A DNA stretch of 63,367 nucleotides, filler included, from Basidiobolus meristosporus CBS 931.73 (taxonomy: Eukaryota > Fungi > Basidiobolomycota): assembly GCA_002104905.1 (NCBI GenBank). It is 3 parts of 3 records of this genome, joined end to end, with 100 filler letters (N's around TTAATTAATTAA, not from the genome) between each part and the next. Parts side by side here need not be neighbours in the genome. Positions count along the whole stretch, not along the records: positions 54,062 to 63,367 come from MCFE01001327.1; 2 more parts are not named here. One strand, written 5' to 3'. Under the pieces are notes generated by a model. That model had not been told where the DNA came from and did not search any database. It was given only the letters and a program-made list of their open reading frames with translations. A program made the position numbers and the translations under genes. Below, piece after piece: positions 1 to 63,367 of this stretch. How positions within the stretch are numbered: position 1 is the stretch's first letter; the number at the start of each line of letters is the position of its first letter.

Positions 1-598
1 TGGGACTTAATCAAATTACAAATGGACCAAAATCAATTGAATGCAGATGAGTGTGTGAGTCAAAATACAAGGCTGATGATGAAATTGAAAGATACTAAGC
101 AAGACTTGTGGCCAAAGAATACGCACAGACAAAAGGACTTGACTATACTGAGACCTTTGCACTGGTAGCCAGCTTTAATTCCATTAGATTAACATTGGCT
201 ATTACAGCCATATATAAGTATTTACATATTAATTGGATGTAAAGCTGCATTTTTGAATGGAGTATATGACTGCCTGTGAAGTCACAAAAGAAGCAATTTG
301 GCTAAGGAAGCTTTTAAAGAATTAGGCATATGTCAAAAATGCCTTTTACTTTATTTCAAGATAATCACAGAATTATACAATTAGGTAGTTATCCAACCAT
401 TCATGTTAGAATTAAGCACATAGATATTAGACATCATTTTATACATGAAGCTAAAGTGAGTAGCCTAGTTAACCTAGCTCACTGTTTTACAGATGAAATG
501 ATTGCAGATATAGTTACCAAACCATAAGCTAGAGACAGGTTTGAATATCTTGGGTCACAATCAGGACTAGTCACTATGAGCATTTAGTTAAGTGGAAG
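1..598 (+). mobile_element. Ty1/copia 3' internal relic (RT fragment, RNase H, polypurine tract)
   Basis: Degenerate RT motif ([21 protein letters not shown]) at 100-170. ORF 330..527 carries the copia RNase H motif KHIDIRHHFI..MIADI. PPT AGTTAAGTGGAAG at 586-598 directly precedes the LTR. Confidence 0.85.
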
Positions 599-945
599 TG
601 TTGTAATAATTGATATTTCCACCTAAATACTTACCTAACTTAGTCATTTCAATCATTACCTTCAGATCCTAGAGTATACTGACCAAATTCCTTGTTGGGA
701 TTTACTTGGACTATTTTCACCAAAATATCAGGTACCCAGAACATGAAAACTAGATAAGTTGTCCAAACTGACCCAAGCTTTGCACACATGTTTTTGGGAC
801 CCTTCTAAGCCTATTCTACATGTTTGGTATGCAAGACCATGTAAAAGTATAAATATTACTTTTACATTCAATAAATCATTAAGTGAAATCACATAATATT
901 CTTGTTTGCCCAATCACCTCGAATATCACCAAGTCTCTTACAGCA
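599..945 (+). repeat. Copia family 3' LTR (~347 bp)
   Basis: Starts TGTTGTAA and ends TTACAGCA. Clearly homologous to the LTRs at 16430, 19053, 20147, 34239, 37309 and 54767. Confidence 0.85.
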
Positions 946-2060
946 ATTAGAACTATTAATCTGATCATATTGCAGCAGTTAAGTGGACTTGTAGATACTT
1001 AAAAGGGGCTGCTGATATCTGCTTAAGGTACTCCTATTAGGATTTAGAACAAGATCTTGTGGTACACTCAAAAACTGATTGGGAACAAACTTTAGAAGAT
1101 AGCAGATCCACCAAAGGATACACCTTTCTTTACTGTAAAGAGCAATTTAATGAAACTCTAAAAAGCAACCAACTGTAGTACTTTTCACTACAGAGGAAGA
1201 GTATATGGCTGCAAATTTCATAGTTAAACCTGGGCTATCACCTAACTTAGTCACTTAGATCCTTACCTTCAAGTCATAAAGAATTCTGACCAAGTAACAT
1301 ATTGGGATCTACTTGGGACATTCTGACCAAAACATCAGATGTCCAGAGCATGAAAATTCTCAAAGCTGTCCAAACTGCCTAAAACTTTGCACATATACTC
1401 TTGGGACCATTGCAAGCTTATTTTACAAGTTTTCTGCCAAGACTCTGTAAAATATATACACTGATTTTTATATTCAGCAAACAATCAAGTGAAAACCACT
1501 TAATCTACATGTTCTCCTAATCACTTTCAATATCTCCAAAACTCTTACCACTGCAGATACCTCATAAAACAAAATATACATTCACATTCATTAAGTAGGC
1601 AGGTGAAAAGACTCTTGACAGTTTGGGAGAGGTTGGAAGCAACTTGGAGATTATGTAGAGCTTACCTAAGCATATATTGAACACAAGAGTTGTATATATA
1701 CTGCTGCAAGGTGTTGGAAAGACAAGCACATAGAATGTGCTTAATAAAGTCTCATAGGCATGGACGTGAAGTTTGGAAATTTTTAGGCAGCATTAGTAAT
1801 TTTGATTTTTTGGGTACTTGTCATTTTTGCAAAAATATTCAAAGCAAATGTCAGCAAAGAGCATGGGCAGGAAATAGTAAAGTTTATAGCTGCAATCTAA
1901 ATATGCTAGTATAAATATTTAGGCGTAAGTGCAAAATTTACAATAGAAATCAAACAATCTACTATCTCCCCTAATTACCTCCAATATCTTCAAAATCTTC
2001 ATATCAGTTCGCATAATCCCTGGTTTAGCAAGCTCATTCAACTCAAACAAGTGTACTCTA
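946..2060. mobile_element. Older copia RT/RNase H junction fragment and decayed LTR fragments
   Basis: 946-1215 resembles copia RT-RNase H (DHIAAVK..RYLKGAADICL; STKGYTF; KQPTV). 1225-1555 is a decayed copy of the family LTR. Many stops. Confidence 0.6.
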
Positions 2061-2065
2061 ACTAG

Positions 2066-2085
2066 TATATATATATATATATATA
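2066..2085. repeat. (TA)10 microsatellite
   Basis: Read directly from the sequence. Confidence 0.9.
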
Positions 2086-2699
2086 AATCCTAAATTCCAA
2101 AGGACTGAGAATGGATCTTTGATCCGGAATACATGAATAGTTGAACCAAGAATCTCAGCGCCCCAATGAACCATATTTCTATAGACAGTAGAGGTAGACT
2201 AGCCAGCAAGAATACTCACAGTATTTGACAACCTGTTAGGTAGCAATTACTCATATCCATCAATAGTTAACAATTTATTGACCACAAAATGATCCATCTA
2301 CAGTGGTATTGGTATGAACAATTGAAAGCCAAGCGGCTATTTGATGGAAAAACCCCCTTTAAAACACTAGGCAGATGAGCATTGGTGAAAATCCAAATTT
2401 GCAATTGATGAGTACTTCTGGGCTGGCATTGGCCAATAATTCCTTATGTAGCGAATCACAATCCGTTTCACTCGATTAACGGTTGGATTAGAGTGGCTTC
2501 GCTTGAAAGTGAATAAGGATTCCTTTGCAATACAAATCTCTCCCTTCGAATGCTCATGCAGCTGAGGGGGAGTCCTTACTCATGTGCACAACCAGCGACT
2601 ACCGCGGGTAGATCATTCAAGGGGATCAAGTGTTCCATTGTAGCCTCGTCCATGCCAGCCACCAAGCACTGGCTGGTCAGAACAACATTATCCGACAAC

Positions 2700-4330
2700 G
2701 CGCCTCACCATAAGCTGCCTTGTTGAACTTGCTTCGCAGCGCTGATACAGATTTTAGCCTCTACCCCAATAACCAGCTATGGGTGGACAAGCAGTTCAAA
2801 AGGTAGGAGTCCAAGGAATTCCACCAATGATTGCATTATTCTTGCGATGGTGCAAATTGCTTGCGTATCAAACTGGACCCCATTCGTCAATGAGGACTGG
2901 TATTTTTCATTTGTCTAACCCCTGGTTAACCATCATCCAGTCTTACCACTGGACAGTCGGGCTAGGCAGTCATCTATTCCAGTCGCAACATGCTGATTAC
3001 ATCTGGCGGGCCACCAGCACCAGATTACCAGTTGACTTGCCCCTCAACAGCCACTAGTGCTGAAGCAGTGCTTCGACCTCACCGGAGGGCAATGCCGCTG
3101 ACCACAATGCGCCTGGTGTAAAACGTATTTGCGGTCTCCGGACGTACTTGGCCCGGTGCCCATCGAGGTGCTAGCGAATCCACATCATTATACCTATCAT
3201 AACCGCACTAGGCTAGATAGGCCTCCGGTCTCGAGCCCAAAGACACTCCCCAGTTAAGCGTCGGAGGAATGGCGGCATGGACTCGGCTGGGGCTAGGGCG
3301 AAGTCCATTGAACTCGACCATGATCCTGTGTGGTGTTTGTTACTCAGATGTGGGGTAGCTAGCCATATGCCATACGCCTCTTCGCTAGATCAGACGTCGA
3401 GATTCAGCAATGGCAGGATACATGTCTGCCAGCTGTGTTCTGCGTACAAGAGTAGCGATTTTCCACTCTGGCCAATGGGTGATGAGTGGATAGGATAGTG
3501 ATGTAAGATTCCATATCAAGCACAGGTCCATATGGCGATGCGCGTGGCCAATGCGGATCTAGTGTTGGCATTTATGAATGCAGGTGCTTCGATCCCGCCA
3601 GTGAGGAATTTCCGATTCATATGATTATAGTGTTAGCGGCTCTTTCCGCACATCTTTACACAACACACATGGGCACAGTAGCTAATTGTCACAATGGCAG
3701 CTGGCCCAACAGATTGGCACTTCGATGCCAGAGTTCTGATGGCAGGCTTGTCAATTCAGCCGCTAGTCACAGCCAACCATCCCAGCGCAGCCCGATGGCT
3801 GGTATCATGACATGTACTGATCCTGTGCATGGGTTATATTCAACTGTGGAGTGAACCAGTGATCGAACACTGCGATTCAGGATTGTGTTCTGGAATGATT
3901 TGTAGTCGATAGCCCCCAACCCGAGGTGAGGTAACCTGGTCACCAGGAGGCAATTTGGTTTTTCTGCCATGGCTTGCTGGGTGCCCTCGACTAAAGAGAC
4001 AGTTCGAAATGTTGAGCTCTGTCATTTTCCCACTTGCTACGGCACAGCGGAAGGGAGAAAAGACTCTTTTGAATCGGGGTTAGTTAGTAGATGAGGGGAT
4101 CGGTGGGAATGTTTGGATATCGATGGTTCGAATACAGTTACCACCAGCCGAAGAGTAGATGTAAGGGGTGAAAGCGCAATGCATAGGGGGCGGATATGCA
4201 TTAGGAGCGAGTTATCAAGCGCATCTAGGCATTTCAGATAAGAGTATCTTGTGTTTCGAAATATTGCCTGTGTTGTAGGCAGGCTTGTCATTGCTCCCTA
4301 GTATCTCTATGGAGACGTGGGTAACATAAA
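2700..4330 (-). mobile_element. Probable degenerate non-LTR retrotransposon relic (region C-terminal to RT, L1-like)
   Basis: Minus-strand fragments loosely resemble L1-type motifs: RYSYLKCL (YLG-like), LPHLGLGAID..FQNTIL (LP..GGLG-like), and a possible frameshifted C-x2-C..CP..YW zinc finger near 2800-2870. Motif matches are weak. Confidence 0.35.
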
Positions 4331-4735
4331 TTTGCCAGCATAAGAATAAGGTTGCACCTTAATTTGACCGATCCTCCATGATTGGGTAGCTTGGACCTGT
4401 GTTTTATTAATTCCCTCTAATATAGAAATATGTGGATTTCCCTACTTTAGCAGATTATTATAGAGGTTACTCCATGCTAGATTCTAGAAGACAATTTCCC
4501 AGTAATTCACACATTCACTTACACAATTCAAGTTCCGGAATCTCATCTCCATTTAACTTTGTTCAACCCAAGTAAACATCGCTTTTCTTTTGCACCTCCC
4601 TCGCTCTCCTTTTTCTCAACCAGAATACCTTTTCTAGCACTTCGTCGAACGCAAATAGGTTTCTTCTTATTTCATCTGACGCATTTTCATCAAGACGCAC
4701 CATCCATCTGATAAAGTTTCTGTTGGTGGGAAACC

Positions 4736-7700
4736 ATGTTAGCCACTTCAAATCCCATCAAGTAAGTTGCAATTCCGCCCCATCTGTGAGACATGCATTT
4801 GCTGACTACGCCTTACCACTTCCATATGTTGCACAACAGTCAAAAGAAGGGGAAAAACCGCAGAAGGAACAAGAAGAAGCAAACAAAGGCAAAAGATGGA
4901 GACACAGGAGTCTCTTTCACCGAAAGGGCCGTAGAGTCGACGAAGACCTTTGAGTTCCAAGGGCTTAAAGAGTTCCAAGCCAGAGTCTCCCTGTATGCGC
5001 TCGTTTCTTCTCTGCCTGGTAACGTGTTGAAGCGTATCTCGCAGCATTTATTTCTTCAAAAAGACCGTCTATCGTTTTCACTAGTTAACAAAGCATGGCA
5101 TGAGGCGGGAAATGAGGCGCTGTGGTATACTCCCTCATTCTGGAGTACCTCGAGGTTTGCTCTGTTTTACAGGGCCATTACGGTGAATGCTAAGCTGGCT
5201 TCCAGTGTGGTCGAGTTGAATCTGGTGCTGAGTGACACTTCTGAAAACCAGATTTTCTTCTCCGAAGACCCGCAATGCCGTTTACTTCGCAAATCTCCAA
5301 TCGCTGATGCACATATCATCCAGAAGCTGGTCAAGGCCTGTAAGAGCCTCAAGCGGCTCCACATGTATGGCTGGAATTTCGACGATACCTCCATGAAGAA
5401 GGTGCTTTCGGTGGCCACCGAAGTGACTGCCCTACGAGTGGTTGGCTCTGATGCTCTTACCCAGCGGCCATTCTTGGAAGCCCCCATGAAACTGCAGAGC
5501 TTTGTACTCGATGCAAATTTACAGCTGAACGATCTGTTTGTGCGGATCTCGTCTTCACGCTTCCAAGCACTTAAATCATTACATCTAGCAGCTAGCAACA
5601 TAAGCGAGAAAGGCTTCAATATATTGGCTGACAACATACAGAACCTTCAAGAGTTATGTATCCATCAAAGCCCGGGCTTCAACGACACCATTGTGGAGAA
5701 GCTTACGCGGAACTGCTTTAATTTGGAGAAGATCTCCATTCAGCATTGCGGGATCACCCTGTCCAGCTTGCAGCTGCTAGTTGAGAGTAATGTGAACCTG
5801 AAAGAGATTCGTTTAAATCTAGATGTCGCCGATGACGACGAGAGCGCCGTTTCATGGATGATGCCCATCTGCGAAAGCCTGGAGCTTCTCTCCCTGGAAA
5901 ATGCCATGATTGACGACGATTTGTTGCAAAACATAGGCATGCATTGCCCCAAAATTAGAGACCTCAGCCTGGTCCAGTGTGATTTAGTCACTGATGACTG
6001 TATCCGATTCTTCTCTGAGAGTTTAGAGGGGCTTGCCAATGTCCACCTAGCTAACTGCGAACATTTGACGGGCGGTTCGCTATTTAGCCTACTCAGCTTG
6101 CAGAGGAAGTCGTTACGGTCGATTACATTCAAATTCAATGGCGACTTCGATGTGTCGAACGAAACCAAGAATCTGTTACGAAATGCTCCAAACCTTCAGG
6201 AGCTTAAGCTTCAAGGATATGAGAGCCAAATCGCCACCAAAGAATGGTGCAACCTATTGAAAAGATTCAGGAGTACCGCTGGCTCAACTCAGACCCCCTT
6301 CTTGAATTTCATTTCGAACCTGCAGGAATCCCCCAGCAATTCCCGACCCACCAGCCCTCCACAGAAGGAAACTAGAAAGCGCGACACTGTTCATGAGAAC
6401 GAGCCTGATTCTGCTGCTTCAGTTTCCAAGGCGGAAGATGAGAATTCCACCAAGAAAAAGAAGAAGGAGTCGGTGGTTGAGTCGACTCCTGTGCCAGCCA
6501 GTGTCGGTTCTGCAAATGGTGCTGGCAAGCCAGAGAGCATTCAACGAGTAATTCCTTGGAGAGAATGGGGCGAAGGGAGCGAGGACTCCGAGGAGGAAGT
6601 ATCCGGCTCACCCATGCCTCCAGCTACACCAAAGGTGGAGCAGAAGATGCTTCAAGGAAGTGGCAAATTCGGCACTATCCGAAAGGGGGATGCACTTAAT
6701 TTCTTACAGCAATTACAGGCAGTCCCAGACATCCTGGAGCCGGAATTCAACGAGACTCAGGATTTCCAATATACCGTTGAGCGCGAGAAGTCCGATGGCG
6801 CCGAGCCCATGGACATCCCTCCGGAGGAGAGTGAGGACTTCGTCTACAGTGCCGAGAAGGATGGCTCACCTGTGGATCAACCACCAGCAAAGCCAACTGA
6901 GCTCGTCAAGTTTACTTATAACCCGTATGCACCGGAATTTTTCTACCAGCCGAAGGCTAAGAGCGAGGCTAAACCGGCGGAGGTCAATCCTCCCGTCGCA
7001 CTTAACGGGATTGACTACGAGGAATTCGTCTACCACGCTGATCAGGATCCAATAGCATCGGCAACGAGCGACCAATTCGAATACACCATGGATGAGAGAT
7101 CGGATGGCTTTGTGACCGAAGAATTCAACTATGGTGGCGCGGATGATCACGAGGCATTTACCTATGTCGACCAGTCTAGTAAAGCACAGGCCGCATCCTA
7201 CGATCAACTAGATCAAGACGCATTTGTGTATGCAACTGAGACCGAATCTATCCACGCAGATGCCCAAGACTTGGTATTCACATACCCCAGCGAGGCCCCT
7301 ATTGTCGAGGCATCCGCACCATTTGAGGACGATTCAAATGAATTTGTCTACACGGCTGCAGCAGATCAATTCAGTTATAGCTCCGCAAAGGACGATGATG
7401 AATTTAGCTACCAGCAGGAGGTAAGTATGACTGCCCCTGTAGAAGAAATGGATTCCGGCGAGTTCGTCTACACCCCACAAGAGAACGAGAGTGAATTCAT
7501 CTACAATGTGGGCAAGGATAAGAACAGTTCGTGCGACCCCATTGGCGATTCTGATGAGGAGTTCGTCTACTCGGATGTAAAGGAGGAACTTAGCCGGACT
7601 GGTCTGTCGGACGAGGCTCCTTTCCAAATTCCTGACGAGATGAATGGGCAGAGTAGTTCTGACGAGTTCGTTTACACGAAGCTCGAAGTAGGCCCGAGCG

Positions 7701-10700
7701 AGTTATCTGCGGAGACAGAGGAGTTTGTCTACTCGCAACCTGCAGATCAATCGGAGCCCGTAGAGTTCGTATATAGCAATGAGAAGAAAGCCCCCTCACC
7801 TGTTCCCGAATTCATCTACCTCAGTAACGAGCCCGCTGGCAGCGAGACTGCCCACCCACTGGATATTTCGGATGAGCCCGTGGCACCTGTGGATGTAGAG
7901 CCTTCATACTCGTATCCCGAAGAGCACACCCCAACCAACAAGGAATTCGCTTACCCGACCAATGAGGAATTCATCTATTCTGAAGTGGAGAATCAAATCC
8001 CTCATCAGGCTACTCAGCTCCCCGCTCAGGACGCTGTTGAGCCAATGAATGAGGTGGAGGAGTACTCCGATCCCGAGCTCTGGGTCGGCTGGAAAACTGA
8101 GGATGAGTGGAAGCGTATCAGCAACAACAAGCTATCCGCCACCAACGTCTTTTTCAAGAACGCCTTGTCAGCCGATGAGGCAGAGGAGACCTTAAAGGGG
8201 CTCAAGGGCTATGAAAGGATGATTCACTCGGCTCCTGGATCCACCCCCGGTAGCAAGACCCAGAGGCAAGGTACCCTTCGCAAGCAATTGGCGAATTTCC
8301 TGGCGGAGGCAAGCCAGATCCGAAATGAAAAGAAAGAGCAGATCCAGTACCAAACTTACCTCGAGGGGAACGAACTGCCTGCGAACATGTATATGTCGAA
8401 CGACGCCATGGACTGGGAACAGGCTAGATCGGCACCAAACTATTCCGAATATTACCATCATAACGCATACCCAGCTCCCTACGAGGAGTATCCTTACGAG
8501 CAACTTGAGCCTCCTCACGGAGCTCCTCAGATGCACGTCGAGCAAGCAATGATACCCGCACACATGCCCTTGCCTGAGGCTAAGCCAGCATTCCAGATCC
8601 AAGAGTTCGGTTCCATTGGCTCAGGATTTAAATTCGACTACGAACAAATCATGAAAGAAGTCGAATCCCTGCCTAGGTCGATTCGGGACAATTTCGCCCA
8701 GAAATCCAAGGAGAATGTGGGCTTACACCAGGTGGAGTATTCGGCCAACCATGAGGAGGAGTTCGAGTACTCAGCACACAAGTATGACACTGGCGTAGAC
8801 GAGGATGCTGATGACGAGGACGAGTTCGAATTCGACTATACCAAGATCAAGGGCGAATTGAAGCCGGATGACACTAACCATGAGTCCGAAGTCAATTTTT
8901 CGTCAAACGCTGGAGAAGGTGATAATCAAGGGGAAGGGGAAGAGGAAGAGTTCAATTACCTGCAGTATAGTCAAGAAGGCCAAGATGAGCCTGAACGACC
9001 AGAGGTCGAAGAGTTCAATTATCTGGCTGAGGTGGAATCCAAAGACCATCAGAACTCCTTTGATTATCTCGTCGTCAAATCCGTTGCCGTCGAGTCATCT
9101 GATGAAGAATTCAATTACATGGTCTCCAAGGAGCAGACTGATTTATTGGCCGATTCAACCCACTCCGCTGACGAAACCTTTGACTACATGGAGGCGAAGA
9201 ACGAAGTAAGCAGTGATCCAATCGAATCCACTCCCTTGCTGGTGCTTCCAAACGATGGTCAGACAGCTACCGTATCTATCACTCCAGCAGATTCCGAGGA
9301 GTTCGACTACTCGATGATCAAGAGATCTGAGAAGAAGATTCATCCAGTCAGCCTTTTGCAAGAGCACGCCGCCGACACAGTGCCTTCTTCTCCCTTCGAA
9401 AGTAGCCCATCATGGGAGCGCCAGGTATTCAAAGAGGAGCGGAAGCTTTTCGATACACTGAGTGTGGAGCCCATGGCGGAGCAGGAATTCAGCTACCTTG
9501 ATTCCCAAGGGGAGGTCAACAGCGAGCAGGATGCACCGCCCGCCGCGGAGGAGAAGCATCCTGAAGAATTCGGTTATCAGTCAGACTCCAAGTTTGCTAC
9601 CTCCAACCCCTCAAATATAGAAACTCAATCGGAAGAAACGTTTGATTACGTTCAAGAGAAAACCTTTGAAGTGGCAGAATCGACTGCCGAACGTCCATCG
9701 CACAAAGCGAGTATTGAGGAGTACCCCCCTCCAGCCGAGAATTACTCTGAACAATACTCCGAGCTCCATGATGACTTCACTCACATTCTCGAACCTGCCA
9801 TGGCTGGCGGTGAGAAGGAGCAGATCTTTGCTACCAAGGATCTTCTCGATTCGGCGCCTGAAGAGTATGTTGCCGCTATCCAACGAGAGAAATCCTCCAA
9901 ATCTGAGCTGGAGCATAAGGTGTTTGGACAAGCATCCAACATACTGAAGTCTTTGCTCGACCAGGCCCACCAATCGGACGTGGAGAAGGAGCAAGACATG
10001 TCCTCCCCGGAAATGGAGTCCAAGGAGGACAAGAAATCCAGAAAGAAGAAGAAGAAGGAGAAGGAGCTCGAGAGGAAACAGAAGGAGCAGGAGAGGAAGG
10101 AGAAGAAGGAAAGAAGGGAAAAGGAACAGAAGGAGAAAGAGAAGGAGAAAGCCCAAAAGGAAAAACAAAAGGACAAAAAGAAACACGACTCCGTCTCGGA
10201 GTCCGCTGACCAATCCACAACGGCTCCACCCCTTTACCCTACTCTGCAAGACTCTGCTATCGAACAGCTCCTGCTTCAACTGGAAGACAAAAAAGAGCAC
10301 TCGAGCAAGGAAAAGAAGAAGGAGATCCAATTGGACATCGATAAAGTCAAATCCTTCACCGAGTCCTCCCAAGATAGTCTTGCCACATCCACCAACAATG
10401 GCAAGACCGATGAGATTCTAAACTCGATTCTGGAGATGCTGGGGCTTAACGAAGGCGAAACCAAGGGTAGCCAACCGTTGACCAACGGAAATCTTGTGGA
10501 ATCCGACGAGGTGAACTTGATGTCGGAGCCAGTCCCCACTTCAGAGAAGAAATCCAAGAAATCCAAGAGTCAGAAGCAAGGTACTGCATTGCCCAGCCGA
10601 GGAATTTGGTCTGGTTCATAGTGGAATTCACCCGCTGACCTTCACCTTTACTTCAATCTACAGATTCCGTAGCCCCTGAGGATGGCCAAGAAGTCCAGCC

Positions 10701-11199
10701 ATCGGAGAGTGAGAACCCTGCCAAATCGAAGGAGAAGAATTCCCAGGAATCCCCCGAGAAGAGCAAGCCAACAAAATCCGCCAAGTCCACCAAATCGGCC
10801 GACAAGATCCTCGAGCAGAACACTCCCGAGGTCGTGTCCAGAAATGGGACTTCCGAACCAAGGAAATCCAAGTCACGCAGCCGATCGTCGAAAGGCAGAA
10901 CGTTGGTGCGCCTGGATATCGAGACTCGCCGCTTCGGTCAACAGCTGCTCTGCGTTAAAGAGGTATTTATTGATTCGGGATGATTGAAACCACGGATCCA
11001 TTTACCAAACTTCAACTTTCATTCCAAGGCGGATCTTCCCGACCATGTGGTGGAGCGATTCTGTTACAAGTACGACTTGGTCGATCTCATGCCCGGCCTG
11101 CTTCGCTACGTGAAGAAGATTGTGGCCAAAAAGCAGAGGGAGTCCAGGGCAGACGCGCAGATGGCGGCCGAGGCGGAGGTGGAGGTGGAGGCGGAGTAA
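4736..11199 (+). CDS. F-box / leucine-rich-repeat (RNI-like) protein with a long acidic disordered F-x-Y repeat region. Predicted exons 4736-4761, 4840-10580, 10664-10962, 11029-11199 (~2078 aa)
   Basis: F-box motif LPGNVLKRISQHL..KDRLSFSLVNKAWHEAGNEALW followed by cysteine-containing LRRs. Three GT-AG introns (78, 83, 66 nt; the first two with GCTGAC branch sites) whose phases join the reading frame exactly. The 5' start is less certain. Confidence 0.85.
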
Positions 11200-11743
11200 T
11201 GTTAGGAAAACTACCCACCAACAATTCGACATCGCTTCCTTTACATGTAGTATATTTCTTTTTATGTTTAACTCGCTTCAAGGTCGCCTAAACACTTAAT
11301 ATTCCCCATTAATTAACCACGGCCGCCCGCCCGCGCCCACATCCACCTGCCCTCATCTCGATCCATCCCACCACATCCCCCCCATCAGTTACTCCAATGC
11401 TACCTATCTCTTTCGATATTCTTCGTTCTATCATTTTGGCTCTCGCCACCACTAGCACAGCTTAGAAAATTAAAGATGAGAAAAACGCAACAGTGCTGGA
11501 CCTCCTGTGCCCTTGCTATTCTCCCATGCGTCGGGGTACCACCCTCTGGGGTCACGTGATTCGACCACCTTGAGCCCGATACAAGCTTCACAACGACCAG
11601 ATCCGATTGAGATTTCTACAGTAGCGGTATCAAACCTAGCTATTAGACTCATCCATCTGCGTATTACCGGAAACTATGCGAAGCCAACAGGGGCGTGTTT
11701 ATTGTCGATTGTAAGATTGATGTGATGGGTAAATCTCGCATGC

Positions 11744-12134
11744 TTAATCGAAGAGACCGAAACCCATATCGTCGTCGGATTCCTCCTTGGCCTCCTCCTT
11801 CTCTTCGGCAGCGGGGGCAGCCTCGGCGGAACCGGCGGCGGAAGCACCAGTGGCGGCGGCAGGGGCAGAGCCAGCGGAGCCGACGTTCATCAACAAGTCA
11901 CTGAGGTTCTTTCCAGCCAAGGCCTTGGCGAAAAGGGAAGCCCAGATGGGTTCAACCTCGACACCGGCAGCTTTGATGAGGGTGGTGAGCTTGTCAGACT
12001 AGAGCGGGAAGTCGGTTTAGCGAAACAGTTTGCTGCGTGGGGCTCTAGTACGAGACGATGGGACTTACGGTGATTTCAACCCCGTCATCTTGAAGGATGA
12101 GGGAAGCGTAGACGATGGCTTGTTCAGCAGACAT
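11744..12134 (-). CDS. RPP1: 60S acidic ribosomal protein P1 (106 aa; exons 12134-12069, 11998-11744)
   Basis: Spliced product [49 protein letters not shown]...[20 protein letters not shown] has the canonical P-protein C-terminus and the P1-type W..LFAKAL. 70-nt GTAAGT..TAG intron; CCACCATG start. Confidence 0.97.
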
Positions 12135-12615
12135 GGTGGCCTAGTTGTGATGCGAGGCTACGGGAAGAGAAGCTTCGAAACCTGATCTGCCATTCCTTTT
12201 GTTGGAGCCATTGACGATCCTTTTCTAGGGTCCATTGATTTTTGGCGTGCGCCCTCTTTTCCGATCGATGCCCCCTCCCCCCTCCAGCATCAATCTTGAT
12301 CATGGCTGAGGACGACTTGGCACGCTTGGTCTTATTTGGATCGGCAACCCTAGCCCTGATCCCGGCCAGCTGTGAAGGTTTCAAGGCTCTCGGCTTGGTG
12401 CCATTCAATTCCCGAATACAGTGGACTTTTTGCATTACACAAGGATCATCATTGAAGCGCACTGACGCGGAGTGGAGCATCCGCAGAGAGCGCACAGCAC
12501 CCCGCCCGTGGTATGCGACGAAGGGCCCTGTGGCAACGGTATGACTGCTGGAGGTATGATCGAAATTCCCGAAAGAATGGGCTTTATTACTTAGTACTAT
12601 ACGTCTTCTCTACAT

Positions 12616-13554
12616 CTACAATACACCCTCAGAAAACCCTCTTGCGAAGAACTGAACATTGTTGTCCAGGGTCTTGTACTGGAGTACCTGTGGAATGAAC
12701 CTGGAGTCTCTGCAGGAGGGTCCTCGAATCAATGCGACCTAGGGAAAAACGCAACCTCTTAGTAAGCATCGAGGGCGACGAACCAAAGAGCCACCTACCT
12801 GTCCGTTGACTTCCTTGGAATAGCCACTGCCCAAAGCCTTGACCTGTAATATGTATGCGGTTTGGTACATCAGGAGCTTCACGAGACTCTCCTGCTCCGG
12901 ATCTTCCAGTAGAGCCTGATCGCTGTGAACCAACGAGACCAATGTGCCTCCATTCTTCTCCATCAGCAGCCTGCTCGCTTGCATGAATCTCTGGAGCTCC
13001 CGCACCGAGACCCCGAGATTGAGTAGAACAGAGACATCGTCGTAGATCAGACAGGTCTGCCCCGCCTCCTCCGAAGAAACCAACCCCTCGAGTTGGCCCA
13101 GGAGGCTCTCAAGGGTGTTTTCCGGAGACAGCGGCCCGAGAACCAGTTCAGGTGTGGTGGGAAGAACAGTGGTGGGTGGTGCAGGGATCTTGCCGGAGCT
13201 GAGCCCGGTCAAGCCGTCGACGAACTTGAACCGGCCGCTCGTCTTGGCCGCGGTCAGGTTCACCCCCTAACAGTCGAGGTAAGTATGCAGAAAGGTCAAG
13301 TGGGTGCGGACTTCGGGTGGACCTACCAATTTGCGGGCAACCAGGTTGTAGTGGTTGAAGATCTGGGAAAAGCCGACCAGCACCACGCGGGTGTTGACGC
13401 TCGTGGGCTTCAGGAAGGTCGTCAGAAAGTGGTACAACAGGAAATCCCCGTTCGCACCCAGGGTGTCCGTGATCAGGAAGTTCTTCCCCCGGGGCGGTAG
13501 GAAGTGTTCGGTATCCTCCCAGTGGAAGGCGGAATGTAACGTAGCGTAGCCCAT
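12616..13554 (-). CDS. ELP6: Elongator complex subunit 6 (272 aa; exons 13554-13327, 13266-12799, 12738-12616)
   Basis: FLITDTLGANGDFLLYHFL, HY..VARKLGVNL, LIYDDVSVLL, L.YQTAYILQVKALGSGYSKEVNGQ and YKTLDNNVQFFARG match Elp6-family patterns. Two 60-nt phase-0 GT-AG introns. Confidence 0.88.
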
Positions 13555-13999
13555 GGTGAAGTGGGTTTCGGTGGAAAGTCGAGTGTCGGGTAAGAGTAAG
13601 CGCGGTTCAAGAAACCCCACCCCCGACCTTGCCACCGGACCCGATTTCGTAGGAGAAAAAATTCCTTCCCAATGCCATCATGGGTCACCGGGAATCCAGT
13701 GCGATTCGATGCTGAGGTTCATTGGGAATCGGAGAAAAATTTCTTGCCACACCTGGGCATCTGGTTGGTGTCGATTTAAGCGGTGGGTGAGCGCACTTTC
13801 CATGACGTTTGCTGGATAGCAACTCCTTTGCTTGCAATATCGCGTCTGTGGAGAATCCGCCACTTCGAACTACAACTAGTCTTCATAGGCCCTTTCTCCC
13901 TGCGGAATCTTCCTGGATCACCTTAGCGGGAAGAGTAGGCAATTCCCAACAACCTGAAGGTTACATTGCTCAGCGTTCTAGCAACTTTGGTTGAGTGCA

Positions 14000-16429
14000 A
14001 AGGGCTGGCCACGTTTTATTGATATATATACCTGGTCGGCCTTTTTGCCCATTTCTCTGCGCAGACACATGGTGCTGAAACAATATTGAGTAGGTTTAGC
14101 AAGAGCATACTTGCTTATTGTTGGTGTGGTATTCACGAGACTGGAGATTCTGGCCACCATCAACTGAGAGATATTGATATTTTCCAGTCACTTCACAAGT
14201 ATCCTCTCAGGAATTACTTGGTATTTTTTGACGCTCATCACCTGGGTAGCTAGTCCTAAGCAATGGCAACACTGTGGGGCAGCGATTATCCTTTATCTCT
14301 CTTGGTTAGGCTCTTTCGAACTCTATGAATCCACAGAGGTTGTACTTTTATGTTGGTCTTTCTCCAAACCAAATACGGGGTTGTAATACTGATTAATATC
14401 GACAAATGTGTGCTACGGTGGTAGTAGCAGTGAGATTCCAATTGAATGTCAATGTATCCCTATGAAAAATCTCAATATTGGAACTCTTCTGATAATCTGC
14501 TGGTGTTCTGATGGTGTTTTGCTGGCATCCAGATGCTGTTTTTCCTCCATACTTTCAGTTGCAATTTCTGGTGGAAATAGCAAGGAGCTGATCACTAAAT
14601 ATGGTACAAATGCTATTTAGCCTAGTCTCATCCTGGAAAATCTCTGCTTGTCTGCCAAGTAGTTTGTTCCTGTGATATTGAGATTTGTATGTTTAGAGAA
14701 ACTTGGAATTTGGCCAATATTATGATGGTATTCTATTGGCCTTTTCTCAACTTCTTTTCTTGGGGTATCTTCACATGAATGGATACTGTTAACTGGTAGG
14801 GCATCTATGTTGATGCACTTAGGTGCTTTGGTACTATTAGGAGCACTGTATCAGACAAAGCACTAATACATTTTGCACATCAACAGGTGTAGTGCCACTA
14901 ATGTATTAAAGAAAGTCCAATTCAGTTGTTTGAGAAGCAAAGAGTCATTATGGATACAGTCACTTGATCTAAATCCATTTGCAACATACAATATAAGTTT
15001 TTGTTGCTAACTTCTGACAATACTGATATATAAATAGCCCATTCATATCAGGAGTAAGAAACCCAGTTGGCAACATTAGTTTTAATGATTTCCCTTATAC
15101 AATTAACTTCTTTTGCTGGATAGTGCCATATAGAGCCGGCCATTCTGTCATCTTATGGTACTATATGTTATTAGTAGTTTTACCATTGGGGCAGTCAGGC
15201 CAGTGCCTCAGAAAGAGTGCTATCACAGATAATCCATTAAAAGGCCATCACAAAGCATAGGTTTTGTGATCAAAAGGTACTGATGTCATCAGGACATCAT
15301 GTAAAAACTCTGGGAGAAAATTGCATGTAAGATTAAAAAAGCACAGTTAATATTTTCCATCGGAATGGTCCTAAGCTGCTTCTGATTGATACTCTGCCAT
15401 TTCTCTCACTTTCTGTTCTCAGACACTTAGTCATCCCTTACAGCTGTGTACATTGACTGACTATACCTCTTTTTCACACTAATTACTTACTGACTCCATT
15501 AGCACTCTTACCTTTGATACATTCAAGTTGGTGTACATCAATTGAATCTTCAGTTGTAACTCAATTTTATACTGTACTAAGCTATACAGGTCTCTGTATC
15601 CAATACTAACACTGAACACAACCTCACACTCATCCAGTAAATCCATCAAAATCTGCTATTTAAAATATGCATCTGCCTTAGTCCCTATTAAAAATAATCT
15701 GGTCCTACATGTAGATCTAATCACATGAGTTGTCAGGATCTTGCCAGAAGGCCAAGATGATGCCAGCAGCTTGAAATTCCTCACCATCCTTCTAATGTTA
15801 TGGTTGGGTTGTGACAGTGTTTTGCTGCTTTTACTACCAGATAGAGTAATAATAATAACTAATAAACTTGATAGTATTTTGAGAGTGTTTTTGCAGGGCT
15901 TATATGGCATTTAGATGGTATTAAAGCATTATAAATTCATTTGAGCAGACATGTCAGCCAATATTAGCAATTTCCTTATACAGCAACAACCCAAAGGTGT
16001 TTTGATGGCCTTGATGCAGACATCAGCTGGCATTATAATGAAAGTATATTAGTGGTAGAGATCTATGCATTTAGCTTTATGCTTGTAGTATAGCTGCTCA
16101 TATCCCATCACAAACTCCTTACAAAAAAGTTGTGGATGTGCTAAATTGGCATTGGTTATCTACTTTGACCACATATTCTTACAGCATCAGCATATGACTC
16201 CCAATGCTTGCAATGCATACTGGGTAGAAAATACTTTAGAAGGCCACTTGAATAAATACATATCCAGTTCATTCATTCATGGCATTTGTATTGTTGTATA
16301 TGCTGACAAATATGTATTGAAGCTTGTGAAAGCTACTTTGAGTGCTGGATACTCTGTAATACCTTGTCAATTCTTTCCAGTTTCTCTGGTATCTCAAAAA
16401 GCTGATTAAGCTTAGTATGCCCTGCATAC
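14000..16429. other. Unclassified AT-rich, CpG-depleted relic (continues at 19402-20146 beyond the copia insertion)
   Basis: Joined to 19402-20146 by the copia TSD CATAC. 15345-15470 is a diverged repeat of 19885-20010. No recognisable domain. Confidence 0.3.
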
Positions 16430-19401
16430 TGTTGTAGGAGTCTTGGAGATATTGGAAGTGATTGGGAGAACAAGTAGATTATGTGGTTTTCACTTAATGA
16501 TTTATTGAATGTAAAAACATTGATACTTTTACATGGTCTTGGCATTACAAACACGTAGAATAGGTCAAGGAAGGTCCCAAGAACATGTGTGCAAAGCTTG
16601 GGGCTGTTTGGACAACTTTGAGAGATTTCATGTTCTGGGTACCTGGTATTTTAATGAAAATATTCTAAGTAAATCCCAACATGGAATTTGGTCAGTATAC
16701 TCTAGGATCTGAAGGTAATGATCTAAGTGACTAAGTTAGGTGAATACTTAGGTGGAAATTTGAATTATTGCATCACTCCCACTCAACTAAATGCTCATAG
16801 TGACTAGTCCTAATTTTGACCCAAGATATTCAAGCTTGTCTCTAGCTAATGGTTAGGTAAATATGTCTGCAATCATTTCATCTGTATGACAGTAAACTAA
16901 GCCAACTAAGTTATTCTCTATAGCTTTACATATGAAATGATGTCTTTTATCTATGTGCCTAGTTCTAGCATGAAAAGTTGGATTTCTACCTAGTTGTATA
17001 CATCCTTGATTATCTTGAAATAAAGTAATAGGTGTTTTTTGACATAGGCTTAAATCTGTAAAAAGCTTTCTTAACCACATTGCTTCTTTTGTAGCTTCAC
17101 AGGCTGCTATGTACTCTGCCTATGTGGTAGAAAGTGTTATGGTTGCTTGCTTTCTTGAATTCCATAAAATTGCTCCATTGCAGTAAAGAAAGGTGTATCC
17201 TGTGGCAGATCTTCTGTCTTCCAAGTTTTGTCCCCAATCAGCATCAGAGTATCCCACAAGATCCTGTTCTGAATCCATATAATTTATTGTAAGCAGATAT
17301 CAGCAGCTCCTTTTAGGTATCTAAAAATCCTCTCAACTGCTGCAAAGTGATCAGATCCATAGTTCTGATTAAGTTGGCTGGCAACTCCCACAGAATATGA
17401 GATATCAGAAGGTGTTCCAAGCATGATATATATCAGACTGCCAACCATAGATTGATAAGGAAAGTCAGGGCTTTCAGATGGCACCAAGCTCTCTTGATTT
17501 GGTTGAGTTTTGACCAAGTTAAATTTTGTCTCTATTGGGGTAGCTGCCAGTTTACAGTCTTCCATTTGGTACTTCTTTAGTATATCTTGAATATACTTGG
17601 ATTGACTTAGGGTAATAGTCTGGGTATATCTGTCTATGGAGAGCCTAATCCCTAAGTAGTAACTAAGTTCTCCTAGACTTTATATCTTGAGCTCCTTGAA
17701 TAGGCTGGATTTAGTCTCTTCCAATGTTTTGAGGTTATTGGTGGCTATAAAAAGATCATCCACATATAGAGCTAATAGAGCTGGATTTGCTCTATCTGGC
17801 TTATAGTATATACTATAGTCAGCATTACTCCTTTTGAAACTCAAAGATTCCAAATAAGAATCTATCTTACAATTCCAGGCTCTTGGTGATTGTTTGAGAC
17901 CATATAGCAACTTTTTAAGCTTGCAGACCAAATGGGGGTTATCTTGGTCAGCAAGCCCATCAGGCTGGTCCATATACACATCCTCATCAGGTTCTCCACT
18001 CAATAATGCAGTTTTTACATCCATTTGATGAATAAAAAACTTATGTTTGGCTGCCATAGCCAATATTAATCTGATGGAATTCTACTTGGCCACTGGTGCA
18101 AAGGTCTCAGTATAGTCAAGTCCTTTTTTTTTGAGAGTATTCTTTGGCCACAAGTCTTGCTTTGTATCTTTCAACTGTACCATCAGCCTTGTATTTTGTC
18201 TTGAAGACCCATCTGCATCTAATTGATTTTTAGTTGATTGGTAATTTGACTAAGTCCCAAGTTTGATTCTCCATCAGGGACTGATATTCCTCAGTCATTG
18301 CAGATCTCCAAAACTTTGTCTGAGGGCTATTTAGGGCCTCTTTTACAGTCTGGAGCTCATTAATATGGACTGAAGAGGCATAGGCTAAGTTTGTACCCTC
18401 ATTGATATAGTATTTGGGCTATTTTTTGTCCAATTTGATCTGGTGCTTGATTTTCTTAATACTTCATCTGAGAGCCTTCCATATATGTAATTAAGGTCAA
18501 ATCTTCAGTTCAGGACTCTAGGGCTGCTACAAGGCCCTGAAACATGTCTGTCAGGCTATTCAGGATAGTAACTGTCACATCCTCATCAGTAGTGGGTACA
18601 CCCACAGATTCCATTTCATCTACCAGCAGGGTAATTCTGTTAGTTAGATTTTTCATTTCTTCTCTTGGCAGCATTTTTGTAGTAAAGAATTTTTGTCTCA
18701 GATAAATCTTCTTAGCAGCTGAACATGACTGGTAGGTGTCTTCTAATGCCTTCCAGGCATTCCTTGCCACTTTTGCTCTTGAGCATTGAATTAGCAACTT
18801 GTCTTTAACATTAAGGCAAATGCAGTTAAAGGCACTTTGTTCTTTCTTCTGGTACCTTAAGGCTTCCTCTCTCATGTTTTTGGGAGGGCATTCTGCTCCC
18901 ATGACAATATCCAAAAGGCCTCTTGTAGCAGCATCTTCATTTTCACCTTCCACACTTGGAAGTAAGATCCATGCAACTTTTCAGCAGAGGGAAAAATTCC
19001 AGTAATAGCAGTAGTAGATATTCCAGAGAGTGGCAGCTTGGGGCTCATAGCCTGTTGTAAGAGTCTTGGAGATATTGAAAGTGATTGGGAGGACAAGTAG
19101 ATTATGTGGCTTTCACTTAATGATTTATTGAATGTAAAAGTAGTATTTATGCTTTTACATGGTCTTGGCATTACAAACACATAGAATAGGTTAAGGAAGG
19201 TCCCAAGAACATGTGTGCAAAGTTTGGTGCTGTTTGGACAACTTTGAGAATTTTCATGTTTTGGGTACCTGGTATTTTGGTGAAATTATTCTTGGTAAAT
19301 CACAACAAGGAATTTGGTCAGTATTCTCTAGGATTTGAGGGTAAAGATCAAAGTGACTAAGTTAGGTGAATATTTTGGTGGAATTACAGGTTTTTACAAT
19401 C
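16430..19401 (-). mobile_element. Copia element with both LTRs (16430-16775, 19053-19401), 5-bp TSD CATAC, and an internal deletion removing protease and integrase
   Basis: CATAC at 16425-16429 and 19402-19406. PBS GGCTATGAGCCC at 19052-19041. Gag ORF 18510..18953 joins almost directly to RT near 18430. RT and RNase H ORFs 17680..18063, 17284..17565, 16853..17080. Confidence 0.92.
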
Positions 19402-20146
19402 CATACAGCTTGGTTATTGGTATTGGGATATTGTTGACTAGGAAAAGCATTGCTCCCTGTGAAAAACTTTTGCTTTAACATATTTCCTCTGTCTTAACCA
19501 TCTCCAGTTTCTGATTGATTCCATATTCTGACCAATAGCTTATAGTTTGACAGCTTTGCTGCAATTGCATGCTGACTTTTGTATGTTCTTTCTGCAGAAA
19601 TAGGATGCACTCAATGTTGGTGCTTGGATAACAATGATGTGAGCAAGTTATGAAGTAAATCCCTTCAATTTCATATATTTGACAGTAATACTGCTCATTG
19701 TGCCTGTAAAGCTACCACTTCTACTGATTGCTATAGCCCTATGAGAAGTAATTGAAATGATCCAATCAAAAGAGCTTCATTAATATGTAATCCTGTGACT
19801 AGGATGTACTGATATGGCCAGGACACCACACAAAAACCATTGGAAAAGATTTTTCCTTGGACCTTGCAAAAGGCTTGATATCAATGTCATCACAATGGTC
19901 CCTAAGTTCTTTCTGATTGGTTCTCTGCAATATCCCACACTTTCTGATCCCTAACACTCAATCATCACCTTTGTTTGTGTATATTTACTGACTATTGTCT
20001 GAGTTTCACACTCTTAGCTTTGTAACTCATCAAGTGCATTTAACTTTTGCTCATATAAATAGGTGCTTTTCTGCAGAATCCTTAGCTATTGCCCAACCGT
20101 AGATTGTACTGGCCAAAACAAATCCCTATTCCCAATACCAACATTA

Positions 20147-23100
20147 TGTTGTAACAATATGTAATTCCACCTAAATATCCACCTAACTTAGTTACTTAGA
20201 TCATTACCTTCCAATACAAGGGAGTACTGACCAAATTCCTTGTTGGGATTTACTTAGAATATTTTCACCCAGATACCAAGTATCCAGAACATGAAATTTC
20301 TCAAAGTTGATCAAGCAGACCCACACTTTACACACAAGTTCTTAAGACCTTTCTTTGCAGATTCTATGTGCTTTTAATGCCAAGATCATGTAAAAGTATA
20401 AATACTGCTTTTACATTTGATAAATCATTAAGTGAAAACCACATAATCTACTTGTCTTCCCAATCACTTCCAATATCTCCAAGACTCTTACAACAGGCTA
20501 TGAGCCCCAAGCTGTCACTCTCTGCAATGTCCGCTACTGCTGTTACTGGAATATTCCCCTCTGCTGAAAAGTTGGGTGGATCTAACCACCAAGTGTGGAA
20601 GGTGAAGATGAAGATGCTGCAACAAGAAAAAGGCCTTTGGGATATTGTCATGGGAGAGGAATGCCCTCCTAAAAATGTGGGAGAGGAAGCCTTAAAGTAC
20701 TAGCAGAAAGAACAAAGTGCCTTGAATTGCATTTGCCTCAATGTTAAAGACAAATTGCTAATTCAATGCTCAATAGCAAAAACGGAAAAGAATGCATGGA
20801 AGGCATTAGAAGACACCTACTAGTCATGTTCAGCAGCTAAGTAAATGTATCTGAGACAAATATTTTTTACCAAAGAGATGCAGCCAGGAGAAAAAATGAA
20901 AAATATAATGACAGACAAGTTTCAGGGCCTTGTATCAGCCCTAGAGTCCTGAACTGAAGATTTGACCTTAATTACATATATGGAAGGCTCTCAGATGAAG
21001 TATTAAGAAAATCAAGCACCAATAAGAAGGAAGAAGAAATGCCTTAATAAGCAATGATAACCAACAAAGGAGGTACCCAAGACCTTACAAATGCATTAGC
21101 AGCCTGTTTTTCAACTACTGCAGATGGAAAGGACACACATCAGACTGGTCCCTCAAAAAGAGAGATAATCAGCAAAAGAAGCTTGAATATAGAAATGCTG
21201 CAACAACTGAAGATGAACTATTCATATATGCACTAAATATGTCCACAAAGAAGGATTCTCAGATGTGGTACATTGACTCAGGATCATCTCAGCACTTTGC
21301 ACACCAAAAAGAACTTTTTACCCAATATCAAGAAATTCCAATTAAGAAGGTTTCCATGGGTGACAATAGAACACTTGATGCAGTGGGAAAAGAAACTATT
21401 GAAGTAAACCTTGGAAGAAGTGAAGGAAGCCATACACTGACCTTTAAAGAAGTACTCTATATACAAAGAATCTCTGTCTAAGTTCAGGGAGCTTAAAGTC
21501 ATGGTGGAGAGAGAAACTGGTGAAAAAAGTCAAGAAAATACACTCTGACAATGGTGGAGAATATAGCTCAAAACTCTTCATCGACTTCTGCAAAATTCAT
21601 GGGATACAGCAAGAGACTACTGTACCATACTCCTCACAGTAAAATGGAGTAGCAGAACATGCAAACAAATCAATAATTGATATGGCAAGACCTATGATCC
21701 ATGATCTAAATCATCCTGTGATTTTTGGGCAGCGTAATGAGGTCACAGTGACACCCACTGACAGATGTGCCCATTTGCATATTTTCTACTTCCCTATTTC
21801 CCTACTACACTTGTGTCAGTTTTATCCCATTTGTCTTACTTGATCAGTACTATCCCATTGGCTGGCTGACTATCACACCTGCTACCTTATTGCATAAGTT
21901 ATCCCACACTTTATGTAGGATTACCAGCTGTATGTACTTCTATATTAGACAAGTATCTGCACCAATACCCATGACACATGGTCAACCTGTGGCACCATCC
22001 CTACCATTTCTATGCCATATATGGTATTCCTATGTTACACAGGTCTCAGAGTACTGATTCTTGATTGGTTGGATGTGCGGTGCCTCTTAGAACCTTCTGG
22101 TAGCTACTAGAATACTCTTAGCTCTTTCTGATGTCATTAAGATTTCTATTGATCTATAAAACCTTCTGGAACACCATGATTAGTAATCACTTAGCCAGTG
22201 AGCAAAGTATATAAGGGAGGCAATCCCTCAACAATAAATCATCATCCCATTTATCAATATACCAACTTGTTGATTAGTATGATCACTGCTACCTGCTGCT
22301 ACCTGAACTTCCAATCACAGACCACAGGACACTCCCAGGAAGCTGTGCTGACAGCCAACTGACCCTGGAGGCACTACTTGTGAGGATTACTCAAAGTAGG
22401 TATCTTTTATTATATTTGATTCTTCCAAAGTTTGTTCTTGTACAGGCAAAGATACTTTTCTGCCTTTGTAACTATTGACCACAGCTGCATTCTTATCAAG
22501 TCCCTGCTGGTGGAGTTTACAGTTGTTTTGACTTTGGAAGCTTTAGTACACTGTCATCTCAAAGGATGCTGAGCCCAGCACATACTTTGTTAAGACACCA
22601 ACTAAGATGGGATTGTAGCTCAATAGTTTTCCCTTGACAAACTTGTGGCTTTATTCTCCATCACATTAGAATAGAGACAGAACCCAGGTATTCCTAGCAA
22701 GCTTTTGCCTGAGGTTATTGCACCCAGTGAGGACCGCACACACAAAACACTTGAGAAGTGTTGGATGCATCTCTCCCTTGGACCTATACACCACCACAGT
22801 GGAATCAGTTGCCATAGCTGTATACATTAAAAAATAGGAGCTATAACAGAATACTTTGTGATACTACTCCATTTGAAGCATAGAATGGATACAGAATATG
22901 TGCAGGACATCTAGGAATGTGTTGGTGTACAGCATATGCCCAGAGAATGCTGGATATCAGTCAAAATTTGAGCCAAAAAGTGTAAAATGCATATTTTTGG
23001 TTATCAAAATGAGAGTACAGCATACACACTCTACAATCCAATGTTAAGAAGCTAATTTAGTCCAGGGATGTGTTATTTGATCACAATTCAAAACTTTCAC

Positions 23101-23742
23101 AAAATTTACATCAGAAGATGACAAACATTTGGTCTCAAGTCCAACTATAGTCAGGATTGAATCAGAGAAATACAATGGGAGCTTTTTCACTCTAGAAGAC
23201 TCTACAACTGTGGACCTGCCTGGATCAGTGCCCAAAATATCCCAGAAGTGATCATTCCAGTATCAAATGCAGGAGATCCAACTAGACCAGAAATAGCCCA
23301 AGTTACTATATCAATGAGGGTACAAACTTAGCCTATACTTATTCAGTCCCTATTGATGAACCCCAGACTGTAAAAGAAGCCTTCAATGGCCCTCAGACAA
23401 AGTTTTCAAGATCTGCTGTGACTGAGGAATATCAGGCTCTGATGGAAAATCAAACTTGAGACTTAGTCAAATTACCAATTAACTAAGAATCAATTGGATG
23501 CAGATGGATCTTCACAACAAAATACAAGGCTGAATGTACAATTGAAAGATACAAAGTAAGACTTGTGGCCAAAGGATACTTGCAAACAAAAGGACTTAAC
23601 TATACTGAGACCTTTGTACTGGTAGCCAACTGTAATTCCGTTAGATTAACATTTGCTTTTACAGCCATATATAAGTTTTTACACATCAAGCAAATGTAAA
23701 ACCGCATATTTGAATAGAGAACTTGATGTGGATATGTATATA
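20147..23742 (+). mobile_element. Degenerate copia element (5' LTR 20147-20495, PBS 20496-20507, gag, protease, partial integrase, start of RT), interrupted by a gypsy solo LTR and a Harbinger element; RT-like sequence resumes at 28233-28472
   Basis: WYIDSGSSQH protease motif at 21266-21295. The integrase FWAESVA motif is split by the LTR at 21733. RT YKVRLVAKGY near 23550-23580. Many stops and frameshifts. Confidence 0.88.
21733..22798 (+). repeat. Gypsy-family solo LTR, copy a
   Basis: Homologous to 24843-25913 and ends CACCACCACA. Flanks GCAG / GTGG interrupt the copia codons GCG-GAA. Confidence 0.9.
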
Positions 23743-23925
23743 AGACTTGTTCCGTTGGATAGTGCCACATAGTGCCAGCCAGTTTATAGTGCCGGATTGA
23801 TCTGGCACTCTACGGCACTATCTGGCACTATAATTTCTACCATGATGCCAGTGGTATGATACAGTTACTGGTAATTTTACTCAATCTTACTTATGTTGCT
23901 CAGAATAGTGCTTTCCTTGCTTTAT

Positions 23926-24810
23926 TTACTCTTCATAATGCTCCAGACACATTTCTCTCAGTGGATGTCTTCTTGTATGAACATACTGTGCATTGATAAG
24001 TATCTTAACTATTTTACCTATTCTGCTGTTTTCTCCTATATATGACTTTCCTCTGTATTTACCTGCCAATATGCTGAATCTCTTCAGATATCCAAATGTG
24101 TGCTCTACCCTTACTCTGAAATGATTAAATATCTCATTTTAGAGCTTCTGCTTCCTGCTAAGCACACCATTCCTTGGCTTCCTATAAGCTGTAATACATC
24201 CTAATCTCTGACAATCCTCTCCTATATAGGCCAAGTCTGCCATACATTTCTCCCCTCTACTGAATTCAGGATGATTCTCTACCCAGAGTGCTTTGTCATG
24301 CCTACTTCCAGCAAATGGCCCACTAAACCAGATGATGTTACCCTCAATGTCAGACAGTGCTTGAAACTTCACACAGTGTGCCTTGTACTTGCCAGAATAA
24401 AAGTGCCTCTGCCGTCTAGAAGGTCTGTTAATCCTCACTGGGAAGGTATCCAAGATACTCCTGATATGGAACCTGTTGCTGAACAATCTGGGATATGGAA
24501 GTCTATTGGAGCTTCTGAACCTAGTATTCCAAGCTTGCTCTAAGTCATTCATACCCTCTGCAAGGTGGTTCTCCATTGCTGTCAGCTGGGAATGAAAGCT
24601 TCTAGGACTTCTGTTGCCATGGATGGTGGGATGAAACCTTGTAGGGCAATAGTTCTTGTAATAGCAGAGAAGCTTAACAAGGGATCTCCTTGAGTAGATT
24701 GGGGTTGATGGTCCACAGTACTTGGAATAGATCTCCTCCAGTGTGTCAAAAGGAAATCCAGTGGTAGTGATGGGATTGATGAGAAAAGACCATTCAGATG
24801 AGTAAGTCAT
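23926..24810 (-). pseudogene. Harbinger DDE transposase (DDE_Tnp_4-like, 294 codons), one premature stop
   Basis: ILDTFPVRINRP..Q..FYSGKYKAHCVKFQ, SGPFAGSRHD, MADLAYIG and RVRVEHTFGYLKRF motifs. TAA at 24141-24139 where copy 2 has TAC. Confidence 0.9.
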
Positions 24811-24842
24811 ATTAAAATTGATGGATGATCGTATGGAGGCGG

Positions 24843-25913
24843 TGTAGTGGGGTGACAGTGACACCCACTGACAGATGTGCTCATTCCCTTATTTTCTACT
24901 TCCCTATATCCCTACTACACTCATTTTAGTTTTATCCCATTTGTCTTACCCAATCAGTACTATCCCATAAGCCGGTTGACTATCACACCTGCTTACCTTA
25001 TTGCATAAGTTACCCCTCACTTTATGTAAGATTACTAGTTACAAGTGCTTCTATATTAGGCAAGTACCCGCGCCAGTACCCGTGACACATGATCGACCCG
25101 TGTCACCATCCCTACCATTTCCATACCATATATGGTATCCCCATGTTACACAGGTTTCAGAATACTGATTCCTGATTGGTTGGATGTGCTGTGCCTCTTA
25201 GAACCTTCCGGCACCTACTTAGAACATTCTTAGGTCATTCTGATGTCATTAAGATTTCTATTGAACTCCGGAACCTTCTGGAACACCATGATTAGTAATC
25301 ACTTAGCCAGTGAGAAAAGTATATAAGGGAGGCTATCCCTCAACAATAAATCATCATCCCTTTTATCAATATACCGACTTGTTGATTAGTGTGATCACTG
25401 CTACCTGCTGCTACCTGAACTTCCAACCCTAGACCACAGGACACTCCCAGGAAACCGCGCTGACAGCCAACTGACCTTGGAGGCACTACTTGTGAGGAAT
25501 ACTCAGAGTAGGTATCTTTTATTATATTTGATTCTTTCCCAAGTTTGTTCTTGTACAGGCAAAGATATTTTTCTGTCTTTGTAACTATTGACCAAAGCTG
25601 CATTCTTATCAAGTCCCTGCTGGCGGAGTTTACAGTTGTTTTGACTTTGGAAGCTTTAGTACATTGTCATCTTAAAGGACGCTGAACCCAGCACATACTT
25701 TTGTTAAGACGCCAACTAAGTTGGGGATTGTAGCTCAATAGTTTTCCCTTGACAAGCTTGTGGCTTTATTCCCCTTCACATTAGATTAGAGACAGAACCC
25801 AAGTATTCCTAGCAAGCTTTTGCCAGAGGTTATCGCACCCAGTGAACACCCCACACACAAAACACTTGAGAAGTGTTGGACGTATCTCTCCCTTGGACTT
25901 ATACACCACCACA
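24843..25913 (+). repeat. Gypsy-family solo LTR, copy b (1071 bp, perfect GCGG TSD)
   Basis: TGTAGTGGGG...CACCACCACA with GCGG at 24839-24842 and 25914-25917. The empty site is present in Harbinger copy 2 near 52535-52550. TATA-like AAGTATATAAGGG near 25317. Confidence 0.95.
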
Positions 25914-26244
25914 GCGGTTTGAATTGATTCAGCGCAATCTGCGTTATTTATCTGATTTTTAACACATTATGGTTAAATCTCCATCAATTGCCATGTATCC
26001 CATCATTATGTTGCAAAAATCATCCGCAAACAATGCCTTGGTACTTTTATTGATGCTTTAATCATAGGTCTATAATCAAATAGGAAATCTGCGATTGATG
26101 TGATCTGATCCGTGTCAATGCGATCCAAGATGCATCATGCATAATATATGGAAAATTCAACAATCACTTTAGTTTTCATATATATTTTGTATAAGACCAG
26201 GTTGATGCCAATATACTGCTGTATAAGTATCCAAATCCGTTGCT

Positions 26245-27486
26245 ATGGTCCCCATACCAAGCCTCAACTCATCTTTAGTACAACCCAGACAAAACCCATC
26301 CCCCAGCTCACTAGCACGGTCCGGACCGGAAAAGTCGATGTCGGATCTATTTGAGTTCTCGCCAAATGATTTTAGTATGGCCCAAGTGTCTATGATGAGC
26401 CTTCATACAGATATTTGGGCACTACTGATTAATCTAGCAGAACTAGATACCTCAGAGAGTTGACAAAGATGGAAGAATTTGAGTAGAAAGCTGTGGCATG
26501 AGTTCTACATCAAGATGCCAGCCAATGTATGTAAAAAGATATATAACAAGACAAGTATTGAAATCAAGAATGAGCTGAGAGTGAGGGGATTTGACGAGGA
26601 AGCCACGCGGGAACGATTCCGCGCGCAATTTGCACAGTACGGGCCGGACGCGTCCGTTTGTGCCTCAACTTTGGGAACCAAAGAGATTTTGAATGAGTTT
26701 TTGCCTCAAATGACTAATGTACTACGTGATATATTAGTAGAGCTAAGTGGCTTCCAAGAGCAATATACACAGGACTCATCCAGGCAACAGCTCCAAAGTA
26801 TCAGACAGAGGGTAAGTGAATACCTTGAGGAATCAGATGGTGAGCTTCAGGAGGAAGAATACAGACCGCAAGCAACATTGTCCAGATTGCGGCAGCACAC
26901 CTTGCTGGATTCCCTACCATCTCTTGCAACCACAGCGCGCCGGCGCATGTCAGTCCAGACCACGCCAACACCCTTTACCAGAACGCCCCGCATTGAGTCA
27001 ACGCGCGTGCTTCAGAGCAAAACTACCAGAACTTGCCAAACTGCTCATTTAGACACAAGTCCATTGGAGCAGACCGAGTCGCGTCAACATGCGGCATCAC
27101 ATTGAACTCAGCCAAGGGCCATCTCAATGCGTCAAGGCACGCCTACGCGTGCCGTTTCGCCTGACCATCAGCGAGTTACTTCTGGTGAACTGACTGATGA
27201 TGACCAACATGAAGTGCCTCAACCACCGGAGCCCTTGGCAAGTAAAAGAACGCATCAGCGCGTGGCACTACAGGCCGGTTCAGTTGGTTCAGTTGGTTCA
27301 GTCGGAGCAATTCAGCACGGCCAAGCTGCAGCATCGCACTCATCAACTAGGAGGCAAAATACTGACTACAAATACACAAGTAGCCAAGATGATAGTCAGC
27401 CAGGAAGTAGTATAGGTGTGCAAAGTGAGTCACTACCAAATGCTTCAGTAGTAATCCCTGTGAGAAAAAAACCCAGGAGAAGATGA
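26245..27486 (+). pseudogene. Harbinger accessory ORF (probable Myb/SANT/MADF-like DNA-binding protein, ~413 aa), two premature TGA stops
   Basis: WKNLSRKLWHEFYIKM..NVCKKIYNK resembles a trihelix/MADF segment. C-terminal RKKPRRR is NLS-like. Stops at 26461 and 27103 correspond to CGA and CAA in copy 2. The domain call is inferred from the Harbinger two-gene layout. Confidence 0.7.
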
Positions 27487-28472
27487 TGCAATCGCTTTGA
27501 ATTGCTCACATTTGTAATGATCCCAACAACCCTTTTTTTTTGCGATCCAAATCGAGCCATCGCAAATCAGTGATCATCAAATTTTTGATATAAGTAATAT
27601 CAAGGTTGTCTCACATTTGAGACAGAACCCCTATAAATAAACACCCTGCATATATATACATCATCTGTAATACCAGTGCAGCTATTGGATCTGTTTTGCA
27701 CCTACACAATTGCTTGCGTGCTAGCTATGACACCTTGCCCAATCACTAGGATCAGGGATTTACTTGCTCAATGGGCAAAATGGGATATTTGATGGCGAAT
27801 CAGGTAGCTTTTTCAGTAGTCAATGAGCCAATTGGGGGCTGCCAGCTTCAGGATACTTTTGGACCAATTAACCACTGAGATACCATCCAATTGGAGTGAG
27901 GGTAACCAAAATGGTAAGTATCAGTGTAGTTTATAGTGTGATACACATTTATTTCCATTTACATTAAAGAAACATATCCAAATACCGGATTTTACCTGCC
28001 ATTATAGCGGTATCCAATTGCGCACGTGATGCAAACATTACAAGTTGGCGCAATCATCCGCGCCAACCTCATTGTGTCAGATTGTGCCATAGTGTGCGAA
28101 GATCGTCCCGCATAGTGCAAAATTGTCCAAGAACGAATCCTGCCTTCTGGTAGCTATAATATTGCGCCCGATTCATTCTTTGCAACCGCGGATTGCGCCG
28201 CACGCCCTGGCACGGTACGATGGAACAAGTCTATAGACCCTTTCACTAGTAGCCCAGTTGAATTCTATCAGATTGATATTGGCTATTGTAGCCAAAAATA
28301 AGTCTTTTGCACATCAAATGCATGTAAAAAGCTGCATTTTGAATGGAGAATTGATGAGGACATGTACATGAACTAGCCTGATGGGTTTTACTGGCCCAGA
28401 TAACCTCCATTTGGTCTGCAAGCTTAAAAGTCTCAATATGGACTCAAACAATCACCAAGATGCTGGAATTGC

Positions 28473-28572
28473 NNNNNNNNNNNNNNNNNNNNNNNNNNNN
28501 NNNNNNNNNNNNNNNNTTAATTAATTAANNNNNNNNNNNNNNNNNNNNNNNNNNNNNNNNNNNNNNNNNNNN
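28473..28572. other. Artificial scaffold or contig linker (44 N + TTAATTAATTAA + 44 N)
   Basis: Fixed 100-nt structure repeated identically at 53962-54061, with stops in all six frames. Confidence 0.95.
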
Positions 28573-28614
28573 CACAAAATCATCAGTTTCCTAGTTGGCT
28601 TGACAAGCTTTAAG

Positions 28615-31600
28615 GCGTGAATGCACAATTGAAGTCAACAAATAGGTGGATCTGAAAAGTCATCCAAAAATAGATAATGCCCCAGCGTAGGAAGATCCTA
28701 GGGAATGACTATGATAATTCTAAAAGAGTATCCTAGGAGCTTTTCAAGCCCCCTGAGTCAACTTCAACCGATGGATCATCGGTTGAGCAATCAATAGATA
28801 GCAATGCTGATATGCGCTATTTAATAACGGATCAACTCGCTCAGATCATGATGATCATGTGTCAGTAAATCGACCTCAGATGCTACACATGTCTTCGAGT
28901 CGGGGGACCCAATAGATCATTTCCAAATATCGATGTTCACCAGGGTATCCAGTATTACATGTAGATCACTGCGGGATCTAAGTCTCGACATGTGTCTGGA
29001 TCTGGACATTGGCATTGGTCGAAACCCTTCTTTATGAGTCTGTAGGTAAGATCGATGAGAACGAGAAAGCTGCACAGAGACATCATTGGATATTTAGCGG
29101 CATACCGCAGTGTCCGTGTGGCTTGTTTACATCGCACCTTCAGGAACTTAATCTCCACATGCATCTCGGTCTGGACGTTAGCATTGGTGGAGACCCTCCT
29201 TTGTGAGGCTGCAGATATGTGCAATGGTGATACGAAGACTGCCGAGGGATTCCATTGGATACGTATCACCATACCGTGGTGAATTTGTAGCGTTGCTTAC
29301 ATTGACCCTGGATAGTGAAGGCACCCTTCGAAGGCTGGGATCGATTTCTTTCATGGACTAGTCGGCCACCCATTTCAGGGGGTAGATGGAGCATAAACCT
29401 CCTCTTGCGGATTTAGCTCCGGTGAATGAGATCATTCGAATAGCCTGAGCAAATTTAAGCCCTGTTAAATCACCGCCTCCTCACCGGCCAATCCGTGTGG
29501 GCCAATCGGGTGGCTTCTATCCAATCATCTTGCCTTTAGATCGGGTGAGCCGGTAAAGGATATCCAAATATTGATGAGCATTATGTGCAGATCGCTCCAT
29601 GATCTTCACTTTCAAACGCGTCTCGATCTGGACGTTGGCATTGGTGGAGATTATCCTTTCTGAGGCCGCAGTTATATCAGAGTTGATGATGCGAAGACTA
29701 CCTGTGGGGTTTCGTTGGATCCAGAGCTACGCGCCCCCGTGCTTACGTGGCTTGGCTACCGTAACTCGGGGTAGAAAATGAAAAATATTCATCACCAATC
29801 ATCGTGATCCCAGGCCAGTTCGAACCTGACTGAGAGCAGGAAAAAGTATAAAGAGCCGGTCGTCGCTCCTGAACAAATTGTAAACACTCATCCATTCCAG
29901 AAATCCTTCTGCTGCGCTGAACTCACAGTCTCCGTCGACCCCGCTTCGTACTCAAGATATTCCGCTGGGAGAAGGTCTCTTCTAACCGAAGCAGCCGTCC
30001 GTCTTGCCGCGAAGGATCTCCCGATGCCGAGTCTATACGTGCTGTGAATAAAAGCTCTTCAGACCATTTATGCTTTCTTGATATGATTTATTATTACGAG
30101 AACGTTGGACGCGCTGCGCGCCATAATTTATAGAATACGCCCTTTGGAAAGGACTTTAATTTATATCGTATGGATGGCTGTTACTCGGTAGTCAAAGCGG
30201 TGGTTTGCCATTTTTCACCAATATAAGAAGATTAATAATCAGTTGCCGAATGCTCTCCATGATGACCTTGTCACTCCCTAGTCCAGTGCTTGAATACAGT
30301 ACTACTAATGCAGTAAGCAACGGAAGTTATCCGGGTATTTGCTGGTTATGAGCAACAGCGACACAATTCTGTAGCGCGTATACTATAAGCAATATGGCGG
30401 TGTGCAGAGCGAACTTCTGGTTACGCATGACTCGTCATGAATTGGTGCTGTGCTACATGAATTCACAAGCCCGGTTCGAAGGTACGCTGCTGGTGGTACC
30501 TAACTTGCCTTTCTAGAACCTGATTGAGTATAAAATTAGGGTGGTGCAAGGGCGGTGGGATGATGATTCAAGTGTCGTCCTCACTCACATCGCCAACCAA
30601 ACTTTGCCAGCCATGGGGTTTGGGGCCTGTTATTAGGTTGGGTTTTGACAAGGATCTATGGGGCGAATGAATGGGAACTCATCCATCCCAACCGAACAAC
30701 GTAAGGCTCACTACTAACGAGGCCAAGGCTTCCGTGCAGCTACTGGCTGAGCACCAGGTTCTTGTATTGCGCGTAGCCACGCATGATTCAATGATGTGCA
30801 TTGTGTATAGATGTCTGTACAAGCAATCCATTGTGAATCGTTGGTTGAGTTGTTTTCCAATGTGTATCATACAGTCCTGAATAAATGGCAAAAATAATAA
30901 TCCTAGTTTGGTCAATATTGTGCACACCAGGAATCCGGGGACCAGTAACTTTGGCAGCCCAAGTCACTCTCGACACTCCCCATACAAAAGCAATTGTATT
31001 GCAAGTTTGCTGTTGAATACCCGCTTTAAGATTGATTAAAAATGAACAGGGACAAGGGTTGGTTCACTTTAGGCAAGTCATTTCTACTCATCGCATCAAC
31101 AAACGAATAATTTGGCAGACTTGCCGTCTAGGGATCACAAGCGTTACACCTCTGTTGCCTTCTCCTTGCACTAAACAAATTTTCCGCATTCAGGAAACTT
31201 GGCAATTTCTTGATTGGCTTCGCGGTTTTATGGTGCGGATGCACTATTTAGCCTGACAATATGGTGATCGCATACGTTATACAAAAACAGACCGAATTCC
31301 AGGTGAATGCAGATCGTAGAGAGTGATTAGGATGTTTCGAAAACCAACGTTCCTTGGGCTTTCCAAGCCATCTGAGCCCATATCAACCCCAATTGAGCAT
31401 CGGGGGATATATATAGTAAGGAAATATGATATGCGCATTTCATCGATGGATCGGCTCCCACGCATAATGAGATGGGATGCCTCGTCAAATCGGTCTTCGC
31501 ATCGGAGCACCCGATAAATCATTTCCAAATATCGATGTTTACCAGGGTGTCCAGTAAGCATTCTGTGCAGATCGCTTCGGGATCCAAGTCTCGACATGTG

Positions 31601-33410
31601 TCTGACCTTCGTAGAGACCCTCCTCTATGAGGCTTTAGGTATGATCAATGATAACATGAAAGCTGCGAAGAGATTTCATTGGATATTGAGCGGCATACCG
31701 CAGTGTCTGTGTAGCGTTGTTTACATGGACCTGGGATAGCCAAATGCAAGGCGACCCTTCGATGACAGGGATCAACTTGAATCATGGATCAGTCAGTCAC
31801 CCATCTCAGGGTGTGGATGAGGCGTTAACCTCTTATGGATCGATTTTCGGTGAATGAGATCCTTCGAATGACCTGGGGAAACTTAAACCCTGGTAGGTCC
31901 CGCCTACCACCGACACCGACATCCAATCAACTTGCCTTCACATGAGATGAACCGGTAGAGTATGTCCGCATATTGATGAGCATTATGCGCAGATCGCTCC
32001 GTGATCTGAATCTTTTTACGCGTCTCGATCTAGCCGTTGGCAGAGGTATACCAGTGTTGATGATGCAAGCCTACCCGAGGGACTTCATTGGATCCAGACC
32101 CCTACCGCAGTGACTACGAAGGGCTATCTACCACGACCCGGGACAGCCCGGGAAAAATATTCAGCGCTAGTCAGCGTAACCCTGAGTCGGGTTTGAAGCT
32201 GACTGTGAGCAGGAAAAGTATAAAGAGCCGGTCGTCGCTCCTGAACAAATTGTAAACACTCATCCATTCCAAAAATCCTTCTGCTGCGCTGAACTCACAG
32301 TCTCCGCCGACCCCGCTTCGTACTCCAGATATTCCGCTGGGCAAAGGTCCCTTCTCACCGAAGCAAGCCGTCCGTCTTGCCGCGAAGAATCTCCGATGCT
32401 GAGTCGATACGTGTTGTGAATAAATGTTCTTCAGATCATTCTTGTTTGCCTTATGTTTCTTGGAAGGAAATTGTATGACGATTGGTTGGCATTAATCGCT
32501 TAAGTGATTGACGCGCTTTCGTTGTGTATGCGTACATCAACTGAGTTTATGTTTGACAGCCGACGTCGTGTACTCATTGACAGTGTCCTTTGCTACATTG
32601 TAAATAGTGAATTTAAAAGCTTCTGTGTATTCACCAGTGCTCCTAGTACTCGCTGATGCAATGGTTTAAACAATTTGCATCAATTAATCACGGAGGTGTG
32701 TCTAACTAAGCGTCTGTATACGCTTGGTTCTTCATGAATTGAGTGTGTGCAAAATGAATTCACAAGCCTGGTTCGAAGGTACGCTCCTGGTGGTACCTAA
32801 CTTGCCTTTCTAGAACCTGATTGAGTATAAAACCAGGGTGGTGCAAGGGCGGTGGGATGATGATTAAAGTGATTGTCCTCACTCACATCGCCAACCAACT
32901 GCCAGCCATGGGGTTGGTGTCCCGAAATATTCTGTCCTCGCATATTGGGTCCTTGACCAAAGCCGAATCTGATCGAATCAAACTATACTTCGTGAAAGCC
33001 TGGACTTGGGTTCCGCTTAATGGTGTGATCATTATATGCATCATCTCATACACAGGAAGCGGCGGAAATCTAAATTGGTTCGCAATATGGGGTTCGGGAC
33101 CTGTTATTAGGTTGGGTCTTGACAAGGATCTATGGGGTGAATGAATGGGAGCTCATCCATCCCAACCGAACAACATAGAGGTTCACTACTAACGCGGCCA
33201 AGGCTCCCGTGCGGCTACTGGCTGAGCACCAGCGTTCTTGTATTGCGCGTAGCCATACGCATGATTCAATGATGTTCATTGTGTATAGATATCTGTACAA
33301 GCGATCCATTGTGAATATCGTATAGAGCATTGAGTCGTTTTCCAATGTGTATCATACCGTCCTAAATACAAGTGGCAAAAATCATGATCCAAGTGTAGTT
33401 GGGGTTGTCT
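28615..33410. repeat. Diverged tandem duplication (~2.3-2.7 kb unit) of CpG-rich, LTR-like non-coding sequence
   Basis: 29827-30066 is near-identical to 32199-32437 (TATAAAGAGCCGGTCGTCGCTCC...GTGAATAAA). 30450-30930 matches 32740-33410 with an insertion. 28900-29000 matches 31500-31600. Confidence 0.75.
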
Positions 33411-34238
33411 TGGCTGGAATAAAGTCTTAGATAGTGGGGAAAGATTGAAGCCCCAAAGTATGTCCAGTATTACCCTCAAGCACTTGCATGCTGCAACCCC
33501 TGAATAGAGCTTTGGTATAATCCACAAAGTTTATCTTGACAATACTTGGCTTACACCTAAATTACTTGTACACCCTAATATTCTGAATGGCTTACTCCCA
33601 AACCATGGATCATTGACTTGGCGTTCAACTTGCGACCAATGAGCTGATTTGGTGAATTTGGATGGCACAGAAGTTGGCAAGATTTTTGGACTGGTCAAAA
33701 ATTGGATGACTTCTTCTTGGGGCCTGTTTTGATCTACAGTTACCATCAGTTGCACAAAGCACTTCACTTATATCATCACAAATACCATGGGCGAGTTCAA
33801 TGCAGTCAGAGGCAAATATGGTTCTTTTTTCCCAGTTCTTCACCTCACTTCCAATACCCCCCCCACATTGTGGCAATGACTGTTACTGTAGGACTTGGCA
33901 CTTATACTATCCACAGGTTGGTGCAAAGCTGTTTGACAACTGCCAATAGCTCATGACAGGTAGATAGGAAGTCATGCTCAGAAAGGTACCAAAACTCATG
34001 TATCCAATATGTATTGCTCTACAATAATGAGAGATCCAATGCGCTGTAAATTGGTCACCTTGGTTAGGCACTGAAGGTGTGTAAGTAAGACCATATGAAA
34101 GTGTAAATCTTACTCTCACATCAGATAAATCATCAGTGAAGATCACCTCAACTACTTACCTTCCTAATTACCCCTGGCATCTTGGACACTCTTACAACAA
34201 CTTTTAAGTCCCAAGCTGTCACTTGCTGGAATGGCTAC

Positions 34239-37200
34239 TATTGTAAAATTTGTAATTCCACCTAAATATTCACCTAACCTAGTCACATAGATCATTACCT
34301 TCAAATGCTAGAGAATACTGACCAAATTCCTTGTCAGGGCTTGGAATATTTTTACCAAAATACCAAATACCCAGAACATGAAAATTCTCAAGGTTGTCCA
34401 AACAGGCCCAAGCTTTGCACAAATGCTCTTAGGACCTTCCTTAACTTATTCTACATGTTTATTATACCAAGACCATGTAAAAGTATAAATACTACTTGTA
34501 CATTCAACAAATCATTAAGTAAAAACCACATAATCTACTTGTCCTCCCAAATCACTTCCAATATCTCCAAGACTCTTACAACAGGTAATGAGCCCCAAGC
34601 TGTCACTCTCTGCAATGTCTACCACTGCTATTAATGGAATTCTTTCCTCTCTTGAAAAGTTGGATGTACCTAACTACCAAGTGTGGAAGGTGAAGATGAA
34701 GATGCTGCTACAAGAAAGAGGCCTTTAGGATATTGTCATGGGAGAAGAATGCCCTTCTAAAAACGTGGTAGAGGAAGCTTTAAAGTACCAGAAGAAAGAG
34801 CAAAGTGCCTTTAACTGCATTTGCCTCAATGTTGAAGACAAATTGCCAATTCAATGCTCAAGAGCAAAAACAGCAAAGAATGCCTGGAAGGCACTCAAAG
34901 ACACCTACCAGTCATGTTCAGCTGCTAAGAAAATGTATCTGAGACAGAAATTCTTTACTACAAAGATGCTGCCAGGAGAAGAAATGAAAAATCAAACTAA
35001 CAGAATTTCCCCGCTGGTAGATAAGATGGAATCTGTGGGTGTACCAATTACTGATGAGGATGTGATAGTTACCTTCATGAATAGCCTGACAGACAAGTTT
35101 CAGGGCCTTGTATCAGCCCTAGAGTCCCGTACTGAAGATTTGACCTTAAATTACGTATATGGAAGGCTCCTGGATGAAGAATTAAGAAAATCAAGCACCA
35201 ATAAGAAAGAGGAAGAAAATGCTTAATAAGCAATGATAACCAACAAAGGAGGTACCCAAGACCCTACAAAGGCAACAGCAACCTGTCTTGCAACTACTGC
35301 AAGAGGAAAGAACACACATCAGACCGGTGTCCCAAAAAGAGAGATAATCAGCAAAAGAAGCCTAAATATGGAAATGCTGCAATGACTGAAGATACACTAT
35401 TCATATCTGCACTAAATACAACCACAAACAAGGATTCTCAGACGTGGTATATTGACTCTGGAGCATCTCAACACTTTAGGCACCAAAAAGAATGCTTACC
35501 CAATATCAAGATATTCCAATCAAGAAGGTTTTGATGGGTGACAATAAAACACATGATGAAGTGGGAGAAGGAACTATCCAAGTAAACCTTAGAAGCAGTG
35601 AGGGAAGCCATACACTGACCTTTAAAGAAGTACTCTATGTACCAGAAATAGCCAAGAACCTGCTATCTGTAAGCAAGGCCACTGCACAAGGACTCTGTTT
35701 CAGCTTTGACAATTCTGGATGCAGGATCACTGATCAAAATGGTGCACATATTGCTTTGGGTGTCTGAGATCAGAATCTATACAAGCTGACTTATATTCCA
35801 TCATATCTGGAAGCCAATATAAGTAACTTGAATGAAGAAACACCATTGCTTTGGCACAGGAGATTTGGGCACATCAATTTTGATTATTTGCCCAAAATGA
35901 TCAAAGAACAGCTAATTTCCGGAGTAAAAATTGATCCCCAGCTGATTTGGTGCACATCAAAGCCTGCATATATGGGAAACAAACCAGACAACTGTTCAAG
36001 AGTTCTGGGTTAATCAAAACTAAGAAAAAATTAGATCTAATTCACTCAGATCTGTGTGGACCTATGCAAGATTTATCCTTAGGTGGGATGAGGTATTTAA
36101 TCACTGTAATTGATGATTATACAAGATACACATGGGTTTACTTCATGGAGAGAAAGGAAGAAGCTCTGTCTAAGTTCAGGGAGCACAAATTCATGGTGGA
36201 GAGAGAAACTGGTGAAAAAATTAAGAAAATATGCTCTGACAATGGTGGAGTATATACCTCAAAACTCTTCATCCACTACTACAAAGTTCATGGGATAAAG
36301 CAAGAGACCACCATACTTTACTCCCCACAGCAAAATAGAGTAGTAGGATCTTCAAACAGATCAATAGTTGATATGGCAAGATCTATGATCCATGAACAAA
36401 AATTATCCTATGATTTTTGGGCTGAATCAGTTGCCACGGCTGTGTACCTCAAGAATAGAAGTTATAACAGAGTACTTGGTGATTCTACTCCATTTGAAGC
36501 TTGCTATGGATACAGACCAAGTGCAGAACATCTAAGAATATATGGGTGTACAGCATATGCCAAGAAACTGCCTGGAAATCAGTCAAAATTTGAGCCAAAA
36601 GTGTAAAGTGCATATTTTTGGGCTACTGCAATGAAAGTAAAGCATACAGACTCTACAATACCAAAGCAAAGTAGCTAATCAAGTCCAGGGATGTGTTGTC
36701 CAATGAAAACTCACAATTTTCACAAAGAATGACATCAGATGATGACAAAAATCTGATCTCAAGTCCACCAATTGCCAGGATTGAATCAGAGCAAAAGAAT
36801 GCAAATTCTTTCACTCCAGAGGACTCTACAACCATAGTTCAGCCTGAAGCAGTGCCCAGGAATACCCCAGAAGTGATCATGCCAGTATTAAATGCCAGGA
36901 GATTCAACTGGACAGGAAATAACCCATTTTACTATATCAATGAGGGTACAAACTTTGCCTATGCCTATTTAGTCCAAATTGATGAACCCCAGACTATAAA
37001 AGAGGCCCTAAATAGCCCGCAGACAAAGTTTTGGAGATCTGCAATGACTGAGGAATATCAGGCTCTGATGGAAAATCAAACTTGGGGCTTGGTCAAATTA
37101 GCAATCAATCAAAAATCAATTGGATGCAGATGGGTCTTCATGACAAAATACAAGGCCAATGGTACAGTTAAAAGATACAAAGCAAGACTTGTGGCCAAAG

Positions 37201-37308
37201 GATACTCTCAAACAAAAGGACTTGACTATACTGAGACCTTTGCACTGGTTGCCAAGTGTAATTCCATCAGACTAATATTGGCTATTGCAGCCAAATATAT
37301 GTTTTTTA
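34239..37308 (+). mobile_element. Copia element A (5' LTR 34239-34583, PBS 34584-34595, gag-PR-IN-start of RT), cut off by insertion of element B
   Basis: Gag 34738..35226. WYIDSGASQH protease. Integrase [48 protein letters not shown] order is diagnostic for copia. Confidence 0.93.
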
Positions 37309-40300
37309 TGTTGTAAAAATTTGTATTTCCACCTAAATATTCACCTAACTTGGTCACTTAGATCATCACCTTCAAATCCTCAAGAGTACTGACCAAAATT
37401 CCTTGTCGGGACTTACTTAAAATATACTCACCAAAACACCAGGTACCCAGAACATGAAAATTCTCAAAGTTGTCCAAACAGCCCCAAACTTTGCACACAT
37501 GCTCTTGGGACCTTCCTTAACCTATTCTACATGTTTGTAATGCCAAGACCAGGTAAAAGTATAAATACTACTTTTACATTCAATATATCATCAAGTGAAA
37601 ACTACACAATTTACTTGTCCTCCCAATCACTTCCAATATCTCTAAGACTCTTACAACAGGTTATGAGCCCCAAGCTGTCACTCTCTGCAATGTCTACTAC
37701 TGCTAATACTGGAATTTTTCCCTCTGCTGAAAAGTTGGATGGATCTAACTACCAAGTGTGAAAGGTGAAGATGAAGATGCTACTACAAGAAAGAGGCCTT
37801 TGGGATATTGTCATAGGAGAAGAATGCCCTCCTAAAAGCGTGGGAGAGGAAGCCTTAAAGTACCAGAAGAAAGAACAAAGTGCCTTTAACTGCATTTGCC
37901 TTAATGTCAAGGACAAATTGCTGATTCAATGCTCAAGAGCAAAAATGGCAAAGAATGCCTGGAAGGCATTAGAAGACACCTACCAGTCATGTTCAGCTGC
38001 CAAGAAGATGTATCTGAGACAAAAATTCTTTACTACAAAGATGCTGCCAGGAGAAGAAATGAAAAATCTAATTAACAGATTTACCCTGCTGGTAGATGAG
38101 ATGGAATCTGTGGGCGCACCAACTACTGATGAGGATGTGATAGTTACCATCCTGAATAGCCTGACAGACAAGTTTTAGGGCCTTGTATCAGCCCTAGAGT
38201 CCAGAACTGAAGATTTGACCTTAAATTACGTATATGGAAGGCTCCTGAATGAAGAATTAAGAAAATCAAGTGCTAATAAGAAGGAAGAAGAAAATGCTTT
38301 AATAAGCAATGCTAACCCACAAAGGAGGTACCCAAGACCCTACAAAGGCAACAGCAACCTGTTTTGTAACTACTGCAAAAGGAAAGGACACACATCAGAC
38401 CGGTTTCTCACAAAGAAAGATAATCAGCAAAAGAAGTCTGAATATGGAAATGCTGCAACAACTGAAGATAGACTATTCATATCTGCACTAAATATGACCA
38501 CAAACAAGGATTCTCAAACGTGGTATATTGACTCTGGAGCATCTCAACACTTTACACAACAAAAAGAACTTTTTACCCAATATTAAGAAATTCCAATAAA
38601 GAAGGTTTTCATGGGCAACAATAGAACACTTGATGCAGTGGGAGAAGGAATCATCCAAGTAAACCTTAGAAGCAGTGAAGGAAGCCATACACTGACCTTT
38701 AAAGAAGTACTCTATGTACCAGAAATAGCCAAGAACCTACCCTCTGTAAGCAAGGCCACAGCAGAAGGACTCAGTTTCAGTTTTGGCAATTCTGGATGCA
38801 GGATCACTGATCAAAATGGTGCCCCTATTGCTTTGGGCATCAGAGATCAGAATCTATACAAGCTGACTTATATTCCATCATATCTGGAAGCCAATATAAG
38901 TAACTTAAATGAAGAAACACCAATGCTTTGGCACCAGAGATTTCAACACATCAATTTTGATTATTTGCAAAAAATGATCAAAGATCAGCTAATTTCTGGA
39001 GTGAAAATTGATCCCCCAGCTAATTTGGAGCACTGTGAAGCCTGCATATATGGGAAACAAAGCAGACAACCATTCAAGAGTTCTGGGTTAATCAAAACTA
39101 AGAAAAAATCAGATCTAATTCACTCAGATCTGTGTGGACCTATGCAAGATCTATCCTTAGGTGGGATGAAGTGTTTAATCACTTTTATTGATGATTATGC
39201 AAGATACACATGGGTCTACTTCATGGCAAGAAAGGAAGAAGCTCTGTCTAAGTTCAGGGAGTTTAAAGCCATGGCGGAGAGAGAAACTGGTGAAAAAATC
39301 AAGAAAATACACTCTGACAATGGTAGAGAATATACCTCAAAACTCTTCATCCACTTCTGCAAAATTCATGGGATAAAGCAAGAGACTACCATACCATACT
39401 CCCCACAGCAAAATGGAGTAGCAGAATCTTCAAACAGAATAATAATTGATATGACAAGATCTATGATCCATGATCAAGTATTATCCTATGATTTTTGGGC
39501 TAAATCAGTTGCCACAGCTGTGTACCTCAAGAATAGAAGTTATAACAGAGTACTTGGTGATTCTACTCCATTTGAAGCTTGCTATGGATACAGACCAAGT
39601 GCAGAACATCTAAGAATATTTGGGTGTAGAGCATATGCCAAGAAACTGCCTGGAAATCAGTCAAAATTTGAGCCAAAAGTGTAAAGTGCATATTTTTGGG
39701 CTACTGCAATGAAAGTAAAGCATACAGACTCTACAATACCAAAGCAAAGAAGCTAATCAAGTCCAGGGATGTGTTGTCTGATGAAAACTCAAAATTTTCA
39801 CAAAAAATGACATCAGATGATGACAAAAATCTGATCTCAAGTCCACCAATTGCCAGGATTGAATTGGAGCAAAAGAATGCAAGTTCTTTCACTCCAGAGG
39901 ACTCTACAACCATAGTTCAGCCTGAAGCAGTGCCCAGGAATACCCCAGAAGTGATCATGCCAGTATTAAATGCCAGGATATTCAACTGGACAGGAAATAA
40001 CCCATTTTCCTATATCAATGAGGGTACAAACTTTGCCTATGCCTATTTAGTCCAAATTGATGAGCCCCAGACTGTAAAAGAGGCCCTAAATAGCCCGCAG
40101 ACAAAGTTTTGGAGATCTGCAATGACTGAGGAATATCAGGCCCTGATGGAAAATCAAACTTGGGACTTAGTCAAATAACTAATCCACTAAAAATCAATTG
40201 GATGCAGATGGGTCTTCAAGACAAAATACAAGGCTGATGGTACAATTGAAAGATACAAAGCAAGACTTGTGGCCAAAGGATACTCTCAAACAAAAGGACT

Positions 40301-40557
40301 TGACTATACTGAGACCTTTGCACTGGTTGCCAAGTGTAATTCCATCAGACTAATATTGGCTATTGCAGCCAAATAAAAGTTTTTTATTCATTAAGTAGAT
40401 GTAAAAGCTTCATTTTTGACTGGAGAATTTGATGAGGACATGTATATGGACCAGCCTGATGGGATTGCTGACCAGGATAACTCCCATTTGGTCTGCAAGC
40501 TCAAAAAATCTCTATATAGATCCAAACAACCACCAAGAGTCTGGAACTGCAAGATAT
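37309..40557 (+). mobile_element. Copia element B (5' LTR 37309-37658, PBS GGTTATGAGCCC 37659-37670), nearly intact gag-pol, 3'-truncated within RT
   Basis: Knuckle CNYCKRKGHT, DSGASQH, HH-CC zinc motif, integrase ORF 38611..39684 (SDLCGP, SDNGREY, PQQNGVAE). Only a few in-frame stops. Confidence 0.94.
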
Positions 40558-41279
40558 CTGCGCCACTGCAAGATCTTAGCTTTGTATCATGCGCATTGCT
40601 TGTGCAATTGCCCAAAAACTTTGATCCTTCAGAAATTTCATATATATGACTTCTCCAGCTGAAAAATATAAGAGAGCCTTGCTTTCCAGAATCTCCACAC
40701 TACAATTACAAGTTTAAAGGTTATAAGACTTCCCCTATATCACTTGCACTGTTGAGTATTCTGACTTTGATTGGTATTACATCAGCAAAAAGACTGCAAA
40801 GCTCACAAGAATCCAATATAAGTTCTACAAGAAACTACCACTTTTCTGTTGGAAAAGTCCCCTCTCAGAAACCCCTTTACTCTAATGACACCCCTTTAGA
40901 CATCCCTTTAGGTCTAGAGATCCCTTTAGAGACTTCTACAACACACCCCTTTAGGTTAAAGGGGAGTACGTAATTTCCATAATAGGAAATATCTTCTCAG
41001 AAAGGAAAGTGACTTCCAAATAAGGAAAAGTCACTATAAAAGTAAAAAAGCCCATTTGCCAACAGAAGGTCAGAACACTGCTGTAGAAGTGAGAAACACT
41101 GCCTATAATGTATCATGATCCTAAGATTGAGGATATTGGTGAAAGTTATATCTTTTATAGGTATATCAAACTCCCTCAAGACTTTTTCAGTATTAGCATA
41201 CTGGAAGTTGTTGTATAATGTTGATTAGCCTCTACATTGCAGTATAAGCCCCAAACTAATCATAATACAACACAACAGA

Positions 41280-44200
41280 ATTCAAGAAAGCAACCAACCA
41301 TAGCACTTTCTAACACAGAAGCAGAGTATATAGTAGCCTCTGAAGCTACACAATAAGCAATGTGGTCAAGAAAGATTTTTGCACATTTAGGCCTATGTCA
41401 AAAAACACCTATTACTTTATTTCACAATAAACAAGGATGTATACAATTAGATAGTAATCAGATATCAATATTTTATCTTCAGTTGTTGAAGTATTTCCAT
41501 TTACAGGCTTTTTCTGCTGTCTATCTTTCTTTTTCAAGCACTGGTCTGATGTGTGTCCATGCCTTTTGCAAAACTGGTTGGTATTGCTTTTAAAAGGTCT
41601 TGGGTTTCTTCTTTGTTGGTGATCATTGCTGATTAAAGCATTTTTTCTTCCTTCTTATTGGCACTTGATTTTTTTAATTCTTCATCCAGGAGCCTCCCAT
41701 ATACATAATTTAAGGTCATATATTCAGCTCTGAGCACTAAGGCTGATACAAGGCCCTGAAATTTGTCTTTCAGGCTATTCAGGATGGTTACTATCACATC
41801 CTCATTAGTAATTTGTATGCCCAAAGATTCCATGTCATCCACCAGCAGGGTAATTCTGTTAATTAGATTTTTCATTTCTCCTCCTGGCAGCATCTTTGTA
41901 GTAAAAACTTTTGTGTCAGATACATTCTCTTAGCAGCTATACATGACTGATAGGCATCTTCTAATGCCTTCCAGGCATTTTTTACCATTTTTGCTCTAGA
42001 GCATTGAATTAGCAATTTGTCTCTGACATTATTCCAAATGCAGTTAAAGGCACTTGGTCCTTTCTTCTGGTACTTTAGAGCTTCCCCTCTCACATTTTTA
42101 GGAGGGCACTCTTCTCCCATGACTATATCCCAAAGGTCTCTATCATGTAGTAGCATCTTTATCATCACCTTTCACACTTAGTAATTAGATTCATCCAGCT
42201 TTTGAACAGAGGGAGAAATTCCAGTAATAGCAGTAGTAGACACTGCAGCAAATGACAGTTTAGAGCTCATAATGTATCACAAGAGACTTGGAGAAATTAG
42301 AAGTGATTTGGAGAATAATAAAAAATATGGTTTCACTTAATGATTTATTGAATGTAATAGTAGCGTTTATACTATGCATGGTCTTGGCATAAGAGACACT
42401 AAGAATAGGTTTAGGAAGGTCCCAAGAGCTCATGTGCAACATTTGGGGCTGTTTGGACAACTTAGAATATATCACCAGAATATCATATTCCCTGAGCATG
42501 AAAATTCTTTCGGTAAATCCCAACCAGGAGTTTGGTCAGTATACAATAGGATCTGAAGGTAAAGATCTAATGACTAAGCTAGGTAAGTATTTTGGTGAAG
42601 TTACAAATTATTACAGTAAGAGTATCCCATAAAAACTGGTTTGGAAGTATCATAGATGTACCTTAGGCAGATATCAGCAGCTCCAGTTAGGTATCTGAAA
42701 ATCTGCTTAACTGCTGCAATATGATCAGATCCATTGTTCTGATTGAGCTGGCTAATAACTCCCACTGATTATGAGATATCTGGACATGTTCCAAGCCTGA
42801 TACACAAAAGACTACCAATCATTGGGTGATTATGAAAGTCAGGGCTTGCAAATGGCCCTAAGCTCACTTGACTTGGTTGAGTTTTGGCCAAGCTAAGGTC
42901 TGTCTACATTGGGGTAGCCACTAGTTTACAGTCATCCATATGCTACTTCATTAGTATATCTTAAATATACTTGGATTTTCTTAGGGTAATAGTCTGGGTA
43001 CTTCTGTCAATGGAGAACTTTACTCCCAAGTAGTAACTGAACTCTCCTATATTGAACATCTTGAACTCCTTAGATAGGCTGGATCTAGTCTCTTCCATTG
43101 TTTCAAGGTTACTGGAGGCTCTAAGCAATCATCCACATATAGAGCTAATAGAACTGGATTTGCTCCATGCACCTGTAGTATTTACTATAGTCAGCATCAC
43201 TCCTTTGGAAATACAAAGATTCCAAATAAGAGTCTATTGTGCAATTCCAGACTCTTGGTGGTTGTTTGGATCCATATACAGATTATTTAAGCTTGCAGAC
43301 CAAATGGGGGTTATCCTGGTCAATACACCTGTCAGGCTGGCTCAGGTATATGTCCTCATCAAGTTCTCCATTTAAAAGTGCTGCTTTTACATCTGTGTGA
43401 TGAATACAAGCTAATATTTGGCTGCAATTGCTAATATTAATCCAATGGAATATACTTGGCTGACAATGCAAAGATCCCAGTATAGTAAGTCCTATTGTTT
43501 GAGAATATCCTTTGGTCACAGTTCTTGCTTTGTATCTTTCAGTTGAGCCATCAGCTTTGTATTTTGTCATGAAGACCTATCTGCATCCAATTGAATTTTG
43601 ATTGATTGCTAATTTGACTAAGCCCCAAGTTTGATTTTATATCTGGACCAGATCCTTTTCAATTATTGTAGATCTCCAAAACCTTGTATAAGGGCTGTTT
43701 AGAGCCTCTTTTACAGTCTAGGGCTCATCATTATGGACTGAATAGGCAAAGGCAAAGTTATTGCCCTCAATGATATAGTAATTTGGGGTATTTCTGGTCC
43801 ACTTGGATCTTCTGACTTAGAATTCTGCAATGATAACTTTTGGGATATTCCTAGGCACTAGGTCAGGCTAAGCCATAGTTAAAGAGGCCATGGCAGTCAA
43901 AAAATTTTCATTGTTATGCTGCAATTCAATCCTGACTATTGGTGTGCATGAGATCAAGTTGTGTGTTACTATCTGAAGAAATATTTGTTGGAATTTTGAA
44001 TTTTCATCAGACAACACATCCCTGAGCTTGATCAGCTACTTTGCTTTTGTAAAGTAGAGTCTGTATGCATCACTCCCATTGAAATAGCACAATAATATTC
44101 ATTGTACACTTCCTGGCTCAAATTTTGACTGATTTCTGGGCAGCGTCCTGGTATAGGCTGTAAGCCCAAATTGTTGTATGTTCTGCACCTAGTCTATACC

Positions 44201-45040
44201 CATATCATGCCTCTCATAGAGTAAAATCACAAAGTATCCTGTTATAAATCCTATTTCAAAGGTACACAGCTGTAGTAATTGATTCAACCAAAAACCACAG
44301 GATATTTTTTGATCATGGATCTTAGAGCTTGCCACATCAATTTTTGATCTGTTTGCACATTCTGCCACTCCATTTTGCTATGGGGAGTATGGTACAGTAG
44401 TGTCTTGCTTTATCCCATGAATGTTGCAGAAATGGATAAAGAGTAATGAAGTATACTCTCTACCATTGTCAGAGCCTATTTTCTTGATTTTTTGACCAGC
44501 ATCCTCCGCACCATTGATTTAAGCTCCCTGAACTTAGATAGAGGCTCTTCCTTTCTCTCTATGAAGTAGACCTACATCTGTCTTATATAAACATTGGTGC
44601 GTAATGTGTTGAGATAACTTTTGTCAATGTGCCTCATCAGAAAATCCTTGTTTGTGGTCATATTTAGTGCAGATGTGGATAGTCTGTCTTCAGTTATTGC
44701 AGCATTTCCATTTTCAGGCTGCTTTTGCTGATTATCTCTGTTCTTGAAGCACCAGCTTAGTGTGTGTCTTTTCCTTTTGCAGTAGCTGCAAAACAGGTTG
44801 CAGTTGCCTTGAAAGGGTCCTGAGTATCTCCTTTGTGGGTTGTATTCCATACCAAAGCATCTACCTCTTTGCTCTTATTGACCATGGACTTTCTTAATTT
44901 TTTGTCCAGGAGCCTTCCAAATATTTAATTTAAGGTCAAATCTTCAGTTCTGGATTCTAGGGCTGATACAAGGCCTTGAAACCTATCTTTCAGGCTATTT
45001 AGGATGGTAACTGTGACATCCTCATTAGTTGTTGGTAAGA
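41280..45040 (-). mobile_element. Cluster of heavily degenerate copia fragments (gag 41600-42260, LTR ~42275-42618, RT 42640-43760, integrase 44000-44570, gag 44570-45030; short + strand RNase H piece at 41280-41460)
   Basis: ORFs 41633..41893, 41872..42168, 43283..43570 and 44572..44850 are diverged copies of the element A/B proteins. Confidence 0.8.
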
Positions 45041-45239
45041 TTCTATTATATCCAGTGGCAGGGTAATTATTTTTATCAGAGTTTTCATTTCCAAGTGAGA
45101 AGGCGCAGGAAGATTTGGACAGAATAAACACAAGTCTTTATTATCTCTCTACCTTTGACTGGAAGCTATTCTGAACCAAGTTGTACCAACTTGACCTAAA
45201 AGCTCTCCTACTCACCAAGTACAGTTAGTAATAACCCAC

Positions 45240-48200
45240 ATATTTGGTGCTGTCTCTGCAGAAATAAGCACATTAAGGTAATTACTACTACAATCAGACT
45301 AAAAATGTTCAAGGGAAAGAGAGAAAGCCCCTGAGTGGTTGGATAAGCTTGAGAGAGTGGCAGCTGATGCAGGATGGGTCAGCAATAAGAAAGTAAGGGA
45401 GTTTGCAAGACATATGGAGGGTCAGCATGGCAATGGCATTATGGGTTGGAGGATGCAGTTAAAGACAACTGGGATGCACTAGAAGAAACCTACAAGTCAT
45501 GCTTTCTATATGCTGAAGGATACCATTACAGAGCCCTTCTACTGTCTTCACAAAAGAAAAGCAGTGAGAGCTATGAAGCCTACACTGAACTGTTTCTCCG
45601 ACAAGTTTGATGTCAACCAAAGGACAAAATTGCCAAACAACAGCTCATGAGGTATTACATCATGGGCATAGACAACAAAATAAGATGTAGGGCAACTGAA
45701 GTACAACAGGGATGTGAAACTTTGCAAGAGTTGATCAAACAAGTACAAGGGGTCCTCTTGCTATGGGGGCTACCCTATAGTGATACAAATGATTGAAGGA
45801 CAGGGAACCCCTTTGAGAAGGGAAATATTGCCTTCCCAAAAGACTGTGAGTTGTAGGAATTATGGCAAAAGGTCCAAGAACTCTTGATCAACAATGTCTA
45901 AGAAGTCCCCAAAGAAGGTGATAAACTCTGGGAAGCTGTTATAGATCTAAAGGCCCAGGTACAAGCCCTGACCTAACAGATGGAACAACTGCAATAACGG
46001 TACCTGTGCTAAATATGTGGCAAAGTAGGCCACCAAGCCCACAATGTGAAAAACGGAATGGACAAGAACCTGTACCAGACACAAAAGAGAAGAAGGCAGC
46101 AAAGACAGAGTTCCTTGCCAGGAGGCCAACAGGACTCAGCCAATCTAAGCCCTCCAGTCAGAACAGTTGAAGTGCAGAAGAAGAAGCATTGACATGATGC
46201 TTCAAGAGAGGAGGCAAAGGAACCAGTGTGGTGGTGTATACGTCCAAGGGAGAGATATGTCCAACACTTCTCAAGTGTCTTGTGTGTGGGGTGATCACTG
46301 GGTGCAATAACCTCTGGCAAAAGCTTGCTAGGAATACTTGGGTTCTGTCTCTAGTCTAATGTGAAGGGGAATAAAGCCACAAGCTTGTCAAGGGAAAACT
46401 ATTGAGCTACAATCCCCAACTTGGTTGGCATCTTAACAAAAGTATGTGCTGGGTTCAGTGTCCTTTGAGATGACAATGTACTAAAGCTTCCAAAGTCAAA
46501 ACAACTGTAAACTCCACCAGCAGGGACTTGATAAGAATGCAGCTGTGGTCAATAGTTACAAAGACAGAAAAGTATCTTTGCCTGTACAAGAACAAACTTG
46601 GGAAAGAATCAAATATAACAAAAGGTACCTACTCTGAGTATTCCTCACAAGTAGTGCCTCCAAGGTCAGTTGGCTGTCAGCACGGTTTCCTGGGAGTGTC
46701 CTATGGTCTGGGGTTGGAAGTTCAGGTAGCAGCAGGTAGCAGTGATCACACTAATCAACAAGTTGGTACATTGATAAAAGAGATGATGATTTATTGTTGA
46801 GGGATAGCCTCACTTATATACTTTTTGTACTGGCTAAGTGATTACTAATCATGGTGTTCCAGAAGGTTCCGGATATCAATAGAAATCTTCATGACATCAG
46901 AATGATCTAAGAATGTTCTAAGTAGGTGCCAGAAGGTTCTAAGAGGCACAGCACATCCAACCAATCAGGAATCAGTATTCTGAAACCTGTGTAACATAGG
47001 GATACCATATATGGTATGGAAATGGTAGGTATGGTGACACAGGTTGATCATGTGTCACAGGTACTGGCGTGAGTACTTGCCTAATATAGAAGCACTTATA
47101 GCTAGTAATCTACATAAAGTGAGGGGTAACTTATGCAATAAGGTAAGCAGGTGTGATAGTCAACCGGCTTATGGGATAGTACTGATTGGGTAAGACAAAT
47201 GGGATAAAACTAAAATAAATGTAGTAGAGATATAGGGAAGTAGAAAATGAGGGAATGAGCACATCTGTCAGTGGGTGTCACTGTCACCCCATTACACTGG
47301 TGGTAGAGGTTCCATCAGCAGGAAAGAATGCAGAATTAGGTGAAGAGGTATGGAATGAGCCTTGGGAAGAAGTGTTGAAGCAAACAAAGAATGCTAGTAC
47401 ATCTTCCCATAGCCTATTCCCCATAATGAAGGTACTAGAGCAAACCAAGGGAACCCTAACAATAACCAACTTACTGGTACTTGCCCTGGCTCTAGTCAAG
47501 GAACTGATAGAGGGATTGAAGGAGATAACAACCCTTCATATCAACCAGACAGTCCTACAAAAGCCAAATAAAGGTACATATGTAAAGGTATGTATAGAGA
47601 ATATGGAGATTCTTGCCCTTATTGACACAGGATCCTCTACATTGGTCATATCAGAGTCATTAGCAAAATGTCTAAGTTAGATATAGTCCCCAACAACACC
47701 ATTGAGATATGGCTAGCAAATGACCAACTGGACACAACAGTAGGAGTAGTGCCTAATTGCCCCATCCAGCTAGGCAACTTGATTATACACCAAAATGTTG
47801 TGTTCCTACCGGTTGCATCCAACAACTTACTTATTGCAAGAGTTGGTTAATCCAACATAAGATGGATATACTCTACAGTGCATCTGAACTCAGGTGGGAT
47901 ACCAAGAGTATTCCACTGATTCATATTGCCAATGAGAGCAAGGCACATAGCAACAGTGTGACAATTGAATAGGCAAAATCATTGCAGTCTCCAATCATCA
48001 CACAAAAGGTGATAAAAATACCACCAGCCAGTGAGACAGTGATCTCATTAGAGACACCAATAGCTTATTTAACAAGCAGAAGAATGATAACTGCAATGAA
48101 GGCATCCAAACAGCTGGAAGGAATCTTAAACCCTAAAGTATGGATACCGCCAAAATTTGAAATGCAAAGTCTGAAGTGCTAGTGGTCAGCAACAGGTAAC

Positions 48201-49019
48201 ATACAATGATATTGCCTAGGGGAGTACCATTGTTAAACCTAGAGGAAGTGGATGGAAACAACCAAGGACCACCTACAAACAAGGAACCAGAAGAAGAACT
48301 CCCCAAACTAGATGTGGACCCCGGTCTGATGCCTGCATTACAAGACAAATTCCTAGAAGGAGTATGCCCGCTTGCCCAAGTATTCTCTAAGAACCAAGTA
48401 ATTGGTCATATACCTGGAGTATATCAAGTTCTTGGCAGATGAGATATACCCATCTACTTCACTCCTAAAAGCCATTCAAGATACACCTGCACCAAAGGAT
48501 ATCAATGCAGTGTTGGGATTCCTAGGGTTAGCAGGCTACTATTGCCACTTTGTCAAAAACTTTGCAACAATAGCAGCCCCCCTATACAAATTGATGCAAA
48601 AAGGCCAGTGTTTTGTGTGGTTGGAGCCTCAAAAGAGAGCATTTGATCAGCTGAAACATTCCCTGATGTCAGCACCAGTATTACATTTTATGCAAGATTT
48701 CTTATTAACTGTGATGGAAGTCTCACCAGCAAAGGTGCTGTACTGGAACAATATCACCAACCTGGCAAATTCCACCCAATCAGTCATGTGAGCTGTTTGC
48801 TAAACAAACACAAACATCACTACCCTGTTACCAAGGTATAATGTCTGGCTGTTGTTTATTCAATTAAGCAATTCCACACATACATACATGGTTGCAAACT
48901 CACTATAGTAACAGACACAGCTCCCTGGTCTGGCTGATGAAAACTAAAGACTTTACTGGTCAACTAGCACATTGGGCCCTCCAACCACATGAATACAACT
49001 TCAAAATAATTCATTGCGC
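45240..49019 (+). mobile_element. Degenerate Ty3/gypsy element (gag-like, aspartic protease, RT-RNase H linker, RNase H), hosting two LTR insertions
   Basis: ALIDTGSSTLVISESLA protease. FLGLAGYYCHFVKNFATIAAPLYKL..FVW..Q..AFDQLKHSL.SAPVL linker. HSSLVWL..TKD..GQLAHWAL...EYNFKIIH RNase H. RT core not recognisable. Confidence 0.82.
46227..47296 (-). repeat. Gypsy-family solo LTR, copy c
   Basis: Reverse complement of copy b. Flanks CCAG / CTGG. Confidence 0.92.
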
Positions 49020-50227
49020 TGTGGTGGTGTATAAGTCCAAGGGAGAGATATGTCCAACACTTCTCAAGTGTTTTGTGTGTGGGGTGTTCACTGGGTGCGA
49101 TAACCTCTGGCAAAAGCTTGCTAGGAATACTTGGGTTCTGTCTCTAGTCTAATGTGAAGGGGAATAAAGCCACAAGCTTGTCAAAGGAAAACTATTGAGC
49201 TACAATCCCCAACTTAGTTGGCGTCTTAACAAAAGTATGTGCTGGGTTCAGCGTCCTTTGAGATGACAATGTACTAAAGCTTCCAAAGTCAAAACAACTG
49301 TAAACTCCACCAGCAGGGACTTGATAAGAATGCAGCTGTGGTCAATAGTTACAAAGACAGAAAAGTATCTTTGCCTGTACAAGAACAAACTTGGGAAAGA
49401 ATCAAATATAATAAAAGATACCTACTCTGAGTATTCCTCACAAGTAGTGCCTCCAAGGTCAGTTGGCTGTCAGCACGGTTTCCTGAAGGTGTCCTGTGGT
49501 CTGGGGTTGGAAGTTCAGGTAGCAGCAGGTAGCAGTGATCACACTAATCAACAAGTCGGTATATTGATAAAAGGGATGATGATTTATTGTTGAGGGATAG
49601 CCTCCCTTATATACTTTTCTTACTGGCTAAGTGATTACTAATCATGGTGTTCCAGAAGGTTCCGGATATCAATAGAAATCTTCATGACATCAGAATGACC
49701 TAAGAATGTTCTAAGTAGGTGCCGGAAGGTTCTAAGAGGCACAGCACATCCAACCAATCAGGAATCAGTATTCTGAAACCTGTGTAACATGGGGATACCA
49801 TATATGGTATGGAAATGGTAGGGATGGTGACACGGGTTGATCATATGTCACAGGTACTGGCGCGGGTACTTGCCTAATATAGAAGCACTTATAGCTAGTA
49901 ATCTTACATAAAGTGAGGGGTAACTTATGCAATAAGGTAAGCAGGTGTGATAGTCAACCGGCTTATTGGATAGTACTGATTGGGTAAGACAAATGGGATA
50001 ATACTAAAATAAGTGTAGTAGAGATATAGGGAAGTAGAAAATAAGGGAATGAGCACATCTGTCAGTGGGTGTCACTGTCACCCCACTACATCCACCCCCC
50101 TCTAAGCTTTGAACTTGGGTCAAAGCAAACTAATCTTGATGTGCAAAATTCCTATGCTTGAATAACTTAAGTTGGTTTCCAGCAACTGGTGCTCTCAACT
50201 GGGTGTTGTCAAGCTCAGATATGTAAT
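49020..50227 (-). mobile_element. 3' end of the gypsy element that owns the 1.07-kb LTR: 3' LTR 49020-50090, PPT 50091-50103, integrase C-terminus (continues at 53884-53961)
   Basis: The minus strand reads AGAGGGGGGTGGA immediately before TGTAGTGGGG. Joining across Harbinger copy 2 gives KWTGPYLISKVIGNGS-YYISELDNTQLRAPVAGNQLKLFKHR, a gypsy integrase tail. This fixes the sense orientation of the LTR. Confidence 0.85.
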
Positions 50228-50970
50228 AGACTTGTTCCATTGTACCGTGCCAGGGCGCGCGGCGCGATCCGCGGTTGCAAAGAACGATCGGGTGCGATAT
50301 TATAGCTACCAGAAGGCAGGATTGTTCTTGGACAATTTTGCACCATGCGGGACGATCTCGCACACTATGGCACAATCTGACACAATGAGGTTGGCGCGGA
50401 TGATTGCGCCAACTTGTAATGCTTGCATCACGTGGGCGATTGGATACCGCTAAAATGGCAGGTAAAATCCGGTATTTGGATATGTTTCTTTAATGTAAAT
50501 GGAAATAAATGTGTATCACACTATAAACTACACTGATACTTACCATTTTGGTTACCCTCACTCCAATTGGACGGTATCTCAGTGGTTAATTGGTCCAAAA
50601 GTATCCTGAAGCTGGCAGCCCCCAATTGGCTCATTGACTACTGAAAAAGCTACCTGATTTGCCATCAAATATCCCATTTTGCCCATTGAGCAAGTAAATC
50701 CCTGATCCTAGTGATTGGGCAAGGTGTCATAGCTAGCACGCAAGCAATCGTGTAGGTGCAAAACAGATCCAATAGCTGCACTGGTATTACAGATGACGTA
50801 TATATATGCAGGGTGTTTATTTATAGGGGTTCTGTCTCAAATGTGAGATGACCTTGATATTACTTATATCAAAAATTTGATGATCACTGATTTGCGATGG
50901 CTTGATTTGGATCGCAAAAAAAAAGGATTGTCGGGATCATTACAAATGTGAGCGATTCAAAGCTATTGCA

Positions 50971-52211
50971 TCATCTTCTCCTGGGTTTTTTTCTCACAGG
51001 GATTACTACTGAAGCATTTGGTAGTGACTCACTTTGCACACCTATACTACTTCCTGGCTGACTATCATCTTGGCTACTTGTGTATTTGTAGTCAGTATTT
51101 TGCCTCCTAGTTGATGAGTGCAATGCTGCAGCTTGGCCGCGCTGAATTGCTCCAACTGAACCAACTGTACCAACTGAACTGGCCTGTAGTGCCACGCGCT
51201 GACGCGTTCTTTTACTTGCCAAGGGCTCTGGTGGTTGAGTCACTTCATGTTGGTCATCATCAGTCAGTTCACCAGAAGTAACTCGCTGATGGTCAGGCAA
51301 AATGGCAGGCGCAGGCACGCCTTGACGCGTTGAGATGGCCCTTGGCTGAGTTTGATGTGATGCCGCATGTTGACGCGACTCAGTCCGCTCCAATGGACTT
51401 GTGTCTAAATGAGCAGTTTGGCGAGTTCTGGTAGTTTGCTCTGAAGCGCGCGCGTTGACTTGACGCGGGGCGTTCTGGTAAAGGGTGTTGGCGTGGTCTG
51501 GACTGACGTGCGCTGGCGCGCTGTGGTTGCAAGAGATGGTAGAGAATCCAGCGAGGCGTGCTGGCGCGATCTGGACGATGTTGCTTGCGGTCTGTATTCT
51601 TTCTCCTGAAGCTCACCATCTGATTCCTCAAGGTATTCACTTACCCTCTATCTGATACTTTGGAGCTGTTGCCTGGATGAGTCCTGTGTATATTGCTCTT
51701 GGAAGCCACTTAGCTCTACTAATATATCACGTAGTACATTAGTCATTTGAGGCAAAAACTCATTCAAAATCTCTTTGGTTCCCAAAGTTGAGGCACAAAC
51801 AGACGCATCCGGCCCGTACTGTGCAAATTGTGCGCAAAATCGTTCCCGCGCGGCTTCCTTGTCAGATCCCCTCACTCTCAGCTCATTCTTGATTTCAATA
51901 CTTGTCTTGTTATATATCTTTTTACATACATCAGCTGGCATCTTGATGTAGAACTCATGCCACAGCTTTCTACTCAAATTCTTCCATCTTTGTCGACTCT
52001 CTGAGGTATCTAGTTCTGCTAGATTAATCAGTAGTGCCCAAATATCTGTATGAAGGCTCATTATAGACACTTGGGCTATACTAAAATCATTTGGCAAGAA
52101 CTCAAACGGATCCGACATTGACTTTTCCGGTCCAGACCCCGCTTGTGAGCTGGGGGATGGGTTTTGTCTGGGTTGTACTAAAGATGAGTTGAGGCTTGGT
52201 ATGGGGACCAT
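50971..52211 (-). pseudogene. Harbinger accessory (Myb/MADF-like) ORF, copy 2, with one stop and one frameshift
   Basis: ORFs 51648..52211, 51380..51640 and 50971..51393 align with copy 1 (26245-27486). Confidence 0.7.
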
Positions 52212-52570
52212 AGCAACGGATTTGGATACTTATACAGCAGTATATTGGCATCAACCTGGTCTTATATGAAATATATATGAAAACTAAAGTGATTGTTGAA
52301 TTTTCCATATATTATGCATGATGCATCTTGGATCACGTTGACACGGATCAGATCACATCAATCGCAGATTTCCTATTTGATTATAGACCTATGATTAAAG
52401 CATCAATAAAAGTACCAGGGCATTGTTTGCGGATGATTTTTGTGATATAATGATGGGATACATGGCAATTGATGGAGATTTAACCATAATGTGTTAAAAA
52501 TCAGATAAATAACGCAGATCGCGCCAAATTGATTCAAACCGCCTCCATACAATCATCCATCAATTTTAAT

Positions 52571-53455
52571 ATGACTTACTCATCTGAATGGTCTTTTCTC
52601 ATCAATCCCATCACTACCACTGGATTTCCTTTTGACACACTGGAGGAGATCTATTCCAAGTACTGTGGACCATCAACCCCAATCTACTCAAGGAGATCCC
52701 TTGTTAAGCTTCTCTGCTATTACAAGAACTATTGCCCTACAAGTTTTCATCCCACCATCCATGGCAACAAAAGTCCTAGAAGCTTTCATTTCCAGCTGAC
52801 AGCAATGGAGAACCACCTTGCAGAGGGTATGAATGACTTAGAGCAAGCTTGGAATACTAGGTTCAGAAGCTCCAATAGACTTCCATATCCCAGAGTGTTC
52901 AGCAACAGGTTCCATATCAGGAGTATTTTGGATACCTTCCCAGTGAGGATTAATAGACCTTCTAGAGGGCAGAGGCACTTTTATTCTGGCAAGTACAAGG
53001 CACACTGTGTGAAGTTTTAAGCACTGTCTGACATTGAGGGTAACATCATCTGGTTTAGTGGGCCATTTGCTGGAAGTAGGCATGACAAAGCACTCTGGGT
53101 AGAGAATCATCCTGAATTCAGTAGAGGGGAGAAATGTATGGCAGACTTGGCCTATATAGGAGAGGATTGTCAGAGATTAGGATGTATTACAGCTTATAGG
53201 AAGCCAAGGAATGGTGTGCTTAGCAGGAAGCAGAAGCTCTACAATGAGATATTTAATCATTTCAGAGTAAGGGTAGAGCACACATTTGGATATCTGAAGA
53301 GATTCAGCATACTGGCAGGTAAATACAGAGGAAAGTCATATATAGGAGAAAACAGCAGAATAGGTAAAATAGTTAAGATACTTATCAATGCACAGTATGT
53401 TCATACAAGAAGACATCCACTGAGAGAAATGTGTCTGGAGCATTATGAAGAGTAA
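52571..53455 (+). pseudogene. Harbinger DDE transposase, copy 2, one premature stop
   Basis: ORFs 52529..53020 and 53138..53455. TAA at 53018-53020 where copy 1 has CAA. Confidence 0.9.
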
Positions 53456-53961
53456 ATAAAGCAAAGAAACCACTATTCTGAGCAACATAAGTAAGATTGA
53501 GTAAAATTACCAGTAACTGTATCATACCACTGGCATCATGGTAGAAATTATAGTGCCAGATAGTGCCGTAGAGTGCCAAATCAATCCGGCACTATAAACC
53601 GGCTGGCACTATGTGGCACTATCCAACGGATCAAGTCTAGTATGTTTATACAAGAAGACATCCACTGAGAGAAATGTGTCTGGAGCATTATGAAGAGTAA
53701 ATAAAGCAAGGAAAGCACTATTCTAAGCAACATAAGTATGATTGAGTAAAATTACCAGTAACTGTATCATACCACTGGCATCATGGTAGAAATTATAGTG
53801 CCAGCTAGTGCCGTAGAGTGCCAGATTGATCCAGCACTATAAACCGGCTGGCACTATGTGGCACTATCCAACGGAACAAGTCTATTAACTTCCATTTCCA
53901 ATCACTTTGGAAATGAGGTAGGGGCCAGTCCATTTGTTGTCAAACTTCTGACTCCATTGTT

Positions 53962-54061
53962 NNNNNNNNNNNNNNNNNNNNNNNNNNNNNNNNNNNNNNN
54001 NNNNNTTAATTAATTAANNNNNNNNNNNNNNNNNNNNNNNNNNNNNNNNNNNNNNNNNNNN
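53962..54061. other. Artificial scaffold or contig linker
   Basis: 44 N + TTAATTAATTAA + 44 N. Confidence 0.95.
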
Positions 54062-54680
54062 AACAAGTCAATTATACATTTCTGATACAGTATAATCAGG
54101 AAGTACCAAAAGCCTGGACCACTAGTTGCAATTAATATGGGTGTGGATAGGTGAACAAGATAAATGACAATTGTATCATCAATCAGCTGATGTCTTGGCA
54201 ACTGCTAAGTGATTAGATAGATCTTAGATGACTAATTATCCAGGAAGTTCTTGCAAATTGGTTTATAACTTAATGATCTTAGGGAGAGGAAAGTCACCAA
54301 GTGGTGAAATCTTTATTTACTTATGACAAGTTTTGAAGTAGCCATGTTAATCTGAAGTAATACCTAGAAAGCCAGGCCTGAGAGATATCTTCCTGGTAAG
54401 CCAGGTCTGAGAGTTGAAAAGCTGAGTAGCACTGTATCTCCTAGTTAGCTAGGTCTGAGAGAGATTTCCTGAAAGCCAGGCCTGAGAATTGAGAATCTGA
54501 GTATACCTGAGGTGAATTGTACTGATTTGCAGTAGCTGATTTGTAGCCAAAAAGGCCGGTGGACTGGGGGAACTGAGAGGAATTTCTGGACAATCACTGG
54601 CATTGTTTACTAGGCAAATCTGACCAATTGGCATTTGGAGGATTTTAACCAATCAAATCCTTTATTGTGCCCAATAGTTG
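54062..54680. repeat. Unclassified LTR-like repeat fragment with four AAGCCAGG(C/T)CTGAGA-like subrepeats
   Basis: Subrepeats at 54369, 54398, 54446 and 54473. 54157-54235 is homologous in inverted orientation to 57711-57791. Confidence 0.5.
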
Positions 54681-54766
54681 ATCAAGCCATCTTCCAATGA
54701 GCACACATCAATTTATTGATCAAATATTGTTGGATCCAGGATATGAACCCACAACCATGGGTATGG

Positions 54767-56432
54767 TGTTGTAAGAGTCTTGGAGATATTGGAAGTGATT
54801 GGGAGAACAAGCAGATTATGTGGTTTTCACTTAATGATTTATTGAATGTAAAAGAAGTATTTATACTTTTACATGGTCTTGGAGTAACAAGCATATAGAA
54901 CAGTTTAAGGAAGGTGCCAAGATCATGTGTGCAAAGTTTGGGGCTGTTTTGACAACTTTGAGAATTTTCATGCTCTGGGTACCTGGTATTTTGGTGAAAA
55001 TATTCTAAGTAAATCTCAACAAAGAATTTGGTCAGTATTCTCTAGCATATGAAGGTAATGATCCAAGTGACTATGTAAGGTGAATATTTAGGTGGAAATA
55101 CAAACTTTTACAACACTCTCACACAGCTAAATGCTCATACTGACTAGTCCTAATTTTGCCCTAAGATATTGAAACTTGTCTCTAGCTAATGGTTTGGTAA
55201 ATATGTCTGCAATCATTTCATCTGTAGGACAGTAAACTAAGCTAACTAAGTTATTCTCTATAGCTTCACATAGAAATGATGTCTAATATCTATGAGCTTG
55301 GTTCTAGCTCAAAAAGTTGGATTTCTTCCTAATTGTATACATCCATGATTATCTTGAAATAAAGTAATAGGCGTTTTTTGACATATACCTAAATCTGTAA
55401 ACGTTTTCTTAGCCACATTGCTTCTTTTGCAGCTTCACAGGCTGCCATATACTCTACACATGTGGTAGAAAGTGCCACAGTTGGTTGCTTTCTTGAATTC
55501 CATGAAATTGCTCTTTGACAGTAAAGAAAGGTGTATCCTGTGGTGGATCATCTGTCTTCTGAGTTTTGTCCCCAATCAGCACCAGAGTATCCCACAAGAT
55601 CCTGTTCTGAGTCCTCATAAGTGTATCTTAAGCAGATATCAGCAGTTCCTTTTAGATATCTAAAAATCCGCTTAACTGCTGCAATATGATCAGATCCATA
55701 GTTCTGATTATGATGACTGACAACTCCCACTGAATATGAGATATCTGGACATGTTCCAAGCATGATATACATTAGACTGCCGGCTATAGATTGATAAGGA
55801 AAGTCAGGGCTTTCAGATGGCACCAAGGTCTCTTGATCTGGTTGAGTTTTGACCAAGTTAAGGTTTGTTTCCATTGGGGTAGCTGCCAGTTTACAGTCTT
55901 CCATTTGGTACTTCTTTAGTATATCTTGAGTATACTTGGACTGGCTTAGGGTGATAGTCTGGGTACTTCTGTCTATGGAGAACTTAATCCCTAAGTAGTA
56001 ACTGAGTTCTCCTAGATCAGACATCTTGAACTCCTTAGATAGGCTGGATTTAGCCTCTTCCAATGTTTCTAGGTTATTGGTGCCTATAATAAGATCATCC
56101 ACATATAGAGCTAATAGAGCTGGATTTGCTTTATCTGGCTTATGTTATATACTATAGTCAGCATTACTTTTGAAACGCAAAGATTCTAAATAAGAATTTG
56201 TCTTGCAATTCCAAGCTCTTGGTGATTGTTTGAGACCATATAGTGACTTTTTAAGCTTGCAGACAAAATGGGGGTTATCTTGGTCAACAAACCCATCAGG
56301 CCAATCCATATACATGTCCTCATCAAGTTCTCCATTCAAAAATGCAGTTTTTACATCCATTTGATGAATAAAAAACTTATATTTGGCTGCAATAGCCAAT
56401 ATTAATCTGATAGAATTAAACTTGGCTACTGT
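54767..56432 (-). mobile_element. Copia 3' portion (3' LTR 54767-55115, RNase H, RT), interrupted at 56433 by a gypsy LTR
   Basis: ORFs 55548..56102 (DDLIIG, DLGELSYYLGI, YQSIAGSLMY, ADWG) and 56145..56513 (QMDVKTAFLNG, LYGLKQSPRAW). Confidence 0.9.
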
Positions 56433-57502
56433 TGTGGTGGTGTATAAGTCCAAGGGAGAGATATGTCCAACACTTCTCAAGTGTTTTGTGTGTGGGGTGT
56501 TCACTGGGTGCAATAACCTCTGGCAAAAGCTTGCTAGGAATACTTGGGTTCTGTCTCTAATCTAATGTGAAGGGGAATAAAGCCACAAGCTTGTCAAGGG
56601 AAAACTATTGAGCTACAATCCCCAACTTAGTTGGCATCTTAACAAAAGTATGTGCTGGGTTCAGCATCCTTTGAGATGACAATGTACTAAAGCTTCCAAA
56701 GTCAAAACAACTGTAAACTCCACCAGCAGGGACTTGATAAGAATGTAGCTGTGGTCAATAGTTACAAAGACAGAAAAGTATCTTTGCCTGTACAAGAACA
56801 CACTTGAGAAAGAATCAAATACAATAAAAGATACCTACTCTGAGTATTCCTCACAAGTAGTGCCTCCAAGGTTAGTTAGCTGTCAGCACAGTTTCCTGGG
56901 AGCATCCTGTGGTCTGGGGTTGGAAGTTCAGGTAGCAGCAGGTAGCAGTGACCACACTAATCAACAAGTTGGTATATTGATAAAAAGGATGATGATTTAC
57001 TGTTGAGGGATAGCCTCCCTTATATACTTTTCTTACTGGCTAAGTGATTACTAATCATGGTGTTCCAGAAGGTTCCGTATATCAATAGAACTCTTAATGC
57101 CATCAGAATGACCTAAGAATGTTCTAAGTAGGTGTTGGAAGGTTCTAAGAGGCACAGCACATCCAACCAATCAGGAATCAGTACTGTGAAGCCTGTGTAA
57201 CATAGGGATATCATATATGGTATTGAAATGGTAGAGATGGTGACACAGGCTGACCATGTGTCATGGGTACCAGTACAGGTACTTGCCCAATATAGAAGCA
57301 CTTACTGCTAGTAATCTTACATAAAGTAGGGGATAACTTACGCAATAGGTTAGCAGTTGTAGTACTTAACCGGCTTATGGGATAGTACTGATCAGGTAAG
57401 ATAAATGGGTTAAAACTAAAATATGGGTAGTAGAGAAATAGGTAAGTAGAAAATATGGGAATGAGCACATCTGTCAGTGGGTGTCACTGTCACCCCACTA
57501 CA
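56433..57502 (-). repeat. Gypsy-family LTR, copy e
   Basis: Homologous to copies a-d. The right flank is not the continuation of the copia on the left, so no clean TSD. Confidence 0.9.
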
Positions 57503-57789
57503 CTGGTTGTTGTGCATCAACGTTTAAAAACTTGGCCAATTTCACTTTGTTAGAAAATCTAGCATCCTAACTGATTTTCCCTAACCCAAACATAACTAGT
57601 CCCTGTTATGGTTTATTTTATCACTTCTTGGAATCTATTTTTAGCTGTCACACCTGATCAATTTTATGTGGTCATTACATCCTCTACTGATCTGCTAAGC
57701 CTTTCCAAGTGATTAGTCATATGGATTTATTCAACCACTTGGCAGTTGCCAAGACATCAGCTGATTAATGATGCAATTTTTCATTTATC

Positions 57790-58658
57790 TTAGGGGGGAG
57801 ACAGTCACCAACAGGTAAAATTTTTATTTCAGTTGAAACAAAGAAGCCAGCACTACTGTTGTAGCTTTGATACAAGAGTGTGTAGCTGAGGGGAATTTGT
57901 ACGTAAGTTTACAAGAAGAGATGATAGTTCTTCAGTGCTCAAGACACTGTTCAGTGGGAAGGGGGGTAGCAAGAGGGGTAAGAATGATTTGTGAACAACA
58001 TCAATGAGGGGAATATGATAAGAATTGATATTCATCATAAAGGGAGTGTGCTGCTTCAGATATTGCTACCAAAGGTCTGTCAAGTACTTGAGGTAGGCCA
58101 GCATGGGTTTTTCTGACCACAGAATATAGTGAGCAAACTTCTTGACTTTAGGATCTCCAAGTATAGTTCTCCAGCAGGAGTCAGGTGTAGTGTGATGTGT
58201 TCTCTTCCAGGTCTTGATCAGTGGGTTGTTGCAGTGGTGAAGTTTGAGATATAATCTGGTTCTAAGGTAGAGTAGTCTGATCTTGTAGGGCATAAGCCCA
58301 AATGCACCAAGAATAGCATGTCTGTAGGGGCATTCAGGCAGATAAGGCACCAAGGATGTAATGCACCAGACTGCAAACTTGTCAAGCTTAGTGCAGTATC
58401 TAGAAGTAAGAGAGAGAAGTGGTAAGCCAAATTCCAGGACAGGGAAGACAAACTGCTTGAGTAGAAGGAGGCAGCTGGGAGCAGAAGTTGTAGGAGGAGC
58501 TACAGCCAGTAGCTTGTGCAGTGCTTGACTTGCCAGGATAATTCTCTTCTTCAGGTGTGTTCCAGAGTCTAGTCCAGTAGGAAGGAAAGGAAAGCCAAGA
58601 TATGTAGCAGAAACTTAAGCAGATAGTGTGCAGTTGTCTAAGTTGATAGGACAACCCA
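57790..58658 (-). mobile_element. 5'-truncated, diverged copy of the telomeric non-LTR retrotransposon
   Basis: Aligns with 58662-59530 of the full copy (ORFs 57853..58038, 58066..58353). 3' junction reads TTA-G6-AGACAGTCACCAACAGG on the + strand. Confidence 0.9.
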
Positions 58659-58725
58659 GGGTTAGGGGGGGAGACAGTCACCAACAGGTGAAATCTTTAT
58701 TTCAGTTGAAACAAAGAAGCCAGCG

Positions 58726-61494
58726 CTACTGTTGTAGCTTTGATACAAGAGTGTGTAGCTGAGGGGAATTTGTAGGTAAGTTAATAAGAAGTGATGATAG
58801 TTCTTCAGTGCTCAAGACACTGTTCAGTGGGAAGGGGGGTAGCAAGAGAGGTAAGAATGACTTGTGAACAACATTAATGAGGGGAATGTGATAAGGATTG
58901 ATATTCATCATAAAGGAAGTGTGCTGCTGCAGATATTGCTGCCAAAGGTCTGTCAAGTACTTCAGGTAGGCCAGATTGGGTTTTTCTGACTGCAGAATAA
59001 ATTCTGCAAACTTCTTGACTTCAGGATCTCCAAGTATAGTTCTCCAGCAGGAGCCAGGTGTTGTGTGGTGTGTTCTCTTCCAGGCCTTAATCAGTGGGTT
59101 GTTGCAGTGGTGAAGTCTGAGATATAATCTGGTTCTAAGGTAGAGAAGTCTGATCTTATAGGGCATAAACCCAAAAGCACCAAGAATAGCATGTCTGTAG
59201 GGGCATTCAGGCAAATGAGGCACCAAGGAGGTAATGCACCATACTGCAAACTTGTCAAGCTTAGTGCAGTCTCTAGAAGTAAGAGAGAGAAGTGGTAAGC
59301 CAAATTCCAGTACAGGGAAGACAAACTGCTTGAGTAGAAGAAGGCAGCTGGGAGCTGAAGTTGTAGGAGGAGTAACAGCCAGTAGCTTGTGGAGTGCCTG
59401 TCTTGCCAGGATAATTCTCTTCTTCAGGTGTGCTCCAGAGTCTAGTCCAGTAGGAAGGAAAGGAAAGCCAAGATATGTAGCAGAAACCTGAGCAGGTAGA
59501 GTGGAGTTCTCTAAGGTGATGGGAGAGCCCAAAGGTACTGTCTTTGCAATGGAAAGCTGGAGATTATTCTTCTGCAGATACTGGTGGATGGTCTGGGAGT
59601 CTTGTTGCACATTGGAGGAGGATATTCTGATGTCATCAGCAAAGAGAGTAACCAGGCAGTCAGCTGAGAGTCTTGGGAAATCATTCAGGAAGATGGCAAA
59701 CAGTATAGGACCAAGCACAGAGCCTTGAACCACACCATTAGGAACTGAGAACACAGCTGATTGCTCACTTGGGTGCAGAATTCTTGCTTGTGGATCCAGA
59801 AACAGGGACCTGACAAGGAGGGTGAGAGAGGTACTGGAGAAGCATTGCAACTTGGACCAAAGCAGATTTCTGTCAACTGAATCAAAGGCCTTAGTAATAT
59901 CAAACAGAACTGAGGGATACTTGCACTGGAGAGAGTGATCTTGGCTAAGTATGACTGCATATTCCAAGGAGAGGCCAGGAACAAAGCCAAACTGTGCAGG
60001 ATGAAACTTGAGGGAGTCAGAGTAGAGCTCCTGAGCAAGCAGAAGCTCAAACACCTTTCTGCAGGTGGGCAGCAGAGATATTGGCCTGTAGGAGCTAGGA
60101 TCCAGGTGCTTTCCTTTACCCTTGTACAGTGGCAGAACATTTGCAAAGGACCATTCCTCAGGAGTAGAAAGCTGGGCTGAGCATTGCTGAAACAGTGGAA
60201 GCAGAAGTGCAGACATGGCCTTGGTACTAGTCTTCAGAAGCTCATAAGAGATTGTGTCCACACCTGGAGCAGTAGAGTTGGGAAGCCTCTTGAGCACATT
60301 ATGGATTCTCCTTTGATCAAGTGCAAGTGGGATGGGCAGAGTCTTGAAGTCAGGATGAAAGCCAGGAGTTGAGTACTGCTTTGTAGAGAAGAAGATGTTA
60401 GCCAGCTGTTCTGTTGAAGGTAACTTCCTGGAAGAGGGCCTCATTGCCCTGTAGAGTCTTGATACTGTTCTTGTTATAGAGTTGGAAGATTGCAGAGGCA
60501 AGGAACTCATAATATGATCCCAGAGCTGAGTATGCAGAGTGTGGTGAATTGCCCTGGAGTGGTGTATTGCTGTCAGGAGGAGTTTCTCTGTTTTTGGGTT
60601 AGGGAAACTCAGGTAGCTTTGTTGCAGGGCTGAAACAATGGATTCCCATTTTCTTGAGGTAACAGCAGTAGTCTTGCATGGCAGTGAGAGGGAGGCAGAC
60701 ACCAGAATCAGATGCTTCACAAAGAGCCAGGCATAGTTGAGATCATCTGGCAGAGAAAGTAGCAAACTGGCAAGCTTCAAGTAGTTCCCAAAGTCTTTCT
60801 TCTGATTCTTGGTAGCTTTGTGGGTGAGCACAGTAAGTTTTGGCAGCTTCTTCTTCACAACTGGTTGCATAGAAAGGGACCAGGCTGGGTGGTCAGAGGC
60901 TCTCAAGGATCCTAGCTCAGCTCCAGAGAATTGCTTAACTTCATCCACAAAGTAGAGGGCAGCAGCAGAAGGGCAGATCCAGTCAACACATCTTTTCTCT
61001 GATTGAGCACCTAGTGCTAGCAGATGGCTTTCTCTCAGGAAGTTCAGTAGGAATGTAGACCTTGGCTTCATTCTTGCAGTCAGAGTAGTCTTGTTCTCAG
61101 GATGGGGAATGTTGAGATCTCCAAGCAAGATAATAGGTGTTGATATAGATTGCTGGTATTGCTGAACTTTCTGGCATATAACTTGCACTTCCTGAAGGGC
61201 AAGACTTGGAGGCAGATAGCAGAGCACCAGACTGATAGTTGGCAACTGGAGAGCAGCACAGTAAGGGGAGTAAAGAGGAACACAGAGCTGAGGAGTATTG
61301 ATGGTAGAAGAGATGAAGCAGATAGAGGAGGTATTCTTTGTTCTAGGAGTAGAAAAGCAATATAGATTAGTCAAAAGTATAGAAGGTAGCTGAACATCAA
61401 TCAAACACAGGAGGGAAAATCTTGAAAGAAGTCTCTCTAGAGTTGGTCTTGATGGCTGTATGCTGTTGCAGTTAAGCAACAGAACTTCAGGTAG
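58726..61494 (-). CDS. LINE ORF2: APE-type endonuclease + reverse transcriptase (no upstream AUG)
   Basis: APE motifs VLLLNCN, LCYLPP, LLGDLN, VDWI, ASDHP. RT motifs YRPISLLPTCRKVFE, QFGF, FDITKAFDSV, GVVQGSVLGPILF, LFADDI, YLGF. Uninterrupted for ~922 codons. Confidence 0.95.
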   Translation of the reverse strand, partial: LPEVLLLNCNSIQPSRPTLERLLSRFSLLCLIDVQLPSILLTNLYCFSTPRTKNTSSICFISSTINTPQLCVPLYSPYCAALQLPTISLVLCYLPPSLALQEVQVICQKVQQYQQSISTPIILLGDLNIPHPENKTTLTARMKPRSTFLLNFLRESHLLALGAQSEKRCVDWICPSAAALYFVDEVKQFSGAELGSLRASDHPAWSLSMQPVVKKKLPKLTVLTHKATKNQKKDFGNYLKLASLLLSLPDDLNYAWLFVKHLILVSASLSLPCKTTAVTSRKWESIVSALQQSYLSFPNPKTEKLLLTAIHHSRAIHHTLHTQLWDHIMSSLPLQSSNSITRTVSRLYRAMRPSSRKLPSTEQLANIFFSTKQYSTPGFHPDFKTLPIPLALDQRRIHNVLKRLPNSTAPGVDTISYELLKTSTKAMSALLLPLFQQCSAQLSTPEEWSFANVLPLYKGKGKHLDPSSYRPISLLPTCRKVFELLLAQELYSDSLKFHPAQFGFVPGLSLEYAVILSQDHSLQCKYPSVLFDITKAFDSVDRNLLWSKLQCFSSTSLTLLVRSLFLDPQARILHPSEQSAVFSVPNGVVQGSVLGPILFAIFLNDFPRLSADCLVTLFADDIRISSSNVQQDSQTIHQYLQKNNLQLSIAKTVPLGSPITLENSTLPAQVSATYLGFPFLPTGLDSGAHLKKRIILARQALHKLLAVTPPTTSAPSCLLLLKQFVFPVLEFGLPLLSLTSRDCTKLDKFAVWCITSLVPHLPECPYRHAILGAFGFMPYKIRLLYLRTRLYLRLHHCNNPLIKAWKRTHHTTPGSCWRTILGDPEVKKFAEFILQSEKPNLAYLKYLTDLWQQYLQQHTSFMMNINPYHIPLINVVHKSFLPLLLPPFPLNSVLSTEELSSLLINLPTNSPQLHTLVSKLQQ

Positions 61495-63003
61495 TCAGGC
61501 AGAGGTTGTAGCTTCTTCAGAGGCAGCATTGACAATGTGACCTGCAGAGTCCCAGAGCTCTTCAAATGGTGCATCACTTAAGTCAGCAAGGAGGGAAATG
61601 GCATGGTTCTTGAGGAAGTATGCCACATCATAGGAGGGGGCTTGTCTCTTGATGGCAGCAAAGAAAGACAGAATGGCCACATGGGCTGGAGGCTTGTTGA
61701 ACAGTAGAGAGTCAGAGGATTCAGATTCTTCAGGCACTATCTTGAAGTCAGTTTTCAGCCAGTTAAGGTTCTTCTTCACAAAGGCAACAAATGGGTCAGC
61801 AATGTTTTGGTCTAGGATAACCTCCAGAATCTTCCCTTTTCTCCAGGCCAGGTTGACAATTCTTGAGAGCTGAATATTGCATGCCTTGAGTGCTTTCCTG
61901 ATGTTGGAGATGGGAGTCCAGGGAACTTGCTTCAAGTACACCACAGTCCAGGTAGAAGCTGGTGGTAGGTTTGCTGGGGGCTTGTAAGTCCTTCTGTGTG
62001 GCAATGGAGCTGCAGTAGTCAGATTGGAGTCCACATTCTCAGTAGAGGGTTTTCTTGATGTGTCTTGCTGAATGGTACTGGAGCTGGATGTGTTGATAAT
62101 TCTTGCTAGAACCTTGCCTGCATAAGTCTGAGGTATAGCTGAGGTGACTGTAGAGGTGGTGGCAGCTGGTGCAGGTGGAGAGGCAGAAACTGAAGCAGGA
62201 ACTGAGGTCACCTGGGAGAAGGCAGTAGAAGCAGGTTTTCTGGGAGGAACAGAGTTCACTATCCAGTTGTTCTGTAAAACACTGGAGTAGCTTTTCTGTG
62301 GAACAGGATCTTGCTCTTGAACAGGAACAGAAGCAGCAGGCTGGGGCTGAGCAGTAGTGGTAAGGCAGTGGCACTCCAAGGAAGCTTTTTGCAAGGCATC
62401 TCTGGCAGTTTTCAGGGCAGTATTGGCTTCATTCTTGAGCTTCTTGCATTGGGCATCCAGTCTCTTGTTTTCAATAGTCAGGGCAGTATTGGCAGCCTCT
62501 AAATCAGCAATTCTCTTCTCAATTGCAAGGAATCTCTGAAGAAATGCATCAGTAGAAGTGCTGGCATCTGGGAGAGCAGTGGCAGGAATAGAGTCCATTG
62601 ACAGTGGGCTTCTTGGAGGCAAGGAAAGTGGACTGGCAGATTCAGGCACAAAAGGAGATATCCTGGCAGGAGGAGAAGGAGTATCCAAGGCAGTAACAGA
62701 GGCAATTCTTGTTGGTGAAGCAGCAGCAGGGGAGGCAAGCCTGTTCAGAAACTGGGCAGGAGAGAGTGCTTGAGGAGAGGGAGTCTTCAGCTTGCCAAGC
62801 ATGTCTTCCATCAGAGTGATACCAATATTCCTGGTGCATTTGCAGAGAAAAGTAAGCTTCCTGAGTCTGCCAGCTCTTCCATTCCTTCTGATAGTTCCTT
62901 TGTTTCCACAGTTGGGGCAAGAAATCTTCTTGATAGACTTGTCAAAGCAATCAAGAACCTTCCTTTCAGGTGTAGTGGGCTCCTGTTGAGGTTTTGGTGG
63001 CAT
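61495..63003 (-). CDS. LINE ORF1 (502 aa from first ATG): N-terminal Cys4 motif, coiled coil, Pro/Ser/Thr-rich linker, RRM-like C-terminal domain
   Basis: CPNC..x22..CKC. Heptad segment FLQRFLAIEKRIADLEAANTALTIENKRLDAQCKKLK. SYSSVL motif. WTVVYLKQVPW..IRKAL..IVNLAW..LEVIL alternating strand/helix pattern. Domain calls are inferred. Confidence 0.85.
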   Translation of the reverse strand: MPPKPQQEPTTPERKVLDCFDKSIKKISCPNCGNKGTIRRNGRAGRLRKLTFLCKCTRNIGITLMEDMLGKLKTPSPQALSPAQFLNRLASPAAASPTRIASVTALDTPSPPARISPFVPESASPLSLPPRSPLSMDSIPATALPDASTSTDAFLQRFLAIEKRIADLEAANTALTIENKRLDAQCKKLKNEANTALKTARDALQKASLECHCLTTTAQPQPAASVPVQEQDPVPQKSYSSVLQNNWIVNSVPPRKPASTAFSQVTSVPASVSASPPAPAATTSTVTSAIPQTYAGKVLARIINTSSSSTIQQDTSRKPSTENVDSNLTTAAPLPHRRTYKPPANLPPASTWTVVYLKQVPWTPISNIRKALKACNIQLSRIVNLAWRKGKILEVILDQNIADPFVAFVKKNLNWLKTDFKIVPEESESSDSLLFNKPPAHVAILSFFAAIKRQAPSYDVAYFLKNHAISLLADLSDAPFEELWDSAGHIVNAASEEATTSA

Positions 63004-63168
63004 ATCCAGAGTTTCAGCTTCAAATTTCAATTTTTGAGATTTCTGGGTGATTTTTGATGGGCGGGATCAAAATTAGGGTTAGGGTTGCGCGCTGTGACTG
63101 CTTTTTACGATCGCAAGGTCAGAACCTAGGAAAAAATAAAATAGTTAGTAAGGTGATTTAATGGATGG

Positions 63169-63367
63169 TTAGGGTTAGGGTTAGGGTTAGGGTTAGGGTT
63201 AGGGTTAGGGTTAGGGTTAGGGTTAGGGTTAGGGTTAGGGTTAGGGTTAGGGTTAGGGTTAGGGTTAGGGTTAGGGTTAGGGTTAGGGTTAGGGTTAGGG
63301 TTAGGGTTAGGGTTAGGGTTAGGGTTAGGGTTAGGGTTAGGGTTAGGGTTAGGGTTAGGTTAGGTTA
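63169..63367 (+). repeat. Telomeric (TTAGGG)n tract
   Basis: 31 perfect TTAGGG units (63169-63354), then TTAGGTTAGGTTA at the sequence end. The G-rich strand points outward. Confidence 0.98.

Follow-up and report, generated by a model that had tools for sequence, protein, structure and literature searches.

The two open reading frames of a telomere-associated non-LTR retrotransposon of the fungus Basidiobolus meristosporus lie in one frame and are separated by a single in-frame UGA followed by CU. Since one in-frame UGA-CU stop was kept in every relative found, the ORF2 enzymes are most likely produced fused to ORF1, and we consider it quite probable, from the pattern of sequence conservation, that programmed UGA readthrough yields a Gag-Pol-like product of about 1425 aa. 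The element lies near one end of the window, the whole stretch of 63,367 nucleotides that was analysed (three joined parts of three records of assembly GCA_002104905.1, of which positions 54,062 to 63,367 come from MCFE01001327.1), and its features are collected in Table 1. Across the junction the minus strand reads ACC TCT GCC TGA CTA CCT GAA GTT CTG TTG CTT AAC TGC AAC AGC, exactly as the original prediction had it, with ORF2 in the frame of ORF1 and the TGA as the sole in-frame stop between the ORF1 start and the ORF2 TAG; the arithmetic of the predicted fusion length was also right (502+1+922).

Table 1. Features of the Basidiobolus LINE and its surroundings, in window positions
Feature	Position	Strand	Remarks
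Terminal telomere tract	63167..63367	-	(CCCTAA)n on the minus strand, (TTAGGG)n on the plus strand to the end of the piece; read directly
Full-length non-LTR retrotransposon, about 4.5 kb	58659..63166	-	5' end towards the chromosome end
5' UTR	63004..63166	-	includes AACCCTAACCCTAA, with CCCTAACCC at 63076-63084
ORF1, 502 aa	61498..63003	-	from ATG 63003; ends GCC TGA CTA
In-frame stop and context UGA CUA	61492..61497	-	TGA at 61497-61495
ORF2, 922 codons + TAG	58726..61494	-	frame of ORF1; codons 61494-58729
APE endonuclease of ORF2	61494-60850	-	about residues 1-215; AlphaFold/Foldseek
Hairpin CTGTTGC-TTAACT-GCAACAG	61463..61482	-	arms 61482-61476 / 61469-61463; 7 bp, 6-nt loop
CCCTAACCC inside FPNP codons of ORF2	60596..60604	-	synonymous sites frozen in 7/7 covering lineages
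RT (Pfam RVT_1) of ORF2	60099-59461	-	residues 466-678; E 2.6e-25
3' UTR	58659..58725	-	AATAAA, small hairpin CACC-TGTT-GGTG, C-run and telomere-like end
Second, 5'-truncated copy	57797..58658	-	final 862 bp at 93% identity; follows the full copy head-to-tail

The LINE-type RT, the N-terminal APE-like endonuclease and the truncated copies identify the element as an APE-type non-LTR (LINE) retrotransposon; it has no LTRs, and one of the relatives (L015) is likewise 5'-truncated. Besides RVT_1, Pfam gave a weak Exo_endo_phos_2 match on ORF2, which is open over ~922 codons in every full lineage, and among solved structures its RT came closest to L1 ORF2p chains (E about 1e-13). Modelled with AlphaFold (pLDDT 85), ORF2 residues 1-240 formed an APE fold whose first strand spans residues 3-12, directly after the stop as had been predicted, and Foldseek placed the TRAS1 endonuclease (E 9e-11), APE1 and the L1 endonuclease on top. 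The APE residues N8, D126, N128, D171 and D201-H202 were invariant across lineages, and Asp seems to stand where the catalytic Glu would be expected. ORF1 begins with a CxxC...CxC motif, followed by a coiled coil and Pro/Ser-rich linkers, and has a conserved C-terminal domain of beta-alpha-beta-beta-alpha (RRM-like) topology with a helical domain, after which a disordered tail of 12-20 aa leads to the stop. The topology is RRM-like, yet a PDB search gave no significant match; ORF1 had no Pfam match or solved relative, and a protein search with its C-terminal domain returned the B. meristosporus protein alone.

In public assemblies a single in-frame TGA occupied the same alignment position in 9/9 diverged lineages, which, all drawn from a single fungal genus or from near relatives of it, are only partly independent, and it was present as well in a second B. 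meristosporus copy with 98.8% identity. Identity among lineages was 48-80% for ORF2 (proteins P0001-P0005) and 35-62% for ORF1; dS was 1.3-2.4, with synonymous sites saturated and a value above 1.3 even in the closest pair. The dN/dS ratio was 0.11-0.30 across two stretches, the ORF1 tail and ORF2 codons 1-250, and 0.11-0.18 for the second of these, and both ORFs are under purifying selection. Indels occurred in the variable ORF1 tail and always preserved the shared frame, and in contrast to the invariant UGA the ORF2 terminators differed (TAG in four, TAA in one). No variant fell at 61492-61497 among the best 40 of the 68 differences seen between the numerous copies covered by DNA runs of the source organism, the other 28 being weaker variants. 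Before this comparison the simplest reading was that this copy is a dead single-ORF element with a private nonsense mutation, and a sense codon in other copies had been named as the sign of it; with TGA followed by CU in nine lineages and in the second genomic copy, and with purifying selection on both sides, it has no support left and its probability is negligible. Neither a word-indexed nor an exhaustive search of representative proteins, both very large, returned a fused-ORF relative of ~1400 aa. One candidate for such a relative, a protein of 1996 aa (P0092), was rejected as an unrelated gene model with tandem RTs. A scan of JGI metagenomes for further lineages found none.

The stop context had been given as UGA-CUA, of which the first five positions held: UGA, C at +4 and U at +5 were each found in 9/9 lineages, but A at +6 in just 5/9, so what is conserved is UGA-CU. 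As the first codon past the stop, all nine lineages had CU[A/C/U] and none had CUG. As a control, 16 other alignment columns in which all nine lineages have Leu were examined: CTN was kept throughout in 4/16 and CTG was avoided in 0/16. The four residues that follow the post-stop codon varied among lineages, and the constraint is therefore on the nucleotides. The codon preceding UGA also differed (Ala, Asn or Ile), and outside UGA-CU the synonymous sites near the stop showed no excess conservation across the family. In Ustilago maydis and in HeLa cells this short motif suffices to drive efficient readthrough, which benefits from A at +6 and falls with UAA or UAG, and the motif has been reported to work without RNA structure (PMC4207609). 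The same UGA and CU occur in Pgk1, Art1 and Rpe1 of Ustilago maydis and in human LDHB and MDH1, and the UGA-C signal of Sindbis virus is a kindred stop context. In the cellular genes, readthrough adds a short C-terminal extension, for example a peroxisomal signal, whereas here a complete 922-aa endonuclease and RT of a mobile element follows the stop.

A 3' hairpin had been predicted together with the stop, and in the window it is present as described, beginning 12 nt past the stop, but it belongs to one clade only and is absent in four lineages. Its minimum free energy was -11.6 kcal/mol (z = -2.28 against dinucleotide shuffles, 5/200 of which were equally good), and since synonymous-codon shuffles that kept the protein gave p = 0.045, it is just marginally above what its amino-acid sequence gives. 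For the clade of the window copy, L009, L001, L003 and L002, alignment gave a consensus stem of 11 bp starting 8 nt past the stop, in which 4 pairs were maintained through changes on both sides and which beat synonymous-codon shuffles in three lineages (p = 0.007, 0.0025 and 0.0005); the hairpin was weak in L009. The covariation that had been called for was thus found in this clade, but the other clade, of four lineages, has no stem and no conserved structure within 120 nt of the stop. In the clade that has it, a hairpin some 8 nt past the stop would probably favour readthrough.

Start codons after the stop bear on the alternative that ORF2 is a separate protein, made by termination and re-initiation or another AUG-independent start after the ORF1 stop. 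Mechanisms of this kind are known or proposed for LINEs: an unconventional AUG-independent termination-reinitiation has been proposed for ORF2 of L1, and in SART1 ORF2 translation is coupled through UAAUG and even requires structure downstream of the stop-start site (PMC5972666). L1 and SART1 resemble the Basidiobolus element in having a bicistronic LINE RNA and in needing small amounts of ORF2 protein from the RNA of ORF1, and two of our lineages have an early ATG (one codon past the stop in L001, at codon 5 in L009). However, these were the only two of nine with an AUG within 5 codons of the stop; the first ORF2 Met stood at codon 2, 5, 59, 59, 71, 103, 116, 139 or 142, and no AUG was conserved. 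In the window the first in-frame AUG is codon 142 (61071), past GDLN at residues 125-128, as the original prediction stated. Initiation at CUG or UUG was likewise looked for: start codons were not conserved, the post-stop codon is never CUG, and L008, L012 and L013 lack any near-cognate start ahead of the first APE strand. Separate ORF2 proteins such as those of L1 and SART1 need no shared frame, UGA or CU, yet all three are invariant here and the start codon is not. We regard re-initiation as unlikely, although of the alternatives it deserves the most attention.

Two other routes would bypass the stop altogether. If a short intron or editing removed it from the RNA, a single ORF would be translated conventionally, and CTGAC at the stop does resemble the fungal branch-point consensus in 7/9 lineages. 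That likeness is broken in L008 (ATGAC), the distance from the stop to the first AG differs widely by lineage, and no lineage has an in-frame, stop-spanning GT..AG interval with a GTRNGY donor; conserved coding sequence comes to within ~15 codons of the stop on one side and 2 codons on the other. We judge this route very improbable. The UGA might instead be decoded by rule, as selenocysteine or through reassignment, and UGA with a hairpin is superficially like known recoding signals, but every lineage has one UGA only per about 1425 in-frame codons, the hairpin is not family-wide, and Rfam gave no SECIS or other family match at E <= 1 over 58600-63367. Fungi have moreover been described as devoid of selenocysteine machinery (PMC4207609), and regular decoding of the UGA is in our view even less credible than its removal from the RNA.

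The comparison of lineages supports the readthrough reading with which the analysis began, and we infer from it that readthrough occurs, at a low rate, and that its product is the active enzyme. On this reading an active family of telomere-associated Basidiobolus LINEs carries ORF1 and ORF2 in one frame, split by a single leaky UGA-CU under selection; the majority of ribosomes would stop at the UGA and release ORF1p, and a minority would read it with a near-cognate tRNA and continue into an ORF1-APE-RT fusion, in a ratio resembling Gag:Gag-Pol. Such a Gag-stop-Pol readthrough is used by MuLV. In Tca2 of Candida albicans a stop codon also lies between gag and pol (PMC4700185, PMC7175516). The likeness to these retroviral and LTR systems extends to a structural or RNA-binding ORF and a polymerase ORF in one frame with one stop, a low ratio of fusion, presumed here, and an RNA structure ~8 nt past the stop, for which one clade here has a candidate stem. 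In contrast to them, the Basidiobolus element is non-LTR and has no protease, and its signal combines UGA-CU and a simple hairpin in place of UAG plus a pseudoknot. Since no protease frees the enzyme, the protein at work would be the fusion, which, more speculatively, may enter ORF1p oligomers via the ORF1 coiled coil.

Two long-standing questions, so far answered only in part, are how ORF2 is translated from a bicistronic LINE RNA and how the ORF2 protein recognises the RNA that encodes it (cis preference). If the readthrough reading is true, an obligatory ORF1-ORF2 fusion would be a clean counter-example to termination-reinitiation models, the ratio trick of Gag-Pol would have been reached independently by a non-LTR element without a protease, and the short UGA-CU motif would be extended from the extensions of metabolic enzymes to a mobile element of an early-diverging fungus. 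Searches of the openly accessible full-text literature turned up no account of readthrough in a non-LTR element.

The window copy of the LINE abuts the terminal (TTAGGG)n tract, its 3' end reads ...CTCCCCCCCTAACCC without poly(A), as in its relatives, and in the contigs of relatives this end continues into CCCTAACCCTAA or into the next copy. Together with the joints in the source organism's DNA runs, these observations place the copies seen here within or next to telomere repeats, in a single orientation. TRAS1 and SART1 of Bombyx, HeT-A and TART of Drosophila and Cnl1 of Cryptococcus likewise have copies in or under telomere repeats, head-to-tail and with the 3' end centromere-ward, and the TRAS1 endonuclease was the best structural match of the Basidiobolus APE model, so that the element is a possible fungal parallel of the insect telomere LINEs. 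It differs from the telomere-associated LINEs in ending in a C-run and CCCTAACCC without poly(A) and in an ORF1 with no detectable homologue outside its own family. We lean slightly towards a joint reading in which endonuclease and RT are made only as a UGA-CU readthrough fusion, ORF1 tethers the enzyme to the RNA that encodes it and the element is built for chromosome ends. The tether would be the coiled coil and the RNA-binding domain of the fused ORF1 moiety, and the frozen telomere units in the 5' UTR, in mid-ORF2 and at the 3' end could serve either to prime reverse transcription at the G-overhang or to seed telomerase after erosion. The identity of this LINE to any named element was at most about 32%; the AACCCTAACCCTAA stretch of its 5' UTR was also found in a B. 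ranarum fragment (L014). Joints in the source organism's DNA runs had TAGGGGGG fillers, and summed contig depth increased ~10-fold towards the 3' end of the element.

The (TTAGGG)n tract of about 200 bp on the plus strand (63167-63367) terminates the last part of the window, and this terminus is a chromosome end. A full-length LINE lies beneath it with a truncated copy behind (see table), and beyond these was unrelated subtelomeric DNA, including a copia-like remnant. ORF2 matched Pfam RVT_1 with an E value of 2.6e-25 and an endonuclease only weakly, and its closest solved reverse transcriptase (RT) was that of L1 ORF2p. The ORF1 protein combined a CxxC...CxC motif and a coiled coil with a C-terminal domain that was RRM-like, although its fold match was not significant; it is presumably an RNA-binding or chaperone protein. 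Its final 12-20 residues were variable across lineages and predicted to be disordered.

Features of the chromosome-end element and its surroundings
Feature	Position	Strand	Description
Non-LTR retrotransposon	63166-58659	minus	4.5 kb; directly under the telomere tract
5' UTR of LINE		minus	160 nt
ORF1	ATG 63003 to TGA 61497-61495	minus	502 aa
ORF2	61494 to 58729, then TAG	minus	922 codons
3' UTR of LINE	58659-58725	minus	67 nt; terminates ...CTCCCCCCCTAACCC, without poly(A)
5'-truncated second copy	58658-57797		862 bp; head-to-tail behind full copy; 93% identical
ORFs of 184 and 122 aa	55548-56513	minus	resemble a decayed Ty1/copia reverse-transcriptase remnant; subtelomere

The sequence between the two reading frames was exactly as originally predicted, with ORF1 and ORF2 in a common frame split by one TGA and then CTA, a 7-bp stem with a 6-nt loop beginning 12 nt past the stop, and the first in-frame AUG of ORF2 at codon 142 (61071), past GDLN. 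ORF2 residues 1-240, modelled with AlphaFold from nine family sequences (pLDDT 85), took the fold of an APE endonuclease with its first strand at residues 3-12, and the highest Foldseek ranks went to the endonucleases of TRAS1 and L1 and to APE1; therefore, no downstream AUG can give an intact endonuclease. An Asp in LIDV (ORF2 residue 33, ~61396-61398) was invariant and appears to take the place in which APE-type nucleases usually have the catalytic Glu, and the remaining catalytic residues (N8, D126, N128, D171, D201, and H202) were also invariant.

Protein searches with ORF2 and ORF1 recovered a small family, and the encoding contigs yielded eight further lineages (L001, L002, L003-7, L008, L009, L011, L012, and L013), the window copy being the ninth. 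Identity was 48-80% for ORF2 in the first five of these and fell to 35-37% for ORF1 in L011-L013. The link of the family to Basidiobolus came from two named members, P0084 (a B. ranarum fragment) and P0237 (B. meristosporus CBS 931.73, 99% identical). In each of the nine lineages the frame held one TGA and no more, always in the same alignment column, and the junction was likewise the same in L015, a 5'-truncated, 98.8% identical copy on a B. meristosporus contig. Past the TGA, 924 codons were open to the ORF2 terminator in L001, 923 in L002 and L003, and 960 in L008; the contigs of L011, L012, and L013 ended with ORF2 still open, and L009 was a decayed copy with one additional premature stop. 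The public record of L015 (MCFE01000428.1) carries no retrotransposon annotation of the element, and at the contig end (413-1715) it turns the ORF1 tail of the truncated copy into a spliced gene model, K493DRAFT_357826, for a 'hypothetical protein' of 203 aa. The 3' end of the L008 Logan contig, AGATCGGAAGAGC, is an Illumina adapter remnant outside the element.

Synonymous sites were saturated even in the closest pair (dS 1.3 to above 2), with dN/dS of 0.11-0.30 on either side of the stop. The stop was nevertheless UGA, and the next two bases CU, in nine of nine lineages, while the ORF2 terminators varied (TAG in four, TAA in one), as did the residue preceding the stop (Ala, Asn, or Ile) and the four residues past the post-stop Leu. 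That Leu codon was CU[A/C/U] in every lineage; among 16 other columns that were all Leu in the nine lineages, four were CTN throughout and none avoided CTG. Indels in the disordered ORF1 tail always kept the frame shared by ORF1 and ORF2. As judged from these alignments, the conservation of UGA-CU is due to selection rather than inertia. No fused-ORF relative of ~1400 aa was found in two very large protein searches, and in the DNA runs of the source organism, which hold many copies, no variant fell at 61492-61497 among the 40 differences listed, 28 weaker variants lying beyond these.

Junction codons and hairpin significance against shuffles preserving protein and codon usage
Lineage	Junction	Hairpin p
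Window copy	GCC TGA CTA	0.045
L001	GCC TGA CTA	0.007
L002	GCC TGA CTC	0.0025
L003-7	GCC TGA CTC	0.0005 (L003)
L008	GCA TGA CTA
L009 (decayed)	GCC TGA CTT	0.14
L011	AAC TGA CTA
L012	ATC TGA CTA
L013	GCT TGA CTT

Several other routes to ORF2 were considered. A start codon past the stop was not supported, the first Met of ORF2 being scattered over codons 2, 5, 59, 59, 71, 103, 116, 139, and 142; between the stop and the first APE strand no near-cognate start was found in L008, L012, or L013, and CUG was the post-stop codon in none of the nine lineages. Splicing was rejected since no lineage had an in-frame GT..AG interval with a consensus donor across the stop, selenocysteine or another known RNA element since Rfam gave no match, SECIS included, and a reassigned UGA was ruled out by the single UGA per ~1425 codons. 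AUG-independent termination-reinitiation, which has been proposed for L1 (PMC5972666), could produce ORF2 and would be compatible with the sequence alone, but it accounts for none of the three invariants, namely the frame, the UGA, and the CU.

Readthrough at UGA-CU in this LINE, which the original prediction had proposed, is in our reading the most likely mechanism and well supported by the comparative data. Stiebler et al. reported that in both Ustilago maydis and HeLa cells UGA followed by CU is enough to give efficient readthrough, that UAA or UAG lowers it, that the first two downstream bases carry the greatest weight with further stimulation by A at the next position, and that downstream structures can raise the level (PMC4207609). 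The junction has the same signal as this UGA-CU(A) class; UGA-CU proved invariant, and the A at +6 was present in five of nine lineages. Under this model, one mRNA would be translated from the ORF1 AUG, the majority of ribosomes would terminate at the UGA and release the ORF1 protein, and a few percent would pass it to make an ORF1-linker-APE-RT protein of ~1425 aa. The variable, predicted-disordered end of ORF1 is as expected of a tolerated linker, and the fusion would be the active enzyme and may co-assemble with the ORF1 protein via the coiled coil. The logic is that of the Gag-stop-Pol arrangement of retroviruses and LTR elements, with Tca2 of Candida as a fungal example, except that the carrier here is a non-LTR element. 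The strategies described for non-LTR elements are re-initiation, coupling, frameshift, separate initiation, and 2A peptides, and no report of readthrough in such an element was found in the part of the full-text literature that was covered.

A tree based on the ORF1 tail and ORF2 head divided the family into two groups: 1) the window copy, L009, L001, L003/6, and L002, and 2) L008, L011, L013, and L012. In the first group, a clade, RNAalifold found an 11-bp stem starting 8 nt past the stop, with four pairs still paired despite two-sided changes (e.g., one pair between the third positions of a Leu and an Asn codon occurred as G-C, A-U, and G-U). Because the second group had neither the hairpin nor any other conserved structure within 120 nt, it is plausible that the stem is a clade-specific enhancer outside the core signal.

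The full copy adjoins the terminal (TTAGGG)n with its 5' end distal (57797-63367 region), and its 3' end consists of a C-run and CCCTAACCC. The contigs of relatives had the same 3' end or ran into the 5' end of the next copy (CATCCATCC...TTAAATTAAC, L004), and joints in the DNA runs contained TAGGGGGG fillers. The telomeric position of the element, the lack of poly(A), these 3' ends, and the fillers together suggest priming on the telomeric G-strand, by analogy with insect telomere LINEs. The telomere unit CCCTAACCC also occurs within ORF2 (60596-60604, minus strand), where the FPNP codons (TTC CCT AAC CCA) were frozen in all seven covering lineages and showed the strongest synonymous-site conservation of the element, and in the 5' UTR (63076-63084), B. 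ranarum included. Both units place GGGTTAGGG on the G strand of the chromosome, directed towards the end, and could be telomerase seeds after erosion or internal priming sites. A second patch with raised synonymous-site conservation covers the FFAAIKRQAP codons of ORF1 (61636-61674, minus strand). The 3' UTR was conserved across lineages, with AATAAA, a small hairpin with a variable loop (CACC-NNNN-GGTG), and then the C-run, and may be a recognition element for the RT.

Follow-up and report, generated by a model that had tools for sequence, protein, structure and literature searches.

The distal part of the window analysed here (63,367 nucleotides of Basidiobolus meristosporus CBS 931.73, assembly GCA_002104905.1, in three joined parts) raises the question of how a retrotransposon coding region of more than 4 kb can be fully open and at the same time devoid of CpG dinucleotides. 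The interval at positions 58,726–63,061 (4336 bp; G 1247, C 767) showed no CpG against 220.6 expected, and 255 GpC. These counts were in agreement with a first-pass annotation, which had seen no CG between those at 58,724–58,725 and 63,062–63,063, had expected about 200 and had called GC dinucleotides plentiful; the positions that it gave for the stop codon and for both bounding CpGs were correct. It had also described the frames as intact, arginine as written only with AGA or AGG, and NCG codons as absent. Both reading frames are indeed open, with the genes on the minus strand, all 60 arginine codons are AGA or AGG, and NCG codons do not occur. None of the 312 codons standing before a codon that starts with G ended in C, while the third-position C amounted to 22–50% before A, C or T.

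The observed/expected ratios in the LINE were 0 for CpG, 1.65 for TpG, 1.15 for CpA and 0.58 for TpA, the latter being depleted; GpC and the other dinucleotides were normal. Within the element of the window, CpG was confined to a conserved 5′ UTR block (5 CpG in the 163 nt of the 5′ UTR, observed/expected 0.97) and, in the 3′ UTR, to a single private CpG. The whole 9306-bp piece contained 17 CpG against about 410 expected. The decayed flank, consisting of a copia fragment and spacer, gave 0.07 for CpG, 1.28 for TpG and 1.26 for CpA, a symmetric TpG/CpA excess, and an adjoining truncated, dead LINE copy gave 0.03 for CpG. In both flank and LINE the CpG deficit was thus paired with a TpG/CpA excess, which is the pattern of 5mC-driven decay. 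The near-equal CpG poverty of the flank and the telomere specificity of the element had not been mentioned in the first-pass annotation.

The element is a near-full-length non-LTR (LINE) retrotransposon of the APE-endonuclease type, and its features are listed in Table 1. No LTRs were found, and 5′-truncated copies are present, as in LINEs. The window element (WIN) was compared with the related loci L001–L010 and L064–L067, L064 being a contig of B. ranarum with 76% nucleotide identity to it. The 5′ UTR in the window is without about 65 nt found in L064 and L009. In the second copy, one private CpG was located at 57,902, where most other copies have G in place of C; the differences between the two copies are mixed transitions and transversions, with no C-to-T burst. 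The relatives of the copia fragment, plant and bryozoan ones among them, showed 36–47% identity, and all carried PF07727; they give no information on the host. An Rfam search of the 9306-bp piece gave no match.

Table 1. Features of the telomere-proximal LINE and its surroundings (positions along the whole window).
Feature	Position	Strand	Basis or remark
Telomere tract, about 33 (TTAGGG) repeats to the piece end, marking the chromosome end	63167..63367	+	Read directly
5′ UTR of the LINE, with the conserved block CGTAAAAAGCAGTCAC	63004..63166	-	Block kept in B. ranarum contig L064
AACCCTAACCCTAA box in the 5′ UTR	63073-63086	-	Kept in L064
Five 5′ UTR CpGs	63062, 63088, 63090, 63108, 63112	-	Four of five kept in L064
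ORF1, 502 aa + TGA, 0 CpG	61495..63003	-	
UGA then CUA, in frame, at the ORF1/ORF2 boundary; putative programmed readthrough site	61492..61497	-	Conserved context
ORF2, 922 codons + TAG, 0 CpG	58726..61494	-	
APE-type endonuclease domain in ORF2	~60865-61494	-	Pfam, model, Foldseek
Reverse transcriptase (RVT_1) in ORF2	~59461-60099	-	Pfam E = 2.6e-25
3′ UTR, 68 nt, no poly(A)	58658..58725	-	Layout common to L002-L009, also at the upstream 3′ end in L004
Private CpG in the 3′ UTR	58724	-	
AATAAA in the 3′ UTR	58696-58701	-	
Possible hairpin TCACC-TGTT-GGTGA in the 3′ UTR	58678-58691	-	
C7 run + TAACCCT telomere-type tail in the 3′ UTR	58658-58671	-	
Second LINE copy, 5′-truncated, ~94% identical, three stops	57790..58657	-	Head-to-tail with the first copy; ends in CCCCCCTAA
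Decayed Ty1/copia reverse transcriptase + RNase H fragment	55551..56561	-	Translation; open stretches only, the element reaches further on both sides

The match of the ORF2 reverse transcriptase to RVT_1 was above the curated Pfam cutoff. Its best PDB sequence match was human L1 ORF2p (E = 6e-13), and its nearest named relatives were elements from aphids, rotifers and bugs, at about 30% identity. The endonuclease scored below the Pfam cutoff (Exo_endo_phos_2, E = 4.9e-4); its structural model (pLDDT 79) matched in Foldseek the L1 endonuclease, the TRAS1 endonuclease and APE1, all with E ~1e-10, and the motifs N, D, GDxN, DW and SDH were invariant across six lineages. ORF1 has a relative in B. 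ranarum (KAK9660169.1); on the strength of this match a Physarum host, for which the literature gave no support either, was discarded. Its N-terminus is zinc-ribbon-like (CxxC...CxC), a coiled coil lies at residues 147–210, and the C-terminal part is a beta-alpha-beta-beta-alpha-beta domain with helices after it. The single N-terminal CxxC...CxC motif is present in place of CCHC zinc knuckles, which are absent. Against the PDB, the C-terminal domain gave no significant match, only weak ferredoxin-like ones (E above 0.006). Matches as weak as these, together with a further search that was swamped by the coiled coil, do not establish a kinship of ORF1 with RRM or L1-ORF1p proteins. An atlas search returned generic LINE clusters only.

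ORF1 and ORF2 lie in one frame, separated by a stop codon whose context C-TGA-CT was invariant in nine lineages and which was always UGA; in the window, ORF2 has no ATG before its codon 142, which is one. The shared frame and the conserved C-UGA-CU stop suggest that ORF2 is expressed by readthrough, in which case it would be produced as an ORF1-ORF2 fusion. A hairpin 12 nt past the UGA, apparent in five lineages with four compensatory pairs in six sequences, was discarded, as no consensus structure was obtained with nine lineages.

The 5′ end of the element abuts the (TTAGGG)n chromosome end, so that in the orientation of the element (CCCTAA)n lies 5′ of it. A CCCTAA(CCCT) tail was found 3′ of every element 3′ end seen (nine loci), these ends having C5–9 followed by TAACCC... 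and no A run. Head-to-tail arrays occurred in WIN, L004 and L005. In the sequencing runs of the source sample, 12,000–15,500 contigs aligned to the element; four such runs contained thousands of element copies. Summed contig depth fell about 10-fold from the 3′ to the 5′ end, truncation joints were many, and the joints contained 0–21 nt of telomere repeat. Matches to the 3′ UTR motif in prokaryote genomes and viral contigs (a repeat in a Neisseriaceae MAG and scattered chance hits) were rejected, having normal CpG and no telomere tail. A literature search for the CpG content or the telomeric elements of Basidiobolus yielded nothing.

As part of the best overall explanation, we hold it fairly probable that the family is a small group of LINEs inserting into, or added onto, TTAGGG telomere repeats. 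A CCCUAA-type RNA tail would pair with the telomeric G-strand, which, nicked by the element endonuclease or available as the natural 3′ overhang, would prime reverse transcription. Such priming would leave the 3′ end of the element facing the centromere; the 5′ end would later be capped by telomerase repeats, and repeated rounds would give head-to-tail arrays of 5′-truncated copies.

The absence of coding CpG was not peculiar to the window. No coding CpG was found in WIN, L001, L002, L004–L008, L064, L065 and L067, which represent seven lineages and for which about 1,100 were expected in total. Identity at third codon positions among the CpG-free lineages was only 39–52%, synonymous sites being nearly saturated. 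The same state was seen, at 48–80% protein identity, in assemblies produced independently by other centres from other samples, and 29 distant LINE contigs used as a control (JGI metagenomes, ORF2 profile, at most 38% identity) gave CpG observed/expected values of 0.23–1.09. Coding CpG was retained in L066 (0.33), L010 (0.09) and L009 (0.07), mostly in CGN arginine codons: 19 CGN, 5 NCG and 9 codon-boundary CpGs in L066, and 9, 3 and 1, respectively, in L010. At conserved arginine columns, L066 and L010, which belong to different clades, have CGN and all other lineages AGR; the lineage tree was midpoint-rooted only, which leaves the number and direction of the CGN/AGR changes insecure. Such a correspondence between arginine codon and degree of purging, CGN with the lesser and AGR with the greater, is what would be expected if CpG were mutationally hazardous and the protein under selection. 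A test for transient CpGs by TG-to-CA double substitutions gave 14–22 against roughly 8–14 expected, a comparison confounded by coding constraint. An L010-type lineage occurs in one array with the CpG-free L004; not every lineage is thus driven to zero by the pressure. That several anciently diverged relatives are CpG-free points to a long-lasting, CpG-specific pressure. The claim of the first-pass annotation that the lineage had been purged of CpG is thereby upheld: the absence is real, old, in view of the third-position identity, and directional, in view of the CGN/AGR pattern at conserved arginines.

To judge from these sequences, the pressure is most likely cytosine methylation. B. meristosporus is listed as encoding DNMT1, UHRF1, HELLS and two Dim2-like enzymes; according to a review, 5mC is near-undetectable in early-diverging fungi, and Basidiobolus falls within such a group. 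A prolonged process acting in one direction may have ended in the CpG-free state. Repeats of the genome would undergo strong CpG-to-TpG/CpA decay, most simply by DNMT1/UHRF1-type methylation and subsequent deamination. The earliest CpGs to disappear would be the synonymous and codon-boundary ones. CGN arginine codons, whose decay inevitably damages the protein, would be swapped for AGR next, because CGN lineages would keep yielding defective or silenced progeny, that is, through selection at the level of lineages. CpGs would be kept only in the short 5′ block, either by functional constraint or because the block is held unmethylated. The explanation as a whole, a telomere-repeat LINE with a readthrough ORF2 and with CpG decay by methylation plus lineage-level selection, seems to us somewhat more probable than improbable; its methylation, selection, readthrough and mode of priming are what we infer.

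Deamination without selection might suffice if all repeats of the genome decayed to almost no CpG, the LINE being in no way peculiar. Such a mutational equilibrium is what the copia flank and spacer at 0.07, with their symmetric TpG/CpA excess, and the dead copy at 0.03 would suggest. However, application of the flank CpG rate to the LINE gave P(0) ~1e-7, and for four lineages pooled no CpG was observed against 809 expected (upper 95% bound 0.004 vs. 0.07 in the flank), so that CpG in the active lineages is lower than the plateau of the neighbouring dead DNA by a factor of 20 or more. Moreover, dead copies acquire private CpGs, as at 57,902, and conserved arginines moved from CGN to AGR instead of staying CGN, a switch beyond deamination alone that counts against a pure equilibrium, which we regard as improbable. 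A CpG-directed hypermutation of the RIP or MIP kind, acting for example via the Dim2-like enzymes, would hit high-copy sequences, and CpG-free lineages would survive because they offer no target. The extreme abundance of the LINE family in the source runs, the two methyltransferases of this type in B. meristosporus and the less complete purge of the copia fragment compared with the high-copy LINE would fit such a process, but TpA is depleted (0.58) and not enriched, unlike in classical RIP, the two copies of the window differ without any C-to-T burst, and we know of no RIP- or MIP-like process in Zoopagomycota. We therefore consider it unlikely.

CpG might also be avoided in the RNA and not on account of DNA methylation: a restriction factor or nuclease could sense CpG in transcripts, or selection could act on codon usage or translation. 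This could be imagined for an element that replicates through RNA and whose UpA is low as well (0.58), as in many RNA viruses. CpGs nevertheless persist in the 5′ UTR, which is transcribed if transcription starts at the 5′ end, and the flank is depleted too, though non-coding and non-expressed. The avoidance is absolute across codon boundaries and is therefore not a tRNA or codon preference; a ZAP-like system is not known in fungi. We give this possibility very little weight. An artefactual origin, whether by engineering of a CpG-free sequence, by conversion or by mis-assembly, has nothing in its favour beyond the oddness of the zero count, and is contradicted by the agreement of the independent assemblies, by the thousands of copies in the four source runs and by the normal GpC and other dinucleotides; its probability is negligible.

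A further proposal of the first-pass annotation is that the element is largely invisible to CpG-based silencing. The coding body is CpG-free, but CpGs survive exactly in the 5′ UTR, the expected place of a LINE promoter and hence likely to contain it, and are largely kept in B. ranarum, so that the idea is only partly supported. A stronger version may be put forward tentatively, although we doubt it: the lack of CpG would be an evolved, repeatedly reached immunity, with the body purged and the promoter block kept, by which the element escapes DNMT1/Dim2-dependent silencing and mutagenesis and stays active at thousands of chromosome ends, alongside telomerase in the end maintenance of Basidiobolus. 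If so, it would be a fungal counterpart of insect TRAS/SART or of the Drosophila HTT, with its own 3′ telomere-repeat tail and UGA readthrough.

That methylated transposons lose CpG is a textbook fact, as a rule observed where dead copies decay. The lineages described here are intact, of ancient divergence and very abundant, but stand at zero CpG over more than 4 kb with every arginine recoded, and relatives with graded amounts of CpG show in which order it is lost. The host moreover belongs to a fungal group thought to be nearly without 5mC, and the family lends itself to the study, in a natural setting, of whether transposon evolution can lead beyond CpG-directed defence, and at what cost. 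Methylation-driven deamination is the accepted cause of CpG depletion in methylated transposons (PMC7431005, PMC12582260). The family resembles such transposons (mammalian L1 ORFs, basidiomycete elements) and CpG-suppressed viruses in its TpG/CpA excess and in keeping CpG chiefly in the 5′ promoter region, which also holds for the 5′ UTR of human L1; it differs in degree, since several active lineages that separated long ago are without a single CpG in 4.3 kb and write all arginines as AGR.

In the searchable literature, no account was found of a fungal APE-type, telomerase-repeat-tailed telomeric LINE family such as this one, which builds large terminal arrays, nor of an ORF1-UGA-ORF2 layout. 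The MoTeR and FoTeR elements have a single ORF with a restriction-enzyme-like endonuclease of the CRE/SLACS type, whereas here an APE-fold endonuclease and a separate ORF1, two ORFs in all, are present. MoTeR (Magnaporthe oryzae) and FoTeR (Fusarium oxysporum) are described as fungal non-LTR elements in TTAGGG telomeres, forming terminal arrays and bearing telomere-like repeats at their termini (PMC7367193, PMC12857005), features in which the present family resembles them. The insect TRAS/SART elements (R1 clade, Bombyx mori and others) likewise have two ORFs with an APE-type endonuclease and a reverse transcriptase, are found within telomerase repeats or beside them and always in the same orientation, exist together with those repeats and comprise several diverged lineages per genome; one of the best fold matches was the TRAS1 endonuclease structure (1WDU). 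In the present family, the target is TTAGGG and not TTAGG, the tail is of the CCCTAA type and not poly(A), ORF1 is without CCHC knuckles, ORF2 follows an in-frame UGA whereas theirs has an overlapping stop-start, and only 0–21 nt of telomere repeat lie between copies; in fold, the endonuclease is no closer to TRAS1 than to the L1 endonuclease or APE1.

With HeT-A, TART and TAHRE of Drosophila the family shares head-to-tail terminal arrays, a distal 5′ end, many 5′-truncated copies and addition to chromosome ends. Those elements have poly(A) tails, long UTRs and no telomerase repeats, whereas here such repeats cap and separate the copies. The 3′ ends of Athena and Coprina reportedly carry short reverse-complement telomere repeats, possibly pairing with the G-overhang, as Gladyshev and Arkhipova are said to have described in 2007. 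The 3′ telomere-repeat ends of the present family would be able to pair in the same way; Athena and Coprina, being endonuclease-deficient Penelope-like elements, have another class of reverse transcriptase and no endonuclease, whereas the APE domain here is intact.

The dinucleotide count of 58726-63061 (4,336 bp; 46% G+C) gave 0 CpG against 220.6 expected, with 255 GpC, and the CpGs closest to this interval were found at 58724 and 63062. The first-pass annotation had claimed a CpG-free interval with these bounds, in which arginine was encoded only by AGA or AGG and NCG codons were absent, and both claims were borne out exactly: every one of the 60 arginines used AGA or AGG, and NCG codons did not occur. 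The 9,306-bp piece in full contained 17 CpGs (~410 expected). Third-position C was found before none of 312 G-initial codons, whereas its frequency before A-, C- or T-initial codons was 22-50%; therefore, the avoidance targets the dinucleotide and not codon choice. The sense strand of 58726-63003 was also strongly short of G (17.7%) and rich in C (28.8%), with G at 11.5% of second codon positions and glycine at 2.2%; this bias is common to all relatives, and CpG loss alone is insufficient to explain it.

The coding strand of the LINE is the minus strand, and the features of the piece are listed in the table. The reverse transcriptase domain of ORF2 was recognized as Pfam RVT_1 (E=2.6e-25), and ORF2 matched human L1 ORF2p (E=6e-13). 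An AlphaFold model of the ORF2 N-terminal domain (pLDDT 79) matched the L1 endonuclease, the TRAS1 telomere-specific endonuclease and APE1 (E ~1e-10), and the catalytic motifs N, D, GDxN, DW and SDH were invariant across six lineages. In ORF1, a Zn-ribbon-like N-terminus is followed by a coiled coil and, towards the C-terminus, by an alpha/beta domain that gave no significant match to known domains.

Features of the third part of the window (MCFE01001327.1)
Feature	Position	Strand	Remarks
Telomere tract, ~33 repeats	63167-63367	(TTAGGG)n on plus	Terminus of the piece
5' UTR, 163 nt		minus	Between telomere tract and ORF1
ORF1, 502 aa		minus	After 5' UTR
Lone in-frame TGA with the codon after it (CU context)	61492-61497	minus	Separates ORF1 from ORF2
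ORF2, 922 codons		minus	After TGA
3' UTR, 68 nt		minus	After ORF2
Second LINE copy, 5'-truncated	57790-58657		~94% identical to the first; three stops
Decayed Ty1/copia element	54062-57780	same as LINE array	Adjoins the array; many stops; CpG observed/expected 0.07

The final repeats at 63352-63367 are irregular (TAACCTAACCTAACCC, minus strand), probably through a read error at the contig end.

An ORF2 search gave only five close relatives (48-80% identity), which came from ENA assemblies or Logan contigs of public runs, further matches being limited to the reverse transcriptase at ~30% identity. Three further lineages came from an ORF1 profile search, which also matched a single named protein, KAK9660169.1 of Basidiobolus ranarum. 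On the contig of this protein (L064), the 5' UTR and ORF1 have nucleotide identity of 76% to those of the window and 79% to those of the related locus L002, which points to Basidiobolus as the probable host genus. No coding CpG was observed in the window copy (219 expected), L001 (216), L002 (191), L004-L008 (189), L064 (54), L065 (125) or L067 (104), and the partly purged lineages L009, L010 and L066 contained 15 of 218, 14 of 159 and 52 of 158 expected, respectively. In 29 distant LINE contigs used as a control, CpG observed/expected was 0.23-1.09. Third-position identity between the CpG-free lineages was 39-52%, near saturation, so that the CpG-free state has been maintained through extensive turnover; among thousands of copies, none of 40 majority variants creates a CpG. 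In L004:1-700, CCCCCCCCCTAA joins an L010-type 3' end to a 5'-truncated, CpG-free L004-type element lying downstream. Two lineages with only 46% identity in ORF2, at CpG observed/expected 0.09 and 0, therefore coexist in one genome and array.

In an ORF1 tree with a midpoint root only, the CpG-free lineages fell into two of the three clades, L010 being sister to the CpG-free L067. L066 and L010, from different clades, both have CGN at conserved arginine columns, with AGR in every other lineage. The simplest reading of these sequences, with the root of the tree inferred, is that CGN represents the ancestral state and gave way to AGR on several independent occasions. L066, the least purged lineage (observed/expected 0.33), has 19 CGN versus 7 AGR codons, 5 NCG codons and 9 CpGs across codon boundaries; L010 has 9 CGN, 3 NCG and 1 boundary CpG, and fully purged lineages have none of the three. 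Such an apparent order would be expected from CpG hypermutability combined with protein-level selection. In L009, 12 of the 15 coding CpGs lie within ~380 nt (L009:849-1230), in a low-complexity Pro/Ser/Ala linker of ORF1. Illumina adapter (AGATCGGAAGAGCGTCGTGTAGGGA) at the contig end, L010:3827-3852, accounts for three of the CpGs of L010. L066 was derived from run SRR29713745, also the source of L067.

The dead flank showed CpG 0.07, TpG 1.28 and CpA 1.26 (observed/expected), which is the classical footprint of deamination. Scaled to the LINE, the CpG rate of the flank predicts ~16 CpGs (P(0) ~1e-7), and four lineages pooled gave an upper bound of ~0.004 for CpG observed/expected. A zero count so far below the flank rate indicates an extra force on the active lineages, beside which a pure equilibrium stands as a rival explanation, as do a repeat-induced CpG mutator and avoidance of CpG at the RNA level. 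An artefact is excluded, since independent assemblies show the same state. Lineage-level selection is favoured as the extra force: CpG-bearing masters would yield more defective or silenced progeny. It is supported by the recoding of CGN to AGR, which is beyond the reach of deamination alone. Methylation, we infer, would be the key link in the proposed cause. In Basidiobolus meristosporus, genes for DNMT1, UHRF1, HELLS and two Dim2-like enzymes are present (eLife 2023, PMC10538959, source data); according to a 2026 review, 5mC is near-undetectable in early-diverging fungi (PMC13297926).

The 5' UTR of the window element retains five CpGs (observed/expected 0.97), and its 3' UTR has one, private to it. 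The B. ranarum element has four of the five 5' UTR CpGs conserved, together with the block CGTAAAAAGCAGTCAC and the box AACCCTAACCCTAA; the block and a CpG just upstream of it recur in L005 and L009, and all seven CpGs of L065 lie in its 5' UTR. The pattern fits a putative promoter, unmethylated or functionally constrained, upstream of a putatively methylated body, and argues against the simple version of the earlier proposal that the element is largely invisible to CpG-based silencing. The box AACCCTAACCCTAA (window 63073-63086, minus strand; L064:145-158) lies within the 5' UTR, consists of two telomere-like units and could be bound by a telomere-repeat-binding factor that acts on the putative promoter.

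ORF1 and ORF2 share a frame, separated by a single UGA followed by CU (C-UGA-CU[ACU]), in all nine lineages (window, L001, L002, L004, L009, L010, L065, L066 and L067), and the first ATG of the window ORF2 is codon 142, within the endonuclease. On these grounds, ORF2 is most likely made by readthrough of the UGA. A hairpin 3' of the UGA was present in five lineages and is not conserved across the nine. Among LINEs this ORF1-UGA-ORF2 arrangement is unusual; it recalls gag-pol readthrough.

The 3' ends of the window element and nine related loci contained AATAAA, a small TCACC-N4/5-GGTGA palindrome and a run of 5-9 C, followed by TAACCC(TAA...), with poly(A) in none of them. In the window, L004 and L005, one to two telomere units separate the element from the next, which lies head-to-tail with it. 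With the telomere tract left out of the query, 12,000-15,500 Logan contigs of the source sample matched the element; summed depth fell ~10-fold from the 3' end to the 5' end, and many joints led from an internal position to the 3' terminus through 0-21 nt of TTAGGG-type letters. Contig number, depth gradient and joints show a family of very high abundance, most copies of which are 5'-truncated and lie in arrays, separated by short telomere seeds.

The element is oriented with its 3' end proximal and its 5' end distal, as predicted if the telomeric G-strand primes reverse transcription; the primer would come either from a nick made by the endonuclease or from the natural overhang. Conservation of the endonuclease argues that the enzyme is used, its telomere specificity being putative. 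The element is functionally similar to insect TRAS/SART and similar in array form to Drosophila HTT. It departs from the R1 clade in having an ORF1 without knuckles and a 3' end without poly(A), and it differs in type from MoTeR/FoTeR because its endonuclease is APE-type. A literature search of incomplete coverage gave no description of such a telomeric LINE family or of CpG-free LINEs. The element belongs with known kinds, as a telomeric LINE and as a case of methylation-type CpG depletion at an extreme, recurrent end point. The 5' ends start with CATCC repeats (CATCCATCCATCC; window 63150-63166, L005 3' end, L009:50-75, L064:50-70), and the cDNA strand complementary to them would finish in a G-rich 3' end (GGATGG...) that telomerase might cap more readily.
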